Source: Eledone cirrhosa (taxonomy: Eukaryota). Taken from it: a DNA stretch of 64,000 nucleotides. This document shows positions 1 to 64,000 of the stretch, one piece after another; within the stretch, counting starts at the first letter, position 1, and the number at the start of each line of letters is the position of its first letter. Position numbers and translations under genes: made by a program. The notes beneath the pieces were generated by a model that saw only the letters and a list, made by a program, of their open reading frames with translations, was not told the DNA's origin and searched no databases. The DNA is taken from positions 6,324,001 to 6,388,000 of the forward strand of contig OZ024755.1 of assembly GCA_964016885.1 (NCBI GenBank), in the 5' to 3' direction.

Positions 1-2764
1 TACATACATACAACATCGTACAACCTTCATCGTGTTCTCCTCAACGCTGCTACATGGGAAAAATGTTTAACACTATATTTAGTGATAGCAGAAAATTATT
101 ATATAGTCAATTTACTTATACAATATTTTTATATTACTCGGATAGTTTATGATTCATTAAGGGTTTTTCTGAGGTCTGCACCCTAAGGAGATGATTAGTT
201 AGAAAAAACGGTAGCTCCGGTCGTAATAAATGCTATTAATTGAGGTGTAGGCTTTGATGGTAGTTGCTATAGTGGCAGCGATTGATGTTAGATTATTTTA
301 ATATGTTCACAATATAGGTGATCGTTATAGTCAAAGCGATGACTATGTTAACAGCAATAACGACGGTAACGGAAGGAGAGGTACAGAGACATGGGAGGGA
401 AGATGTCGCCAGAGATCTTTGTGATTCATCAATGGAGCGATAACAAAACATTGGAACGTGTCTTGGACGCGGAAGCCTATAGTAGAATTTCGATTAGTTC
501 CGGGACAAAGAGAAACCTCATTTAAATTACCATTGAAATCATTTCATTTACTGTGTAGGTATCTATCTCCCTCCATTCGCACCTACATATCTATTCATAT
601 ACCAATCTCTCTTGCTCTTTCATACAGACACACATATATATATATATATATATTTATGTAGACGCCTTTTCCTGTAGACAAGAAAACACATGCATACATA
701 TGTGTATATATATATGTATGTACTTATGTACGTATGTATGTATGTATTAGTCTCAGGCGGTGGCTTTTCGACAATTCATTTTATTTATTTATTGTGCAGA
801 AAATTGACACGAAATTACGGTAATATAAAGGTAGTGTAAATCTGTCTATTCATAAAAAAACAACATACCTATATATATATATATATATATATATATTTAA
901 TACATTAACAGAGAAAGCTTTAAGCAATACTCCGACCGGCTTCCGTCTCACTCAACAAACATTAGGATAAACCTTAGTATAATCCGAATTATACGTTTGG
1001 GGTGCTAACTATACCTATTTTGCGGATAGCCAGTTGTATTATTTTATATGAGACATAATTAAAATATATACATATAAATATACTCGTTTACACACACACA
1101 TACATACATAATGTATGTGTGTGTGTGTCTGAATGAGTATTTTGGCCTATATCACTCCCTAGAGTAAATAGAGATGTAAATACCCCTATAATTTGAATAA
1201 AAGTACATTTTGTTATGACTATTTCGTTGGAATACCGACTAACTTTTCCTATTAGTCTTTGGCGCCTGTAGTTTTTCTCTTGTCACAGTTCAGGCTAACT
1301 TCTCAAATTTTCGCTTTCTCTCGTTGCTCACCTATAACCTCGATTGCTTAGCTGTGGCCTTATATTTCAACGTCTGGCATTTCTCATTGGGATCGATACA
1401 AATCAAAGGTTGTATTGTGTCACACATTTCTGGTACAAACATTAACCTTTTATTAAGCATGCTTGGTATAATTTCGTCGCACATTCTGTCACCTCCTCAG
1501 TGCCTAATTCCTTATTGTGTGTCTCTCTCTCATTTGATCTGCCGTACACCATCTTGTTTTTGTAAGTGAACCTTCAATGGAAATGTCTCTAGGAGAAGGT
1601 CTTAGAAAATGAGAGGAAAATGTTGACAGCAAAGAAATTCATGAATATATTTTTTTTTTAAGAACAAGTGTGATTTTTTTTTTTAAATTGGCGATCGTGG
1701 AACATAATTATTTCAGTTCCAATAGATCAGGTAATTGACAAATCAATACGAAACTGTAGATACACAATACTTCGTTTAAACACAGTGATAATGTTGATAA
1801 AATATGTCTATATTTTGGTATCGTCATAACCGTTTTTAAAAACATTTCATTGCTCTGCGTGTGTATGTACATTTTTTTTTACGTGTCTACAAAATCACAT
1901 CGCACTCACACACACGTATATATACATATATACACACACACATATATATATATATACACACACACATATACATATACACACATATATATATACATATACA
2001 CACATGTATATAATACAGAGAGAGAGAGAGAGATTCTTAATATAGAATCCTTTACTCTCGTGAAATACATGTTCGCCTTTTCTATTAATGAAGATATCTA
2101 TAGTCGGTTCACTTATATTCTGTACAATGACCAAGTAATTCGCAATCTATTTTTAAAGCTATTGTAGTCCAGAAGGTTCCAATAGATTTCTTTATTATAA
2201 AAGAACAGAATTATCTGATTGAGCAATGTCGAAATAACTATTCTTATCTTACCTTTCCATCATCACATTACTTTCAGCTAATTTACGTAATTTTTTTCTT
2301 TTTTGTCTCTCTATTGAATGTTCTGTCTTAGTGGCTAGGTCAGAACAACCACGGCACAAGTAGAAGGTGAAAGTCTTTAAATAAACAACTTATGTGAGTG
2401 ATGTAGACTCATACCTACCTACTCGTATAAAGTAGCGGTTTTAATTCTAATAATAACTAAGTCACAGAGGAGAAGTTATCAACAACGAAACAATTCTGTT
2501 ACGACATATGGTCGATATTCTAGTATTTAGACATTCAAGAATGACATGTGTGTATATATATGTGTGTGAGTATCTGAGTATTGGACCTCCGTCGATTTCC
2601 ACGATGAGTATTGAAGTTTTTTTAACTGCTCGTGAATTTCACGTGCATGTAGCTGATCATTTCTGTGACGGCTGAATAATTAACCTAGTTCTCAGGGAGA
2701 GCTATACCTTTATTGTAAAGGACCAGTGTTTAAAATATAGGCACAGCTTAATTTTTTTTATTTT

Positions 2765-2820
2765 GTCAGCTGATTAGACTAGAGCAACGTGAAGGAAAGT
2801 GTTTTCTCAAGGACTCCATA
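2765..2820 (-). mobile_element. SINE family B fragment
   Basis: agagcaacgtgaaggaaagtgttttctcaagga is the reverse complement of the family B central block. Confidence 0.55.
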
Positions 2821-2986
2821 CATTAACGGAAATCCTGAGATGAACACAAAAACCTATAAGCCAGACTCTTTCACAAGGGGGGGGGGCTTATGAACCTTAT
2901 TAAAATTAATCTTATTAAATAAAAACAAAATAAATTTCGATATAAACGCAATAAAATAGAAAATAAAGATATTATAATCATTATTA

Positions 2987-3145
2987 TTGTCAGAATCGCC
3001 AGAGCGTCGGACACCCTGCTTCGCGGCATAGACTAACGGCCCTTTACATTCTGAAATTCAAATCCCGCAGAAGTTAGCTTTGCCTTTCATCATTACAAGG
3101 TCGGTAAAATAAAGTCCCAGGAATGTACTGGGGTTTATTTAATCG
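2987..3145 (+). mobile_element. tRNA-derived SINE family A, diverged copy
   Basis: Degenerate match to family A (ttcaaatcccgc...tttgcctttcatc...gtcggtaaaataaagt), directly upstream of a younger copy. Confidence 0.75.
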
Positions 3146-3152
3146 AAACATT

Positions 3153-3328
3153 GGAGTGGCAGCATCGGTAGAGGGTCGGACACCATGCATAGAGTGACGG
3201 CCCTTGCCATTCTGAGTTCAAATCCCGCCGAGGTTAACTTTGCCTTTCATCCTTACGGGGTCGATAAAATAAAGTACCAATAATGTACTGGTTAATTGCT
3301 GGCCTTGTGCCTAAAGTAGAAACAATTA
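3153..3328 (+). mobile_element. tRNA-derived SINE family A, full length
   Basis: A-box-like tggcagcatcgg, B-box gagttcaaatccc, core ctttgcctttcatccttacggggtcgataaaataaagtacc, and tail ggccttgtgcctaaagtagaaacaatta. More than 15 near-identical copies occur in the window. Confidence 0.9.
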
Positions 3329-3813
3329 TTATTATTTTTACTATGATCCATACTTTTATGCAATGCTCTGCCACAACACCTGGAGTACCTATGTGTTCCT
3401 GGAATATGTGCAGCATTGTGTGTGTGTGTGTGTGTTGGGAGGGAAGGAAAGTATAGGCTCATGCTGTTAGAGTGCTGCATTAGCTTGGTCTTGTGATGGG
3501 GTTTAGTTCGTTTCCTCTTGCGTTATTCTACTGTTTCCTCTATTGAACGTGTTAAGTGTAATGTGAGTTGTGTTATTTTATGGCGTCAATTTATTATCAT
3601 TATTAGAATTATCATTGTGGTTGTTGATGTCACTTGTGATATAAAATGAAGAAAATAAATTGCTACAATTGACACTGTCGAACATAAACCTATGATACTG
3701 ACATAACATTGCGTATTTAAATTGGAAATAATGTCTTATATATACATTCTTACATCATTCGTGAATATCCGTACACAAACATATGCAATCAATCATACAC
3801 TCCTCATTACGTG

Positions 3814-3842
<29 letters not shown>

Positions 3843-3845
<3 letters not shown>

Positions 3846-3915
3846 TGTTTCAAAAAATGTATATACACTTCAACAGCATTCTAATCAAAATGTGTATACA
3901 TTTTTGGTGACAGAC
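3843..3915. mobile_element. Tc1/mariner-type MITE, internally deleted and diverged
   Basis: caaaaaatgtatatacacttcaacagcattctaat...tgtgtatacattttttgg matches the copies at 14771 and 60731. Confidence 0.6.
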
Positions 3916-3931
3916 ACATATATATATATTA

Positions 3932-3963
<32 letters not shown>

Positions 3964-4796
3964 GACATATATATATAATGTGTGGGTGTGTACATATATA
4001 CACACATACATATATTGTGTGTGTGTTTATATATACATACAAGTATCTGTATCAAAATATAATTGTCAGGAGAAGTGATAAAATATACTTTATCACTTAG
4101 TGATAAAGACAATGTTTGTGTTCATTAACCTAGCTGAAAAAATGAATCCTTCAATCGATATGATAGATTAACTGTAGTCGATACCCCAGTATGGCTGAAG
4201 TCTAACGACTAAAACCAGTAACAGTTTTATAATGTATGCACATTGAAATCAAAGCACACCATGCGAATATGTATTCACCTAAATTCTACACGATATGTTC
4301 CACGTGACATTTGAAAACATTGAAAGCGTGGCTATAGAAAATATGACTTTCTTGAGACCAGTTTCTACATAATATATATATTAATCGTTTGAATAACACA
4401 TGAGGAGATAATATATATATATGTATATATATATATATACAAAGAAAGAAATATTTGTGAGACGATGATAGTTATACATATACACACACTAACGCATACA
4501 CACACTCTCTCTCTCTATATATATATATATAGTTACCTACCTAGGTAACTAACTATATATATATATATATATATTTAGTTACCTACCTAGCTATGTGTGC
4601 TTACACACTTGTAAAAATTATCCCCTGTGATTGTTTCATATGTTTATTTATACGTTAATCAGTTTCTAGTTATAAAATGCTCGGATCTATTCATTAGAAT
4701 CTTGGAGCTTATTTTACGGGTGATATGGCGCATGCCTAGTGGGATGACACCCATAAGTTTGATTTAGATTAAATTCATTTTGATTTATCTTAATTT

Positions 4797-4833
<37 letters not shown>

Positions 4834-5529
4834 ACATATTTATATTACATACACTATATGCATATATCTTTATATGCAGCCATATATATTCACCCACAAA
4901 GAACACACATTTTCTGATTCGTTTTTTCCTACATAACCCCACCCACCAAGCACAAACACACACATATGTGTGTGGTGTGGTGTGGTGTGTGAGTGAACAC
5001 ATACACAGACTCACGTTTCTGTATCGACCACAAACATGTCTCGTCTTTTAAAAAGAAGAAATGTATGTAGATTACTTCTGGTATATTCATTGTAAGTTAT
5101 TTACACAGAAACACTATATTTTTTCCTCCTTACAGATAATTGGCGCCTAATATTTGTTTTCGATAGGTTTAAACAACAAATGATTTAGTTAAATGTTGCG
5201 ACGCTGGCTTCATTCAGAAATCTCACACAATTAGAAGTTTTATTTTATTTTTGTTGAAATACGTATATTAATATATTAAACTCAGGAACAAAGAATATAG
5301 CGAAGCAGAAGGAGAAATGATTACAGGATTTAACCGGATGACATTTATTCTAATAATTACCTTTTTTCTTAGTTCAAACCACATTTAGGTTGATATATTG
5401 TTTTTTGCATTGATTTAGAGTTGATAAAATATACATGGTTTAATACATTTCATTCAGTATAATGTGAGCCATCTATACCGTGGGCTGTAAGTAGCCTAAA
5501 TATGATAAATATATCTGTGTGTATGTGTA

Positions 5530-5564
<35 letters not shown>

Positions 5565-6274
5565 GCGCGAGTGCGTGCGTGCGTGCGTGCATGTGAGGGA
5601 GAGAGAGAGAGAGAGAGAGTGTGTGAGTGTGAGCATGCACAAGGGTTTCGGTTGACAGAGTCGTCAGAATGTTCGTATAGTTCTCAAAATCTTCATTTTT
5701 AATTGCGCCGAGGTCCGCTTTGTATATCATAATTTTCGGGGAGATAAAGTACCAGTCCACCTTCTTTCAATCTGTCACATCCTAATTATTCCACTGTATG
5801 AGGTTCATCCACGAGGCGTTAAGGAAGTATAGATGAGCTCATTTTTCAACTTGAAACAAACAAAACTACTTGTTTTAGTATATATATTTCTTTCTTCAAC
5901 CAAGTGACCTTGAATCGAAAGACAAAAATCATGAGAAGCCAAGAGTTGTTAGTCGCTAAACGACCATGAAACCAGGATAAACTCAGATCCTCACTTACTT
6001 TGTTCGAGAATGGATAATCGAACGTACATCTATCTTTAAAATATTACAAGAAGACGGCAGTGTGTAGTTCAGTGAAAGGCAGATACTATTTCGAAGCAGG
6101 TTGACCAAAGTGAGTTTATCCCCTTGGTTCACTCTAGATATATGAATGTTGATTCGAACCATTGCATACATAGCAGAGCTTAAGCATTCAGCTATTGATA
6201 TCGTTAATAATCTCTTATAATATACATTTAATATCACACATTACGTTGCCAACCCACATAAATCAGGTTCGATC

Positions 6275-6388
6275 GAAAGAAATATATTAAATCAAGCATT
6301 AAATCAACAAAAGAAATTCTCTCAAACTTTATTGATTGTATTTTCATGAGCTGAGATCAAATTACTGGTCATTCCATCTCTCTCTATA

Positions 6389-6439
<51 letters not shown>

Positions 6440-6495
6440 TACACGTGTGATATATGAGTATTGAGAGAAGTAATTATATATAATGAAAGGGAGGG

Positions 6496-6550
<55 letters not shown>

Positions 6551-6675
6551 TATATGAGTTCCAAGAAAGATTCCTAACTCTAACGGTCAATAATTTCATC
6601 TTGGCTCATGAAAATACAATCAATAATTTGACAGAATTTCATTACTGCTCTAAAGCTTGATTTAATGTCTTTCTT
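6275..6675. repeat. Diverged inverted repeat (~90-bp arms) around (TA)n tracts
   Basis: attaaatcaagc...attgattgtattttcatgagc versus gctcatgaaaatacaatcaat...gcttgatttaat. Confidence 0.8.
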
Positions 6676-6719
6676 TGTATAGAGACTCAGTTATGGTGTG
6701 ATAGTGTGACTTGCAAATG

Positions 6720-6754
<35 letters not shown>

Positions 6755-6782
6755 CCACATACACAAACACACATTATATATG

Positions 6783-6813
<31 letters not shown>

Positions 6814-6953
6814 TAAAATAACAGATTAAAGTTTAAGCAAAGAATCGCTGCTTTCACCCTTAAATATTTGTTCTATGGTTCTTATATATTTGATATTTAT
6901 TTATCCTTATCGAGCCCTCTTTGGATTTTAGTCTTCACATTGTATTACTACAC

Positions 6954-6992
<39 letters not shown>

Positions 6993-8248
6993 TACATACA
7001 TATATAAGGAAAAAGAAATTGAAAATGCAACTGGAGTCTTAATGTTTATTTACTTTACCGGTTTTCCAGTAATTAATATTATCAAAAATAAAATTGAGAG
7101 GAGGGTGTGTGTTTCCCTTTGAGGTTTGTCTCGTAGCTAACTAAAGTTCGAAACAGTTCTGTTTCGTACAAAAAATGTGGCTCAGATTGCTATTTGTTTA
7201 AAATTATTTAAGCAGGAACAAAAACTGGGTTGACCAGTATTTAAAAAAAGACCAGTGCTTCACGTATGAATGGTTGGAGAGCTGAGCACAGCAGCTGCAT
7301 ATAAAAGCTTGTTTAGTAAGGTACGCTAGCCGTATAGATTGCAATATAGATACTATCGTATGCAACGTTAGTATCAATAACGAAAAGCTGTGTGTTGTGT
7401 TGTGTGCATGCTGTATGTATTGACAGCATGTGTATGTTTATATAGATAAGGAGAACGTAAAAGGGTTAATTTCAATTTAACCATAAAATGTTTGTGATAA
7501 AAAAAGAAAAACAAAAAAAAATGAAGAGAAACGGAGGATGTGAGCAGTATATTTTATAACCATCTAGCCTATGTCGAATATTTTAGCAGTTCGGTAATCG
7601 GGGACACCAGAGATTTCAACTGTTTCCGTCACGAAAATGAAACGAACGGTTAATCCCGGCATTTAGTTATACCAGAATTTGTAGGATACATAAAATAGAG
7701 TTATAAGAAGATAAGTTTTCACATGTGATTCTGGCAACTATTGCGTTTGTTGCTAATAAATATCACCATTTCACAATTTGGCAATTGGTTTTAGCTTTTA
7801 ATGTGTGAAGTTGAATTAGTTATGAACACACACACAGAGGCACTCACACAAACACAGGAACACACACAAACACAGGAACTCACTCACACACAGGCACTCA
7901 CATACAGGAACTCTCTCACACACACACACAACTACACATATATACGGAGTTTTACTTTATTGCATAAAGGCAGTGGTTTCATAATCATCAAAACGTTTAA
8001 CTCTTTCACGTGGGAAACTTAGTTAAAAGCTTCTGTATCAGATATATGTGTTCACAATCGTAAACCAATGGTATTAATACTCGCTATTTTTCACTTATTC
8101 TTTTACCGTTCATCATAAAATGTTCGAATCTGTTTCTCAGATATTGACACGCGTTTAACATAATCCTAGCAATACATAAGCTGGTGAAACTATATATCAG
8201 GTGTGTATACTGTAAAATGGGTAAATATCCCAGTATGATTCAACATTG

Positions 8249-8297
<49 letters not shown>

Positions 8298-8331
8298 TAC
8301 ACACACATATTCCAATATATGTATATACATG

Positions 8332-8374
<43 letters not shown>

Positions 8375-8377
8375 AAG

Positions 8378-8513
8378 AGGGTGTGGTAAGATACCAGGTG
8401 GACCATAACACACCAGAGTACTGAGTGGGTAATAGGAAGAAAGTCAAGCACCCGACGATGAGCTCCGGCTGTTTCGACAGCTAGAGTTCAGCCGTCGGGG
8501 TTCTGACTCTCTT

Positions 8514-8516
<3 letters not shown>
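8378..8516. mobile_element. (TA)n-embedded module family M1 with internal fold-back
   Basis: gtgtggtaag...ggaccataa...gggtaataggaa...cccgacg..gagctccgg..gtttcgacagcta recurs at about 27215-27270, 29790-29842, 52510-52697 and 61204-61312. Confidence 0.8.
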
Positions 8517-8551
<35 letters not shown>

Positions 8552-8638
8552 AGTTCCACAAACTTGTGGAACTACTTCTACCAAACTCGCCCCATAGACT
8601 GAGTGCTCTACTATTGCGTATATAACCTGCCAGTGTTC

Positions 8639-8689
<51 letters not shown>

Positions 8690-9609
8690 TATATATGGTG
8701 AAGGCACGTTTAATGTGAAGGATGAGATCTGGTTTCCAAGTCTTAACTAGAACCTAACATTTCATCTTCAATTTTCATGTTAGAAATTCAAAATCCTTGA
8801 GGGCACTGTCTGACGAAATGAAAATGTGACGAGTAAGTAGTATACGAGCTGGCTGCCTGACATTGATTGACGTATCCAACGTCTTTGCCCAAAACTGCAC
8901 ATCCCCATGCATTCATGCGACTACAATTTGTTTACTTTTCACAGCTCTACTAATGTCATTATTTTCATTATTTTCTACGGAAAATAAAAATAAAGCTGGA
9001 AAGCTTTTTGACAAACATTGTATACCCTGGATATAAATTATATACAATTCACATTTGAATAATTTTGTCTTCGTTTACTGATCCAGTGTGGAAAATATGG
9101 AAACAATTAATTGCAATTCTCTTTAGAGATGCTTAATGAGGTGGATTGAATGATATTTCCAGTGAAATGCCACAATATATTCATCCAAAGCGATAGATTC
9201 TCAACGACGTGGCAAGCATACAAGAGAATGAATGTGTTCTTGTTTTACATACAGATATGTATGTGCATGTTTGTGTGTATTTGTGTGTGTTTGTTTATGC
9301 GTGTACGTGTATGTGTGCATGTATGTCTTTTGTGTGTGTAAACCTAAAGGTTGAGCAATCATCTGATACTCCATGTTGGGCTAATAACCTTCAGTAGCAA
9401 CAGAGAGAAAGGATTTGCAAGCCTGTCTTTGAAATCTAAATTGTACATTCACCTAAATATTCATCACAAATAAAACATATACAACAAATCCTCAAATGTG
9501 TCTAACTCACAAACGTACATACATACGCAGATATATATATATATATTATATATATATATATATATATGCAATGTATACATATATTTCTATATGACTAGAA
9601 ACGGTATCA

Positions 9610-9726
9610 TTCGGACGCCATACTTTGCAGCAAAGAGTTACGGTCCTTTATGCTCCGGGTTCAAATCCCGCCGAGGTTAACGTTGCCTTTCATCCTCATG
9701 GGCCTTGTGCCAAAAGTAGAAACAAA
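9610..9726 (+). mobile_element. SINE family A, internally deleted
   Basis: gggttcaaatcccgccgaggttaac..gcctttcatcc is joined directly to ggccttgtgccaaaagtagaaacaa. Confidence 0.8.
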
Positions 9727-10828
9727 TATTTGAACTCATCAGGAAAATCTCAATGATGTCAAACGAATTATATATATATATATATATATTAGTATATACA
9801 CATATATTATATATATAATCCCACAAGACAAATATTTGATACCTGGCTTTAATGTAATCAGCAAGTAATTTTTTTTACTCAGGAATTCATAAAATAATTT
9901 CTGTAATGTACGAAATAGAATTAATCGTAAAGACTCTAGTGTAACATTGCTACCTAATTTATAGGACCTATAGTATAGATAACCAATTTTTATTCCGCGA
10001 GGATTTAAACTTTGGATATGCGAAACGAATTTGTAAAGTCATGTTTATAGTTACAATATATGGTCTTGTTTCTTTTCACACAAACATGAAATGTTCATCT
10101 GGCTTCAGTCAACATACAATGAAACGAATACAATAATATTTAGAAGTGAAAAATGATAGATGTGCCACAGATTGATTATAAAAGGAACTCACTGAAACAC
10201 TAAGGGAATTTATAGGCTTACCAGATAAGAAAATATTTTCTTAAGCAAGTGTATAGAATAATGAAAGATCTAGACAGATAAGATCAACATCAGAAAAACG
10301 AAATTACTTCAAGCTCATTGCGAATAGATAGACAGACTTAAAATATGTCTAAAATTAAATTCGTAAAACAACAATCATCATGTATAGGAGAAAGCAGTAA
10401 GAAATCTGCGATAGAGACTAGGGCAATTGGTTTGAAATCGAAATATAGGAGATGAATTGATCCTATACAGGTGTACAGAAAATCGACAAGAAACTACATG
10501 AAAAGCATGTCAAATACGTGTAAATCAAGAATTCTTCTCGTCTGATTGTTGGAGTCAGTATTTTCGTAGTATTACGCACAGAGACCCACACGATGGTGCA
10601 ACAGTTATATAAGATTCTTTTTATACTTCTTCGCGCCCTAATTCCTGTGAGGATTATGGGAGCACATTCCTTATACACACTTACCACGCGTATCCATCGA
10701 CACCAAAGAGGGTCCAGAAAGGAGCAATAGTATATACTCCTTTGTATATCAAATCAACACGGTTAAATGTTTATTGAACCAAACAGACTACCCAAGAATG
10801 CGAATAAAACGTTAAAATATAATTAATG

Positions 10829-10865
<37 letters not shown>

Positions 10866-12638
10866 ATAGCTGCCACTTGAGTTAAATCAAATTCTTCATT
10901 GTTTCCTAAAAAAAGAAACATTTAAGAAATTCTCAAACAAAATATATTTATTTTAGATGAAAATAGAAACTATTCCACTGAGAATAAAAAGAATAGAAAA
11001 TCTTTAAAAAATAAAACGATAAATTCATAAGAAAGTTATTTTTCATAAATATAAAAAGAATTTAGAAAGAAAATACCAGACCTCACACATTTACGTAACT
11101 TGCAAAAATATAGCATTTCTTGGCATATCATACATTCTTTGTACATATGTGAAGACGGGTATAGAACTGGCAGAAAAACAAAGAGAGTTAAAGTAGGTTT
11201 AAATAAACCTCATGAATAGGAATTTCTAAAATAGACACAAGGCCACATTTTTTCAGGTGGATAGTGTATTCTATTTAATCAAGGTTGCTACGTGACTGGT
11301 AGCTTTGCGAGGTAACGTTGACGTCACAAGATGGTGGTCCCTGGGCCAGATAGAAACATCACGAAATTGACCATCGTATTACAACCTAACATATACACAA
11401 TGCCACATGTGTTTGTGGGAGTAGGTAAATTAGATCGACCTCAGTTCTTTAAGCATATTTTGAAGAACTGAGTTGACGCAGGATTTGAGATCAGAATTAG
11501 AGGTACCTATGATTATCACCAAGACACGGACCCATTAATTCTGTAAAGTGGTAATGGTGGTGCCACGAATAATCTCCTCCAGTGAACCAAATAGGGTGGT
11601 TGGCGTTAGGAATGAACTAAACGAACCAAGTAATAAATTCTATTACATCTACTATGCCTCACCCCACATTTCTCGCCTAGTGCCAATGCTAAAATCAATA
11701 CTATAACAGATGGACGTGATGATGTAGAGAACGACTAAAAACAAACGATTTTCCAAGTAATGTAAACCTTTAATCATATAATTTAACACAATTGCTATCA
11801 AATTGAAATATATCTTCTCTCACTTAATAAAACATGATTTAGGAATCATAAATAATGGTTTTTCACTAAACTCTTAAAATGTTGTCACCTTCAGTAGAAA
11901 GCTATAACTAACGAGTGGCTAATACATTAACTTATAGTCAAATGAAACTCTGACAGTTAGTATATAAATTAATAATGTTTTCTTTGGATTAAAATCAGAA
12001 GTAAATTTAGCAAACAACATTGACATCAGCACCTGAATAAACACAATTAGCTTTGTTGTATAATTTCTGTTCAGAAATATCACGCTCGATTTCCTTGTTA
12101 CAGGAGTATACAATTTTAAAGATATTGAAAAAAATTATAAGTGCCATGTATTGAAAGGAAATGTGAAAGCATTTCTTTTAATTTAATATAATTCAGAGAT
12201 CGTGTGACCACTATACGTAGCCCGAAGTCATTCTAAGGTGATAAAATATGTCGACAGTTTAATTCCTCATCACGATTTTGCATTATGGTCGGCTTCAGCT
12301 TTAAACAAGTTTCACAATAAAAACTAATATTTACATGCAAATCATAAATTGTATCAGCTAGTCACATATTCTGTGTATTCAAACTAATGTATTTCTGAAG
12401 ACGAGAATCTATTTTTTTTAAGAAATTCTATTTTTTATAAGAAATTCTTTATCCAAACTAACTATTCACACCTAATTCTATAAATTAAGACATCATTCAT
12501 GTAAAACCCATTCCAGCTATGTTTCCCGACTTAATTCTAACAATCTATTCAAAACAAAATGTTTAAATATCATCATTTCTATAGATATTTCGGATCTTAT
12601 ATTTAGCTGCTATTTCTAGCAAATTAAGTTACTCAAGT

Positions 12639-12679
<41 letters not shown>

Positions 12680-13487
12680 GAAGATCCGGTTAGGGGTGAA
12701 TGCAGCGATTCTTTACTTAAACTTTAATCTGTTATTTTAATAAATATGTATATATATATGCATTGTTATAGTTCCGAACGTAAGCTAATGATTTTAAGGG
12801 GAAATTACTGTTAATTCTAGGAGGAAGAACGACCACTAAAAACTCCATAAGTTGGACACATGTGAACAGGAACGCATGAATTTCCATAGAAAATTTACAT
12901 TAAAAAAATTCACAGGAATTCGCAAATTTAAATTAAATGGAAATTGAAATGAGGAGCGAAACCGTCATCACATTTGTGACGTCCAGAATCACAAATCCTC
13001 GACATTAGTTTAGCTACACAAATGAATGAATAAATAAATAAAAATAAATAAAAATAAATAAATAGATAAATAAAAAAATATAAATAAAATAAACGCAAAC
13101 AAAATGAAAATAAACCAACAAAGAAAATATATGAATAAATAAATAACTAAAAAAAATAGACAACTAATAAGCAGCAGCAACAACAAAAACACATGACCAA
13201 ATATATAATTTTTTTTTTTTTCTTTATGAGTCACATAAGCTGCTTAGTTCTCAGATTACCAACGATGATAACTCCACTCTACCAGAATGTTGCATCTTAT
13301 CAACGTTCTAGTGAGATCCCTTGTCGACTTATAAGTTCTTTTGAAATGGTTCAGATTTCACATTCAACGTAATCACAACGTACACAAGAAGCAAACTATA
13401 TAGAACTAACTACCGCTTCTTCTAATTCTACTTCTTCTTGTGCTACAGATGGCAGGGTTAACTGTTATTTGGCAGCAGAACCAGTGA

Positions 13488-13780
13488 CAGTGGTAGCGGT
13501 TGTGGTGGTGGTGGTGGTGGTGGTAATGGTCGTTGTCGTGGTGGTGGTAGTGGTAGTGGTAGTGGTGGTAATGGTCGTTGTCGTGGTGGTGGTGGTAATG
13601 GTAATGATGGTGGTGGTGCTAATGGTAATGGTGGTGGTGGGGTAATGGTGGTGGTGGGGTAATGGTGGTGGCGTTGGTAATGGTGGTGGCGTTGGTAATG
13701 GTGGTTGTAATGGTGGTGGTGGAGGTAACGGTGGTGGCAGTGGTGGTTGTGATGGTGGTAACAGTGGTGGCAGTGGTGAT
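13488..13780. repeat. (GGT)n/(GTA)n-type trinucleotide low-complexity tract
   Basis: Direct inspection. It gives rise to the Pro/Thr-rich spurious ORFs. Confidence 0.9.
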
Positions 13781-14770
13781 GTCAACAATGACAGCGTGTA
13801 AAAATAAATACCTCCCATCTAGATAAACGGGTTGTAGGAATTGTAAAAGAATAGCTCTTATAACATACACGTGCGCACACACTCATACAGACACGTATAC
13901 ACAGTCACACACTCATACAGACACGTATATACAGTCACACACTCATACAGACACGTATACACAGGCACATACACACAATGTTTATTTATACAACGCAAAG
14001 CGCAAAGATACTCACATATTCTAAACACCATACATACACACAACACATACAGAACAACTAAAGGTAGTAAGCGCAGCGACACATACATAAAACATACACC
14101 ATATGCATACACATACACAATACACATAACATATACACAGAGATAAACAGTAAAGCTAATCTAAATAACCCAAAACTATTCACTGATTTGAGACTGGTGC
14201 GTCAAATTATTGAAAAATATATCTTTTTCATCCTGAATTATCGTCCTTGTTTATGTAAGGCAACAAACTCTCAGAGACGTTAGCGTGACGCGTCTGATGT
14301 TTCATGAGATTTGGTTCGACTCTTTGTACACGGAATTTAAATCCCGTCTAGATCAGCATTTACGTTCATTCTATCAGGGTCGATAAATAGAACAACATTC
14401 GAGTACCTCTCTCTCTCAACTTGGATGTAATCATGCTTAAATGTGGCATGGTTTATAACTGTGCCTCTACGACTCATGAAGAGATGAGGATGACACGCGA
14501 TGTGCCTCAATTCTATAACATTTCGATGAATTAAAGGTACCTGTAATACATAAGATTAACCTTCTCACAAACTTCGTCTTGTTAAGCCTCGCTAGGTATT
14601 AATGTATGGGTACATGTGATAGAGGAAAGCCCAGACACTTGTAGCTTAATCTTACAAGCAAGCTCTTCTGTTCCTCGAACAAAAGAGCCTCAACCCTCAG
14701 AACCGACAAAGATCCAACAATATGAATGTGTATTACCTCTCCAATATTCTCTCACACAGTCCTAGAAATA

Positions 14771-14871
14771 CAGAGTGTCCCCCAAAAAATGTATACAAAC
14801 TTTGATTACCTGTACAGGCAATATTTATTAGAATACTGTTGAAGTGTGTGTACATCTTTGGGGACACCCTG
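14771..14871. mobile_element. Tc1/mariner-type MITE (~100 bp)
   Basis: TIRs cagagtgtcccccaaaaaatgtatacaaactt / aagtgtgtgtacatctttggggacaccctg, flanked by TA on both sides. Confidence 0.8.
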
Positions 14872-14878
14872 TATTTAG

Positions 14879-15092
14879 ATTTACAGATATCCAAACATAC
14901 ACATACACCAATAGTCTATGTACCGTTGATATATCATAGAATATTTCATTTACAGATATCCAAACATACATATACACCAATAGTCTATGTACAGTTGATA
15001 TATCATTGAATATTACATTTACAGATATCCAAACATACATATACACCAATAGTCTATGTACTGTTGACATAACAGAATATTACATTTACAGA
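14879..15092. repeat. 69-bp minisatellite, ~3 copies
   Basis: ttacagatatccaaacataca...aatagtctatgtac starts at 14881, 14950 and 15019. Confidence 0.9.
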
Positions 15093-16752
15093 GTCGTGTT
15101 CAGTTGACTGGATATATTCAACATTCTCATCAATTCGTTTGCTCTACTATTTCTATCTACCGAGCTGTGTCACTGTAGTTATCAATCGTGTCGCTTAGCT
15201 AGAATATATATGTAGTAATAGATACTAAGTGAACAACATAAGGCTGTCAATTTACCACTCTGTATTTCACGTCTTATATAATCTATATTATACCCATTGG
15301 TATGCCTGTTCCTTGAAGATAGAAATTAAAACAATATATATAAAATAAATGAAGAATACATAGATATATAAGCGTAGGACGTAGCAGCTTTCAAATATTC
15401 TCTATGGTAGAGTTATTTCTGTTATTTGACGTATATTATGGTGAGTACAGCAGCACTGAACGGCCAATTCAAACATGTATTTCGTTAATATGCTCGAGGA
15501 AAATATGCACCACAGTATCAGCTATTATGTTTTGCCCATAAAAGAAACAGACACATCATTACTTCATTTGAGTTATGCGAGTGAGTAGGCCGGACTTATA
15601 CTATTTAGTTTCCATAATTTACATATACATTGTCGGTAATTACTTGATAAATGTGGAGATTAAATAACAGGCTACACAGTTCATATGTAAAAGGTTCGTT
15701 TCCTCTATTATCAAACAATTAGAGGCAACATATCAAGGATAATTTACTCGTGCAACCCTTTTGGTACTGAGACAAATAAAAACGAAGCCAGCATTTAACT
15801 GCAATTTTATGAGAGATCTGAAATAGTATAAGTAACAGCATTATCTTATTTCACATTGACAGAGTTAAACAAACGTAAGCCTGTAGAAAATAATTCAATT
15901 TCTCGCTAAGTGTCATGTTCATTGATAGAGCTGTCAAGGAAAAGATTGAATTGTTGAGTTTCAATTTCTAGATATCCATGATAAAGAAAGAAAAGAGTTA
16001 ATCAAGTAGATTAAAAAATCATGTGTTAATTCAACCATGTGAGAGACTGTACTTACTTCGGTTTACACCTTATAGGCTTACCACCCTCCTCTATTATGTC
16101 ACCATTTGAATCCACATTCCTAGAAGTTTATTTAGATGATTTACAATTGGTTCCAGGTTTAATCAAGTTACATTTTATTCTAATCGTGGGAATTAGAATA
16201 TAATATAATTTGATAAAACCAGAAAAATGTAACTTGATAAACCGGAAAAATTAACTAAACAGCAGGAGATATGACAAGATGGATTAGATCCAGTCTTTGT
16301 ACTAAGATATTACAGATGAGAGAGCTAGGGGCAGCCCTAGCTAGGAGAATCCAGAGTAGGAGTTTATTAAATCTGGAGAGATTAAATTGAGTCAATAAAT
16401 TTAAGGCTCTAACGTTTCTACATTTGTATTTTTGCACATGAGCTCACTATATCCAGTATTTCCATGTCCTCCGAGAACTATTGTTAGGTTAAACAATGGT
16501 AAGGTTAGCAGATAGTGGATTTTCTTTTAACCTACCCTTAAACATACCTGTTGCCAAGGCACTTACATTTTCCCTGGCCCAATTTCATCAAGTGGGTAAC
16601 ATGAGGGTACAAGGATCGCCATTTGTTATAACCTAGATTGATGTTTATTAGTAAATTTCTTTGTTCTTGAATGTAATGACTGTAAACACGAATTCAATTC
16701 GCTCACCAATTTGGGGGTGTTTCTCAATACCCAGCAGGCATTATTACGTCAT

Positions 16753-16868
16753 TGAGTTCAAATCCCGCCGAGGTTAACTTTGCCTTTCATCCTTATGGGG
16801 TCGATAAAATAAAGTACCAGTAATGCACTGGGTAATTGTGGCCTTGTGCCAAATGTAGAAACAATTAT
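16753..16868 (+). mobile_element. SINE family A, 5'-truncated
   Basis: Runs from the B-box to the tail, with attattacgt duplicated on both sides as a probable TSD. Confidence 0.9.
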
Positions 16869-17944
16869 TACGTACCATAGAAATGTGGTTTTTGTAGAGC
16901 AGAACAGGTAAGACATTGGATAAAATTCTTTGTTGTACTTGGTCTAGCTCTTTACGTTCTAAATTTAATTTCTTCTGGTGTCAAGAAAAGTACCAGTAAA
17001 GAATGGGTGACGCTTTAAGAGACATTCCACGCCATATACAAATTTTTCCGAAATTAGAAGACAATATTATGAGCCATAGTAACCGCATGTTCTCCATGTT
17101 CCCATATCTGTCACATTAAAGTATAAATGTCTTTGTTATTAAGCGATATCTGTCTTGAGTTTAATAAATCCTAGAAAGTCAAAACGGATTTCATCTTGAG
17201 CTATCAAATATTTCGTTATCGTTAGTGTTAATCTTAGTATCGGTTATTAAATAAGAGGCAAAGAGTAATGTGAAATGTCATAACAGAATAGAATGTCCAA
17301 GCATCATCGTTTTCTATTGAAAGTTTTACGTTCAAATATTTCAAATCGGATTTATTTTAAAGAAATGACATTCTTTGAAAGATTTCTCGTAGCTTACGTC
17401 CAATCAGTTCAAAGCAGTAATGGTGAATTCCGACGAAAGAAATTCATTCTAATAAGATAAAGAAATTGCCTCGGTGTATCAACATCTAAGTAATTATATA
17501 CAAATACTATTGTTATATTACTTACGGCATAGGTTAAACGGTACAATATCCATTAGTTAAACCAACCATAATGTGTACAAAATCAAGTGCTAGTAAAACT
17601 GTATAAGATATCACGCTAGAAGACTTCATTGTCTTTGATACTGCTTCGTTTGTTTCTGAATAATTAAACTAACGTTCTCTTTTCCTATTAGTTCTAATGA
17701 GATTGTCATATATATTTAGCTATTTTTTCATACTTAAAATGTGTCTCAATAATTGAGATTTGCAATTTGCTTTTTCTAAAATTCCTAATTTTTATGTGAC
17801 TAATGAGTTTACAAAACAAGAGCCCTTGTCATTTTGAATACGATCTGCCGAAATTGCTTTAGCTTATATCCAAGAAGGTAAATACTGATACCATGTATTC
17901 GGCTTCTGGAACACTGAAACCGATGAAGTCTTGTATTGCAATTA

Positions 17945-18072
17945 TGACTGACAGAGTGTATGGGTTAAAATATGTTATATCAAATTATTAAATAGCAAGT
18001 TGTGTCTTCGATTTCTAGCAAAGCACTGTGTCCTTGAGCATGGCATTTTATTTCACGTCACTCCAGTCTGCT
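17945..18072 (+). mobile_element. SINE family B, degenerate
   Basis: gtgtccttgagcatggcattttatttcacgtcactccagtc matches the family B block. Confidence 0.6.
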
Positions 18073-18103
18073 GGATGAAACTAGTTTTATCTATGATTTA
18101 AAG

Positions 18104-18412
18104 CACTGATTCTCAACGTGGTCCAGGTGGACCACCGGTGGTCTACATAGCATTTCTAGTGGTCCACAGAGAATTCGTAGCCATAAAAAAATTGTAGCCA
18201 TTTCACAAAAATGTAACTAATATAATATTTTGTTTAATTACACACATGTCCATTATATTTGAACATTTCGAGTTCTCAGCTCTGATACTATGGGCATGTG
18301 GTTTGAATGTCTCTAGCAGTTCTATTACAAAAGATTTAAAAGTTTAGGTGGTCCACAGGAAAAAATTACTTATTTTGGTGGTCCACAGCGAAAAAAACGT
18401 TGAGAACCCCTG
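18104..18412. mobile_element. hAT-superfamily MITE (Charlie/Buster-like)
   Basis: TIRs cactgattctcaacg / cgttgagaacccctg, exact 8-bp TSD ATTTAAAG (18096-18103 and 18413-18420) with central TA, and subterminal gtggtccac repeats. Confidence 0.88.
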
Positions 18413-18877
18413 ATTTAAAGTACTAGCCTTGTCACATAACGTTTCACGCTGAATAACCACAAGAAAAACGTTGAGGCTACACGTGTCTGTGGAATGTTCA
18501 GATATGTATAAGTCAATTTTACGAGCAGCCCGTTCTACAGATAGAAACCAGCTGAGCTCAAACAATATTCTTTAGCTTATAATTTGTATGCATAATGCGT
18601 CACTGAGTAAGAAATACGGTGGTGATATTCTACTAAATATCTTATTTAGAATGTGAAATTATAATTCCACTGAACGGTCCACTTACCAAACATTTGGCAA
18701 GAGCAGGGAAATATATTCTTTGCAGAGGAGGTCTAATTAAACCGAAAAACATCCGGAGTTGACCCTTTGCACTTGCCGAAATAATTAAAATACTATTATA
18801 CATTGAGCTTATAATACTCACCACTCCTCTTAATATTAGTATTGCTCCCACCGTGACTGTCTAGCTGACACCATTAA

Positions 18878-19061
18878 GTGGATTGGCAGTATCGGTAGAG
18901 GGTCGGAAGCCATGCTTTCTAGCATAGTTACGTCCCTTTACAGTCTGAGTTCAAATCCCGCCGAGCTTAACTTGCCTTTCATCCTTACGGAGTCGATAAA
19001 ATAAAGTACCAGTAATGTACTGGATAATTGCTGGCCTTGTGCCTAAAGTAGAAACAATTAT
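18878..19061 (+). mobile_element. SINE family A, full length
   Basis: Near-identical to the copies at 33004 and 60384. Confidence 0.9.
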
Positions 19062-19319
19062 TCAATTTCCTTATAAAACACACACAGACGCGCGCGTGCG
19101 TGCGCTGCGTGATTACTCACTCATTGATACATAATATTCTATTTGGTGAAGATACTACAGGAGTTAATGAACGGCATTAAGTTTCGTGCCAAGCTAGTTG
19201 GCACGAAATTCTAAGCACTTGAAAATCTCCTTTAGTATTCCAAGTTGATAAAATATTATATAAACTCCACTTTAAGATCTCTGTAAACAAACGTACCGAT
19301 AATGTACACACACATATAG

Positions 19320-19351
<32 letters not shown>

Positions 19352-19529
19352 CCGTATGTAGGTGACGACTGTGAGAAAAGAGTACTCAATATCACAGTAG
19401 AGTTTAAATATTCATTCAACTAAGGGCAAATAGTAATTTCTGTTACTCTGGAGTTTCGCCAGCTTATCAGGCGATAAGCAGGCAAAGCTATAGATTACTA
19501 TGTCTCACTATTTAGCCTTAATAAATGAA

Positions 19530-19902
19530 TATAATATATATATATGTAAACATATATATATACACACCGTATATATATATATATATAAATACATATATGT
19601 AAACATATATATATAAATACATATATGTAAACATATATATATACACACCGTATATATATATATATATATAAATAAATACATATATGTAAACATATATATA
19701 TATACATATACACACCGTGTATATATATATATATATATATAAATAAATACATATATGTAAACATATATATATATACATATACACACCGTGTATATATATA
19801 TATATATATATAAATAAATACATATATGTAAACATATATATATATACATATACACACCGTGTATATATACATATATATATTATATTCATATATATATATA
19901 TA
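19530..19902. repeat. TA-derived higher-order minisatellite
   Basis: Repeated unit aaatacatatatgtaaac(at)n...acaccgt. Confidence 0.85.
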
Positions 19903-20329
19903 TCACTCGTAAATGGACCTCCTATATCTTTGAAAATTCTACATCCTAAGTTCTACGTTCCATTAAAATTATGTCATGCTGTTGAGTGAAGGCAATACCA
20001 AAGAGACCAGAATCAAGATAAATACGTTTACGATAATGATACAATTCAATAACATTTTACGTGGTAGGTCTCAATCCATTACAAAAGCAATTGTTTCTAG
20101 TTTCGTTCAGGGCATATATTTTACACTTCCATTTGTTCGACGTAAACGAAACATTTATTTCCAGTTTTCTTTCCTATCCTACGTTATTTTCTTTCGTCTA
20201 CCTCTGTATTCACATATCACTTTCCATATATATATATATATATATGACGATGTTGCAGATGTGCAACGAAAGATTTATGATAAACTATATATATGTGTTT
20301 GTGTCTATATTGTATCTGTATTATTTTTG

Positions 20330-20482
20330 ACCGTCGGTCAGTCAATGGCAAGATTGAGGACCGAGTAAGTTAGATTACCGATATAAAAGACAGCGAGAAG
20401 CGAAAACCAACCAAACAGTGAGTGTGTTCTGTTATTAATTCTGGCAATATTACACAAATATGACCCTCCCCAAGTATAACAA
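20330..20482 (+). mobile_element. (TA)n-embedded module family G
   Basis: agaagcgaaaaccaaccaaacagtg...tctggcaatatt...atatgaccctccccaagtataacaat recurs at 58268-58440 (+) and as a fragment at 46115-46138 (-). Confidence 0.8.
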
Positions 20483-20585
20483 TATATATATATATAAGCG
20501 ATGAAATGCCTATGATGGTTGGAAGATCACTGATGAAGGACAAACTTTTTCATATATATATATATGGAAAGTGATAGGTGAATAC

Positions 20586-20623
<38 letters not shown>

Positions 20624-20811
20624 CCATTGAGTGTATGTACATGTATTTAGATGTGTGTGTGTGAGATTGTGTGTTTATATAATGAAGATAGATTCACGAA
20701 CTTACATAAATGGACTGATATGTGTAGAGAAAATTTAATACGCAGATACATAAAATCACACAATATGATAATTTAACCATATATATGTGCATATAATATA
20801 TATATATATAT

Positions 20812-21075
20812 GTGTGTGTGAGTGAGTGTGTGAGTGTCAGTGTGTGAGTGTCAGTGTCAGTTTGTGAGAGTGTCAGTGTGTGAGTGTCAGTGTGTGAGTG
20901 TCAGTTTGTGAGTGTCTGTGAGTGTCAGTTTGTGAGTGTCTGTGAGTGTCAGTGTGTGAGTGCGTCAGTGTCAGCGTGAGTGTATCAGTGTGAGTGTCAG
21001 CGTGTGTGTCAGCGCGAGTGTCAGCGCGAGTGTCAGCGTGAGTGTCAGCGTGAGTGTCAGTGAATATGAGTGTGT
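20812..21075. repeat. (gtgtgagtgtca)-type minisatellite
   Basis: Direct inspection. Confidence 0.85.
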
Positions 21076-21174
21076 GTATGTATATAAATATGTATGGTTG
21101 TGTTGTATTAAGTGAAGTTATATAGATAAAAACATACTTGCTTACATACGAGAATTTGGAACACTCGTCGTCTA

Positions 21175-21296
21175 TGTAATCAACATATATATGTAATCAA
21201 CATATATATGTAATCAACATATATATGTAATCAACATATATATGTAATCAACATATATATGTAATCAACATATATATGTAATTAACATATATATGT
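21175..21296. repeat. 17-bp tandem repeat (atatatatgtaatcaac), ~7 copies
   Basis: Direct inspection. Confidence 0.9.
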
Positions 21297-21436
21297 AGAG
21301 CAAGACTTAAGCTGTCCTTTAATAAACCTAGAAATGACACGGCTAATTAGAACACTACAACGATAATCCATTAGTGAAACTATTGAATTGTGGAAAACAT
21401 TCCAGAAATTTAGCCTACAACATACATACATCCCTT

Positions 21437-21470
<34 letters not shown>

Positions 21471-21604
21471 CGATTTCACACATACATAGAGCGAATAGAC
21501 ATACAGTCATCCATGCATATAGCCATATAAACATGTATACGCACAAATCTAGATGTACACATGTTCATACGCGTGCAGATACAAACGTACATGGATACAT
21601 GTAT

Positions 21605-22220
21605 GCATATATATATACAAATATACTTGCATATATATATACAAATATACTTGCATATATATATACAAATATACTTGCATATATATATACAAATATACTT
21701 GCATATATATATACAAATATACTTGCATATATATATATACAAATATACTTGCATATATATATATACAAATATACTTGCATATATATATATACAAATATAC
21801 TTGCATATATATATATACAAATATACTTGCATATATATACAAATATACTTGCATATATATACAAATATACTTGCATATATACAAATATACTTGCATATAT
21901 ACAAATATACTTGCATATATACAAATATACTTGCATATATACAAATATACTTGCATATATACAAATATACTTGCATATATACAAATATACTTGCATATAT
22001 ACAAATATACTTGCATATATACAAATATACTTGCATACACACAAATATACTTGCATACACACAAATATACTTGCATATACACAAATATACTTGCATATAC
22101 ACAAATATACTTGCATATACACAAATATACTTGCATATACACAAATATACTTGCAAGTATACATATATACTTGCAAGTATACATATATACTTACAAGTAT
22201 ACATACATACTTGCATATAT
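21605..22220. repeat. ~20-bp minisatellite (acaaatatacttgc(at)n), ~28 copies
   Basis: Direct inspection. It is the source of the 211-291 aa spurious ORFs. Confidence 0.92.
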
Positions 22221-22559
22221 ACATATTCAAGTAAACATCCGTCCAATCCCAACCATTCTTCAAAATAGACACATACACACATAGATACACATACACACAC
22301 GCACATACACAAAAAGAAATAATTGCGGCAGTACAGATCTAGAGGAACCATGCTTTCACAGACCTATATCGGTCATGAGTAACTACAAAGTTCCAATTAT
22401 ACGCCATTTACATGGACTGTACAAATCTGTAATGTATTACAGAATTTTATACTGTAATAAATGTGTTTGTGTTTGAGTTTAACCTCAGTCAATTCCAACA
22501 GTAAATATTCTTATTGTTTGAATAACAGAGCGGCCCGCTCATGACATTAACGTGTGAGT

Positions 22560-22720
22560 GCCTGAGTATACCACAGAACTGTAATTCAGGAGGAGATACT
22601 GCATGAAACAGTGCGACAAGATAGCTCATTCGAATTACAGGTACAAATCACATTCTCAACTGTGAATCGAACCCTTTGACTGAAAGTCCAGCATCTTAAA
22701 CCACTTTGCCACACAGCTTA
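22560..22720 (-). mobile_element. SINE family B-related, diverged
   Basis: Reverse tRNA-like head (aatcgaacc...aaccactttgccacac..c), head-to-head with the copy at 22741. Confidence 0.5.
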
Positions 22721-22740
22721 CACTCAGGCACACGTACAAA

Positions 22741-23012
22741 GTGAAGGCGCATGGCTTAGTGGTTAGAGAATTAGGCTTGCAATCGAAAGGTTGTGGGTTC
22801 AATTCTAGGACCGGGTGATGTTTTGCTTACTTGAGCAAGACACTTTATTTCACGTTGCTCCAGTCCATTGTGAAGGCGTATGGCTTAGTGGTTAGAGCAT
22901 TGGGCTTGTAATCGAAAGGTTGTGATTTCAATTCTCGGACCGGGTGATGTGTTGTTTCCTTGAGCAAGACATTTTATTTCACGTTGCTCCAGTTTACTCA
23001 GCTGTAGAAATG
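22741..23012 (+). mobile_element. tRNA-derived SINE family B, tandem dimer
   Basis: Two units (about 22741-22868 and 22870-23012), each with A-box tggcttagtgg, B-box-like gttcaattc/tttcaattc, and block cttgagcaagacactttatttcacgttgctccagt. Confidence 0.85.
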
Positions 23013-23828
23013 AGATGATAGGACTGGGGTCCCTATCATTAAATCACCCAAGACACCAACGAGATATACCTTGGAGGAGGCCAGCTAAACCTGCATAAGT
23101 ATGAGCTGTCTCACACACACACACGCACATTTATTTTTTCATATACTTGATCGTTTGTATCGGAGGTTTTAAAGGTTTTTATGCCCTTTTGCCAAGAATT
23201 CGATTTCATGCATATCTTTCAACTGTTGTCATGTTTTCGTTACGACATACATATCAACATCTATGTTCTTAACAGGTTCTATATTGTTAGGTGATAGTAT
23301 GAATATCGATGTTGGAAATGTCACTAGATTAAGAATCAACAGTGATGGGTTTGTCGTTTGGAACTAGATACTAAAAAATAAAAACATGCTGAAGGGTGGA
23401 ACTCAACTGCTCATTTTATATGAATGTCGTAACAGAAATATGACACCAGTAGAAACATATAACAAAGTTGAATTCTTGGTAAAAGAACAGCTTTTAATTC
23501 CTTTGATACATATGATCATGGTATCTGTGAAAATGAATATCTACAAGACATTCTTACGGTGTAAAGTGTGATTCGTAGTACATACGATAACTGTAGGTAC
23601 AAAAGACCTTTCATTATAACCTTAGTTCTGCCGAGGTGGCAGATCTAAATAAACAAATAAATAATTAAGCAAACATACCTACATATACACACAAGTATAT
23701 CTAATTGTGAAATCGGTACAATATAATGTGTTGAGTTCTTTATTGAATAATCAACCTAGTTATGTAATACTATCAGCCCCATCATAAACAGGTGGATACC
23801 AGTATATATATATATATATATATATATA

Positions 23829-24033
23829 GACCTGTTATTTTTATCTAAAGACATTTTTCCAATTCCAACCCGCCCATCCCTCAATCTATTATTATTGATC
23901 ATTGTTTCTTATGATAAAAGACTAGCGTCCGAAACGTTAATACCCTCTTGCTGCTATATCAAGCATTAACCTAATATATCCCTTCCATATACTGTACCGA
24001 TTGTGTTGTTATTTCTGTTTACCTTTTACATAC
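23829..24033 (+). mobile_element. (TA)n-embedded module with a degenerate hammerhead core
   Basis: Recurs at 47466-47633 (-) and 46031-46068 (+). The combined copies give CTGATGAa-ggac-aagc-gtcc-GAAACGTT. Confidence 0.75.
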
Positions 24034-24039
24034 ACACAC

Positions 24040-24082
<43 letters not shown>

Positions 24083-24210
24083 CAGGTTAGCTTTGCTTTT
24101 CAGCCTCACATGGTCGATAAAATAAAGTACAAGTAACACACTGGAGTCAAATTAATCGAATTTCCACTCCCAAAATTTGTTGGCCTTGTGCCAAACATAG
24201 AAACAATTAT
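24083..24210 (+). mobile_element. SINE family A 3' part, long older subfamily
   Basis: Core and tail with an extra ttaatcga...cccaaaatt segment. Confidence 0.75.
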
Positions 24211-25391
24211 TCAGACAAATTCATATGTAACTATATTATCTACTTTTGTCAATGGCAGGTCAGGCATTGAGAGATACATAACTTCTATTTTGTGCAGCAG
24301 TTCGATAATTAAATGCATTCTACTGGTGACTGCCCCTCATGTGTGTATGTATACTTATATCTTCAGTCTATATTTGAGATAGTAGGCTATGGTTTGCTGG
24401 AGATTTGCTTGCTACTGCTTCCATATAATCGAGCTGCCATGGATATTTGTTGTATATATTGCTGTACATGCAAGAAGAATTAAGTTGTCAACGGCTTCAC
24501 GGTAAATTGAAATAGGTAAGAGAGTCAAAATAAATAAATTCTAAAAACGGCTTTCTCGATAAAAACTAATAAATGAGGTGCTAAATATCGATTATTTTTT
24601 TATATCTCTTTATTTTCGATCTAAAAAGATACGTGTATATCTGCACTTAAAATAAGCGAATGAAGGCATTAAAAAATGAAAACAATGCGAACACTTACAC
24701 ACACACAAACACAAACGCAGGCTAATATAAAAATAAATTAATATAAAGCACACGTTGATAAAAAAAAAAGTAGAAAAGGAAATAAAAAAAGATTTGAATC
24801 ATAAGGAAATGGACCAACCAAGTAGCTTTCAGGATCGAAGAATTAATATATTCTTTGAAACATCAGAAGAGATCACATAGCTTTCTCAAAGCGTTGGTAC
24901 TTACCTGGAATAGAAAGATAAGACATCCTTAGAAATATAAGCGGCTTCCAAAAATAAATATTTCACAGTTTCAGGTTTATCAGAGAGGAAAATGAATAAA
25001 TATATATATATATATATATATATAGAAAGGTGTGACACTAAAGTTATGTTGTTTTAGGAGAATGAAATAACTTATTGTTCAGAAGAAATCGAATCCTGGT
25101 AGAAAAGTGTTACTATTTCTGGTCTATTGCACTTCCACAGGTTTCAATAAATGCACAGAAACCACATATTTCGAAGGAAGGTGCAGTCAATGATATCGAC
25201 AGATATATCGATATATTATTTTATCAATTCGTTGCCAACGCCACACTCCATTTCCTGTCTTTTGAAAACAGATTCTAACGTTGAAATATCAAGAACAAAA
25301 AACTGAAATATGTAAACTGGTGTTTTATATTTTTATGTTTCATACTTTACATTGGCTTTTCACCCATGTACTTCTATTTTACCTATTTCCG

Positions 25392-25454
<63 letters not shown>

Positions 25455-25522
25455 TTCTCGAGTTGTTTCATTCGGATGATAAAGAATTTTTCAACTGTGA
25501 ACATGTCTCGATCCCCGCCCAT

Positions 25523-25565
<43 letters not shown>

Positions 25566-25684
25566 GAGAGAGAGAGACTGTTCAACATGGTAATACAGGC
25601 GAAACTATAAAGTAATAGGACTTTATAAATGTTTTCACTATTTACTCATGGGTTCTCATTCTCTCCACTCTCAATATTAAACGG

Positions 25685-25752
<68 letters not shown>

Positions 25753-26706
25753 GTATGTATATATATATATAGTAAGAAGGTTAATGAAAGAATGCAAGTA
25801 TGTGAGAGGTAGAACATATGAATGAATGGAATAATGTTTTATTGGCCAATTTGTTGGAAACATCAGAAATCTAAAGAATATACATCTAGAAAGAAAGACG
25901 TCATGGATGCCATGAACGAATCACACGCAGAGGAATTAAAATACGAATCATTTTTAATTAATTTATCTTTTGGCAATATGGTGAATATTGTCTTTGATTT
26001 TTCATTTTTTTTTTTATGTTTTGTGATAATTGGATAATATTTTTGTGTCATCTTCACTTATCTTTAGGCAAAATACACTAAAGTACTCGTTATGAAAATA
26101 TAACAACAACAACAACATCATAAACAAATCATGATTACTACGTTAAAGAAAGTGAAACATTAAATTTTAATTAAGGCACAAGGTCAGAACAATTAGGGGA
26201 AATACCAATGTTGATTAAAATAACCCAGTGCTTGGTTGATACTTTATTTATCGACCCCAAAGTGATGCAAGACATTTACCTTACTGCGATTTGACCTAAG
26301 AATGCAAAGAGCCAGAACAATACCCTATGACCTTTTATCCGATTCCCGGTTAATTCTGCCAATACACCCTTTAGAAATTGAAATATTAGAATCATATACG
26401 TAAGGAACCAATAATATATATGGGAGCTACGTCATGTGAAGTGTTAGGTTTGCCATTCATACTTAAGAGGGGGGGGTCGAGAAAATAAAGTACCAGTACC
26501 AAATCGATTAAAATAAAGTAAAGTACCAGATCGATTTAATTGACTTTCCCATCACCCAAATTGTTGGCTCGGACCTCGATGAGAAACCATTGATATCTTA
26601 AATTTAGTATTGAGTACTGCCGATGCTGACATATGGAAAGCTATATTCTTATATGAAAATACTCACACACTTTTATGTGTGTGTATATATATACACACAT
26701 ACACAC

Positions 26707-26740
<34 letters not shown>

Positions 26741-27303
26741 GCGCATGTGTATGTATGTGTGAGTGACAAATATATATATATATATATATATATGTATGAG
26801 TGTACACACATTTCTGTGTGTATATGCATGTGTATGTGTGTGTGTGTGTATGTGCGTGTATATGTATATAGATGGACAGATAAGAACTCTAGACAAAGAT
26901 TCAACGATTCAGCAACATCTTGTAATGAATAGCAAAACAGGAATTCTATTTTCGAAAATTTGTAATAGATTACTCAAAGATCCTCGCCAGATTTAAAACG
27001 AGTTAATATCATTTTAGATTCAAATACACGGGAAACACGTATTAAATATCAATAAAAATGATATAAATAATTCGCTATTAGGAAAAGGCTGTTATCAGTA
27101 ATATGAAAGTTGTTTGTGCCTGTGTGTCCGCAAGTGAATCATAATGATACATATACATATATATATGCTTATACACTCATATATAACCGGCCATATATAT
27201 ATAGTTCTGAACTGGTAATAGGAAAAGTGTTAGGACCTCGACGGCTGAGCTCCGGCCGTTTCGACAGCTATTTCTGAACTATATATATATATATATACGT
27301 TAT

Positions 27304-27480
27304 TCCGGGTTGAATCGGAGGTAACCACAGTAAGTAAGGTACTCAATATATTGCAGAGTATAAAAGTTTTAATATAGATGAGGTTCTACAGGACTATAAC
27401 TGTTTCATTCTTTAGAAATCATCGATTTCTAAAGAATGAAACAGTTCTAGTCCTGTAGAATCTCATCTATATTAAAACTT
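27304..27480. mobile_element. (TA)n-embedded module family F with ~57-bp-arm palindrome
   Basis: ccgggttgaatcggaggtaaccacagtaagtaaggtactcaa recurs at 52298 and 61420-61466 (-). The palindrome is centred near 27422. Confidence 0.82.
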
Positions 27481-27496
27481 ATATATATATATATAT

Positions 27497-27683
27497 AATT
27501 GTTTCTACTGTTTGGCACAAGGCCAGCAATTACCCAGTACATTAGTGGTACTTTATTTAATCGACTTCGTAAGGATGAAAGGCAAAGTTAACCTCAACGA
27601 TTTGAACTGAGATCCTAAAGGGAGATAACTATGCTAGAAAGCATGGCGTCTGACCCTCTACCGATACTGCCAATTCACCACCC
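27497..27683 (-). mobile_element. SINE family A, full length
   Basis: Reverse complement of the family A consensus. Confidence 0.88.
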
Positions 27684-27730
<47 letters not shown>

Positions 27731-27841
27731 ATATATATATATATATATAATACATCACCATATATATATAATGTTTAAGGTGTAAATCAAACAATCACAA
27801 AGTTGTAGTTTTGATTCATGGCGTAGAATATGACTTGTGTA

Positions 27842-28108
27842 CTGAAGGAACTATGGGCATGTGGTTAGAATGTCGAAGGAAAGAATTGCTGGCCAGATTC
27901 TACCGGTAAAACCAACCGACAGAAGACCCAGGAGTAGACACCGAGCAAGATAGTTGGATAACATCGAAGAGCTTGGCTGGTATCGTTTGGGGATCCAACT
28001 GAATCAGTTGGAGACGGTTGCTTCTTACAGCAGAACCCACTAAAATGAGTGTTTGAGGCCCCTACGACCTTTTCATGATTAAGTGGACGAAGAAAAAGAA
28101 GAGAAGAA
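27842..28108 (+). pseudogene. RTE-clade LINE reverse transcriptase C-terminal remnant with GAA-rich tail
   Basis: Translates as LRNYGHVVRMSKERIAGQILPVKPTDRRPRSRHRAR*LDNIEELGWYRLGIQLNQLETVA, matching the RTE ORF end (W.GHV.RM...RPRGRP..RW.D). It contains stop codons and is followed by (GAA)-like repeats. Confidence 0.75.
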
Positions 28109-29277
28109 ATATTTCTACATCCTTGAATACTGTGGTTGAAAGAAAAACAAAATACACTCGATCATCATGATGTGATTTCTGTGAATAAGATACGAATTAC
28201 TTAAGTAGTGATATACATACCAATATATTACTGGTACTAATATATTAGATTGCAGAGTTATTAATATCAAATCCAACTCTGTGATAGGAGTTCGGAACAG
28301 ATGCTCTAAGGTATGTAGTCTTGCCTTCCAACCTTCAGGCTAATAATAATTTTATCGGTGGACACTTGAATAACAAAATGAACAATACCAAAATCAACAT
28401 CAAAATGTCAGAGATGGTGGATACCTGCACAGAAATAGAACACTATTTGATTATCGTTTTATTTGCCAAGTCCTTTGCAGTGTTAGGAATTGAATATTTT
28501 CATGTTTCCAATTGTCTGTAAACACCGTGTAAGTTTCGCCTATCTCAGATGGAACCACCTTTTACTAAAAATAATATTTATTGCCTCTTCTATAAACAAA
28601 CAGAGGAGTCTTTTCTATCTTAGGAATCTGATCTAACATGACAGAAGGAAACCCTTATATCAGTATCGTTTTTAAATAGCTTCTTAAAGAATAAGTCGAA
28701 TACAAGCAGTTTGGTTCTTCAAAACGAGGCTAACTTGTACCCGTCATCGTTATATTTGCTATTGTTGTTTAGCCTCGAGTTGGTTCTGAAACCTATGATC
28801 AAAATCATTCCAAACATGACAACCCCCATCTCCTTTTCGTGACATGGTATATGCTGGACTAAATTATACACTATGTTCTGTCTTTTTAATGAGAGTAACG
28901 TGTGATTTAAAGAAACTTTTGCAGCTATTTTCTGTAGATCAAGAGACCAGCTAAAGGTTACCACGGAGCTGAAATCACACAACAGAAACTAGACATATAA
29001 AGCATCTCATTCTTCATATTTACATATTTATGCCTGACTGGTTTGTAAATCTGGAGCTTAATCAAGTCAAAGATCAACTTAGTCACAACTCTAACACCTG
29101 ACTTATATTTCGCTTCGTCAAGTAAGTCAGAACCTCCATTTATAATATCGCATTTCCAGTCGAAGAATCACATATATTAGTTTATTTTTGTAGCAGAGTT
29201 TTCTAGTGTGACTAGCAAATAGTTTAACTTGCAACGTTCCATTGAGGCTAGTTATAAAGACTTATCATGGATGATAA

Positions 29278-29370
29278 CAATTGGTTTCTTATATAGGCAC
29301 AAGGCCAGCGATTTGGGGGGAGGGGAAAGTCAATTAAATCGACCCCAGTGCGTGACTGGTACTTTATTTT
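29278..29370 (-). mobile_element. SINE family A 3' fragment, long subfamily
   Basis: ggcacaaggccagc...ggggaggggaaagtc..ttaaatcgaccccagtg..actggtactttattt. Confidence 0.75.
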
Positions 29371-32085
29371 ATTTCAATCTACACTGTTTATTCAGGTAAA
29401 CACGAGTCTGTGTGTGTGCGTGCGTGCGTGCGTGTATCTGTGTGTAAGTTATGTATTGCAATCGACGTTGTAAAAATACTAATCTGATTTATGAAATCCA
29501 CTCCAGACTTGTAACTTCTAACCTGGCTTTCCTATGGAATGTTTAATGTAGTTTTAATGTGTTTTGATGTAGAGTGTATAATATATTGTCTGAATTAATT
29601 GTTGTATTCATCTGCTCTGTTGGTACTAAGGTTATGATATATTGGTAAATGGTTAGTTTAAGCTAATTAATTTGTGCTAAACGTGGAATTTATAGCTGTG
29701 TAATTGTATTTCCTGCGGTGGGTCTGGGCTGGTTTACTGCTTTACGTTTAACTTTATTTCGATGTTGGGTGGTATAACGAAAGCTATATATATTAGAAAG
29801 AGTTGAGGTCCGATGGCTGAGTTCTTGCCAATTCCACAGCTAATTTCAGACAAGTATTATACTAGCACTTTATTTATCGAGCTCAAAAGGATGAAAGAGA
29901 AAGTTTTCCTCGGTTGGATTTGAGGTCAGACATCAGAGAGCCGGAATGAATACCAAGAAGCATTCTATCCGAATTTCTAACGACCCCATGAGTTGCCCAC
30001 CATATTTTTAATATATACTAGTAAAAATTCTGATCCTAGTAGCTTAGCTTTCATATTGTAGATAATGTCAGAAATATTTAGTATTTAGCCTTGAATTTGT
30101 AAAACTAAAACAAAATAAAGACAGCTATGATATAAAGTATTGCTAGAATGACTAGTATTATATCATGCATACCACCTATAAAAAAAATTACCTACGAAAC
30201 ATTTCAAAGAAAATTTAAATTAAGACAAATATTTACAGACTAATAAAAGGAATACAGCAAAGAATGACGACAAAGTGATAAGAAACGTTGAGATTTTTAC
30301 GGTAGATAAAAGAGTATAAACATTGCAGAATGTTTCTGAATAACGAAATAATATTCTATCGGCAGCTGATCTATTTTAAATAACATGTAGAAACTAAAAT
30401 TCCTCAGAAGAATACAAAGAAAATTATACTAGCCAGGTATTTGGAGTACGATACTGGAATCTACATGGGAGGTAAACTCTTTTCAAAAGTTATAGATAAT
30501 ATTTCAAAATACAACAAAGTAAAATCGTTTATATATAACATAACATAAGATGGCTGTCACTTACAATTGGGTATGACAAGGTCATATCTACAATGGTTTT
30601 CTTTAAGGTATTTAGTTGCTTAGAGAGACGTAAGCAGACATAGACAACCTCTTGAACCTCCTTCTCTTGATCCATGAGAACATCCAGGTTGTTACAACTT
30701 CACAGAAAGAGGACTGCATCGACCGCGAAACAAAAACAAGGTCAATTGGATGTCGGTGGAATTTGCAGTCAACAGAGCAAATTACCTTAGCGACTCAGCC
30801 AAGGCCAACAATTTGGTGACGAGGTAAAATCGTTTACGCAACCCTAATACTTGATTGGTAGGTTATTTATTGAGATGGGAAGGATTAAAGATCAGAACGA
30901 AAAAGGCTAGGAGAAAAATCCATCTGAGCTTTTGTCACCCAATCCACTGCAATTTTACTAGTAATAACTTCTAGTCCATCAATTTGCTAGAAAGGGAAAG
31001 ACAATTATATCAACCCGAGTACTTAACAGGTACTTTATTATATCGACATCGAAAGGTTGAATGACAGTAAAATTATAGAAGCTACCTTGCAATCAATATA
31101 AAAAAAATTTGACATATCTATCAAATATATTATTTACTCCATTCAATTCAATGTTTGACACGGACGATAACTTATAATGGAATCTGGCATGTTATATATA
31201 TATATATATATATATATATACGCTGATTAGGTATACTGTTACATGCAAGCGCAGATAAAACTGTGTAGATTTAATCAGGAAAAAATGGCGCTATTTTAAT
31301 TTTCCCATTTCTTATAGCGCAAACATTTTTCATCATTAATAACATGATAATCTTCCTCTTTATTTACATATATATTTATAATATTTTATAACGTGATGTA
31401 GAGATTATATGATTCGTGATGAGATAGATCTAAAGTTTGAAGTAGACAAAAGAAGCTTTCTGCATGACTTCGACATATGGGAGACAATCAGATATATAAA
31501 AATCAAAACGTAATTTTCATCAGATTATTAAAGGAACATTTTATTATTAATATCACTATTGTTCAGTTTCATATAAGATAGACATGTAGTCACAGATGCT
31601 GCTGCTTGTAAATTTATGACTAGATGCAAACACACACGCGCACACAATATATATATATATGAATAAATACTTTTATATATGCATACATATACATGCTTTA
31701 AAATGTGCATCAAGCGCCAAAATATAACTTAAATACATGTTTTTATATGTACTGTACATGAGTTTTGCAGATTATGTTAATCGTGTGCTGTCATATATAT
31801 ATATATATATAATATGCACATAATGAATATAAAGAGGCTTTTTTCCAAAATTACTGTTATGTAAGGAGTGGCAGATACCCCTGAAATGCACATAACAGTG
31901 CATATTTCAATATACTGAAATATAATAATGTAGAACTGGCTGAATATTTATCAACATACTACTACTCTGATGTGAACTCGTTTCCTAAGTGATGCAATAA
32001 CCTAAATAGCGTGGACCGCTTAATCCGGCTTAAACATGTGTGTGTGTATGTATATATCTATAGGAGAGAGAGGGAAAGAGAGAGT

Positions 32086-32185
<100 letters not shown>

Positions 32186-32799
32186 GGTGGGTGAGGGGAG
32201 AGATGTAGGTAAAAACTCAGCGTGAGACCTCCACAGAGATAATGAAAGAGACAACATTTAGAATAGAGAAATGGATAACTATCAAAGAGCTTTATTTCCG
32301 CCAAGAAATCCTTAATATCCATCGTGTTTAAGATATATCTTCTATTACCAAAAGCTATATTATCGATAATTTTCTGTGTGTTTTATTTGAGACAGGAATA
32401 TATAATTGAAAATCTTTGGAAAAAAAGACTAATGACCAGTCAGTAGCGTATAATAAAGCAATCACATTGCTATTATATATTCAATAGCTTCTAGAAACGT
32501 CTTTCGACTATATCTATAAGCTTTTGATTATCTTGGTAAATTTTAGTTTTGCTTTGTGTGTGTTCTTTCTATTTTTTTTAGTTTTTTTTTTCTTCTTGCA
32601 AATGGAGAAATACGAAAATTGCTTTCTATTCTTCAATGGATAACTTTAATGTTTTATTGGTTCTGTTTCCTGACGAGTTTACATAGTGTAAGTAAAATAT
32701 ATGCCATTTCTACAATACATACCAACAAACATATATATATATATCTATTATATATACATTTATTATATAATATACATCATATATATATAATATATACAT

Positions 32800-32830
<31 letters not shown>

Positions 32831-33003
32831 TACATTTATTATATAATATACATTATATATATATATATAATATATATACATTTATTATATAATATACATT
32901 ATATATATATATAATATATATACATTTATTATATAATATACATTATATATATATATAATATATATACATTATATATATAATATATATACATTATATATTT
33001 ACA

Positions 33004-33192
33004 GGGCGGTGGATTGGCAGTATCAGTAGAGGGTCGGACGCCATGCTTTCCAGCATAGTTACGTCCCTTTACGATCTGAGTTAAAATCCCACCGAGGTTG
33101 ACTTTGCCTTTCATTCTTACGGGGTCGATAAAATAAAGTACCAGTAATACACTGGGTAATTGCTGCCCTTGTGCCAAAAGTAGAAACAATTA
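33004..33192 (+). mobile_element. SINE family A, full length
   Basis: Consensus-like copy. Confidence 0.9.
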
Positions 33193-35045
33193 TTTCAATA
33201 GCAATATTTTGAGAGTAAAACAAATCATACATAATGGAAAACGGTGGAAAAAAATGGGAGTAAAACTTCAGGGAGAATATGAAGTTATTTATTCATTTTC
33301 TTTACCGTATAAATAATTACTTATTACTTCTGGAACAAATACCAATTAATAATGCCAGAATCCCTTAGATTTTGTGTTTACGTTTGCGATATATTTATTC
33401 AGTGACACAGTGTAACAAACACTTTCCCACACTTCATCAATACAAAAAGAAAGGGAATTATTTACTATAATAATTAATCTCACTTCCCAAAAATACATAT
33501 TTAATACTATCATTTCAAGACCGCCCACATATTTATAAAAATAGGAAATTTGAGAAACATTAACTATTTTCTATTTGTTAGTTTTGCTTTTTAAGACCAA
33601 CCATAATGCATATAAACTACAAGATATAAAACCTGGTAGAGATGACAGAAAGGTATATAGAAATATTTCATTTAAACGTATTTAACGTGAAGTCATGCAA
33701 ATATAGGATGTCGGTATTTTTACATCCTTCTATCCCTCTTTCATCTGATCTCAAATTGAGTTCATTACAATTGAACTCATTACAATTGACAATAATTAGA
33801 TAATTACCACAAGTACTGGTAATGAGTATAAAAAAATACTCCTCCATATATGTGGCCAATATTTGCGTTGTCGTAGCAACCAAAACCCATGACAATACGT
33901 CGTGCATAATCCGAAACTACAAATCAGTTTCCACGCAAGACTTACCCTTTTTACCATCATCAAACCGTCTAAAAACGCCCTTGGTTCTATATTACAAAAT
34001 ATTCGCATTTATCTAAAAACCTTCCACCATAATTTTAATTAAAAACTTTGTTTTAAAGTTCCAAACTCGAGCTTCTTATTGAGAACATTATATTAGTAAA
34101 TCGCTAGAAATGATTCATTGTTTTCAAATTATTTTGAAAAGCTTCGGCAGCCTCTTTCCTTAAAGGTATTGTATGTTATTAAGGTCCTTTCCGAAATTAT
34201 GAACATTCACTGTAGTGCAGGTCTAGTAGTGTTGGCGAACCCCCAAATGAAATATAATAGAAAAGGAATAAATACACAAAAAACTAGAGGCACAGTTGTA
34301 CGCACCTACATGAATATAGTTATAGTGTGTGTAAGTGAGTGAGTGCATTTCCCTTGCTACATGTGTTTATGTGTATATTTTCATGTACGTTTGTATTGGC
34401 ATGTGTGCATATGCTGCAGTCATTATAAGCACTACCAGGTTTAAACTCACAGTTGGAATTTTGCTATCTGGAAACCTCATTATATATTTCACGCCGCTGT
34501 AGGCGTTAAATAGTTAATATTGAAACAATATGATGAAACCAGAAGAACAAAGAATAACCTCATATCTCGTCAATTCTACAAGTCAATTACGGTTTCCTGT
34601 ATTTCTGTTATAGAAGGAACTGTGCCTCGCCATCTCTTCATAAATTTCGGTGGCTGTCAGCTTAACGTTATACGACTTAATCCTCTCCTTTAAATATATT
34701 TGTTTTATTTCTAATAGAGACTCAGTTGAAAACCTCTTCTTCGTTCTAGCGACTTCGCCGCCGCCGCTAAGGCATTCTAGAGAATGTTCTAGACATTACC
34801 AATATGCCGTCTTAATTTCGGTATATTTCATTTAGCCACCTGAAAGCATATTAAGAGGACACGTGACTGAAATTCTCAGCCTATAGCACGTTAGATTCAT
34901 GAACCGAACTTTTCTCTTTGTCAAACAACTGGAATACTCCTCGTCAGAACCAACGGAGGTCCGAAAACAATTCTAGGTATAATGGAGGTCACGTTTTATG
35001 GAGCCGTAGGGACCTAAACGATTATTCGAGGGAGGTATAGATATA

Positions 35046-35076
<31 letters not shown>

Positions 35077-35129
35077 AGATTATGTGTGTGATGTGTGTGT
35101 GATGATGTGTGTGCTATATGTGAAATGAG

Positions 35130-35903
35130 GGAAAGAGAAAGAAAGAGAAAGAGAAAGAAAGAGAAAGATAAAGAGATAAAAAGAGATAAAAAGAGAAATA
35201 GAGAAAGAGTGAACGAGAGAAAGAGAAAGAGTGAACGAGAGAAAGAGTGAACGAGAGAAAGAGTGAACGAGAGAAAGAGTGAACGAGACAAAGAGAGAAC
35301 AAGAGAAAGAGAAAACGAGAGAGAGAGAGAGAACGAGAGAGAGAGAGAACTGGATTTCAGTCCTCGACATGTCTTTTTTATCGATTTCGAAAGGATGAGA
35401 GGCAGGATTTGAAAGGAGAGTGCAGAGAAATGGAAGATATAGCAGAGATTATTTTATTTGATGTTTGTTTTAACGACTTGGCTCATTCACCGCCTTTTTC
35501 TAGATCTACATCTGTGTAAATATCTATGTGATCTTAACGTAAGATATTTAGAGAGAGAGGTGGAGAGAGAGAGAGAGAGAGAAGTGAGAGAGAGAGAGAA
35601 AGAGGAGTGAGAAAGAGAGAGGAAGATAAAGAGGAGTGAGAAAGAGAGAGGGAGATAAAGAGGAGTGAGAAAGAGAGAGAGAGAGGGGGAGATAGAGACA
35701 GGGGGAGATAGATAGAGGGGGAGAGAGGTGGAGAGAGATGGAGAGTGATGGTGAGAAGAGATGGTGATGGGGAGAAGAGATGGAAGAGAGAGAGAGAGAG
35801 AGAGAGAGGAGAGTTGGAAAGATGGAGAGATAAAAGATAGAGAGCGAGAGAGACACCGAGAGAGAAAAAAAAGATAGATAGAGCGAGAGAGACAGCGAGA
35901 GAG

Positions 35904-35940
<37 letters not shown>

Positions 35941-36325
35941 GAGTGACAGCGAGAGAGAGAGAGAGAGAGTGAGAGAAACAGCGAGAGAGAGAATGAGAGA
36001 GACAGCGAGAGAGAGAGAGTGAGAGAGAGAGTGAGAGAAACAGCGAGTGAGAGCGAGAGAGAGAGAGAGAGCGAGCGAGAGAGCGAGAGAGCGAGAGAGA
36101 GAGAAAATAGAGAGAGAGAGTAAGAGAACGATAGAGATATAGTGAGAGAGGGCGAAGAGAGAACGAGAAAAAGTGAAGAGAAAGAATGAAGAGAGCGAGA
36201 GAGAGAGGGCGCGAGAGAGACAGAGCGAGAGATTCAGCAAGAGAGTGAGAGATAGAGATAAATAGAGAGCGAAAGAAACAGTGAGGGATAGCGAGAGAGA
36301 GAGAAAGGGTGATAGAGAGAAAGGA
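35130..36325. repeat. Two GA-rich polypurine tracts (35130-35350 and 35550-36325)
   Basis: Direct inspection. Confidence 0.9.
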
Positions 36326-36607
36326 AATCTAAGTAAACTGCGTTTTATCGATCACATTTCTTGTGAAAGGCGAATGTCTTTCAAGTAAGGTTGTAGAATG
36401 ATTATGGATTATTTGGTATGTTAAAGAAAATGGAGTTTATTGAGATGTTTTGTTGGTCAAATGTGTAGCAACAGCTTGATGGGGGAATAGTGTCGTTATG
36501 TTATTACTTCGTATCAGGAGTCTAATGTTTTTTACTCTCAATCATTTCATTATATCTATAGATACATATATAGGAAGCCCATGTTTGTTGTATGTATCAA
36601 AGAATAT

Positions 36608-36610
<3 letters not shown>

Positions 36611-36660
<50 letters not shown>

Positions 36661-37493
36661 TAAATACATATACATGCATATATATATATATATAAATACA
36701 TATACATGCATATATATATATATAAATACATATACATGCATATATATATATATAAATACAAATACATATATATATAAATACATATATATATATATAAATA
36801 CATATATATATATATATATAAATACATACATATATATATAAATACATATATATATATATAAATACATATATATATATATAAATACATATATATATATATA
36901 AATACATATATATATATATAAATACATATATATATATATAAATACATATATATATATATAAATATATATATAAATACATATATATATATATATAAATACA
37001 TATACATATATATATATAAATATATATATAAATACATATACATATATATATATATATATATAAATACATATACATATATATATATATATATATAAATACA
37101 TATACATATATATATATATATATATAAATACATATACATATATATATATATATATATAAATACATATACATATATATATATATATATATATAAATACATA
37201 TACATATATATATATATATATATAAATACATATACATATATATATATATATATATAAATACATATACATATATATATATATATATAAATACATATACATA
37301 TATATATATATATATATAAATACATATACATATATATATATATATAAATACATATACATATATATATATATATAAATACATATACATATATATATATATA
37401 AATACATATACATATATATATATATATATATATAAATACATATATATATATATATATAAATACATATATATATATATATATATATATAAATAC

Positions 37494-37524
<31 letters not shown>

Positions 37525-37861
37525 AATACATATACATATATATATATATATATATAAATACATATACATATATATATATATATATATATAAATACATATA
37601 CATATATATATATATAAATACATATACATATATATATATATAAATACATATACATATATATATATATAAATACATATACATATATATATATATAAATACA
37701 TATACATATATATATATATAAATACATATACATATATACATATATATATAAATACATATATATATAAATACATATACATATATATACATATACATATATA
37801 TATAAATACATATACATATATATATATAAATACATATATATATATATATATATATAAATAC

Positions 37862-37900
<39 letters not shown>

Positions 37901-37901
37901 C

Positions 37902-37932
<31 letters not shown>

Positions 37933-37937
37933 AATAC

Positions 37938-37974
<37 letters not shown>

Positions 37975-37975
37975 C

Positions 37976-38012
<37 letters not shown>

Positions 38013-38511
38013 CATATACATATATATATATATATATAAGTACATATACATATACATATATATATATATATATAAATACATATAAATATATATATATATA
38101 AATACATATACATATATAAATACATATATATATATATATAAATACATATACATATATAAATACATATACATACATATATATACATATAAATACATATACA
38201 TATATATAAATACATATACATGCATATATATATATATAAATACATATACATGCATATATATATATATAAATACATATACATATATATATATATATAAATA
38301 CATATACATGCATATATAAATACATATACATGCATATATATATATATAAATACATATATATATAAATACATATACATGCATATATATATATATATACATG
38401 CATATATATATATATATATACATGCATATATATATATATATATACATGCATATATATATATAAATACATATACATGCATATATATATATATAAACACATA
38501 CATATATGTGC

Positions 38512-38558
<47 letters not shown>

Positions 38559-38560
38559 TA
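36611..38560. repeat. ~2-kb TA-derived satellite (aaatacatatac(at)n)
   Basis: Direct inspection. It is the source of the 650-672 aa Y/I/C/M spurious ORFs. Confidence 0.95.
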
Positions 38561-38639
38561 TAGGTCATATAGATATGTGTGAGTGTTTGCGCATGCTATA
38601 GCATTAACACGCAATCTTAACGATACCGTTTTGGCAGAG

Positions 38640-38673
<34 letters not shown>

Positions 38674-38905
38674 TATGTGGAGATGGGAAGAGGGAGGATG
38701 TGAGTATGTGTGTGTATGTATGTATGTGAAACTATATGTCTTCCTCTCTTTATATATATATATATATAAATATATGCAAAAGTTCTATTTAAAATTGTTG
38801 GGATACAACAAGTAAATATTTTATAACTGATATAAAGCACTCGACAAGTTTTTGGAGTAGATATACGATATTAATAAATGGAAACTATATTTATAAAACC
38901 ATATT

Positions 38906-38970
38906 TATTTCATTATACATATTTCAGGGATACCAAATTAAAATATGGTATGCCTTCATCAGACAAAATA
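38906..38970 (-). ncRNA. Minimal type I hammerhead ribozyme (predicted)
   Basis: Minus strand reads tattttgt-CTGATGA-aggcatacca-tattttaatt-tggtatccct-GAAA-T-ATGT-ATA-atgaaata. Helix I is 8 bp with 2 G:U pairs, helix II is 9 of 10 paired, helix III is 2 bp within the self-complementary ATATGTAT, and the cleavage triplet is AUA (cut predicted between 38914 and 38913). Confidence 0.8.
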
Positions 38971-39070
38971 CAATATATAAACAGTTTTATAAATAATTTC
39001 AGACAGCTTCCAAAAATAATGGTTGCATTTAATAGGGTACGTCAAAATTATTATAAAACTTTATATATTG

Positions 39071-39127
39071 TATTTTGTCTGATGAAGGCATACCATATTT
39101 TAATTTGGTATCCCTGAAATATGTATG
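39071..39127 (+). ncRNA. Defective inverted copy of the 38906-38970 hammerhead
   Basis: CTGATGA, helix II and GAAATATGTAT are identical to the first copy, but the 3' strand of helix I (aatgaaataaatat) is deleted. Confidence 0.65.
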
Positions 39128-39161
39128 GTTTTATAAATATAGTTTCCATTTATTAATATCG

Positions 39162-39211
<50 letters not shown>

Positions 39212-39468
39212 ACTATATCTCCCTACATGTCTGTCCAATGGTGTCATGTCACTGATAAATTGTGAGTGAGTGAGTTTAACCCAGATAACGCCGTACTGGA
39301 GCATTTGTCTAACTATATGTTCGTTTTAGATATGGTTCTTGGTTAGAGAGCGGTTGAAGGAATATGAACAACAGAAATTAAATTAGAACAGTGTATATGT
39401 AGGAAAGCCTCCGAGAGAGAGATGAGAGGTTGTGATACGGTGGAGGAGGAGGTGGTGGTGGTGAATGA

Positions 39469-39517
<49 letters not shown>

Positions 39518-40172
39518 GTATATATACACATTGGCATGTTGATATATAGAAAAATAATGAGGAAAAAATATATATTATTATAGTAATTATATATGTTTTG
39601 AAATAAATAATACTAATGACTTCAAAGACAACCAGCCCCACCACCACAATAGCAAAAAAAAACAAAAAAAACGTAACTGTGATAATTCACGTTGGCATGA
39701 GGCCAAATATTTTTGGGAGCGAATGAGACAGCGTGTGACAGGGTGTATATTGTTATTCTGGTAAGATTTTACAATAATATAACAGGCTTGTAGTTATGCA
39801 TGATTCTGCATAATGAAGTTTGAGCAATTTTATGGCCTGACTTTGTACCATCCCTTTTCTGCGCACATACCATAATGTTGGTGTATTTTTTAGTCTATAA
39901 ATTCACGAGTTCTGGCCCTGTCTTTTTAAAGTATAATATTATTGTTACGATCAAACAATCACACCCTTGTTGCTGGTTGTTTCTTACTAGTTTTTTTTTC
40001 TCTCGTGTAGGTGCGGGGGATAAATAATTAGGGCATTTAGCCCACGATCATAAAGACATCCTTTAGATCTCCAGTGGTTTATTTTGTCCTTGGGCAAGTT
40101 TATTTCTCGTTGCTCCAGTCCACACAGTTGGTACAATCATGTTTTTTTTTCTGTAATAAAAAGAATCCGTCT

Positions 40173-40431
40173 TTTCAAACACTGTGCCGGAGTAAATCGT
40201 CTTGAGAACAACATTAAGGTTGCCAGTATTTTTGGAATACTCAGCCAATTACACATTAATTTCACGAACAGTGCACTTTCATATTTTCGGACGACGAATG
40301 CTCCATTTGATTCCATCAACAGAACAAATAGTCTGTTCATGAAATTAATGTGTAATTGGCTGAGTATTCCAAAGGCACTAGCAACCTTAATGTAGTTCTT
40401 AAGAAGATTTACCTCGACACAGTGTTTGAAA
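40173..40431. mobile_element. Fold-back/MITE-like element with ~100-bp TIRs
   Basis: tttcaaacactgtg..gagtaaatc...cattaaggttgc.agt..tttggaatactcagccaattacacattaatttca.gaacag is mirrored at 40333-40431. No TSD was identified. Confidence 0.75.
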
Positions 40432-40702
40432 CACAATAGTTAGCCCTTAATTCCTCATGGAGACGAGAGGTGCTGTCTGGTATTTGAACCTGACAGATCC
40501 CTTCCCTCACTAGGCTGAAATGCAGCCAATTTTCTCCAGAAAAAGAGAGAGAGAAAGAGAGAGAAAGAGAGAGATAGAGAGAGAAAGATAGATAGAGAGA
40601 TAGAGAGAGAGAGAGAGAAAGAGAGAGAGAGCAAGAGGATTTGCGAAAAAGTTATAAAGATTTGTCACTAGTATTGGATTGCAAATTTTCTGACAGCGAA
40701 AT

Positions 40703-40921
40703 AATGGTTTCTAATATAGGCACAAGGCCAGTAATTTTGGGGGAGGGGAAAGTCGATTAAATCGACTCCAGTGTATTACTGGTACTTTATTTTATCGACC
40801 TCGTGAAGATGAAAGGCAAAGTTAACCTCAGCGGGATTTGAACTCAGATCATAAATGGCCGTAACTCCGTGTTGCAAACTATGGCGACCGAGCCTCTACC
40901 GATACTGCCTATCCACCGCCC
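40703..40921 (-). mobile_element. SINE family A, full length, long subfamily
   Basis: Reverse complement of family A with the extra ggggaggggaaagtcgattaaatcgac segment. Confidence 0.88.
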
Positions 40922-42187
40922 TACTGGCAGGTAAAATCTACCTAGACAGTAGAATCTACCTAGACGGTAGAATCTACCTAGACGGAATTTGAACACAAAA
41001 TCTATTAAAACTAAAGAAATACCGAAGTATGTTTAGTCCAACGTCCCTAAAATCGGTGAAAGATATGTATAAAGAAATTATCACATGTTTAGTTCAGGTG
41101 AACGCCATTATTATCGTTTCTTTATAGTTTAAAAGGAGTATTAATAAAATAAAGGTTTCCTTTGGTTATTCATTATCTCTTCCGTTCCTATGAATTTACC
41201 AGTTCATTCTCTTAGAAACACAATTTAGTAATTAAATTAAAATAAAGGGAATTTGTTGTCGATAAATGCTGTGGTTTATAATTATATGATGTATTCGCAT
41301 AATGTACCGTGTGTAAAATGCCTACATCAACATTGTTACTTCGATGATTTAGTAGAATATAACCTTCAGTTTAAAGACATACTCAAATAATTAGATAAAG
41401 GTTTTTGATGTTTATCTAACGTATATGTTTTAGCAACCACTTTGCGAAAGTAACAAAAGAAGAAAAAAATATGAAAAGGAAACTGAAAGAGTTGTTAGCT
41501 GCGCACTAAATGCATTAAGATGTCAAAATAATGTTTTTATGCACTGGAATCAGCCAGTGGCAAGAGAATATGGCTTACGTTAGTAGTTGTATTGATCACA
41601 ACAGTAAAAGCAGAAGTAAGATGTTGAGTAGACTAGTCTGCTAACAAAGTGAATATCTATATTAGAAAAAATATATATAATAACAGGTGTTATAAATATC
41701 AGGTTCCATTTTATCTTACGACGGGTTAGAATTGAATTCTGTATTTTGAATGTATATAAATTGAAGAATGTGTGTATGATTCTCAGTTATCGTGACAAAT
41801 TCTATTTAGGGATATATGTAAGTGTTCTTTTGCAAAAGAAGAGGTAGTTTGATTTTATTGACATCCAACACATTTCATAGTGAGCTTCAACATTTTGGCT
41901 GAGATATTTTAACATACTGAATTCTGTAAAAAATATATAACTTATTTACACTTTCTTAAAATAAAACTCGTAAGATACTATTTCTACTAAATGTATATGA
42001 CTATTCAATCCATGTGATATTTGGAGCTTTGGAACTAACAAGCCTAAAATTGTAGCTGCATTTCTAAACTGCATTTCTAAACTTGTAAGTCTAAGCAATG
42101 GTTTGTATTTGATGTAAATGTATATACAGTAATGAAATTTCGTTAAATTCTGAAACTAGAAATCTGATGCAAGCAAACTATATTGTA

Positions 42188-42545
42188 CTTGAATTCTAAA
42201 ATCATTGAAACCTAAATTCACTGAATTATGAAACCATTGAATTCTATTGCTGCTGAATCCTAAATTCTTCAAATTCTAAAAAGAACTACGTCTAAAGTGT
42301 TTGAGTAATTCAAGACTAAAGTATGTGATTAGTACGCAATTGTACTTATAACGTCATTGAAGTCTAAAGTAGTTGGAATATATAAAAGTTGTATTGTATG
42401 GTTGTTGAATTCTAAAACCACTGGAGTGTGAAACTATTGAAGTTTAACGTGTGTAGTATATTGTGTAAAGGCATTGAAGTTTAAAGCTGAAAACTATGGC
42501 TGGTAGATTCAAAAGATTTTCTGCTATAAAACCTGTTGAAATATG
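42188..42545. repeat. Decayed ~16-bp minisatellite (tgaattctaaaatcat-like)
   Basis: Recurrent tgaattctaaa/tgaagtctaaa motifs at roughly 16-bp spacing. Confidence 0.55.
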
Positions 42546-43580
42546 TTGCAATTAAATTCCAGATTTCAGATTTCAGAACAAACATCAGTGTTTTCTTTCA
42601 ACACCAAAACGTGTGTGTGAATTAATCTTATCTTGACAACGATAGACACACAGAATTTTAACCGAAACTTAATACAAACAGTAGTAGATAACGAACATGG
42701 AATTTACCATCAAAGAAGATTAGTTCATATAGTTCTAGTTGTTCAATTAAGAACAACATAATACAAAACTTACATGAATAGGGCCAAAGAAAGAACCACT
42801 TTGTAGGTGTTTTATCTGCTATAAATAACCAGTAAATCTCCCTTTAATCGTAACCTGTCCTGTTCAATAAAAGGCTTCATTTGATATCTGGACTAATCTG
42901 TGTCAGTGTTAGGTGTACATGTTATTTTTTTACATTTAAGATGCATTTGAATTTTGATCTGTTCAAACAGAGATAAGATGTGTTTAAATACCAATAACCA
43001 CATCGTTATAAGTATGGTGAGTTGGGTATCTTTTCTGGAAGGACCCTTTTTCAAATTACTAATGGTATTTCAACATGTATTTCCTAGGAAGATGGCAACA
43101 CTAATGCACCCTCCATTTAATTAGGTAGGCTTTGTTCATCTCTTTCGCTGATAATTGTGACCCTATTCTCAGCCTTGAAAATCTGATTTTTTTTACATCT
43201 GAAATGAACCGAAAGCTGGCAAGATTATAAAAGAAATTTTGAAATGCCGTATGCATCATTCATAGAGACATCAAACAAGTAGAATGCATCATATAGCTCA
43301 GAATACTTTAGCTCATAAACTCCCTTCGGATATATTTAGAGTGTTAACTGCTTTTTAACACTTCTAGCTATGTATTCACCATGAATACATAGCTTCATAA
43401 ACCAACTTGATATTTTCTTTCCAATTTTCTCTTCACATCCACTGTGACTTTTCGTCTTCTATCCCAGACACTGCTAAAATTTTGCCAAAAATCATCAGCC
43501 ACCGAACTGTGTCATTCTATTTCCAAACTCATTTTTTGCAAACGTTTCTTCAAATAACAAACATATTTATGAACTGTTGG

Positions 43581-43643
<63 letters not shown>

Positions 43644-43644
43644 G

Positions 43645-43830
43645 TAGAGCGTCGGATAAAGTGCTATTGTGGTATGCGGTATTTGTTTCTAGCTTTTTAC
43701 ATTCCGAGTTCAAATCTCGCCAAAGTCAGCTTTGCCTCTCATCGTTCCGAGGTCTATAAAATAATGTTGCAGTCAAGTAATGGCTTATATTTAATCAGAT
43801 TTGCCCTGCCCCCAAATTACTTGGCATTGA
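43645..43830 (+). mobile_element. SINE family A, diverged
   Basis: gagttcaaatctcgcc..agtcagctttgcctctcatc..gaggtctataaaataa. Confidence 0.7.
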
Positions 43831-43847
43831 CCGTAAATAATACAGAT

Positions 43848-43971
43848 ATGAAAGCGCGTGACTGAGTGGTAAGAGAATTGGATTCGGAATCATGTGGTGG
43901 TTGTGAGTTCGATTCCTGGACTGGGCGATGCGTTATGTCCTTGAGCAAGACACTTTATTTCACGTTGCTCC
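43848..43971 (+). mobile_element. SINE family B
   Basis: tgactgagtgg A-box, gagttcgattcc B-box, and gtccttgagcaagacactttatttcacgttgctcc. Confidence 0.85.
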
Positions 43972-44089
43972 TACCTGGAGTTTACGACCGATAAATAGTA
44001 TTAGCAATTGGAAAGACCAAGGGAAACATTGTTTCCTCGGTCCGATTTGACCAAAGTCGTTCGACTGTCTATATATATTTAAAATTCTG

Positions 44090-44376
44090 AGGTTGAAGAA
44101 CTCAAAGCTGTACGAGAGCCTCCCAAAAGTCAGCTCGAAAGTGACAGAGAGGAGACTGATGTAGTTGGATATGCTCACCGACATCCAGAGTTGACACTGC
44201 TCCTGTGGGAGCCCCAACATGGATGCACTGGAAGAGGAAGACCGAGGTTAACATATGTTGATTCCCTAAGGACAGACACTGGTCTCTTGGAGATGCAGGA
44301 CATGGCAGTGATAATGAGGGACAGAGACCGCTGGAGAGAACTCGTCCATGGATCTCGGGAATTTTACCCGCCCTAG
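44090..44376 (+). pseudogene. RTE/RTEX-clade LINE reverse transcriptase C-terminal fragment
   Basis: LYESLPKVSSKVTERRL (frameshifted) ...HRHPELTLLLWEPQHG..GRGRPRLTYVDSLRTDTGL...MRDRDRWR, the typical end of an RTE-type ORF. It ends at a (TA)n tract. Confidence 0.8.
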
Positions 44377-44422
<46 letters not shown>

Positions 44423-45467
44423 TATTGTGTATTCCAGCCGAGAATCTAAGGGCATGCTGGGGAACCGCCACCAATGCTACACTTTCTATAGCCAGCCTAC
44501 CCTGGTTGGCCATTGATTCCAAAAAGGAGCTGCGCTTATTTGTGTTTTTCACACATATATATATTTTCGAAAAGAATTAGTCCCATTACTTGAACATATT
44601 TATTAATATCATCCTTCGTTATCCTATACATTGTTTTATACAAATTTAATTGAATTTTTCCAACTGAATATTATCAAGGATAAACTGCTTGGGCTGTGTG
44701 TAGGGAAGGGGCGTCTTCTGTTACATTGATTATTTTATTGGCGGGTGTGTGAGAGAGGAGCTGAAGGGGTGAGAGGGAGGGTTGCGAGAGAGAAAGAGAG
44801 AAAAAGAGAGAGAGAAAAAGAGAAGAAAAAAAGAGAGAGAGAGAAAGAGAGAGAGAGAGAAAGAAAAAAAGAGAGCGAGAGAGAGAAAGAAAGAGAATAA
44901 GAGGGAAAGTGTGAAAGAGGTAGATGCGAAGACAATACTAAACATACTTTATTTTTAGACACCAATTTGAAGAAAGGAAAAGTTGATACCGACGTTATTT
45001 GAAATCCGAGCTCAGAGAACCATAACACATTATTTTGTCGCCAATATGTCTCACATATCCGCTCAATAAATAAGGTTCATTACGTCAAACATTGAGAATA
45101 GATTAATTAATACATAATATGATTAATAGCTAATATCAAAGAAAGTCTTAATAACCATATCTCTATTCTATATATAGCAAGATTTCATATTTTGAAAAGA
45201 GGTGTTTTTGTTTTAATTTCTTTTAATTTATTTTTAGATTATAGAACTAACTGCTGAATGCAGTCTGATCACTCGACAACAGAATTTTACTATATGGGTA
45301 CTCACTTCTATAAGTTATATATATCTATTTCTGTCACATCTACACCTACGCTCAAGAAACATCAACACATTCACACAATCACACCTATCTATGCATCAAT
45401 ACATCAATCTATATATTAATCCCGCCCTCCAAAGTTAACATCCGTGGCTGTAATGTCTCTCTCTCTC

Positions 45468-45552
45468 TTTGCCTTTCATCCTTACGGGGTCGATAAAATA
45501 AAGTACCAGTAATGCACTGGGTAATAGCTGGCCTTGTGCCTATAATAGAAAC

Positions 45553-45583
<31 letters not shown>

Positions 45584-45590
45584 ATCTCTC

Positions 45591-45633
<43 letters not shown>

Positions 45634-46011
45634 TTGTTTCTACTTTTGGCACAAGGCCAGTAATTACCCAGTGCATTACTGGTACTTTATTTTATCGACC
45701 CCGTAAGGATGAAAGGCAAAGTTAACCTCGGCGGGATTTGAACTCAGAATGGCAAGGGCCGTAACTATGCGTCAAAGCATGGCGTCCGACTCTCTACCGA
45801 TACTGCCAATCCCCATATATAATGACGGTGGATTGGCAGCATCGGTAGTGGGTCGGACGCCATGCTTTGACGCATAGAGTTACGGCTCTTGCCATTTTGA
45901 GTTCAATCCCGCCGAGGTTAACTTTGCCTTTCATCCTTACGGGGTCGATAAAATAAAGTACCAGTAATACACTGGGTTATTGCTGGCCTTGTGCCTAACG
46001 TAGAAACAATT
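45468..46011. mobile_element. Cluster of three family A SINEs in alternating orientation
   Basis: 45468-45557 (+, 3' half), 45631-45812 (-) and 45826-46011 (+). Confidence 0.9.
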
Positions 46012-46068
46012 ATATATATATATATATATAACTGTACCGATCGTGTTATTTCTGTTTACCTTTTACAT

Positions 46069-46119
<51 letters not shown>

Positions 46120-46236
46120 TACTTGGGGAGGGTCATGAAATATATATATATATTGGATCGTCAAGTATGGAATTTGTAGAAATCTGTTTTTATTCTAGAC
46201 ATTTCTACAAATTCCGTACTTGACGACCCAATATTA

Positions 46237-46478
46237 TGTATGTATGTATGTATGTATGTATGTATGTATGTATGTATGTATGTATGTATGTATGTATGTA
46301 TGTATGTATGTATGTATGTATGTATGTATGTATGTATGTATGTATGTATGTATGTATGTATGTATGTATGTATGTATGTATGTATGTATGTATGTATGTA
46401 TGTATGTATGTATGTATGTATGTATGTATGTATGTATGTATGTATGTATGTATGTATGTATGTATGTATGTATGTATG
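46237..46478. repeat. (TATG)~60 perfect microsatellite
   Basis: Direct inspection. Confidence 0.95.
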
Positions 46479-46732
46479 TGTGTATGCATGTGTGAGTGTA
46501 TGTATGTGTGTGAGTATGTATGTGTGAGAGTGTATATGTATGTGGGTGTGTATACGTGTGTATGTGTGTTTCTGTGTGAGTGTGTGTGTATGTGAGAGTG
46601 TATATGAAAATAATGAATCTATCTAAACTGAACTTATGCTTATAAATCGAACAATATTGATCGAAACGACGAAAGTCGAGAGAATCTGGTATATGGAACT
46701 ATTAGATTCTAGATTCTTCTATATAAGATGAA

Positions 46733-46876
46733 GGAGGGGAAGGTAGAGGAGGGGAAGAAATGGAAGGTAGAGGAGGGGAAGAAATGGAAGGTAGAGGAGG
46801 GGAAGAAATGGAAGGTAGAGGAGGGGAAGAAATTGAAGGTAGAGGAGGGGAAGAAATTGAAGGTAGAGGGGGGGGG
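46733..46876. repeat. 24-bp purine-rich tandem repeat, ~5.5 copies
   Basis: Unit gaaggtagaggaggggaagaaatg. Confidence 0.9.
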
Positions 46877-47146
46877 GACAACAGACGAAGTCATGTAATC
46901 AAACGCAGTAATACATCGATTCTGTGTCGTAGATTTCATCACACTTTAATTACATAGTAAATGTCAAGATAGAAATTCGCGACAAACTAGGAAATAGTGC
47001 TTACCTTTGTAATTTCCTTTTAGAAATGATTTTTTTGTACGGTATAATATTATTATCTCTTTCTCTCATATATATATACACACACACAATATATATATAT
47101 ATATATAATATATAGATATGTGCGTCTTTTTCTTTCGGGTATAAAT

Positions 47147-47292
47147 AATTGTTTCTACGTTAGGCACAAGGCCAGCAATTATCCCAGTGTATTACTGGTA
47201 CTTTATTTCATCGACCCCGTAAGGATGAAAGGCAAAGTTAACCTAGGCGGGATTTGAACTCGGAATGGCAAGGGTCGTAACTCTATGCGTCA
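47147..47292 (-). mobile_element. SINE family A, 5' end lost into microsatellite
   Basis: Reverse complement of the consensus. Confidence 0.88.
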
Positions 47293-47391
47293 AAATATGT
47301 GTGTATATATATATATGTGTGTGAGTGTGTATATATGTGTGTGGGTATATGTGTGTGTGTATATGTATGTGTGTGTGTATATGTATATATA

Positions 47392-47436
<45 letters not shown>

Positions 47437-47633
47437 ATGTGTATATATGTGTGTACGTGCGCATGTATGTAAAAGGTAAACAGAAATAACAACACAATCG
47501 GTACAGTATATGGAAGGAATATATTAGGTTAACGCTTGAAATAGCAGGAAGAGGGACTTAACGTGTCTGACGCTTGTCCTTCATTAGTAGAAATAATGTG
47601 AAATATGACAGATTGAGAGGACGGGCGGGTTTT

Positions 47634-47696
<63 letters not shown>

Positions 47697-48468
47697 TTTG
47701 ATGGTGTAGGTGGATTGAGAGAAACGTTGGAACAGAATAAATTAATTCGCAACATTTCTTCCGAACTTTACCTTCTGAGTTCTAATCCGGCCGAGGTCAG
47801 CTCCACCTCATAGTTTTGGGGTAGAAAAAGTACCATTCATGTTCTGGGGATAATTGAATCTCTTTCACCCAGATTAGTGTCGATGTGATCAAATTAGAAA
47901 CCATTGTTGTGTGACGTTTAGAAAGAATAATTTCTTTGTAGTGTCACTGATCATGGGATAACCTCACTGCGTTGTCACAAGACTTACTAGAAATAGTACC
48001 ATAATATACCTCAAATCAAACCTTAGCGGTTAAACACAGAACAATCTATTCGTGAATTGAACGTAGGTGATTCGGCATACCATAAACACGTGTAATTTTA
48101 AGATAGATCTCAGGAATATTCAGCCTGACACCGGTGTGTTAAAACACTCGCCTAGTGAATTACAGACATAACTTAATTCCATCAGCTGCATCGAGTGAAA
48201 CAGTTTGTATAATGTATTGCTCAAGGATACAAAACACCGCCAGGAATCGAGATCAGGAAATGTGTGAAAGTTTGTGGCTTAGTGGCCAGAAGTTTCATCT
48301 CACGTTAATATACACAAGTACACACATACGTTAAGGGTGTTACAAAATAACTGTAAATCACAAATAAAAAAATGAGTGATGGCAAAATAGAATCCATTAG
48401 TAAAATATCAAAGTGTACTAATACCATTAAAGACCACAGAATACATACATACGTACACATATATACAC

Positions 48469-48499
<31 letters not shown>

Positions 48500-50214
48500 C
48501 AAAGTATAGGTGTAATTTAATTATGTTAAACAAACCCTAACCTTACTCTGCTTTATTGTATTACATACAAGTCTAATTTAATTTTATGTCTATCTAAATC
48601 TTTCAGAGTAGACATTTTGTTTTGCCTATTCTTCATCATCTTGTTCCCATGATGCCATAATTTTTAAAAATCAAATTTGCTGTCGTACTTATTTTCAGAA
48701 TGGATCTCTACCAGGATACTAACTCTTCAATTCCTATTGTAGCTTTTATTAATGTCTCTGTTGAATTATTTTTGGCGTCCTGTTGTTGTTTCCGAGAGAA
48801 CCGTTAAGGTTTCTAACTGAATGCCCCAATATCCGTGCCATCTCACTGCAGTCTTAATTCGAATCCCACAGAGTTTAACTTTGCCTTCGGTACTTCCGAA
48901 GTCAATAAAGTTCCAATCGAGTGCTGGCTTGATTCTTCCTTTATCTCAAATTCGCTGGAAGAAACAATCTGTGTTCAAACATAGAGAATGGTGTACACTG
49001 CTAGGTTTAAAATGCCAAATAATCGCCGAGTGTTGTGACGGCACCCTACCACCCGACAAGGAAATAAAGGCATTTAAATTTTAAGAGTTTTAGTAGCAAT
49101 AACGAAGTGCCAAATGGTACGGATGAAGCACTCAATGTACTATTTTTGTTATTCAAAATAGGTTTTCGTTTATGCCTTTCATTAAACGTTTCTTTCATCA
49201 ATCTTTTATGTAGCTATTGTATATACTGAGAGTATCGTTCTTGTTATAAATGTTGTAGTCTTAACTGCATTTACTTTCCAAGATCAACACGTAACGAAAA
49301 TCTATGTAGATGCTTAAGTACATCCTTCCCTCTTTCCTTTCTCTGTCTATATGTGTTTGAAAGTATAATTCACAGTAACAAAACTAGCTAACACATACGT
49401 CAATTAGAATGAAGTCTTGCCATTATATTTGAGCACTGTTAAAATCTTGCCAACATATTTGAGCAAGTTGAAATAAGTAAAACTATAAAAATATTAAAAT
49501 GTTTCTCTTACCTCATTCTATCTGCCTATTCAATTTACTTTAGTGCATTGGTGTAATGTTCTCCCTTTACCTCCCTCTCTCTCTCTTAATATATATATAC
49601 ACACACGAGTGTATGTGAGGTCATAAATGCATATAGTTTTATAGTTACATATGAAGAAATCCCATTTTAACTTCATGCTAAAATGTGTTTAACACATGAC
49701 AGCAAAATGCCGTATATATAAGTTATAAAGTGCCATCGTTTCTTATAACACCTTCATTTATTTACATTTTCACAGCTACGAATTTCATGAAAAGATTTCC
49801 TTCCAACACTTGACGTTTAAAGCATTTCCTCTCAAGCAATTCCTCTGAAATCACGTTTTCCTATGTGAATAAGATATAGGAAAACAAAAGATATTTATTT
49901 CTATTGCAGGTCGCCATATACAATAGGTAGAATGATATCAGTAATATATTTACGCTTTCCAATAAATGTCATTTCATAGGTTAGGGGCTGGTGCTCAGTA
50001 TATATATCACCTGATGAAATCTGAACAGTGATAAATCAGGGGTCAATTGATTCCAGTCAACTCCTTCGTGTGTGTATATATACAGATATATACGATCGAT
50101 CGACTTTCATCAAATCGGACCGAGGAAACAATGTTTCCGTCGGTCTTTCCAGGAAGCAATTCTCTAACCACTCAGCCACACGCCTTCACTGTATGTATGT
50201 ATGTATGTATGCAT

Positions 50215-50908
50215 GTTCTTCTGGTTTTATAATTTCACAAAGTTTTACCAATAGAGAGAGAATCGGTTTCTAACAGGCGCAAGACTCTCATTGGAATTTA
50301 CACAACATCAACTAGGTAGGTATGTATGTATGTGTAGATATGGATGTTATTGTATGTGTGGATATGTATGTTTTGAGTTGTATGTGTGCATGTGTATATG
50401 CTTTGCATCTGTATATGTGTATATGCAGTTATTAGATGCAAAATTTTTGAAATGTCTTACATATTTTTACTGTTCTATTAATGGATTGTACTTGTAATTT
50501 CCTAACTAGATGTGTTCTTTCTGTTCCTGTGAAGCCAAGCTTCTCAAGATTTGTATTGAGGCAGTTACTAACATACCCCAGTGCCCCAATAATCACAGGC
50601 ATAAATCCGAAGGTGTAATCAGGGTGAAGTATCTGCAGATTTTTCATCAGTTCTGCATAAATTTTCTCCTTTTCACTAATCTTTGATATTATATTGGCAT
50701 CTGCTGGACAGCTAAATTCCACTACTGTGTATGCTTTCTTCTCCGTCCCATATCATAATAATATCTGGTCTGTTATGCCTGCATTTTATTGGGGTTTTAC
50801 TGGAACATTCCACCAGTACTCTTTCATATTATGTACATGGATGTCTTCCACATTGCTGTAGCTTTTAATGTGTTTATTATCGGGGCTATCTTTTTTACGA
50901 ACTGCAGA
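50215..50908 (-). mobile_element. 5'-truncated R4/Dong-like non-LTR retrotransposon (restriction-like endonuclease domain plus 3' UTR)
   Basis: The minus strand encodes, with frameshifts, EYWWNVPV...KCRHNRPDII.WD...TVVEFSCPADANIISKISEKEKIYAEL...PVIIGALG, a PD-(D/E)xK RLE C-terminus. The stop is at 50432, and the 3' end runs into (CATA)n. Confidence 0.8.
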
Positions 50909-50911
50909 GAG

Positions 50912-50944
<33 letters not shown>

Positions 50945-51331
50945 GCATGTATGTATATCATTAATAACATCAGTAAGAAATTATCCAACCTAGCAAAGAC
51001 ATCTTTGACAGGGCAGCTCTCTCCTACAACTCAGCCCTAAAGCAACTCTACAAGTAATATAAATCAGACATCACCAACAAACAGTCTGGAACTTGCTGTT
51101 CAAACGGCAAGAGCTCAGCTGCTGGGTTTCGGCTCTTTATAATATAACCATACTCTACTACCCCAAGTATCAAGTACTCTGTTGTAACCAGTTTCAAACT
51201 GAATCCACCCTAATTAATATATACACACACACAAATATATACACAGACATATATATATACACATATGTATATATATATATATATACACACATATGTATGT
51301 ATATATATATATATATGTGTATATGTGTATA

Positions 51332-51362
<31 letters not shown>

Positions 51363-51684
51363 ACACATACGCGTGCGTGCGTGCGCGCGCGCGTTGGTGC
51401 GTGCGTGTGATAGGCAGGAAATAATCTATTTGCATTGGTTATTAAATCACACATATGTCATCTTGAAATAGAGTATAATAGTTTGGTAGCTTGAATTAGA
51501 GAAATACATTGAATATTATCTTTGAAACCATTAATATTTGGCTGTCTATTACATATGAATACTTGACAGATCGAACGAATTACGTCTGATGTTCTTTAAC
51601 TTAGATTGTCATTCAATTGTGTCAGAGGTGGAATACAATAATACGACATTCAAGTACAAACATTATTTAGCTATATATCGGGCC

Positions 51685-51866
51685 GTGGATTGGAAGTATT
51701 GGGAGAGGGTCGGACGCCATGCTTTGACGCATATAGTTACGGCCCTTGCCATTCTGAGTTCAAATCCCGAAGTTAACTTTGCCTTTCATCCTTACGGGGT
51801 CGATAAAATAAAGTACCAGTAATACACTGGGTATTTGCTGGCCTTGTGCCTAACGTAGAAACAATT
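51685..51866 (+). mobile_element. SINE family A, full length
   Basis: Consensus-like copy with attattt(t)agcta on both flanks. Confidence 0.88.
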
Positions 51867-52251
51867 ATTTAGCTAGCTATCTATCTAAGAAGACAAAGAG
51901 TGAAGACCGGAACACCTACAAAACGTGTTCCTGGTGTTGAGGGTGTTCTATCCACGGGGTCTAAAGCAACCCCGCAGTAACGTTCCCCACGATTGTTATA
52001 TTTTATATATATTTTATTGTTAAAGATTTTAATGAAAACCCCCGCCGTCACGTCTTGTAATGTCCCATTTTTTTACGCCCTTGTGGCAAATAAAGAAATC
52101 TATCTATCTACATATATATCTAAGCAGAAGGGATATTCAATTTGTTGCTAATTCAACAAATATAAATGTTTATAACTGATTCAGAGCACTCAACAGTTTC
52201 TGGAGTATAATATACGATGATATTAAATAAATATAAACTATATTTATAAAA

Positions 52252-52297
<46 letters not shown>

Positions 52298-52298
<1 letters not shown>

Positions 52299-52461
52299 TC
52301 CCGGGTTCAATCGGGGGTAACCACAGTAAGAAAGGTACTCAATACATTAGTAGAGTGTATACAACAAATTTAATATAGAAATGGCTTCTACAGCACTAGA
52401 ATTCCTACAGGGCTTTCCTGATGACTTCCTTTGAATGAAAGTTCTTGTCCTGTAGAAGCCA

Positions 52462-52465
<4 letters not shown>
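52298..52465. mobile_element. Module family F with hammerhead-like core
   Basis: ctacagggctttc-CTGATGA-cttcctttgaat-GAAA-gttctt-GTC-ctgtag. Confidence 0.75.
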
Positions 52466-52509
<44 letters not shown>

Positions 52510-52510
<1 letters not shown>

Positions 52511-52697
52511 GAGGAAAAAGTAGGAAAAGAGTCGGGACCCCGACGGCTGAGCTCCGGCGGTTTCGACAGCTAGGAGTAGCTGTCGAAACGGCCGAAGCTC
52601 AGCCATCGGGGTCCTGACTCTTTTCCTATTACCCACCCTACTACCCAGTACTCTGGTACGTTATTGTCCACCTGGTCTTTACCACACTTCCTTCGTT
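52510..52697. mobile_element. Module family M1 with ~50-bp-arm palindrome
   Basis: taggaaaagagtc.ggaccccga.ggctgagct...gtttcgacagcta / tagctgtcgaaac...agctcagcc.tcggggtcc.gactcttttccta. Confidence 0.85.
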
Positions 52698-52704
52698 ATA
52701 CATA

Positions 52705-52758
<54 letters not shown>

Positions 52759-53134
52759 TAGATAGATATATATAGATAGATATTTTTATATATAGATATA
52801 TATATAGAGAGAGAGAGAGCCCTCTTCGGATTATAGTCTTCACATTTATTATTCATACACACACACATATATATTTACATATATACACACATATACATAT
52901 ATATATATACAGCGACACTTGATTGATCATACTTGAAATATCTCATGAATAATTAATAGTGGAGAAGCTGATGGTCAATATCACTTTACTGTTTAATTCA
53001 TGACAAAGTAGGACATTCGGAGTGTTGGATTGTTGTGTGATGTTATAGCAACTCTATAATTATGTGTCAAATTAGTTTGGAGAAACTACACAAATTGTTG
53101 AGCTGAATTTGTCGTTTCCTTTTAATTACCGATA

Positions 53135-53165
<31 letters not shown>

Positions 53166-53293
53166 ATATGTGTCTGTGTGTCTGTGTGTATGTGTGTCTG
53201 TGTCTATGGGTGTGTGTGTGTATCAAATGTGTGTTTCACGCAAGTATATATGTGAACATTCAAGTATATACATATATACTAATGTATGCATGC

Positions 53294-53345
<52 letters not shown>

Positions 53346-53382
53346 AAGTATGTATGTATATATATAGAGAGAGAGGGAGAGG

Positions 53383-53416
<34 letters not shown>

Positions 53417-53442
53417 GAAGTGGTTACACAACAGATGGTTCA

Positions 53443-53492
53443 CCATGCCGAGAACAATTGTTTCACCTTAGCGGATCCTCAGCTCGGAATGG
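53443..53492 (-). ncRNA. Minimal type I hammerhead ribozyme (predicted)
   Basis: Minus strand reads ccat-t-ccgag-CTGAGGA-tcc-gctaa-ggt-GAAAC-AATT-GTT-ctcgg-c-atgg. Helix I is 5+4 bp, helix II is short with a U.U first pair, helix III lies in the palindrome AACAATTGTT, and the triplet is GUU. Confidence 0.75.
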
Positions 53493-53582
53493 GCATGTTT
53501 CACGCAAGTATATATATATATGTGTAACCACTTCTACCTAACTCATCCCATGGACTGATATTACCTTCCAGCGTTCCACCAC

Positions 53583-53620
<38 letters not shown>

Positions 53621-53760
53621 AATATAAAATCAAAAGATGGTTAAAAGAGTTCCATGTATTTTAACCATCTTTTGATTTTATATTATTTATACTCCAGTTC
53701 AGTGCTACTTATCCGATATTTGCATTGCTTTATTGTGCTACAATAAAACTCACCTCATAC

Positions 53761-53876
<116 letters not shown>

Positions 53877-56343
53877 TATACTTGTGTGTGTTTGTGTGTA
53901 TTTCTATGTGTTTCTGCGTGCTTGCATCCATATAGGAATTATGGGTTTCTGCGAAGCTAATACATACTTATATACCATACACGTGTATGTATTTAAGATG
54001 TGTTTGCGTGCCACTTTCCTGCATTTGAGTGCAACCTTGTTCGGTCAGTTCTCATCTATATATTGATATATGATTGAACATCTTACTACGTTGCATGCCT
54101 GAGGAAATTAACCTAACAGTAGATGTGCTGACTTCAACTTTGTATTGGTGCATTTCTATATGAATCACGCAAAGTATTCATGCTAAGATGGAAGATTATA
54201 TTTATGCTGATATAGTTAAATGATCTGTGTGGCGTATTTGAGTTGAGAAAGATAGCGGAAGAACAACTGTAACGTAATGTCACGCTATGTCATGGAAGTG
54301 TAAACTCTTGATTGATTCCTAGGCTCAATGTAAAGAAATATGGGATTTTAAACATGGCAGAGCCCATCATTCCCTAGGTCTGAACACTGGTGAATTTTTT
54401 TATAGAGAATGATAGAGAGCGAGAACAGCAAGAGAGAGAGAAAGAGAGAGGTGGGGGAGACAGAGTTGGTCACGAAAATGAGGACTCAATACCATTGCAG
54501 AGATTAAGATTCATATATTGAGGTTAAGTCTGTTATGCTGAGTTCTCATAGTTCAAAACTTGTGCGTGCGTGTGTGTGTGTGTGTATGGGAGAGAGTGAG
54601 GGAGAGTTTATACATATATAGAATATACATAACTTCATATATGCTTTTCCTACCTGAATTCCACCCACAAAAATAACAAGAAATTCGAGGCAGTTAGTAG
54701 TGGAACCAAATCGTGAAGAAATTAATATGCAAATGGCTGAGTTTTCCCCAGGTATATCACCCTGAACGCAATTCTCCGGGAGATTCAGGATTACAATGTA
54801 TAACATGGCTAGACCTTTGGATTACAGGTCAAGTCAATCTTATAATATAGTTATGTGTGACTTAGTATAGTTATGGCAGAAGAAACCTTATGAAGAAGCC
54901 ATGTTTCTGTAGCGGCCATCTTAACGTGGTAGTCAAGCTAACTGAACATTTTTTTCGTGGCAACATTATAACATAACATTTGTACTTTTCTAGTAACTAA
55001 TTTATCTTTACACTTATTATCTCATTATTCCACGTTCAGCATGCAGAAACATTTTTGCATCTTGTGTATCTGAAAAAAACTTAACCGTGGAATCTAACAC
55101 TTAAGGATATAGTACGTTTTTCAGCAATAACTCAGCCTAGAGATTCCTGTGACTAAGAATTTTTTATAACCATGTATATTTATTTCAGGGTTCTAAGTAG
55201 TATACGTTATGAAATTATAACGTTTGTAATTTATTAAGTTACATTACATTAATCTTTTCTATTAACATTTCAAACTTTTTAATAAAGATAAGGAAAATAT
55301 GAAACGTTGATATATTAGTACATGTAGGAACGTTTATTTTTGAATTGCAGTTATGTGGAGTTGTGATTTAATCTTGAGTGGTCTGTCTATTAAATGTAAG
55401 AATGTTTCATGGTTTATTTCATGATTTTATCGTTACTAATGAGATTGTTGTAAAGAAAGAATTTACTTTCAATGATCTACGGCAACGGAATAAGCTCTTT
55501 ATATTTATCTACTTATTTACATATATATTTCCGTTTTTATTTAAGTTTACTGTTTCTAAGTTGTGATATAAAATAAATGTAGTGTCATTGAATACAGATT
55601 CTTAACTGAGTCCCAATTTCTCATTTCATTTCAGACAGGAAAATTACAAGTAAGTTTCTATAACTAAATGTGCACAAATAACACGAAGGTCTTTATTAGA
55701 AGAGCAACTAGTTTTAAAATTTCTTAATGTTTAAATTCTTCATGAATATAAATCGGCGAAAGTCCCGCCCAAACACACACACACACACACTATATATATA
55801 TATACACATACATAATGTGTGTGTGCGTGTGTATTTGTTTCGTTCATCAAACAACCGGAACTAGAACTATAGTTGTCGGAACCGCTCGCGGGCCTCCATC
55901 AGATAGATAGATAGATAGATATTCAGTTGAAATTTCAATTCAATGTTTTAGAATGTCTGCTACAAGAAACAATTTGCCGAGGTTTATCGATCGTCATAAT
56001 GAGTAATTAAATTACAAAATGACACATCTATAAAAATGGTTTTAAATGTAGGTTAATTATCTATTAATCTAACCTATTTTTAGAAACTATTAAAACTTCA
56101 GCCACTGAAACAGATATTCCGCGGAATGAATGCAACAGGACAACCTCTAAGATGTCACTCACCTTGCTAGAAATAGCAGCAAAGTTAACCTGAAATCACA
56201 GCTTACAGCGATGAAATAGGAAGGACACGTTGAATAATATACTGTTAATAAACATGAAAATGGAAGGCTTTCACTGGAACGGCTTTCATTAATGCTTACT
56301 CGAAATATGTATTTATTCTCTCTCATTATATATATATAATGAG

Positions 56344-56389
<46 letters not shown>

Positions 56390-57289
56390 CGAGAGAGAGA
56401 GAGAGAGATTGGTGTTTTACTATGTTCAATTTATATACAATACCATTTGTATTGTCTACATATAATAGGTGCGTTAATACAAATTCGCTTGTTTACATGC
56501 GACCAGACACGGTATTTATCATGTTTCTAGAGCTACCCTGTAATGAGTCGATGAAGTGTTTGGTAATATAATGGTGCTTAGACTTTCAAAGAATACCGCC
56601 TGCTGGAAATAACTGTCTCTTCTAGGCTCATAGATTTTAGGAGCTCTTTGGAAGGGAAGCATCTCTTTGAAATAGGATGCGTCAAATAATTATACACGGG
56701 AATATGTTAATGTAATAAAGCGGAAAAAGAGAAAAAAGAGAAAAAAGAAAAACAAATATAATTTACGAAAGCAACAGTAACAAAGAACCGCAAATTGGGA
56801 TGTAGATGTTCGAGATAAACAGCAAGTGATGACAATCATGAACACAGGTTGCGATAAATATAGGCGAGAAATGCGATACATCTACATGTAATGCTTCGTG
56901 GTTACTTCGCTGTTTACACATTTTTCACGCTTTCGTGTTTATTGATATGATTTCCAACACTTTAGATTATTTAAAACCCCTCCATCACCCCGATATAACT
57001 TACAGGTGTATATTCTCGGTTTCTATGAAATATATATATGACGTGAAGAGCTTTGACAAAATTCTGATACTCTCAAAGATATAATTGTCTTTGAGAGTTA
57101 GTTTGTGTTGTGAGCTGATAAACAAGGAATGCTGTATATGTGTGAGAGTGTGTGTACATGCATAGTTACATAAATAGACGCACACACACACACACCCGCG
57201 CATATATATATATATAGTGAAAGTGTATTTGCGGTGGAGATAAGTACCGACTTTTAGAAAAAAAATATGCCCCTCATGTTATGCACCTC

Positions 57290-57324
<35 letters not shown>

Positions 57325-58442
57325 TGTAATGTTTAGTAGAATCGCGTTTTTAAACTGCCCTTGGTTGTATTTAAGATGTAATAGCAAAATATATATGTAC
57401 TCATCTATTTATGCAGATATATAAATGCCTACATTCTATCTCCCTTTTAATTTCTCTTTTCTTCCACACACACACAATCTCTCTCCCCTATCGGTATATC
57501 TTTCACACATATGTGTATGTCTACACACACACACACATCACTCATAGATAATAAGCACGCTCACACTATATATACTTCACAAATAGAAGCGGATGAATAG
57601 CGTAACATTTATTACAGAAGCACAAGCACATATTTTCGATGGGGTTGCTCCTATGTTTGCATAACATGTATACTATGCCAGAAAGGGGTATGGATATGTG
57701 TGTGTGTGTGTATATGTTTCTTTGTTTATGTCTGTACATGTATGATTGTATTAGCTGCGTGATTGTGTATTTGTTTGCGCGCACATGTTTCATCTGTAAG
57801 TGTGATGGTGTGTGTGTGTGTGTGTGTTAGTGCGCAAAGTTACGTATGAGCGTCTGTCTGAAATGTGATATCTTATATAAGTTTTTTGTTTGCCCTTCAC
57901 AATATATTTTCGTCGAGAACGAAACAGAATTACATCTTGAGTTTGATCAGCTGTGAACGCGCCTTCCAGCTAGTCTACTACAATAGACATTCATGACAAT
58001 TACCAGGCTAAATGAAGCACTCTACTCAATTGTGATGCGTAAGCCCGATATTATTTTTCTTTCGCTTAAAACATACTCGGAATCGCTTTCTCAAGAAGTC
58101 GACGTCCGAAATGTCATTAATGCAACAATCTCCCACTCTCTCTCTTTCATATATATATATATATGTGTATGTGTATGTGTGTGTGTGTATATATCTCCCT
58201 CCCTCCCTCTCTATATATCTATATATCTATATATATTTGTTTTGCAAGGTTTTTGATATGAAAGGTTTTCAACCGTTGGTCAATCAATGATAAAGATTGA
58301 TTGCCAAATAAATTAACTATAGAGATACAGAATATACATAAAAGACACAGAAGCGAAAACCAACCAAACAGTGAATGTGTTCCGTTATCATTTCTGGCAA
58401 TATTATTACAACAATATGACCCTCCCCCAAGTATAACAATAT

Positions 58443-58473
<31 letters not shown>

Positions 58474-58567
58474 TGGTGGTAAAACACCGGGAGTTTATAA
58501 CCGCAGTGCGACGAGCACTCAGTCAGTACGGCGAGATAATCCGTTGGTTTGTTAATTTGTCGTGGAA

Positions 58568-58627
<60 letters not shown>

Positions 58628-58765
58628 GCAATATTGTATAAATATTGTACATAGATCTATAGAATATGCATACCAACTCTAACATATATATCCTAGAAAC
58701 GATCGTAAAATGATGAATTTTGTTAATATAAGGAACTGTTTCTTTGTTTATTCATTATTTTATTA

Positions 58766-58825
<60 letters not shown>

Positions 58826-58853
58826 GAAGAATCGGAGACGAGATCACATAGGA

Positions 58854-58947
58854 AACATATCTGATGATCTTTCGACTACAGAGTCAGTTTCGGTCAATAA
58901 TAGGTCGTTCCTAAAGCTGATCGATAGGGAAACATATGTAATATGTT
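58854..58947 (+). ncRNA. Type I hammerhead ribozyme with extended helix II (predicted)
   Basis: Plus strand reads aacatat-CTGATGA-tctttcga...tcagttt...aagctga-tcgatagg-GAAAC-ATAT-GTA-atatgtt. Helix I is a perfect 7 bp, helix II is 7 of 8 paired plus a 7-bp extension, helix III lies in the palindrome ACATATGT, and the triplet is GUA (cut predicted after 58940). Confidence 0.8.
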
Positions 58948-58997
58948 ATTAAATATGTTATGATGCAACACTGAATCCTTGTTCCTATATTCTTATA

Positions 58998-59045
<48 letters not shown>

Positions 59046-59460
59046 GTGTGATTTGCCAGAGACGCTAAAGTGTTGGTTCATCTTTATATTTCATCCTTTC
59101 AAGATCGATAAAGGAAATTGATATAACCGTGCATAAAGTGAGGGAGGGGTAGCTTGTAGTAGAATATATGTATTTCTGGTACTATTTAAGTGTCCATGCT
59201 GATGTTAGCAATGATAATAACAACACTAACGATGATGTCAAGTAAATATAGACATTCAAACTTGACTCCCAACGGGCTGTCACTTGAGAGATTGTGTCTA
59301 AATATTTGAAAATATTATATTGATGTGGCTAAAGATCACATCAATGTTGGTCACATCTAATTAGTGTCAACCTTTTAATTTCTAACCTTGTTATTCAATT
59401 AATCTGTAACTGAAGGTATTGTTAAACTCCTGACATTATACTGATGTACTTCCTAATAAT

Positions 59461-59588
59461 TGTTTCTACGTTAGGCACAAGGCCAGCAATTAGCCAGTGC
59501 ATTACTGGTACTTTAATTTATCGACCCCGTAAGGATGAAAGGCAAAGTTAACCTCGGCGGGATTTGAACTCAGAATGGCAAGGGCCGT
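59461..59588 (-). mobile_element. SINE family A, 5'-truncated, with 17-bp TSD
   Basis: atgtacttcctaataat occurs at 59444-59460 and 59589-59605. Confidence 0.92.
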
Positions 59589-59669
59589 ATGTACTTCCTA
59601 ATAATACAATGTTGAAGGTATTTATGATATCTAGTTCTGGGTTCATACTTCGACATGTTTCATGTTTTA

Positions 59670-60325
59670 CTACGTTATATTATATATATTATACTATACT
59701 ATCTTATATTATATTGTATTATACTACCTTATGTTATATTGTATTATACTACCTTATGTTATATTCTATTATACTATCTTATATTATATTGTATTATACT
59801 ACCTTATGTTATATTGTATTATACTACCTTATGTTATATTATATTATACTTATGTTATATTATATTATACTATCTTATGTTATATTATATTATACTACCT
59901 TATGTTATATTATATTATACTACCTTATGTTATATTATATTATACTATCTTATATTATATTGTATTATACTACCTTATGTTATATTGTATTATACTACCT
60001 TATGTTATATTGTATTATACTACCTTATGTTATATTGTATTATACTACCTTATGTTATATTGTATTATACTACCTTATGTTATATTGTATTATACTACCT
60101 TATGTTATATTGTATTATACTACCTTCTATTATATCATCTTATACTATCTTATATTATCTCATATATTATACCATACTATCTTATTATATATTATACTAT
60201 GTTATGTTAAATTATACTATCTTCTATTATATCATATTATACTATCTTATTTTATATTATTCTTTATTATATTATATTATATTATATTATACTATACTAT
60301 ACCATATATTATACTATATTATATT
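59670..60325. repeat. Pentamer-based 30-bp minisatellite (tatactaccttatgttatattgtat..)
   Basis: Direct inspection. It is the source of the 182-291 aa spurious ORFs. Confidence 0.9.
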
Positions 60326-60326
60326 A

Positions 60327-60571
60327 ATGGGGTAATTGCTGGCCTTGTGCCTAAAATAGAAACAATTATATTATACTATATTACGGGCGGTGGATTGGCA
60401 GTATCGGTAGAGGGTCGGACGCCATGCTTTCCAGCATAGTTACGTCCCTTTACGATCTGATTTCAAATCCCGCCGAGGTTAACTTTGCCTTTCATCCTTA
60501 TAGGGTCGATAACAAAGTACCAGTAATGCACTGGGTAATTGCTGGCCTTGTGCCTAAGGTAGAAACAATTA
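60327..60571 (+). mobile_element. SINE family A (60384-60571) preceded by a duplicate of its own 3' end (60327-60369)
   Basis: gggtaattgctggccttgtgcctaa..tagaaacaattatattatactatatta occurs twice. Confidence 0.88.
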
Positions 60572-60730
60572 TATTATACTATATTATTATATCTATATAT
60601 TTCTTAATATTTTCTCACATCTAACTTCAAATTAGTTACTTTTCTGACGAAGGCATAACGTTGGATATGCAAAAGCCACTTCATATTGCGTTTCATACAG
60701 ACATGAACACATTTTGTAACTGTATATATA

Positions 60731-60831
60731 GAGGGTGTCCCCACAAAAATGTATACACACTTCAACATCATTCTAATAAATAATGCCTGTACAGGTAATG
60801 AAAGTGTGTATACATTTTTTGGGACAACCTG
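60731..60831. mobile_element. Tc1/mariner-type MITE (~100 bp)
   Basis: Same element as 14771-14871 in opposite orientation, with a TA left flank. Confidence 0.8.
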
Positions 60832-60835
60832 CACA

Positions 60836-60883
<48 letters not shown>

Positions 60884-61328
60884 GGTTATATATATATTAA
60901 TTAAAGGTTAATTAGTCTCATATACTTAAATATCTCAATGAGTGGATAAAATATATAGATAAGATATCACTCAGATAAGCAATATTACATATTAGATTTA
61001 AATGAGAAAAACTATGTGGGTATAAGCCAGACAGACAAAACATATTTTAGCTAGTCTCACTTTTATAAGGGTATCCGTACTGCAAACGAAACCATGATAG
61101 GTAGATCTTGACTTACGCGAGACTAGCTAAAATATTTTTTTACTCTTCGGCTTATACTCCCATAAATAGGACTTTTCTCAATATATATGTATATATATAT
61201 ATAAGTGTGGTAAGGAACTGGTTGGACCATAATGCACAGAGTATTCGATACCTAGGGTAGTTGAGTGGGTAATAGGAAAAGTGTCAGGACCCCGACGGTT
61301 GAGCGCCGACCGCTGCCTCCCTCTCTAT

Positions 61329-61360
<32 letters not shown>

Positions 61361-61361
<1 letters not shown>

Positions 61362-61466
61362 TGGCTTCTACATGACTAGAACTGTTTCATTCGAAAGAAA
61401 TCATCAGGAAGGCCCTGAGTGTTGAGTACCTTACTTATTGTGGTTACCCCCGATTGAACCCGGGTC
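61361..61466. mobile_element. Module family F, rearranged
   Basis: Minus strand reads ggccttc-CTGATGA-tttctttcgaat-GAAAC-agttcta-GTC. It is joined to an inverted copy of the other end of the family. Confidence 0.75.
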
Positions 61467-61929
61467 ACACACACATACATATTCATATATATATTATATA
61501 TTCATATATATAATACAGTAAATATTAGCGGAAGTCATTTGATGTTCTGCATAAACAGTAACAACAATAAGAGAAACAAACGCCAGTACTGTTTTAAACA
61601 TTAAGTAAAAGAAGCCCATGCTTAGGGCCTCAAATAAAGTGACCCTAAGACTGTATTCCAGTATAGTATATGGGAGGGTTCTTCATTATATATTATACGG
61701 GAATGGGGTATAATGTTTTAGTGTTTAGGACTTCTAATGATCGCAATCCACCCGTGACAACCACCACAACTGTAACAACAGTAACAACAAGGGCTATAAC
61801 AAATAACATTAACAGCAACAGTATTAATTACAGTTGTGATATTGATATTATTGGTAATGAGGTGCAGTTGCATTAATTTCATAGTTGGAAGAGCACTGGT
61901 TGGAATCATAAAGTGCTGATGGAAATTAT

Positions 61930-62328
61930 ACAACAACAACAACGAGTACACCAGCAACCACAACAACAACGAGAACAACGAGAACAACAATAACGAGAAC
62001 AACGAGAACAACAATAACGAGAACAGCAACAACGTCAAACAACAACAACAGTAACAACGTCAACAACAACAACAACAACGACAACAACGTCAACAACAAC
62101 AACAACGTCAACGACAACAACAACGTCAACAATAACAACGACGTCAACATCGACACCAACGACAACAACGTCAACAATAACAACGACAACAGCAACAACG
62201 ACAACAGCAACGACAACAGCAACAACAACAACGACACCAACAACAACGACACCAACAACAACGACACCAACAACAACGACACCAACAACAACGACACCAA
62301 CAACACCAACGTCAACAACACCAACGTC

Positions 62329-62362
<34 letters not shown>

Positions 62363-62530
62363 CCGACAGCAACGAGAACAAGAGCACTTGCTATGTTCAT
62401 TATATGCAGGATGTGAAGCAGCCATACAGAAGTAGCAGCATCAGCAGTAACAGCATCCGCAGCAGCAGAAGCAACAACAGCAACAACAGAAGCAGCAACT
62501 GCAACAGTCATAGCAATAGCAACAACAGCA
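61930..62530. repeat. (CAA)n/(CAG)n-type trinucleotide tract
   Basis: Direct inspection. It produces the poly-L and poly-V spurious ORFs. Confidence 0.92.
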
Positions 62531-63162
62531 GCTTATCTCATGCAATCGAAATGCAATATCGATGAATCAACTTTGAAAATAATTTGACTTATCTGTAAAG
62601 AGAAATTAGGTTGACAGTGAAGTCATTAGCTTCCCAATCTGTTTCTATGGCAAGTAACGACATTATCGAGAAGTGATCGGGTGCTTTAGATGTGTGAGAC
62701 TTATTTGAGTGGAGGCTGGCTTATGTGAGTAAAGTAGGAGTGACACAGATCTAGAATTATATACTGGAGAATGAGAGAGGGGAGGAGAGAGATGAGTGGG
62801 GAACTATTTATGAGTGTGACCTTCGTAAGGTAGATAAAAAGAGTAGGTAATAAGAGAGAAGGGGAGGGTAGTGTGAGAAGCAGTGAAAGTGAGAGAGATA
62901 GGGGAAGCAGTGAAATAGAGGGGGGGGAGAGAAAGTGTGGGAAGTAGATAGTATGGCTTTTGTTATTTAGCCCCAAGTCAACCTATTTATCCTGATGTGA
63001 TCAAATGTTTTACGGTTGTGACAGATCTTCGAGCTGAGTAAGGCTTTGAGGTGAGTAAAAGTGACAACCATCGCGACTAAGAAAGAGATAACGGTGAGTG
63101 AGGAACCGCGTATGATGCTGATGATGGTGGTCGTGGTCGTACTGCTGCTTCTGATGCTGATA

Positions 63163-63323
63163 TTGTTTCTACTTTTGGCACGAGGTCAGCAATTAAACCA
63201 GTGTATTACTGGTACTTTATTTTATCGACCTCGTAAGGATGAAAGGCAATGTTAACCTCGGCGGGATTTGAACTCAGGCCCTTTACGTTCTGAGTAAAAA
63301 TCCCGCCGAAGTTAACTTCGCCT
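63163..63323 (-). mobile_element. SINE family A fragment followed by an inverted partial copy
   Basis: 63163-63277 (-), then ccctttacgttctgagtaaaaatcccgccgaagttaacttcgcc (+). Confidence 0.8.
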
Positions 63324-64000
63324 TTGCTGATGCTGATGATGATGATGAAGCTGATGACGATAACTATGAAAAACATATATAGAAAAATAAAACGAAATAA
63401 ATATGACTGTAAAAGAAATGAAGCGAATAAAATAATATCAATATTAATAATTTGTGGCCTTATGCCAATGTTGAAGATCGATATTATTATTAGTGGATTG
63501 GCAATATTGATATTTAGTTACGTCATTTTGCTTTCTTGGATCAATTACGAGCGAGATCGAATATAATTCTGCATCGTTTCGAGAACTCGACAATTTAAGT
63601 GAAATCAAAGCAGTGGGTTCGATTCAATCAGTAATGCACGACATTACATTGTCTTGTGCCTCTCAGAAATCATTATAGACATGGCATCAAGACCGATAGG
63701 TTAGCAGCGAAAATGGTGATTGAATATGTCTTCGACCTGAAACACGACAGACACATTCATTTTTCAGATATAAGGTGTCTAGTCTCAGACACTAGGCAGT
63801 GAATTAGCAGAATCATTAGAATCTAGCACTGAATGATTCTCATTATTTCTTCCATCTTTCTGTCCTCTGAATTCAAAGAAAGGTGAGGTCAGATTTACCT
63901 TCCGTCCTTTCAAGATTGATAAACGAAGAAACAGTCTAATTGAGAGAGAGAGAGAGAAAGAGAGAGAGAGAATAAATGATGAATCCAGCACTAGACTGAT

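What the first reader, a model, noticed from the sequence alone, without database searches (positions are those of the whole stretch)
58854..58947. Complete hammerhead with an unusually long helix II and an ACATATGT dimerisation palindrome
All core nucleotides are present (CUGAUGA, GAAAC, GUA) with a perfect 7-bp helix I. Domain II is about 60 nt with two stacked stems, much longer than in typical minimal PLE hammerheads. Helix III is only 2 bp as a monomer but 8 bp as a dimer. It lies in a ~180-bp island between two (TA)n tracts.
Basis: partly seen in the sequence, partly recalled or inferred. Interest (0 to 1): 0.75.

Follow-up and report, generated by a model that had tools for sequence, protein, structure and literature searches.

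The report
Long-stemmed hammerhead in Penelope retrotransposon stub
This is a short, mutated leftover of a common jumping gene that carries a predicted self-cutting RNA motif of a known paired-up type; in this family the motif's second arm is a long conserved rod that the standard RNA library misses, but cutting has not been shown and this copy is likely inactive.

Summary
The motif is there as described. It is not a lone element: 58828-58999 is the 5'-truncated 3' end of a Penelope-like retrotransposon inserted in (TA)n (1409 first-look candidates in the genome). Longer copies lead to an ORF with the motifs of the Hydra clade, and one full-length relative has two same-strand hammerheads 4.9 kb apart. 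Palindromic helix III with dimer cleavage is published for such elements. Across four subfamilies domain II stays 61-62 nt and folds as one unbranched rod; 10 of 11 pairs that differ between subfamilies stay paired. Published Hydra hammerheads have 26 nt or less here. The window copy carries six changes, all in domain II, that are predicted to break the rod. Copy ends pile up about 35 nt above the core and not at the cut site, so the RNAs that were copied were mostly uncut. Unexpected: 7 of 9 long-stem hammerhead clusters in this genome (26-116 nt) share a pyrimidine mismatch at stem II position 4. No RNA data, no cleavage shown. New variant of a known kind; interest 0.42.

The parts
58769..58821 (.). 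(TA)n tract, left part of the insertion target
58822..58827 (.). 6-nt filler at the 5' junction, not part of the family sequence
58828..58999 (+). 5'-truncated 3' end (pseudo-LTR stub) of a Penelope-like element with Hydra-type ORF motifs, subfamily A; starts at the family's common 5' stop, ends at the short 3' end without tail; no inverted partner
58854..58860 (+). hammerhead helix I, 5' strand
58861..58867 (+). core C3-A9 (G5 at 58863)
58868..58928 (+). domain II, 61 nt; in the family an unbranched rod with an unpaired 10.1/11.1, 2 bp, a pyrimidine mismatch and further stems; here changed at 58876, 58888, 58893, 58913, 58914, 58928
58929..58940 (+). G12-A14, palindromic helix III 58932-58939, A17; predicted cut after 58940
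58941..58947 (+). hammerhead helix I, 3' strand
58948..58953 (+). ATTAAA hexamer (AATAAA at the same place in subfamilies B, C, D); possible polyadenylation signal, untested
59000..59044 (.). (TA)n tract, right part of the insertion target
58634..58768 (+). neighbouring insertion: 3' part of a different hammerhead family (palindrome ACGATCGT at 58699-58706; domain II 103-116 nt in full copies), cut inside domain II, so without the 5' core

Best explanation
The stretch is a 172-base stub of a Penelope-like retrotransposon whose terminal repeat carries a type I hammerhead motif that likely cuts only when two copies pair through the 8-base palindrome, and this copy is likely inactive. Shown: family membership, the link to a reverse transcriptase-endonuclease ORF with Hydra-type motifs, insertion in (TA)n, two alternative 3' ends, inverted partners, a full-length element with two same-strand hammerheads, and conservation of a 61-62-nt rod in domain II. 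Inferred: a transcript starts about 35 nt above the 5' hammerhead and runs through the ORF to the 3' hammerhead; the two motifs swap helix III strands and would cut slowly, possibly only with the element's own protein bound, releasing a unit-length RNA. Most insertion events use RNA that is still uncut; when reverse transcription starts in the 5' repeat it runs off the RNA's 5' end after about 170 nt and leaves a stub like this one. The rod is likely a folding or protein-docking element rather than a second catalytic part.
For: Dispersed family, 52 matches listed from 40 scored of 1409 candidates. Variable 5' ends, inverted partners and an optional tail of about 85 nt, the published marks of such elements (PMC8557442 passages; PMC11167929 passages and part 2 of the main text). 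Family 3' end found in 12 of 22 loci chosen for the endonuclease and a family hammerhead in 15 of 16 loci chosen for a long ORF. Endonuclease with CxCX5C, no CCHH, CxxC and CxH; DKT and YRDD upstream; RW(H/R) near the N-terminus, also in subfamily A pieces. L347: two same-strand hammerheads 4880 nt apart around the ORF. Four subfamilies at 56-86% identity: 11 of 28 pairs differ, 10 stay paired, 8 by a change on both sides. 16 of 18 arms that reach 105 nt above the cut stop within the next 23 nt; 38 of 45 arms span the cut site. Window copy: basal stem II probability 0.01 in the isolated domain against 0.75 or more in 22 of 30 subfamily A copies; no partner copy or ORF piece in the window. Dimer-only, weak cleavage of such motifs in PMC4209133 (parts 1-2); protein-assisted cleavage and use of uncut RNA in PMC11167929.
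Against: No cleavage is shown, and copy ends are not enriched at the cut site (4 of 42, 2.9 expected). The youngest subfamily D has an altered core (C at position 4 and one extra base); an insertion after A6 gave low activity in PMC3088659 (passages). L347 (both copies) and L343 lack a perfect palindrome. Position 10.1/11.1 is unpaired in all four subfamilies. In one search the count of pairs with two-sided change (7) did not beat the shuffle (245 of 500 reached it), and the structure was derived from these same consensuses, so its controls lean in its favour. With flanks included, near-consensus A copies are also not predicted to form helix I or the rod, so folding alone does not single out the window copy firmly. 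No intact subfamily A ORF was found; clade placement rests on motifs and by-eye comparison, not on a tree.
Confidence: 0.75

Rival explanations
1. The motif is a conserved structural relic: the rod and helices are kept for protein binding, packaging or transcript start, and self-cleavage has been lost or is irrelevant in this lineage.
For: No copy ends at the cut site; altered core in the young, successful subfamily D; unpaired 10.1/11.1; hammerhead mutants did not affect insertion in vitro in PMC11167929.
Against: Core columns are invariant across A/B/C while 21 of 82 others vary; 94 of 121 descriptor hits keep a palindrome in several different sequences; a U-U mismatch at 10.1/11.1 is a known functional variant (PMC3088659).
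Confidence: 0.15
2. The motif cuts as a monomer, the long rod compensating for the 2-bp helix III through a tertiary contact with helix I, and the palindrome is incidental.
For: Rod conserved in length and fold; fixed mismatch at stem II position 4; non-palindromic helix III in L347 and L343.
Against: Helix III pairing probability 0.01-0.02 in the monomer; the two central bases swap together between subfamilies, which a monomer loop would not need; 38 of 45 arms were copied through an uncut site.
Confidence: 0.06
3. The stub belongs to a non-coding retrozyme or SINE-like family rather than to an autonomous element.
For: Most copies are short and non-coding; internally deleted copies exist (L005, L009); animal retrozymes derive from such repeats (bioRxiv 10.64898/2026.07.22.740005, part 1 seen).
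Against: No head-to-tail arrays: only 3 loci had same-strand pairs, 360-1450 nt apart; continuity with the ORF in many loci.
Confidence: 0.04

Closest known systems
Hydra-clade Penelope-like elements and their hammerheads (PMC8557442: passages, section 11, supplement parts 1, 2, 52 and a search of the supplement)
   Same: C-terminal endonuclease with CxCX5C, no CCHH, CxxC and CxH; DKT; (TA)n target; hammerhead near the 3' end; U at both 10.1 and 11.1 in 14 of 26 Hydra rows of File S2, as in subfamily A; an octopus member (Hydra-1_Obim) is listed.
   Different: Domain II is 26 nt or less in those 26 rows and 61-63 nt here; helix III there is mostly 3-4 bp around a 1-3-nt loop, here an 8-nt palindrome; Hydra-1_Obim has a different hammerhead; elements here are about 5 kb with a long TG/TA-rich 3' region and extra low-complexity protein stretches, against under 3 kb.
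Minimal, dimer-acting hammerheads of metazoan Penelope-like elements (PMC4209133, parts 1-2 of 4 read; Lunse 2016/2017 known only through its title and the review PMC6765202, passages)
   Same: Type I topology, very short palindromic helix III, location in the terminal repeats, mostly solitary truncated copies, enlarged helix II.
   Different: Their helix II is 6-8 bp with a conserved G10.1-C11.1 pair; here it is a 61-nt irregular rod with no G10.1-C11.1 and a fixed pyrimidine mismatch.
PLE-X1_sMoe and PLE-X1_sTam hammerheads (PMC8557442 File S2)
   Same: Long domain II (about 48-53 nt by my count), marked as deviating from the canonical structure.
   Different: Plant, endonuclease-less, rDNA-targeted elements; no covariation shown there; no 8-nt palindrome.
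Poseidon element of Anolis, PAc (PMC11167929)
   Same: Two alternative 3' ends with an optional tail; uncut RNA is the main template; AT-rich target.
   Different: Other clade; ORF starts inside stem II, whereas here the ORF starts about 190 nt below the cut (L347, L343).
Animal non-LTR retrozymes (PMC7229834, passages)
   Same: Type I hammerhead with 2-bp helix III and tetraloop; a U-U mismatch at the base of helix II in one axolotl family.
   Different: Tandem non-coding monomers with loop 1-loop 2 contacts; not seen for this family.

Membership tests
Type I hammerhead ribozyme | Core CUGANGA, GAAA, UH between three helices | tested here: met
   invariant in subfamilies A/B/C; altered in D
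Type I hammerhead ribozyme | Helices I and II supported by covariation | tested here: met
   10 of 11 pairs that differ between subfamilies stay paired; mixed shuffle controls; stem II predicted broken in the window copy
Type I hammerhead ribozyme | Match to an Rfam hammerhead model | tested here: not met
   a library match, not a defining property; likely missed because of the long domain II
Type I hammerhead ribozyme | Self-cleavage after position 17 | not testable with these tools
   no RNA run; copy ends give no sign
Dimer-acting hammerheads of Penelope-like elements | Short palindromic helix III | tested here: met
   perfect 8-nt palindrome in the window and in A-D consensuses; imperfect in L347 and L343
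Dimer-acting hammerheads of Penelope-like elements | Two same-strand copies in one element | tested here: met
   L347, L355; not for the window copy
Endonuclease-positive Penelope-like elements | RT plus C-terminal GIY-YIG ORF between pseudo-LTRs; inverted 5'-truncated partners; optional tail | tested here: met
Hydra clade | CxCX5C linker, no CCHH, CxxC and CxH around E and N | tested here: met
   against section 11
Hydra clade | DKT in place of DKG | tested here: met
   L197, L344, L346, L347, L349, L351, L355, L356; seen in sister subfamilies, no subfamily A copy covered this region
Hydra clade | N-terminal RWK motif | tested here: inconclusive
   RWH or RWR at the matching place
Hydra clade | Insertion into (TA)n | tested here: met
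   window; 25 of 26 A tails and 29 of 29 D tails run into a simple repeat
Hydra clade | Placement in the RT tree | not tested
   published proteins were compared by eye only; Pfam and PDB gave nothing useful
Non-LTR retrozymes | Head-to-tail arrays of short non-coding monomers | tested here: not met

The most novel reading that the evidence does not exclude
The Penelope-like elements of this genome carry a structural subclass of dimer-acting hammerheads in which stem II has grown into a rod of 26-116 nt and the terminal loop 2 is replaced by an internal docking site: two base pairs followed by a fixed pyrimidine-pyrimidine mismatch at position 4, used for a contact with helix I or with the element's protein. 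Each family's palindrome would act as an address for dimer partners. Such motifs escape Rfam and short-loop descriptors, so some elements reported as lacking a hammerhead or having only half a core may have one.
Probability: 0.3. Interest if true: 0.62.

Novelty: new variant of a known kind. Interest (0 to 1): 0.42.

Why it matters
The role of hammerheads in Penelope-like elements is an open question (PMC8557442 calls it unclear). This family offers a natural series for testing it: four subfamilies with compensatory changes, two palindromes, one altered core, full-length elements with paired motifs, and many stubs that record which RNA was copied. It also shows that such ribozymes can carry a domain II several times longer than search descriptors allow, so counts of them are likely too low. 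The window copy itself is an ordinary dead insertion.

Tried and rejected
Rfam: no hammerhead match. Whole-motif folding z-score of -1.55 is not informative. The window copy's own hairpins as the conserved fold: rejected. A Neptune-type parent: the 30 GIY-YIG loci and the young 796-aa family share only TG-rich sequence, no link to this hammerhead. Lower substitution rate in the core among individual copies was discarded, because the copies were collected by anchoring on core letters. The 5'-end mapping for subfamily D used a reference contaminated by inverted arms; only the flanks printed are used for D; B and C samples were chosen with hammerhead queries and are biased. The C consensus is shifted by one base (domain II is 62 nt); one search has the right register. 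Cut-site marking by copy ends: not seen. No RNA holder listed; three contig sets of unknown kind were laid and say nothing about expression. Pfam and PDB searches of the ORF gave nothing useful; the protein atlas gave no result. Base-pairing between the two bulges of the rod is possible in B only. Island 58475-58570 has one weak match in the genome. Lunse et al. and Arkhipova et al. 2017 are not held, so long-stem or mismatch variants may be described there; supplements of PMC4209133 were not read and bioRxiv supplements are closed. Not found in print in 7 paper searches or in scan notes by words and sequence.

Full report
1. Observation. All coordinates check out: a 7-bp helix I, the full core, a 61-nt domain II, the palindrome at 58932-58939 and a predicted cut after 58940, in a 178-bp island between (TA)n tracts. 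Helix III is unstable as a monomer and an 8-bp duplex as a dimer. Rfam sees no hammerhead. A descriptor without a palindrome demand gave 121 hits in the fetched loci, 94 palindromic, and none in the reversed loci, so the motif is not chance.

2. What the island is. A genome search with the island listed 52 matches from 40 scored of 1409 candidates. Copies share a 3' end that runs into (TA)n, have variable 5' ends, often an inverted partner, and an optional tail of about 85 nt. Walking upstream through a long TG/TA-rich region reached an endonuclease with CxCX5C, no CCHH, CxxC and CxH, the marks given for the Hydra clade (PMC8557442 section 11). The family 3' end lies in 12 of 22 loci picked for this endonuclease and a family hammerhead in 15 of 16 loci picked for a long ORF. 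L347 is full length: hammerhead, tail, ORF starting about 190 nt below the cut, long 3' region, second hammerhead 4880 nt after the first. The ORFs show RW(H/R), DKT and YRDD and resemble the published Hydra alignment by eye; no tree was built. That the genome is octopus-like is my inference.

3. The fold. Four subfamilies were sampled (A, the window's; B; C; D), 56-86% identical over the motif. Domain II is 61, 61, 62 and 61 nt, and each folds alone as the same unbranched irregular rod (-16 to -21 kcal/mol). On an alignment of the window copy and the 6 copies nearest to each subfamily consensus (6 of 30, 13, 21 and 23 ungapped copies), rod plus helices I and III are paired in 96% of cells against 89% in shuffles; the count of two-sided pairs did not beat the shuffle. 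The structure was derived from the same families, so these controls lean in its favour. At subfamily level 11 of 28 pairs differ, 10 stay paired and 8 change on both sides, in helix I, the rod and the palindrome centre. The alignment's own predicted fold recovers helix I, the middle of the rod and the 2-bp helix III. The hairpins of the window copy's own best fold are not conserved (63%).

4. The window copy. It differs from the A consensus at six places, all in domain II and each rare in other copies (0-2 of 29). In the isolated domain the basal stem has probability 0.01, against 0.75 or more in 22 of 30 A copies. With flanks included, near-consensus A copies also fail to form helix I or the rod, so this is suggestive only. 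There is no second copy or ORF piece in the window. The neighbouring island has a different palindrome and no 5' core. I read this copy as likely inactive.

5. What RNA was copied. Prompted by earlier scan notes, I took copies by their 3' end alone (30 loci fetched of 42 matches) and mapped 45 arms, dropping rows that matched only simple repeats (its output was cut below these rows). Of 18 arms that reach 105 nt above the cut, 16 stop within 23 nt (10% expected from the rate below; arms are not fully independent); 38 of 45 span the cut; 4 of 42 end at it, 2.9 expected. By my count, in 14 of 17 head-to-head pairs the longer arm ends at this stop, and in 15 of 17 one arm has the short end and the other the tail. 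The window stub starts at the stop and has the short end. D copies stop at a like distance (flanks). Inference: the stop is the transcript's 5' end and the templates were uncut, as found in vitro for PAc (PMC11167929). L347 begins about 180 nt above its cut, so full-length copies need not start at the stop.

6. Mechanism. Most likely the 5' and 3' hammerheads of one transcript pair through the palindrome and cut slowly, perhaps with protein help (PMC4209133; PMC11167929). For: invariant core in A/B/C, the palindrome swap, full-length geometry. Against: no cut-site ends, the altered core in D (C4 and an extra base; compare PMC3088659), and the imperfect palindrome in L347 and L343, which may be an intermediate between the two palindromes.

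7. Wider pattern. The fetched loci hold 170 distinct palindromic hammerheads in 12 clusters seen in two or more loci (single-locus hits dropped), with domain II from 11 to 116 nt. Of the 9 clusters with 20 nt or more, stem II positions 2, 3 and 5 are paired in 9, position 4 is a pyrimidine mismatch in 7, and position 1 is paired in only 4. Some clusters are related, so the number of independent cases is perhaps 4-5. The neighbouring family's 104-116-nt domain folds as a rod with z of -5 to -7 in 4 of 6 copies tested.

8. Against what is known. Dimer-acting palindromic hammerheads in these elements, U-U at 10.1/11.1, (TA)n targeting, tails and inversions are published. In the File S2 table of PMC8557442 Hydra domain II is at most 26 nt; two plant elements reach about 50 nt and are marked deviant. 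A conserved 61-nt rod and the position-4 mismatch were not found in 7 paper searches, but two key papers could not be read. Seen: PMC8557442 passages, section 11, supplement parts 1, 2, 52 and a search; PMC4209133 parts 1-2 of 4; PMC11167929 passages and part 2 of the main text; PMC3088659, PMC6765202, PMC7229834, PMC13725137 passages; bioRxiv 10.64898/2026.07.22.740005 part 1 of 5.

9. Verdict. Real motif, known kind, new structural variant at family level; the copy in the window is an ordinary stub. Interest 0.42.

Noticed in passing
window 58634-58768: 3' part of a second, young hammerhead family (147 first-look candidates) whose full copies have a 103-116-nt rod-shaped domain II and the palindrome ACGATCGT; its parent ORF was not traced.
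   Followed up: partly
L254:1595-1691 (-) and other subfamily D loci: The youngest subfamily (95-98% identity between copies) has C at core position 4 and one extra base after A6, yet keeps rod, helix I and palindrome.
   Followed up: partly
window 58948-58953; same place in B, C, D and L347: ATTAAA in A and AATAAA in the others directly after helix I; looks like a kept polyadenylation signal, but could be AT-rich chance or a tertiary contact.
   Followed up: no
all fetched loci: At least 12 hammerhead clusters with 6-, 8- or 10-nt palindromes of different sequence and domain II of 11-116 nt; 7 of 9 long ones have a pyrimidine mismatch at stem II position 4.
   Followed up: partly
window about 53440-53490 (-): A complete short hammerhead (domain II 11 nt, palindrome ACAATTGT, 5-bp helix I) of another family.
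   Followed up: no
L343, L344, L347 ORFs: Hydra-type ORFs with about 200 extra low-complexity residues before the WFN motif and a long TG/TA-rich 3' region; elements about 5 kb, longer than published Hydra elements.
   Followed up: no
L005, L009, L010: Internally deleted copies that join an inverted arm, the ORF start and the 3' end; present at three nearby places.
   Followed up: partly
L201 and L357: Tandem arrays of about 450-560-nt units, each with a short hammerhead (palindrome ACTAGT): retrozyme-like.
   Followed up: no
L134, L147 and others: A young Neptune-type family with intact 796-aa frames and a microsatellite-like 3' region over 1.5 kb.
   Followed up: no
window 58475-58570: A 96-bp island between (TA)n tracts with only one weak match elsewhere in the genome; unexplained.
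   Followed up: partly
window 58929-58983: Contigs that share this 3' half continue upstream in other sequences, which hints at further subfamilies with different domain II.
   Followed up: no
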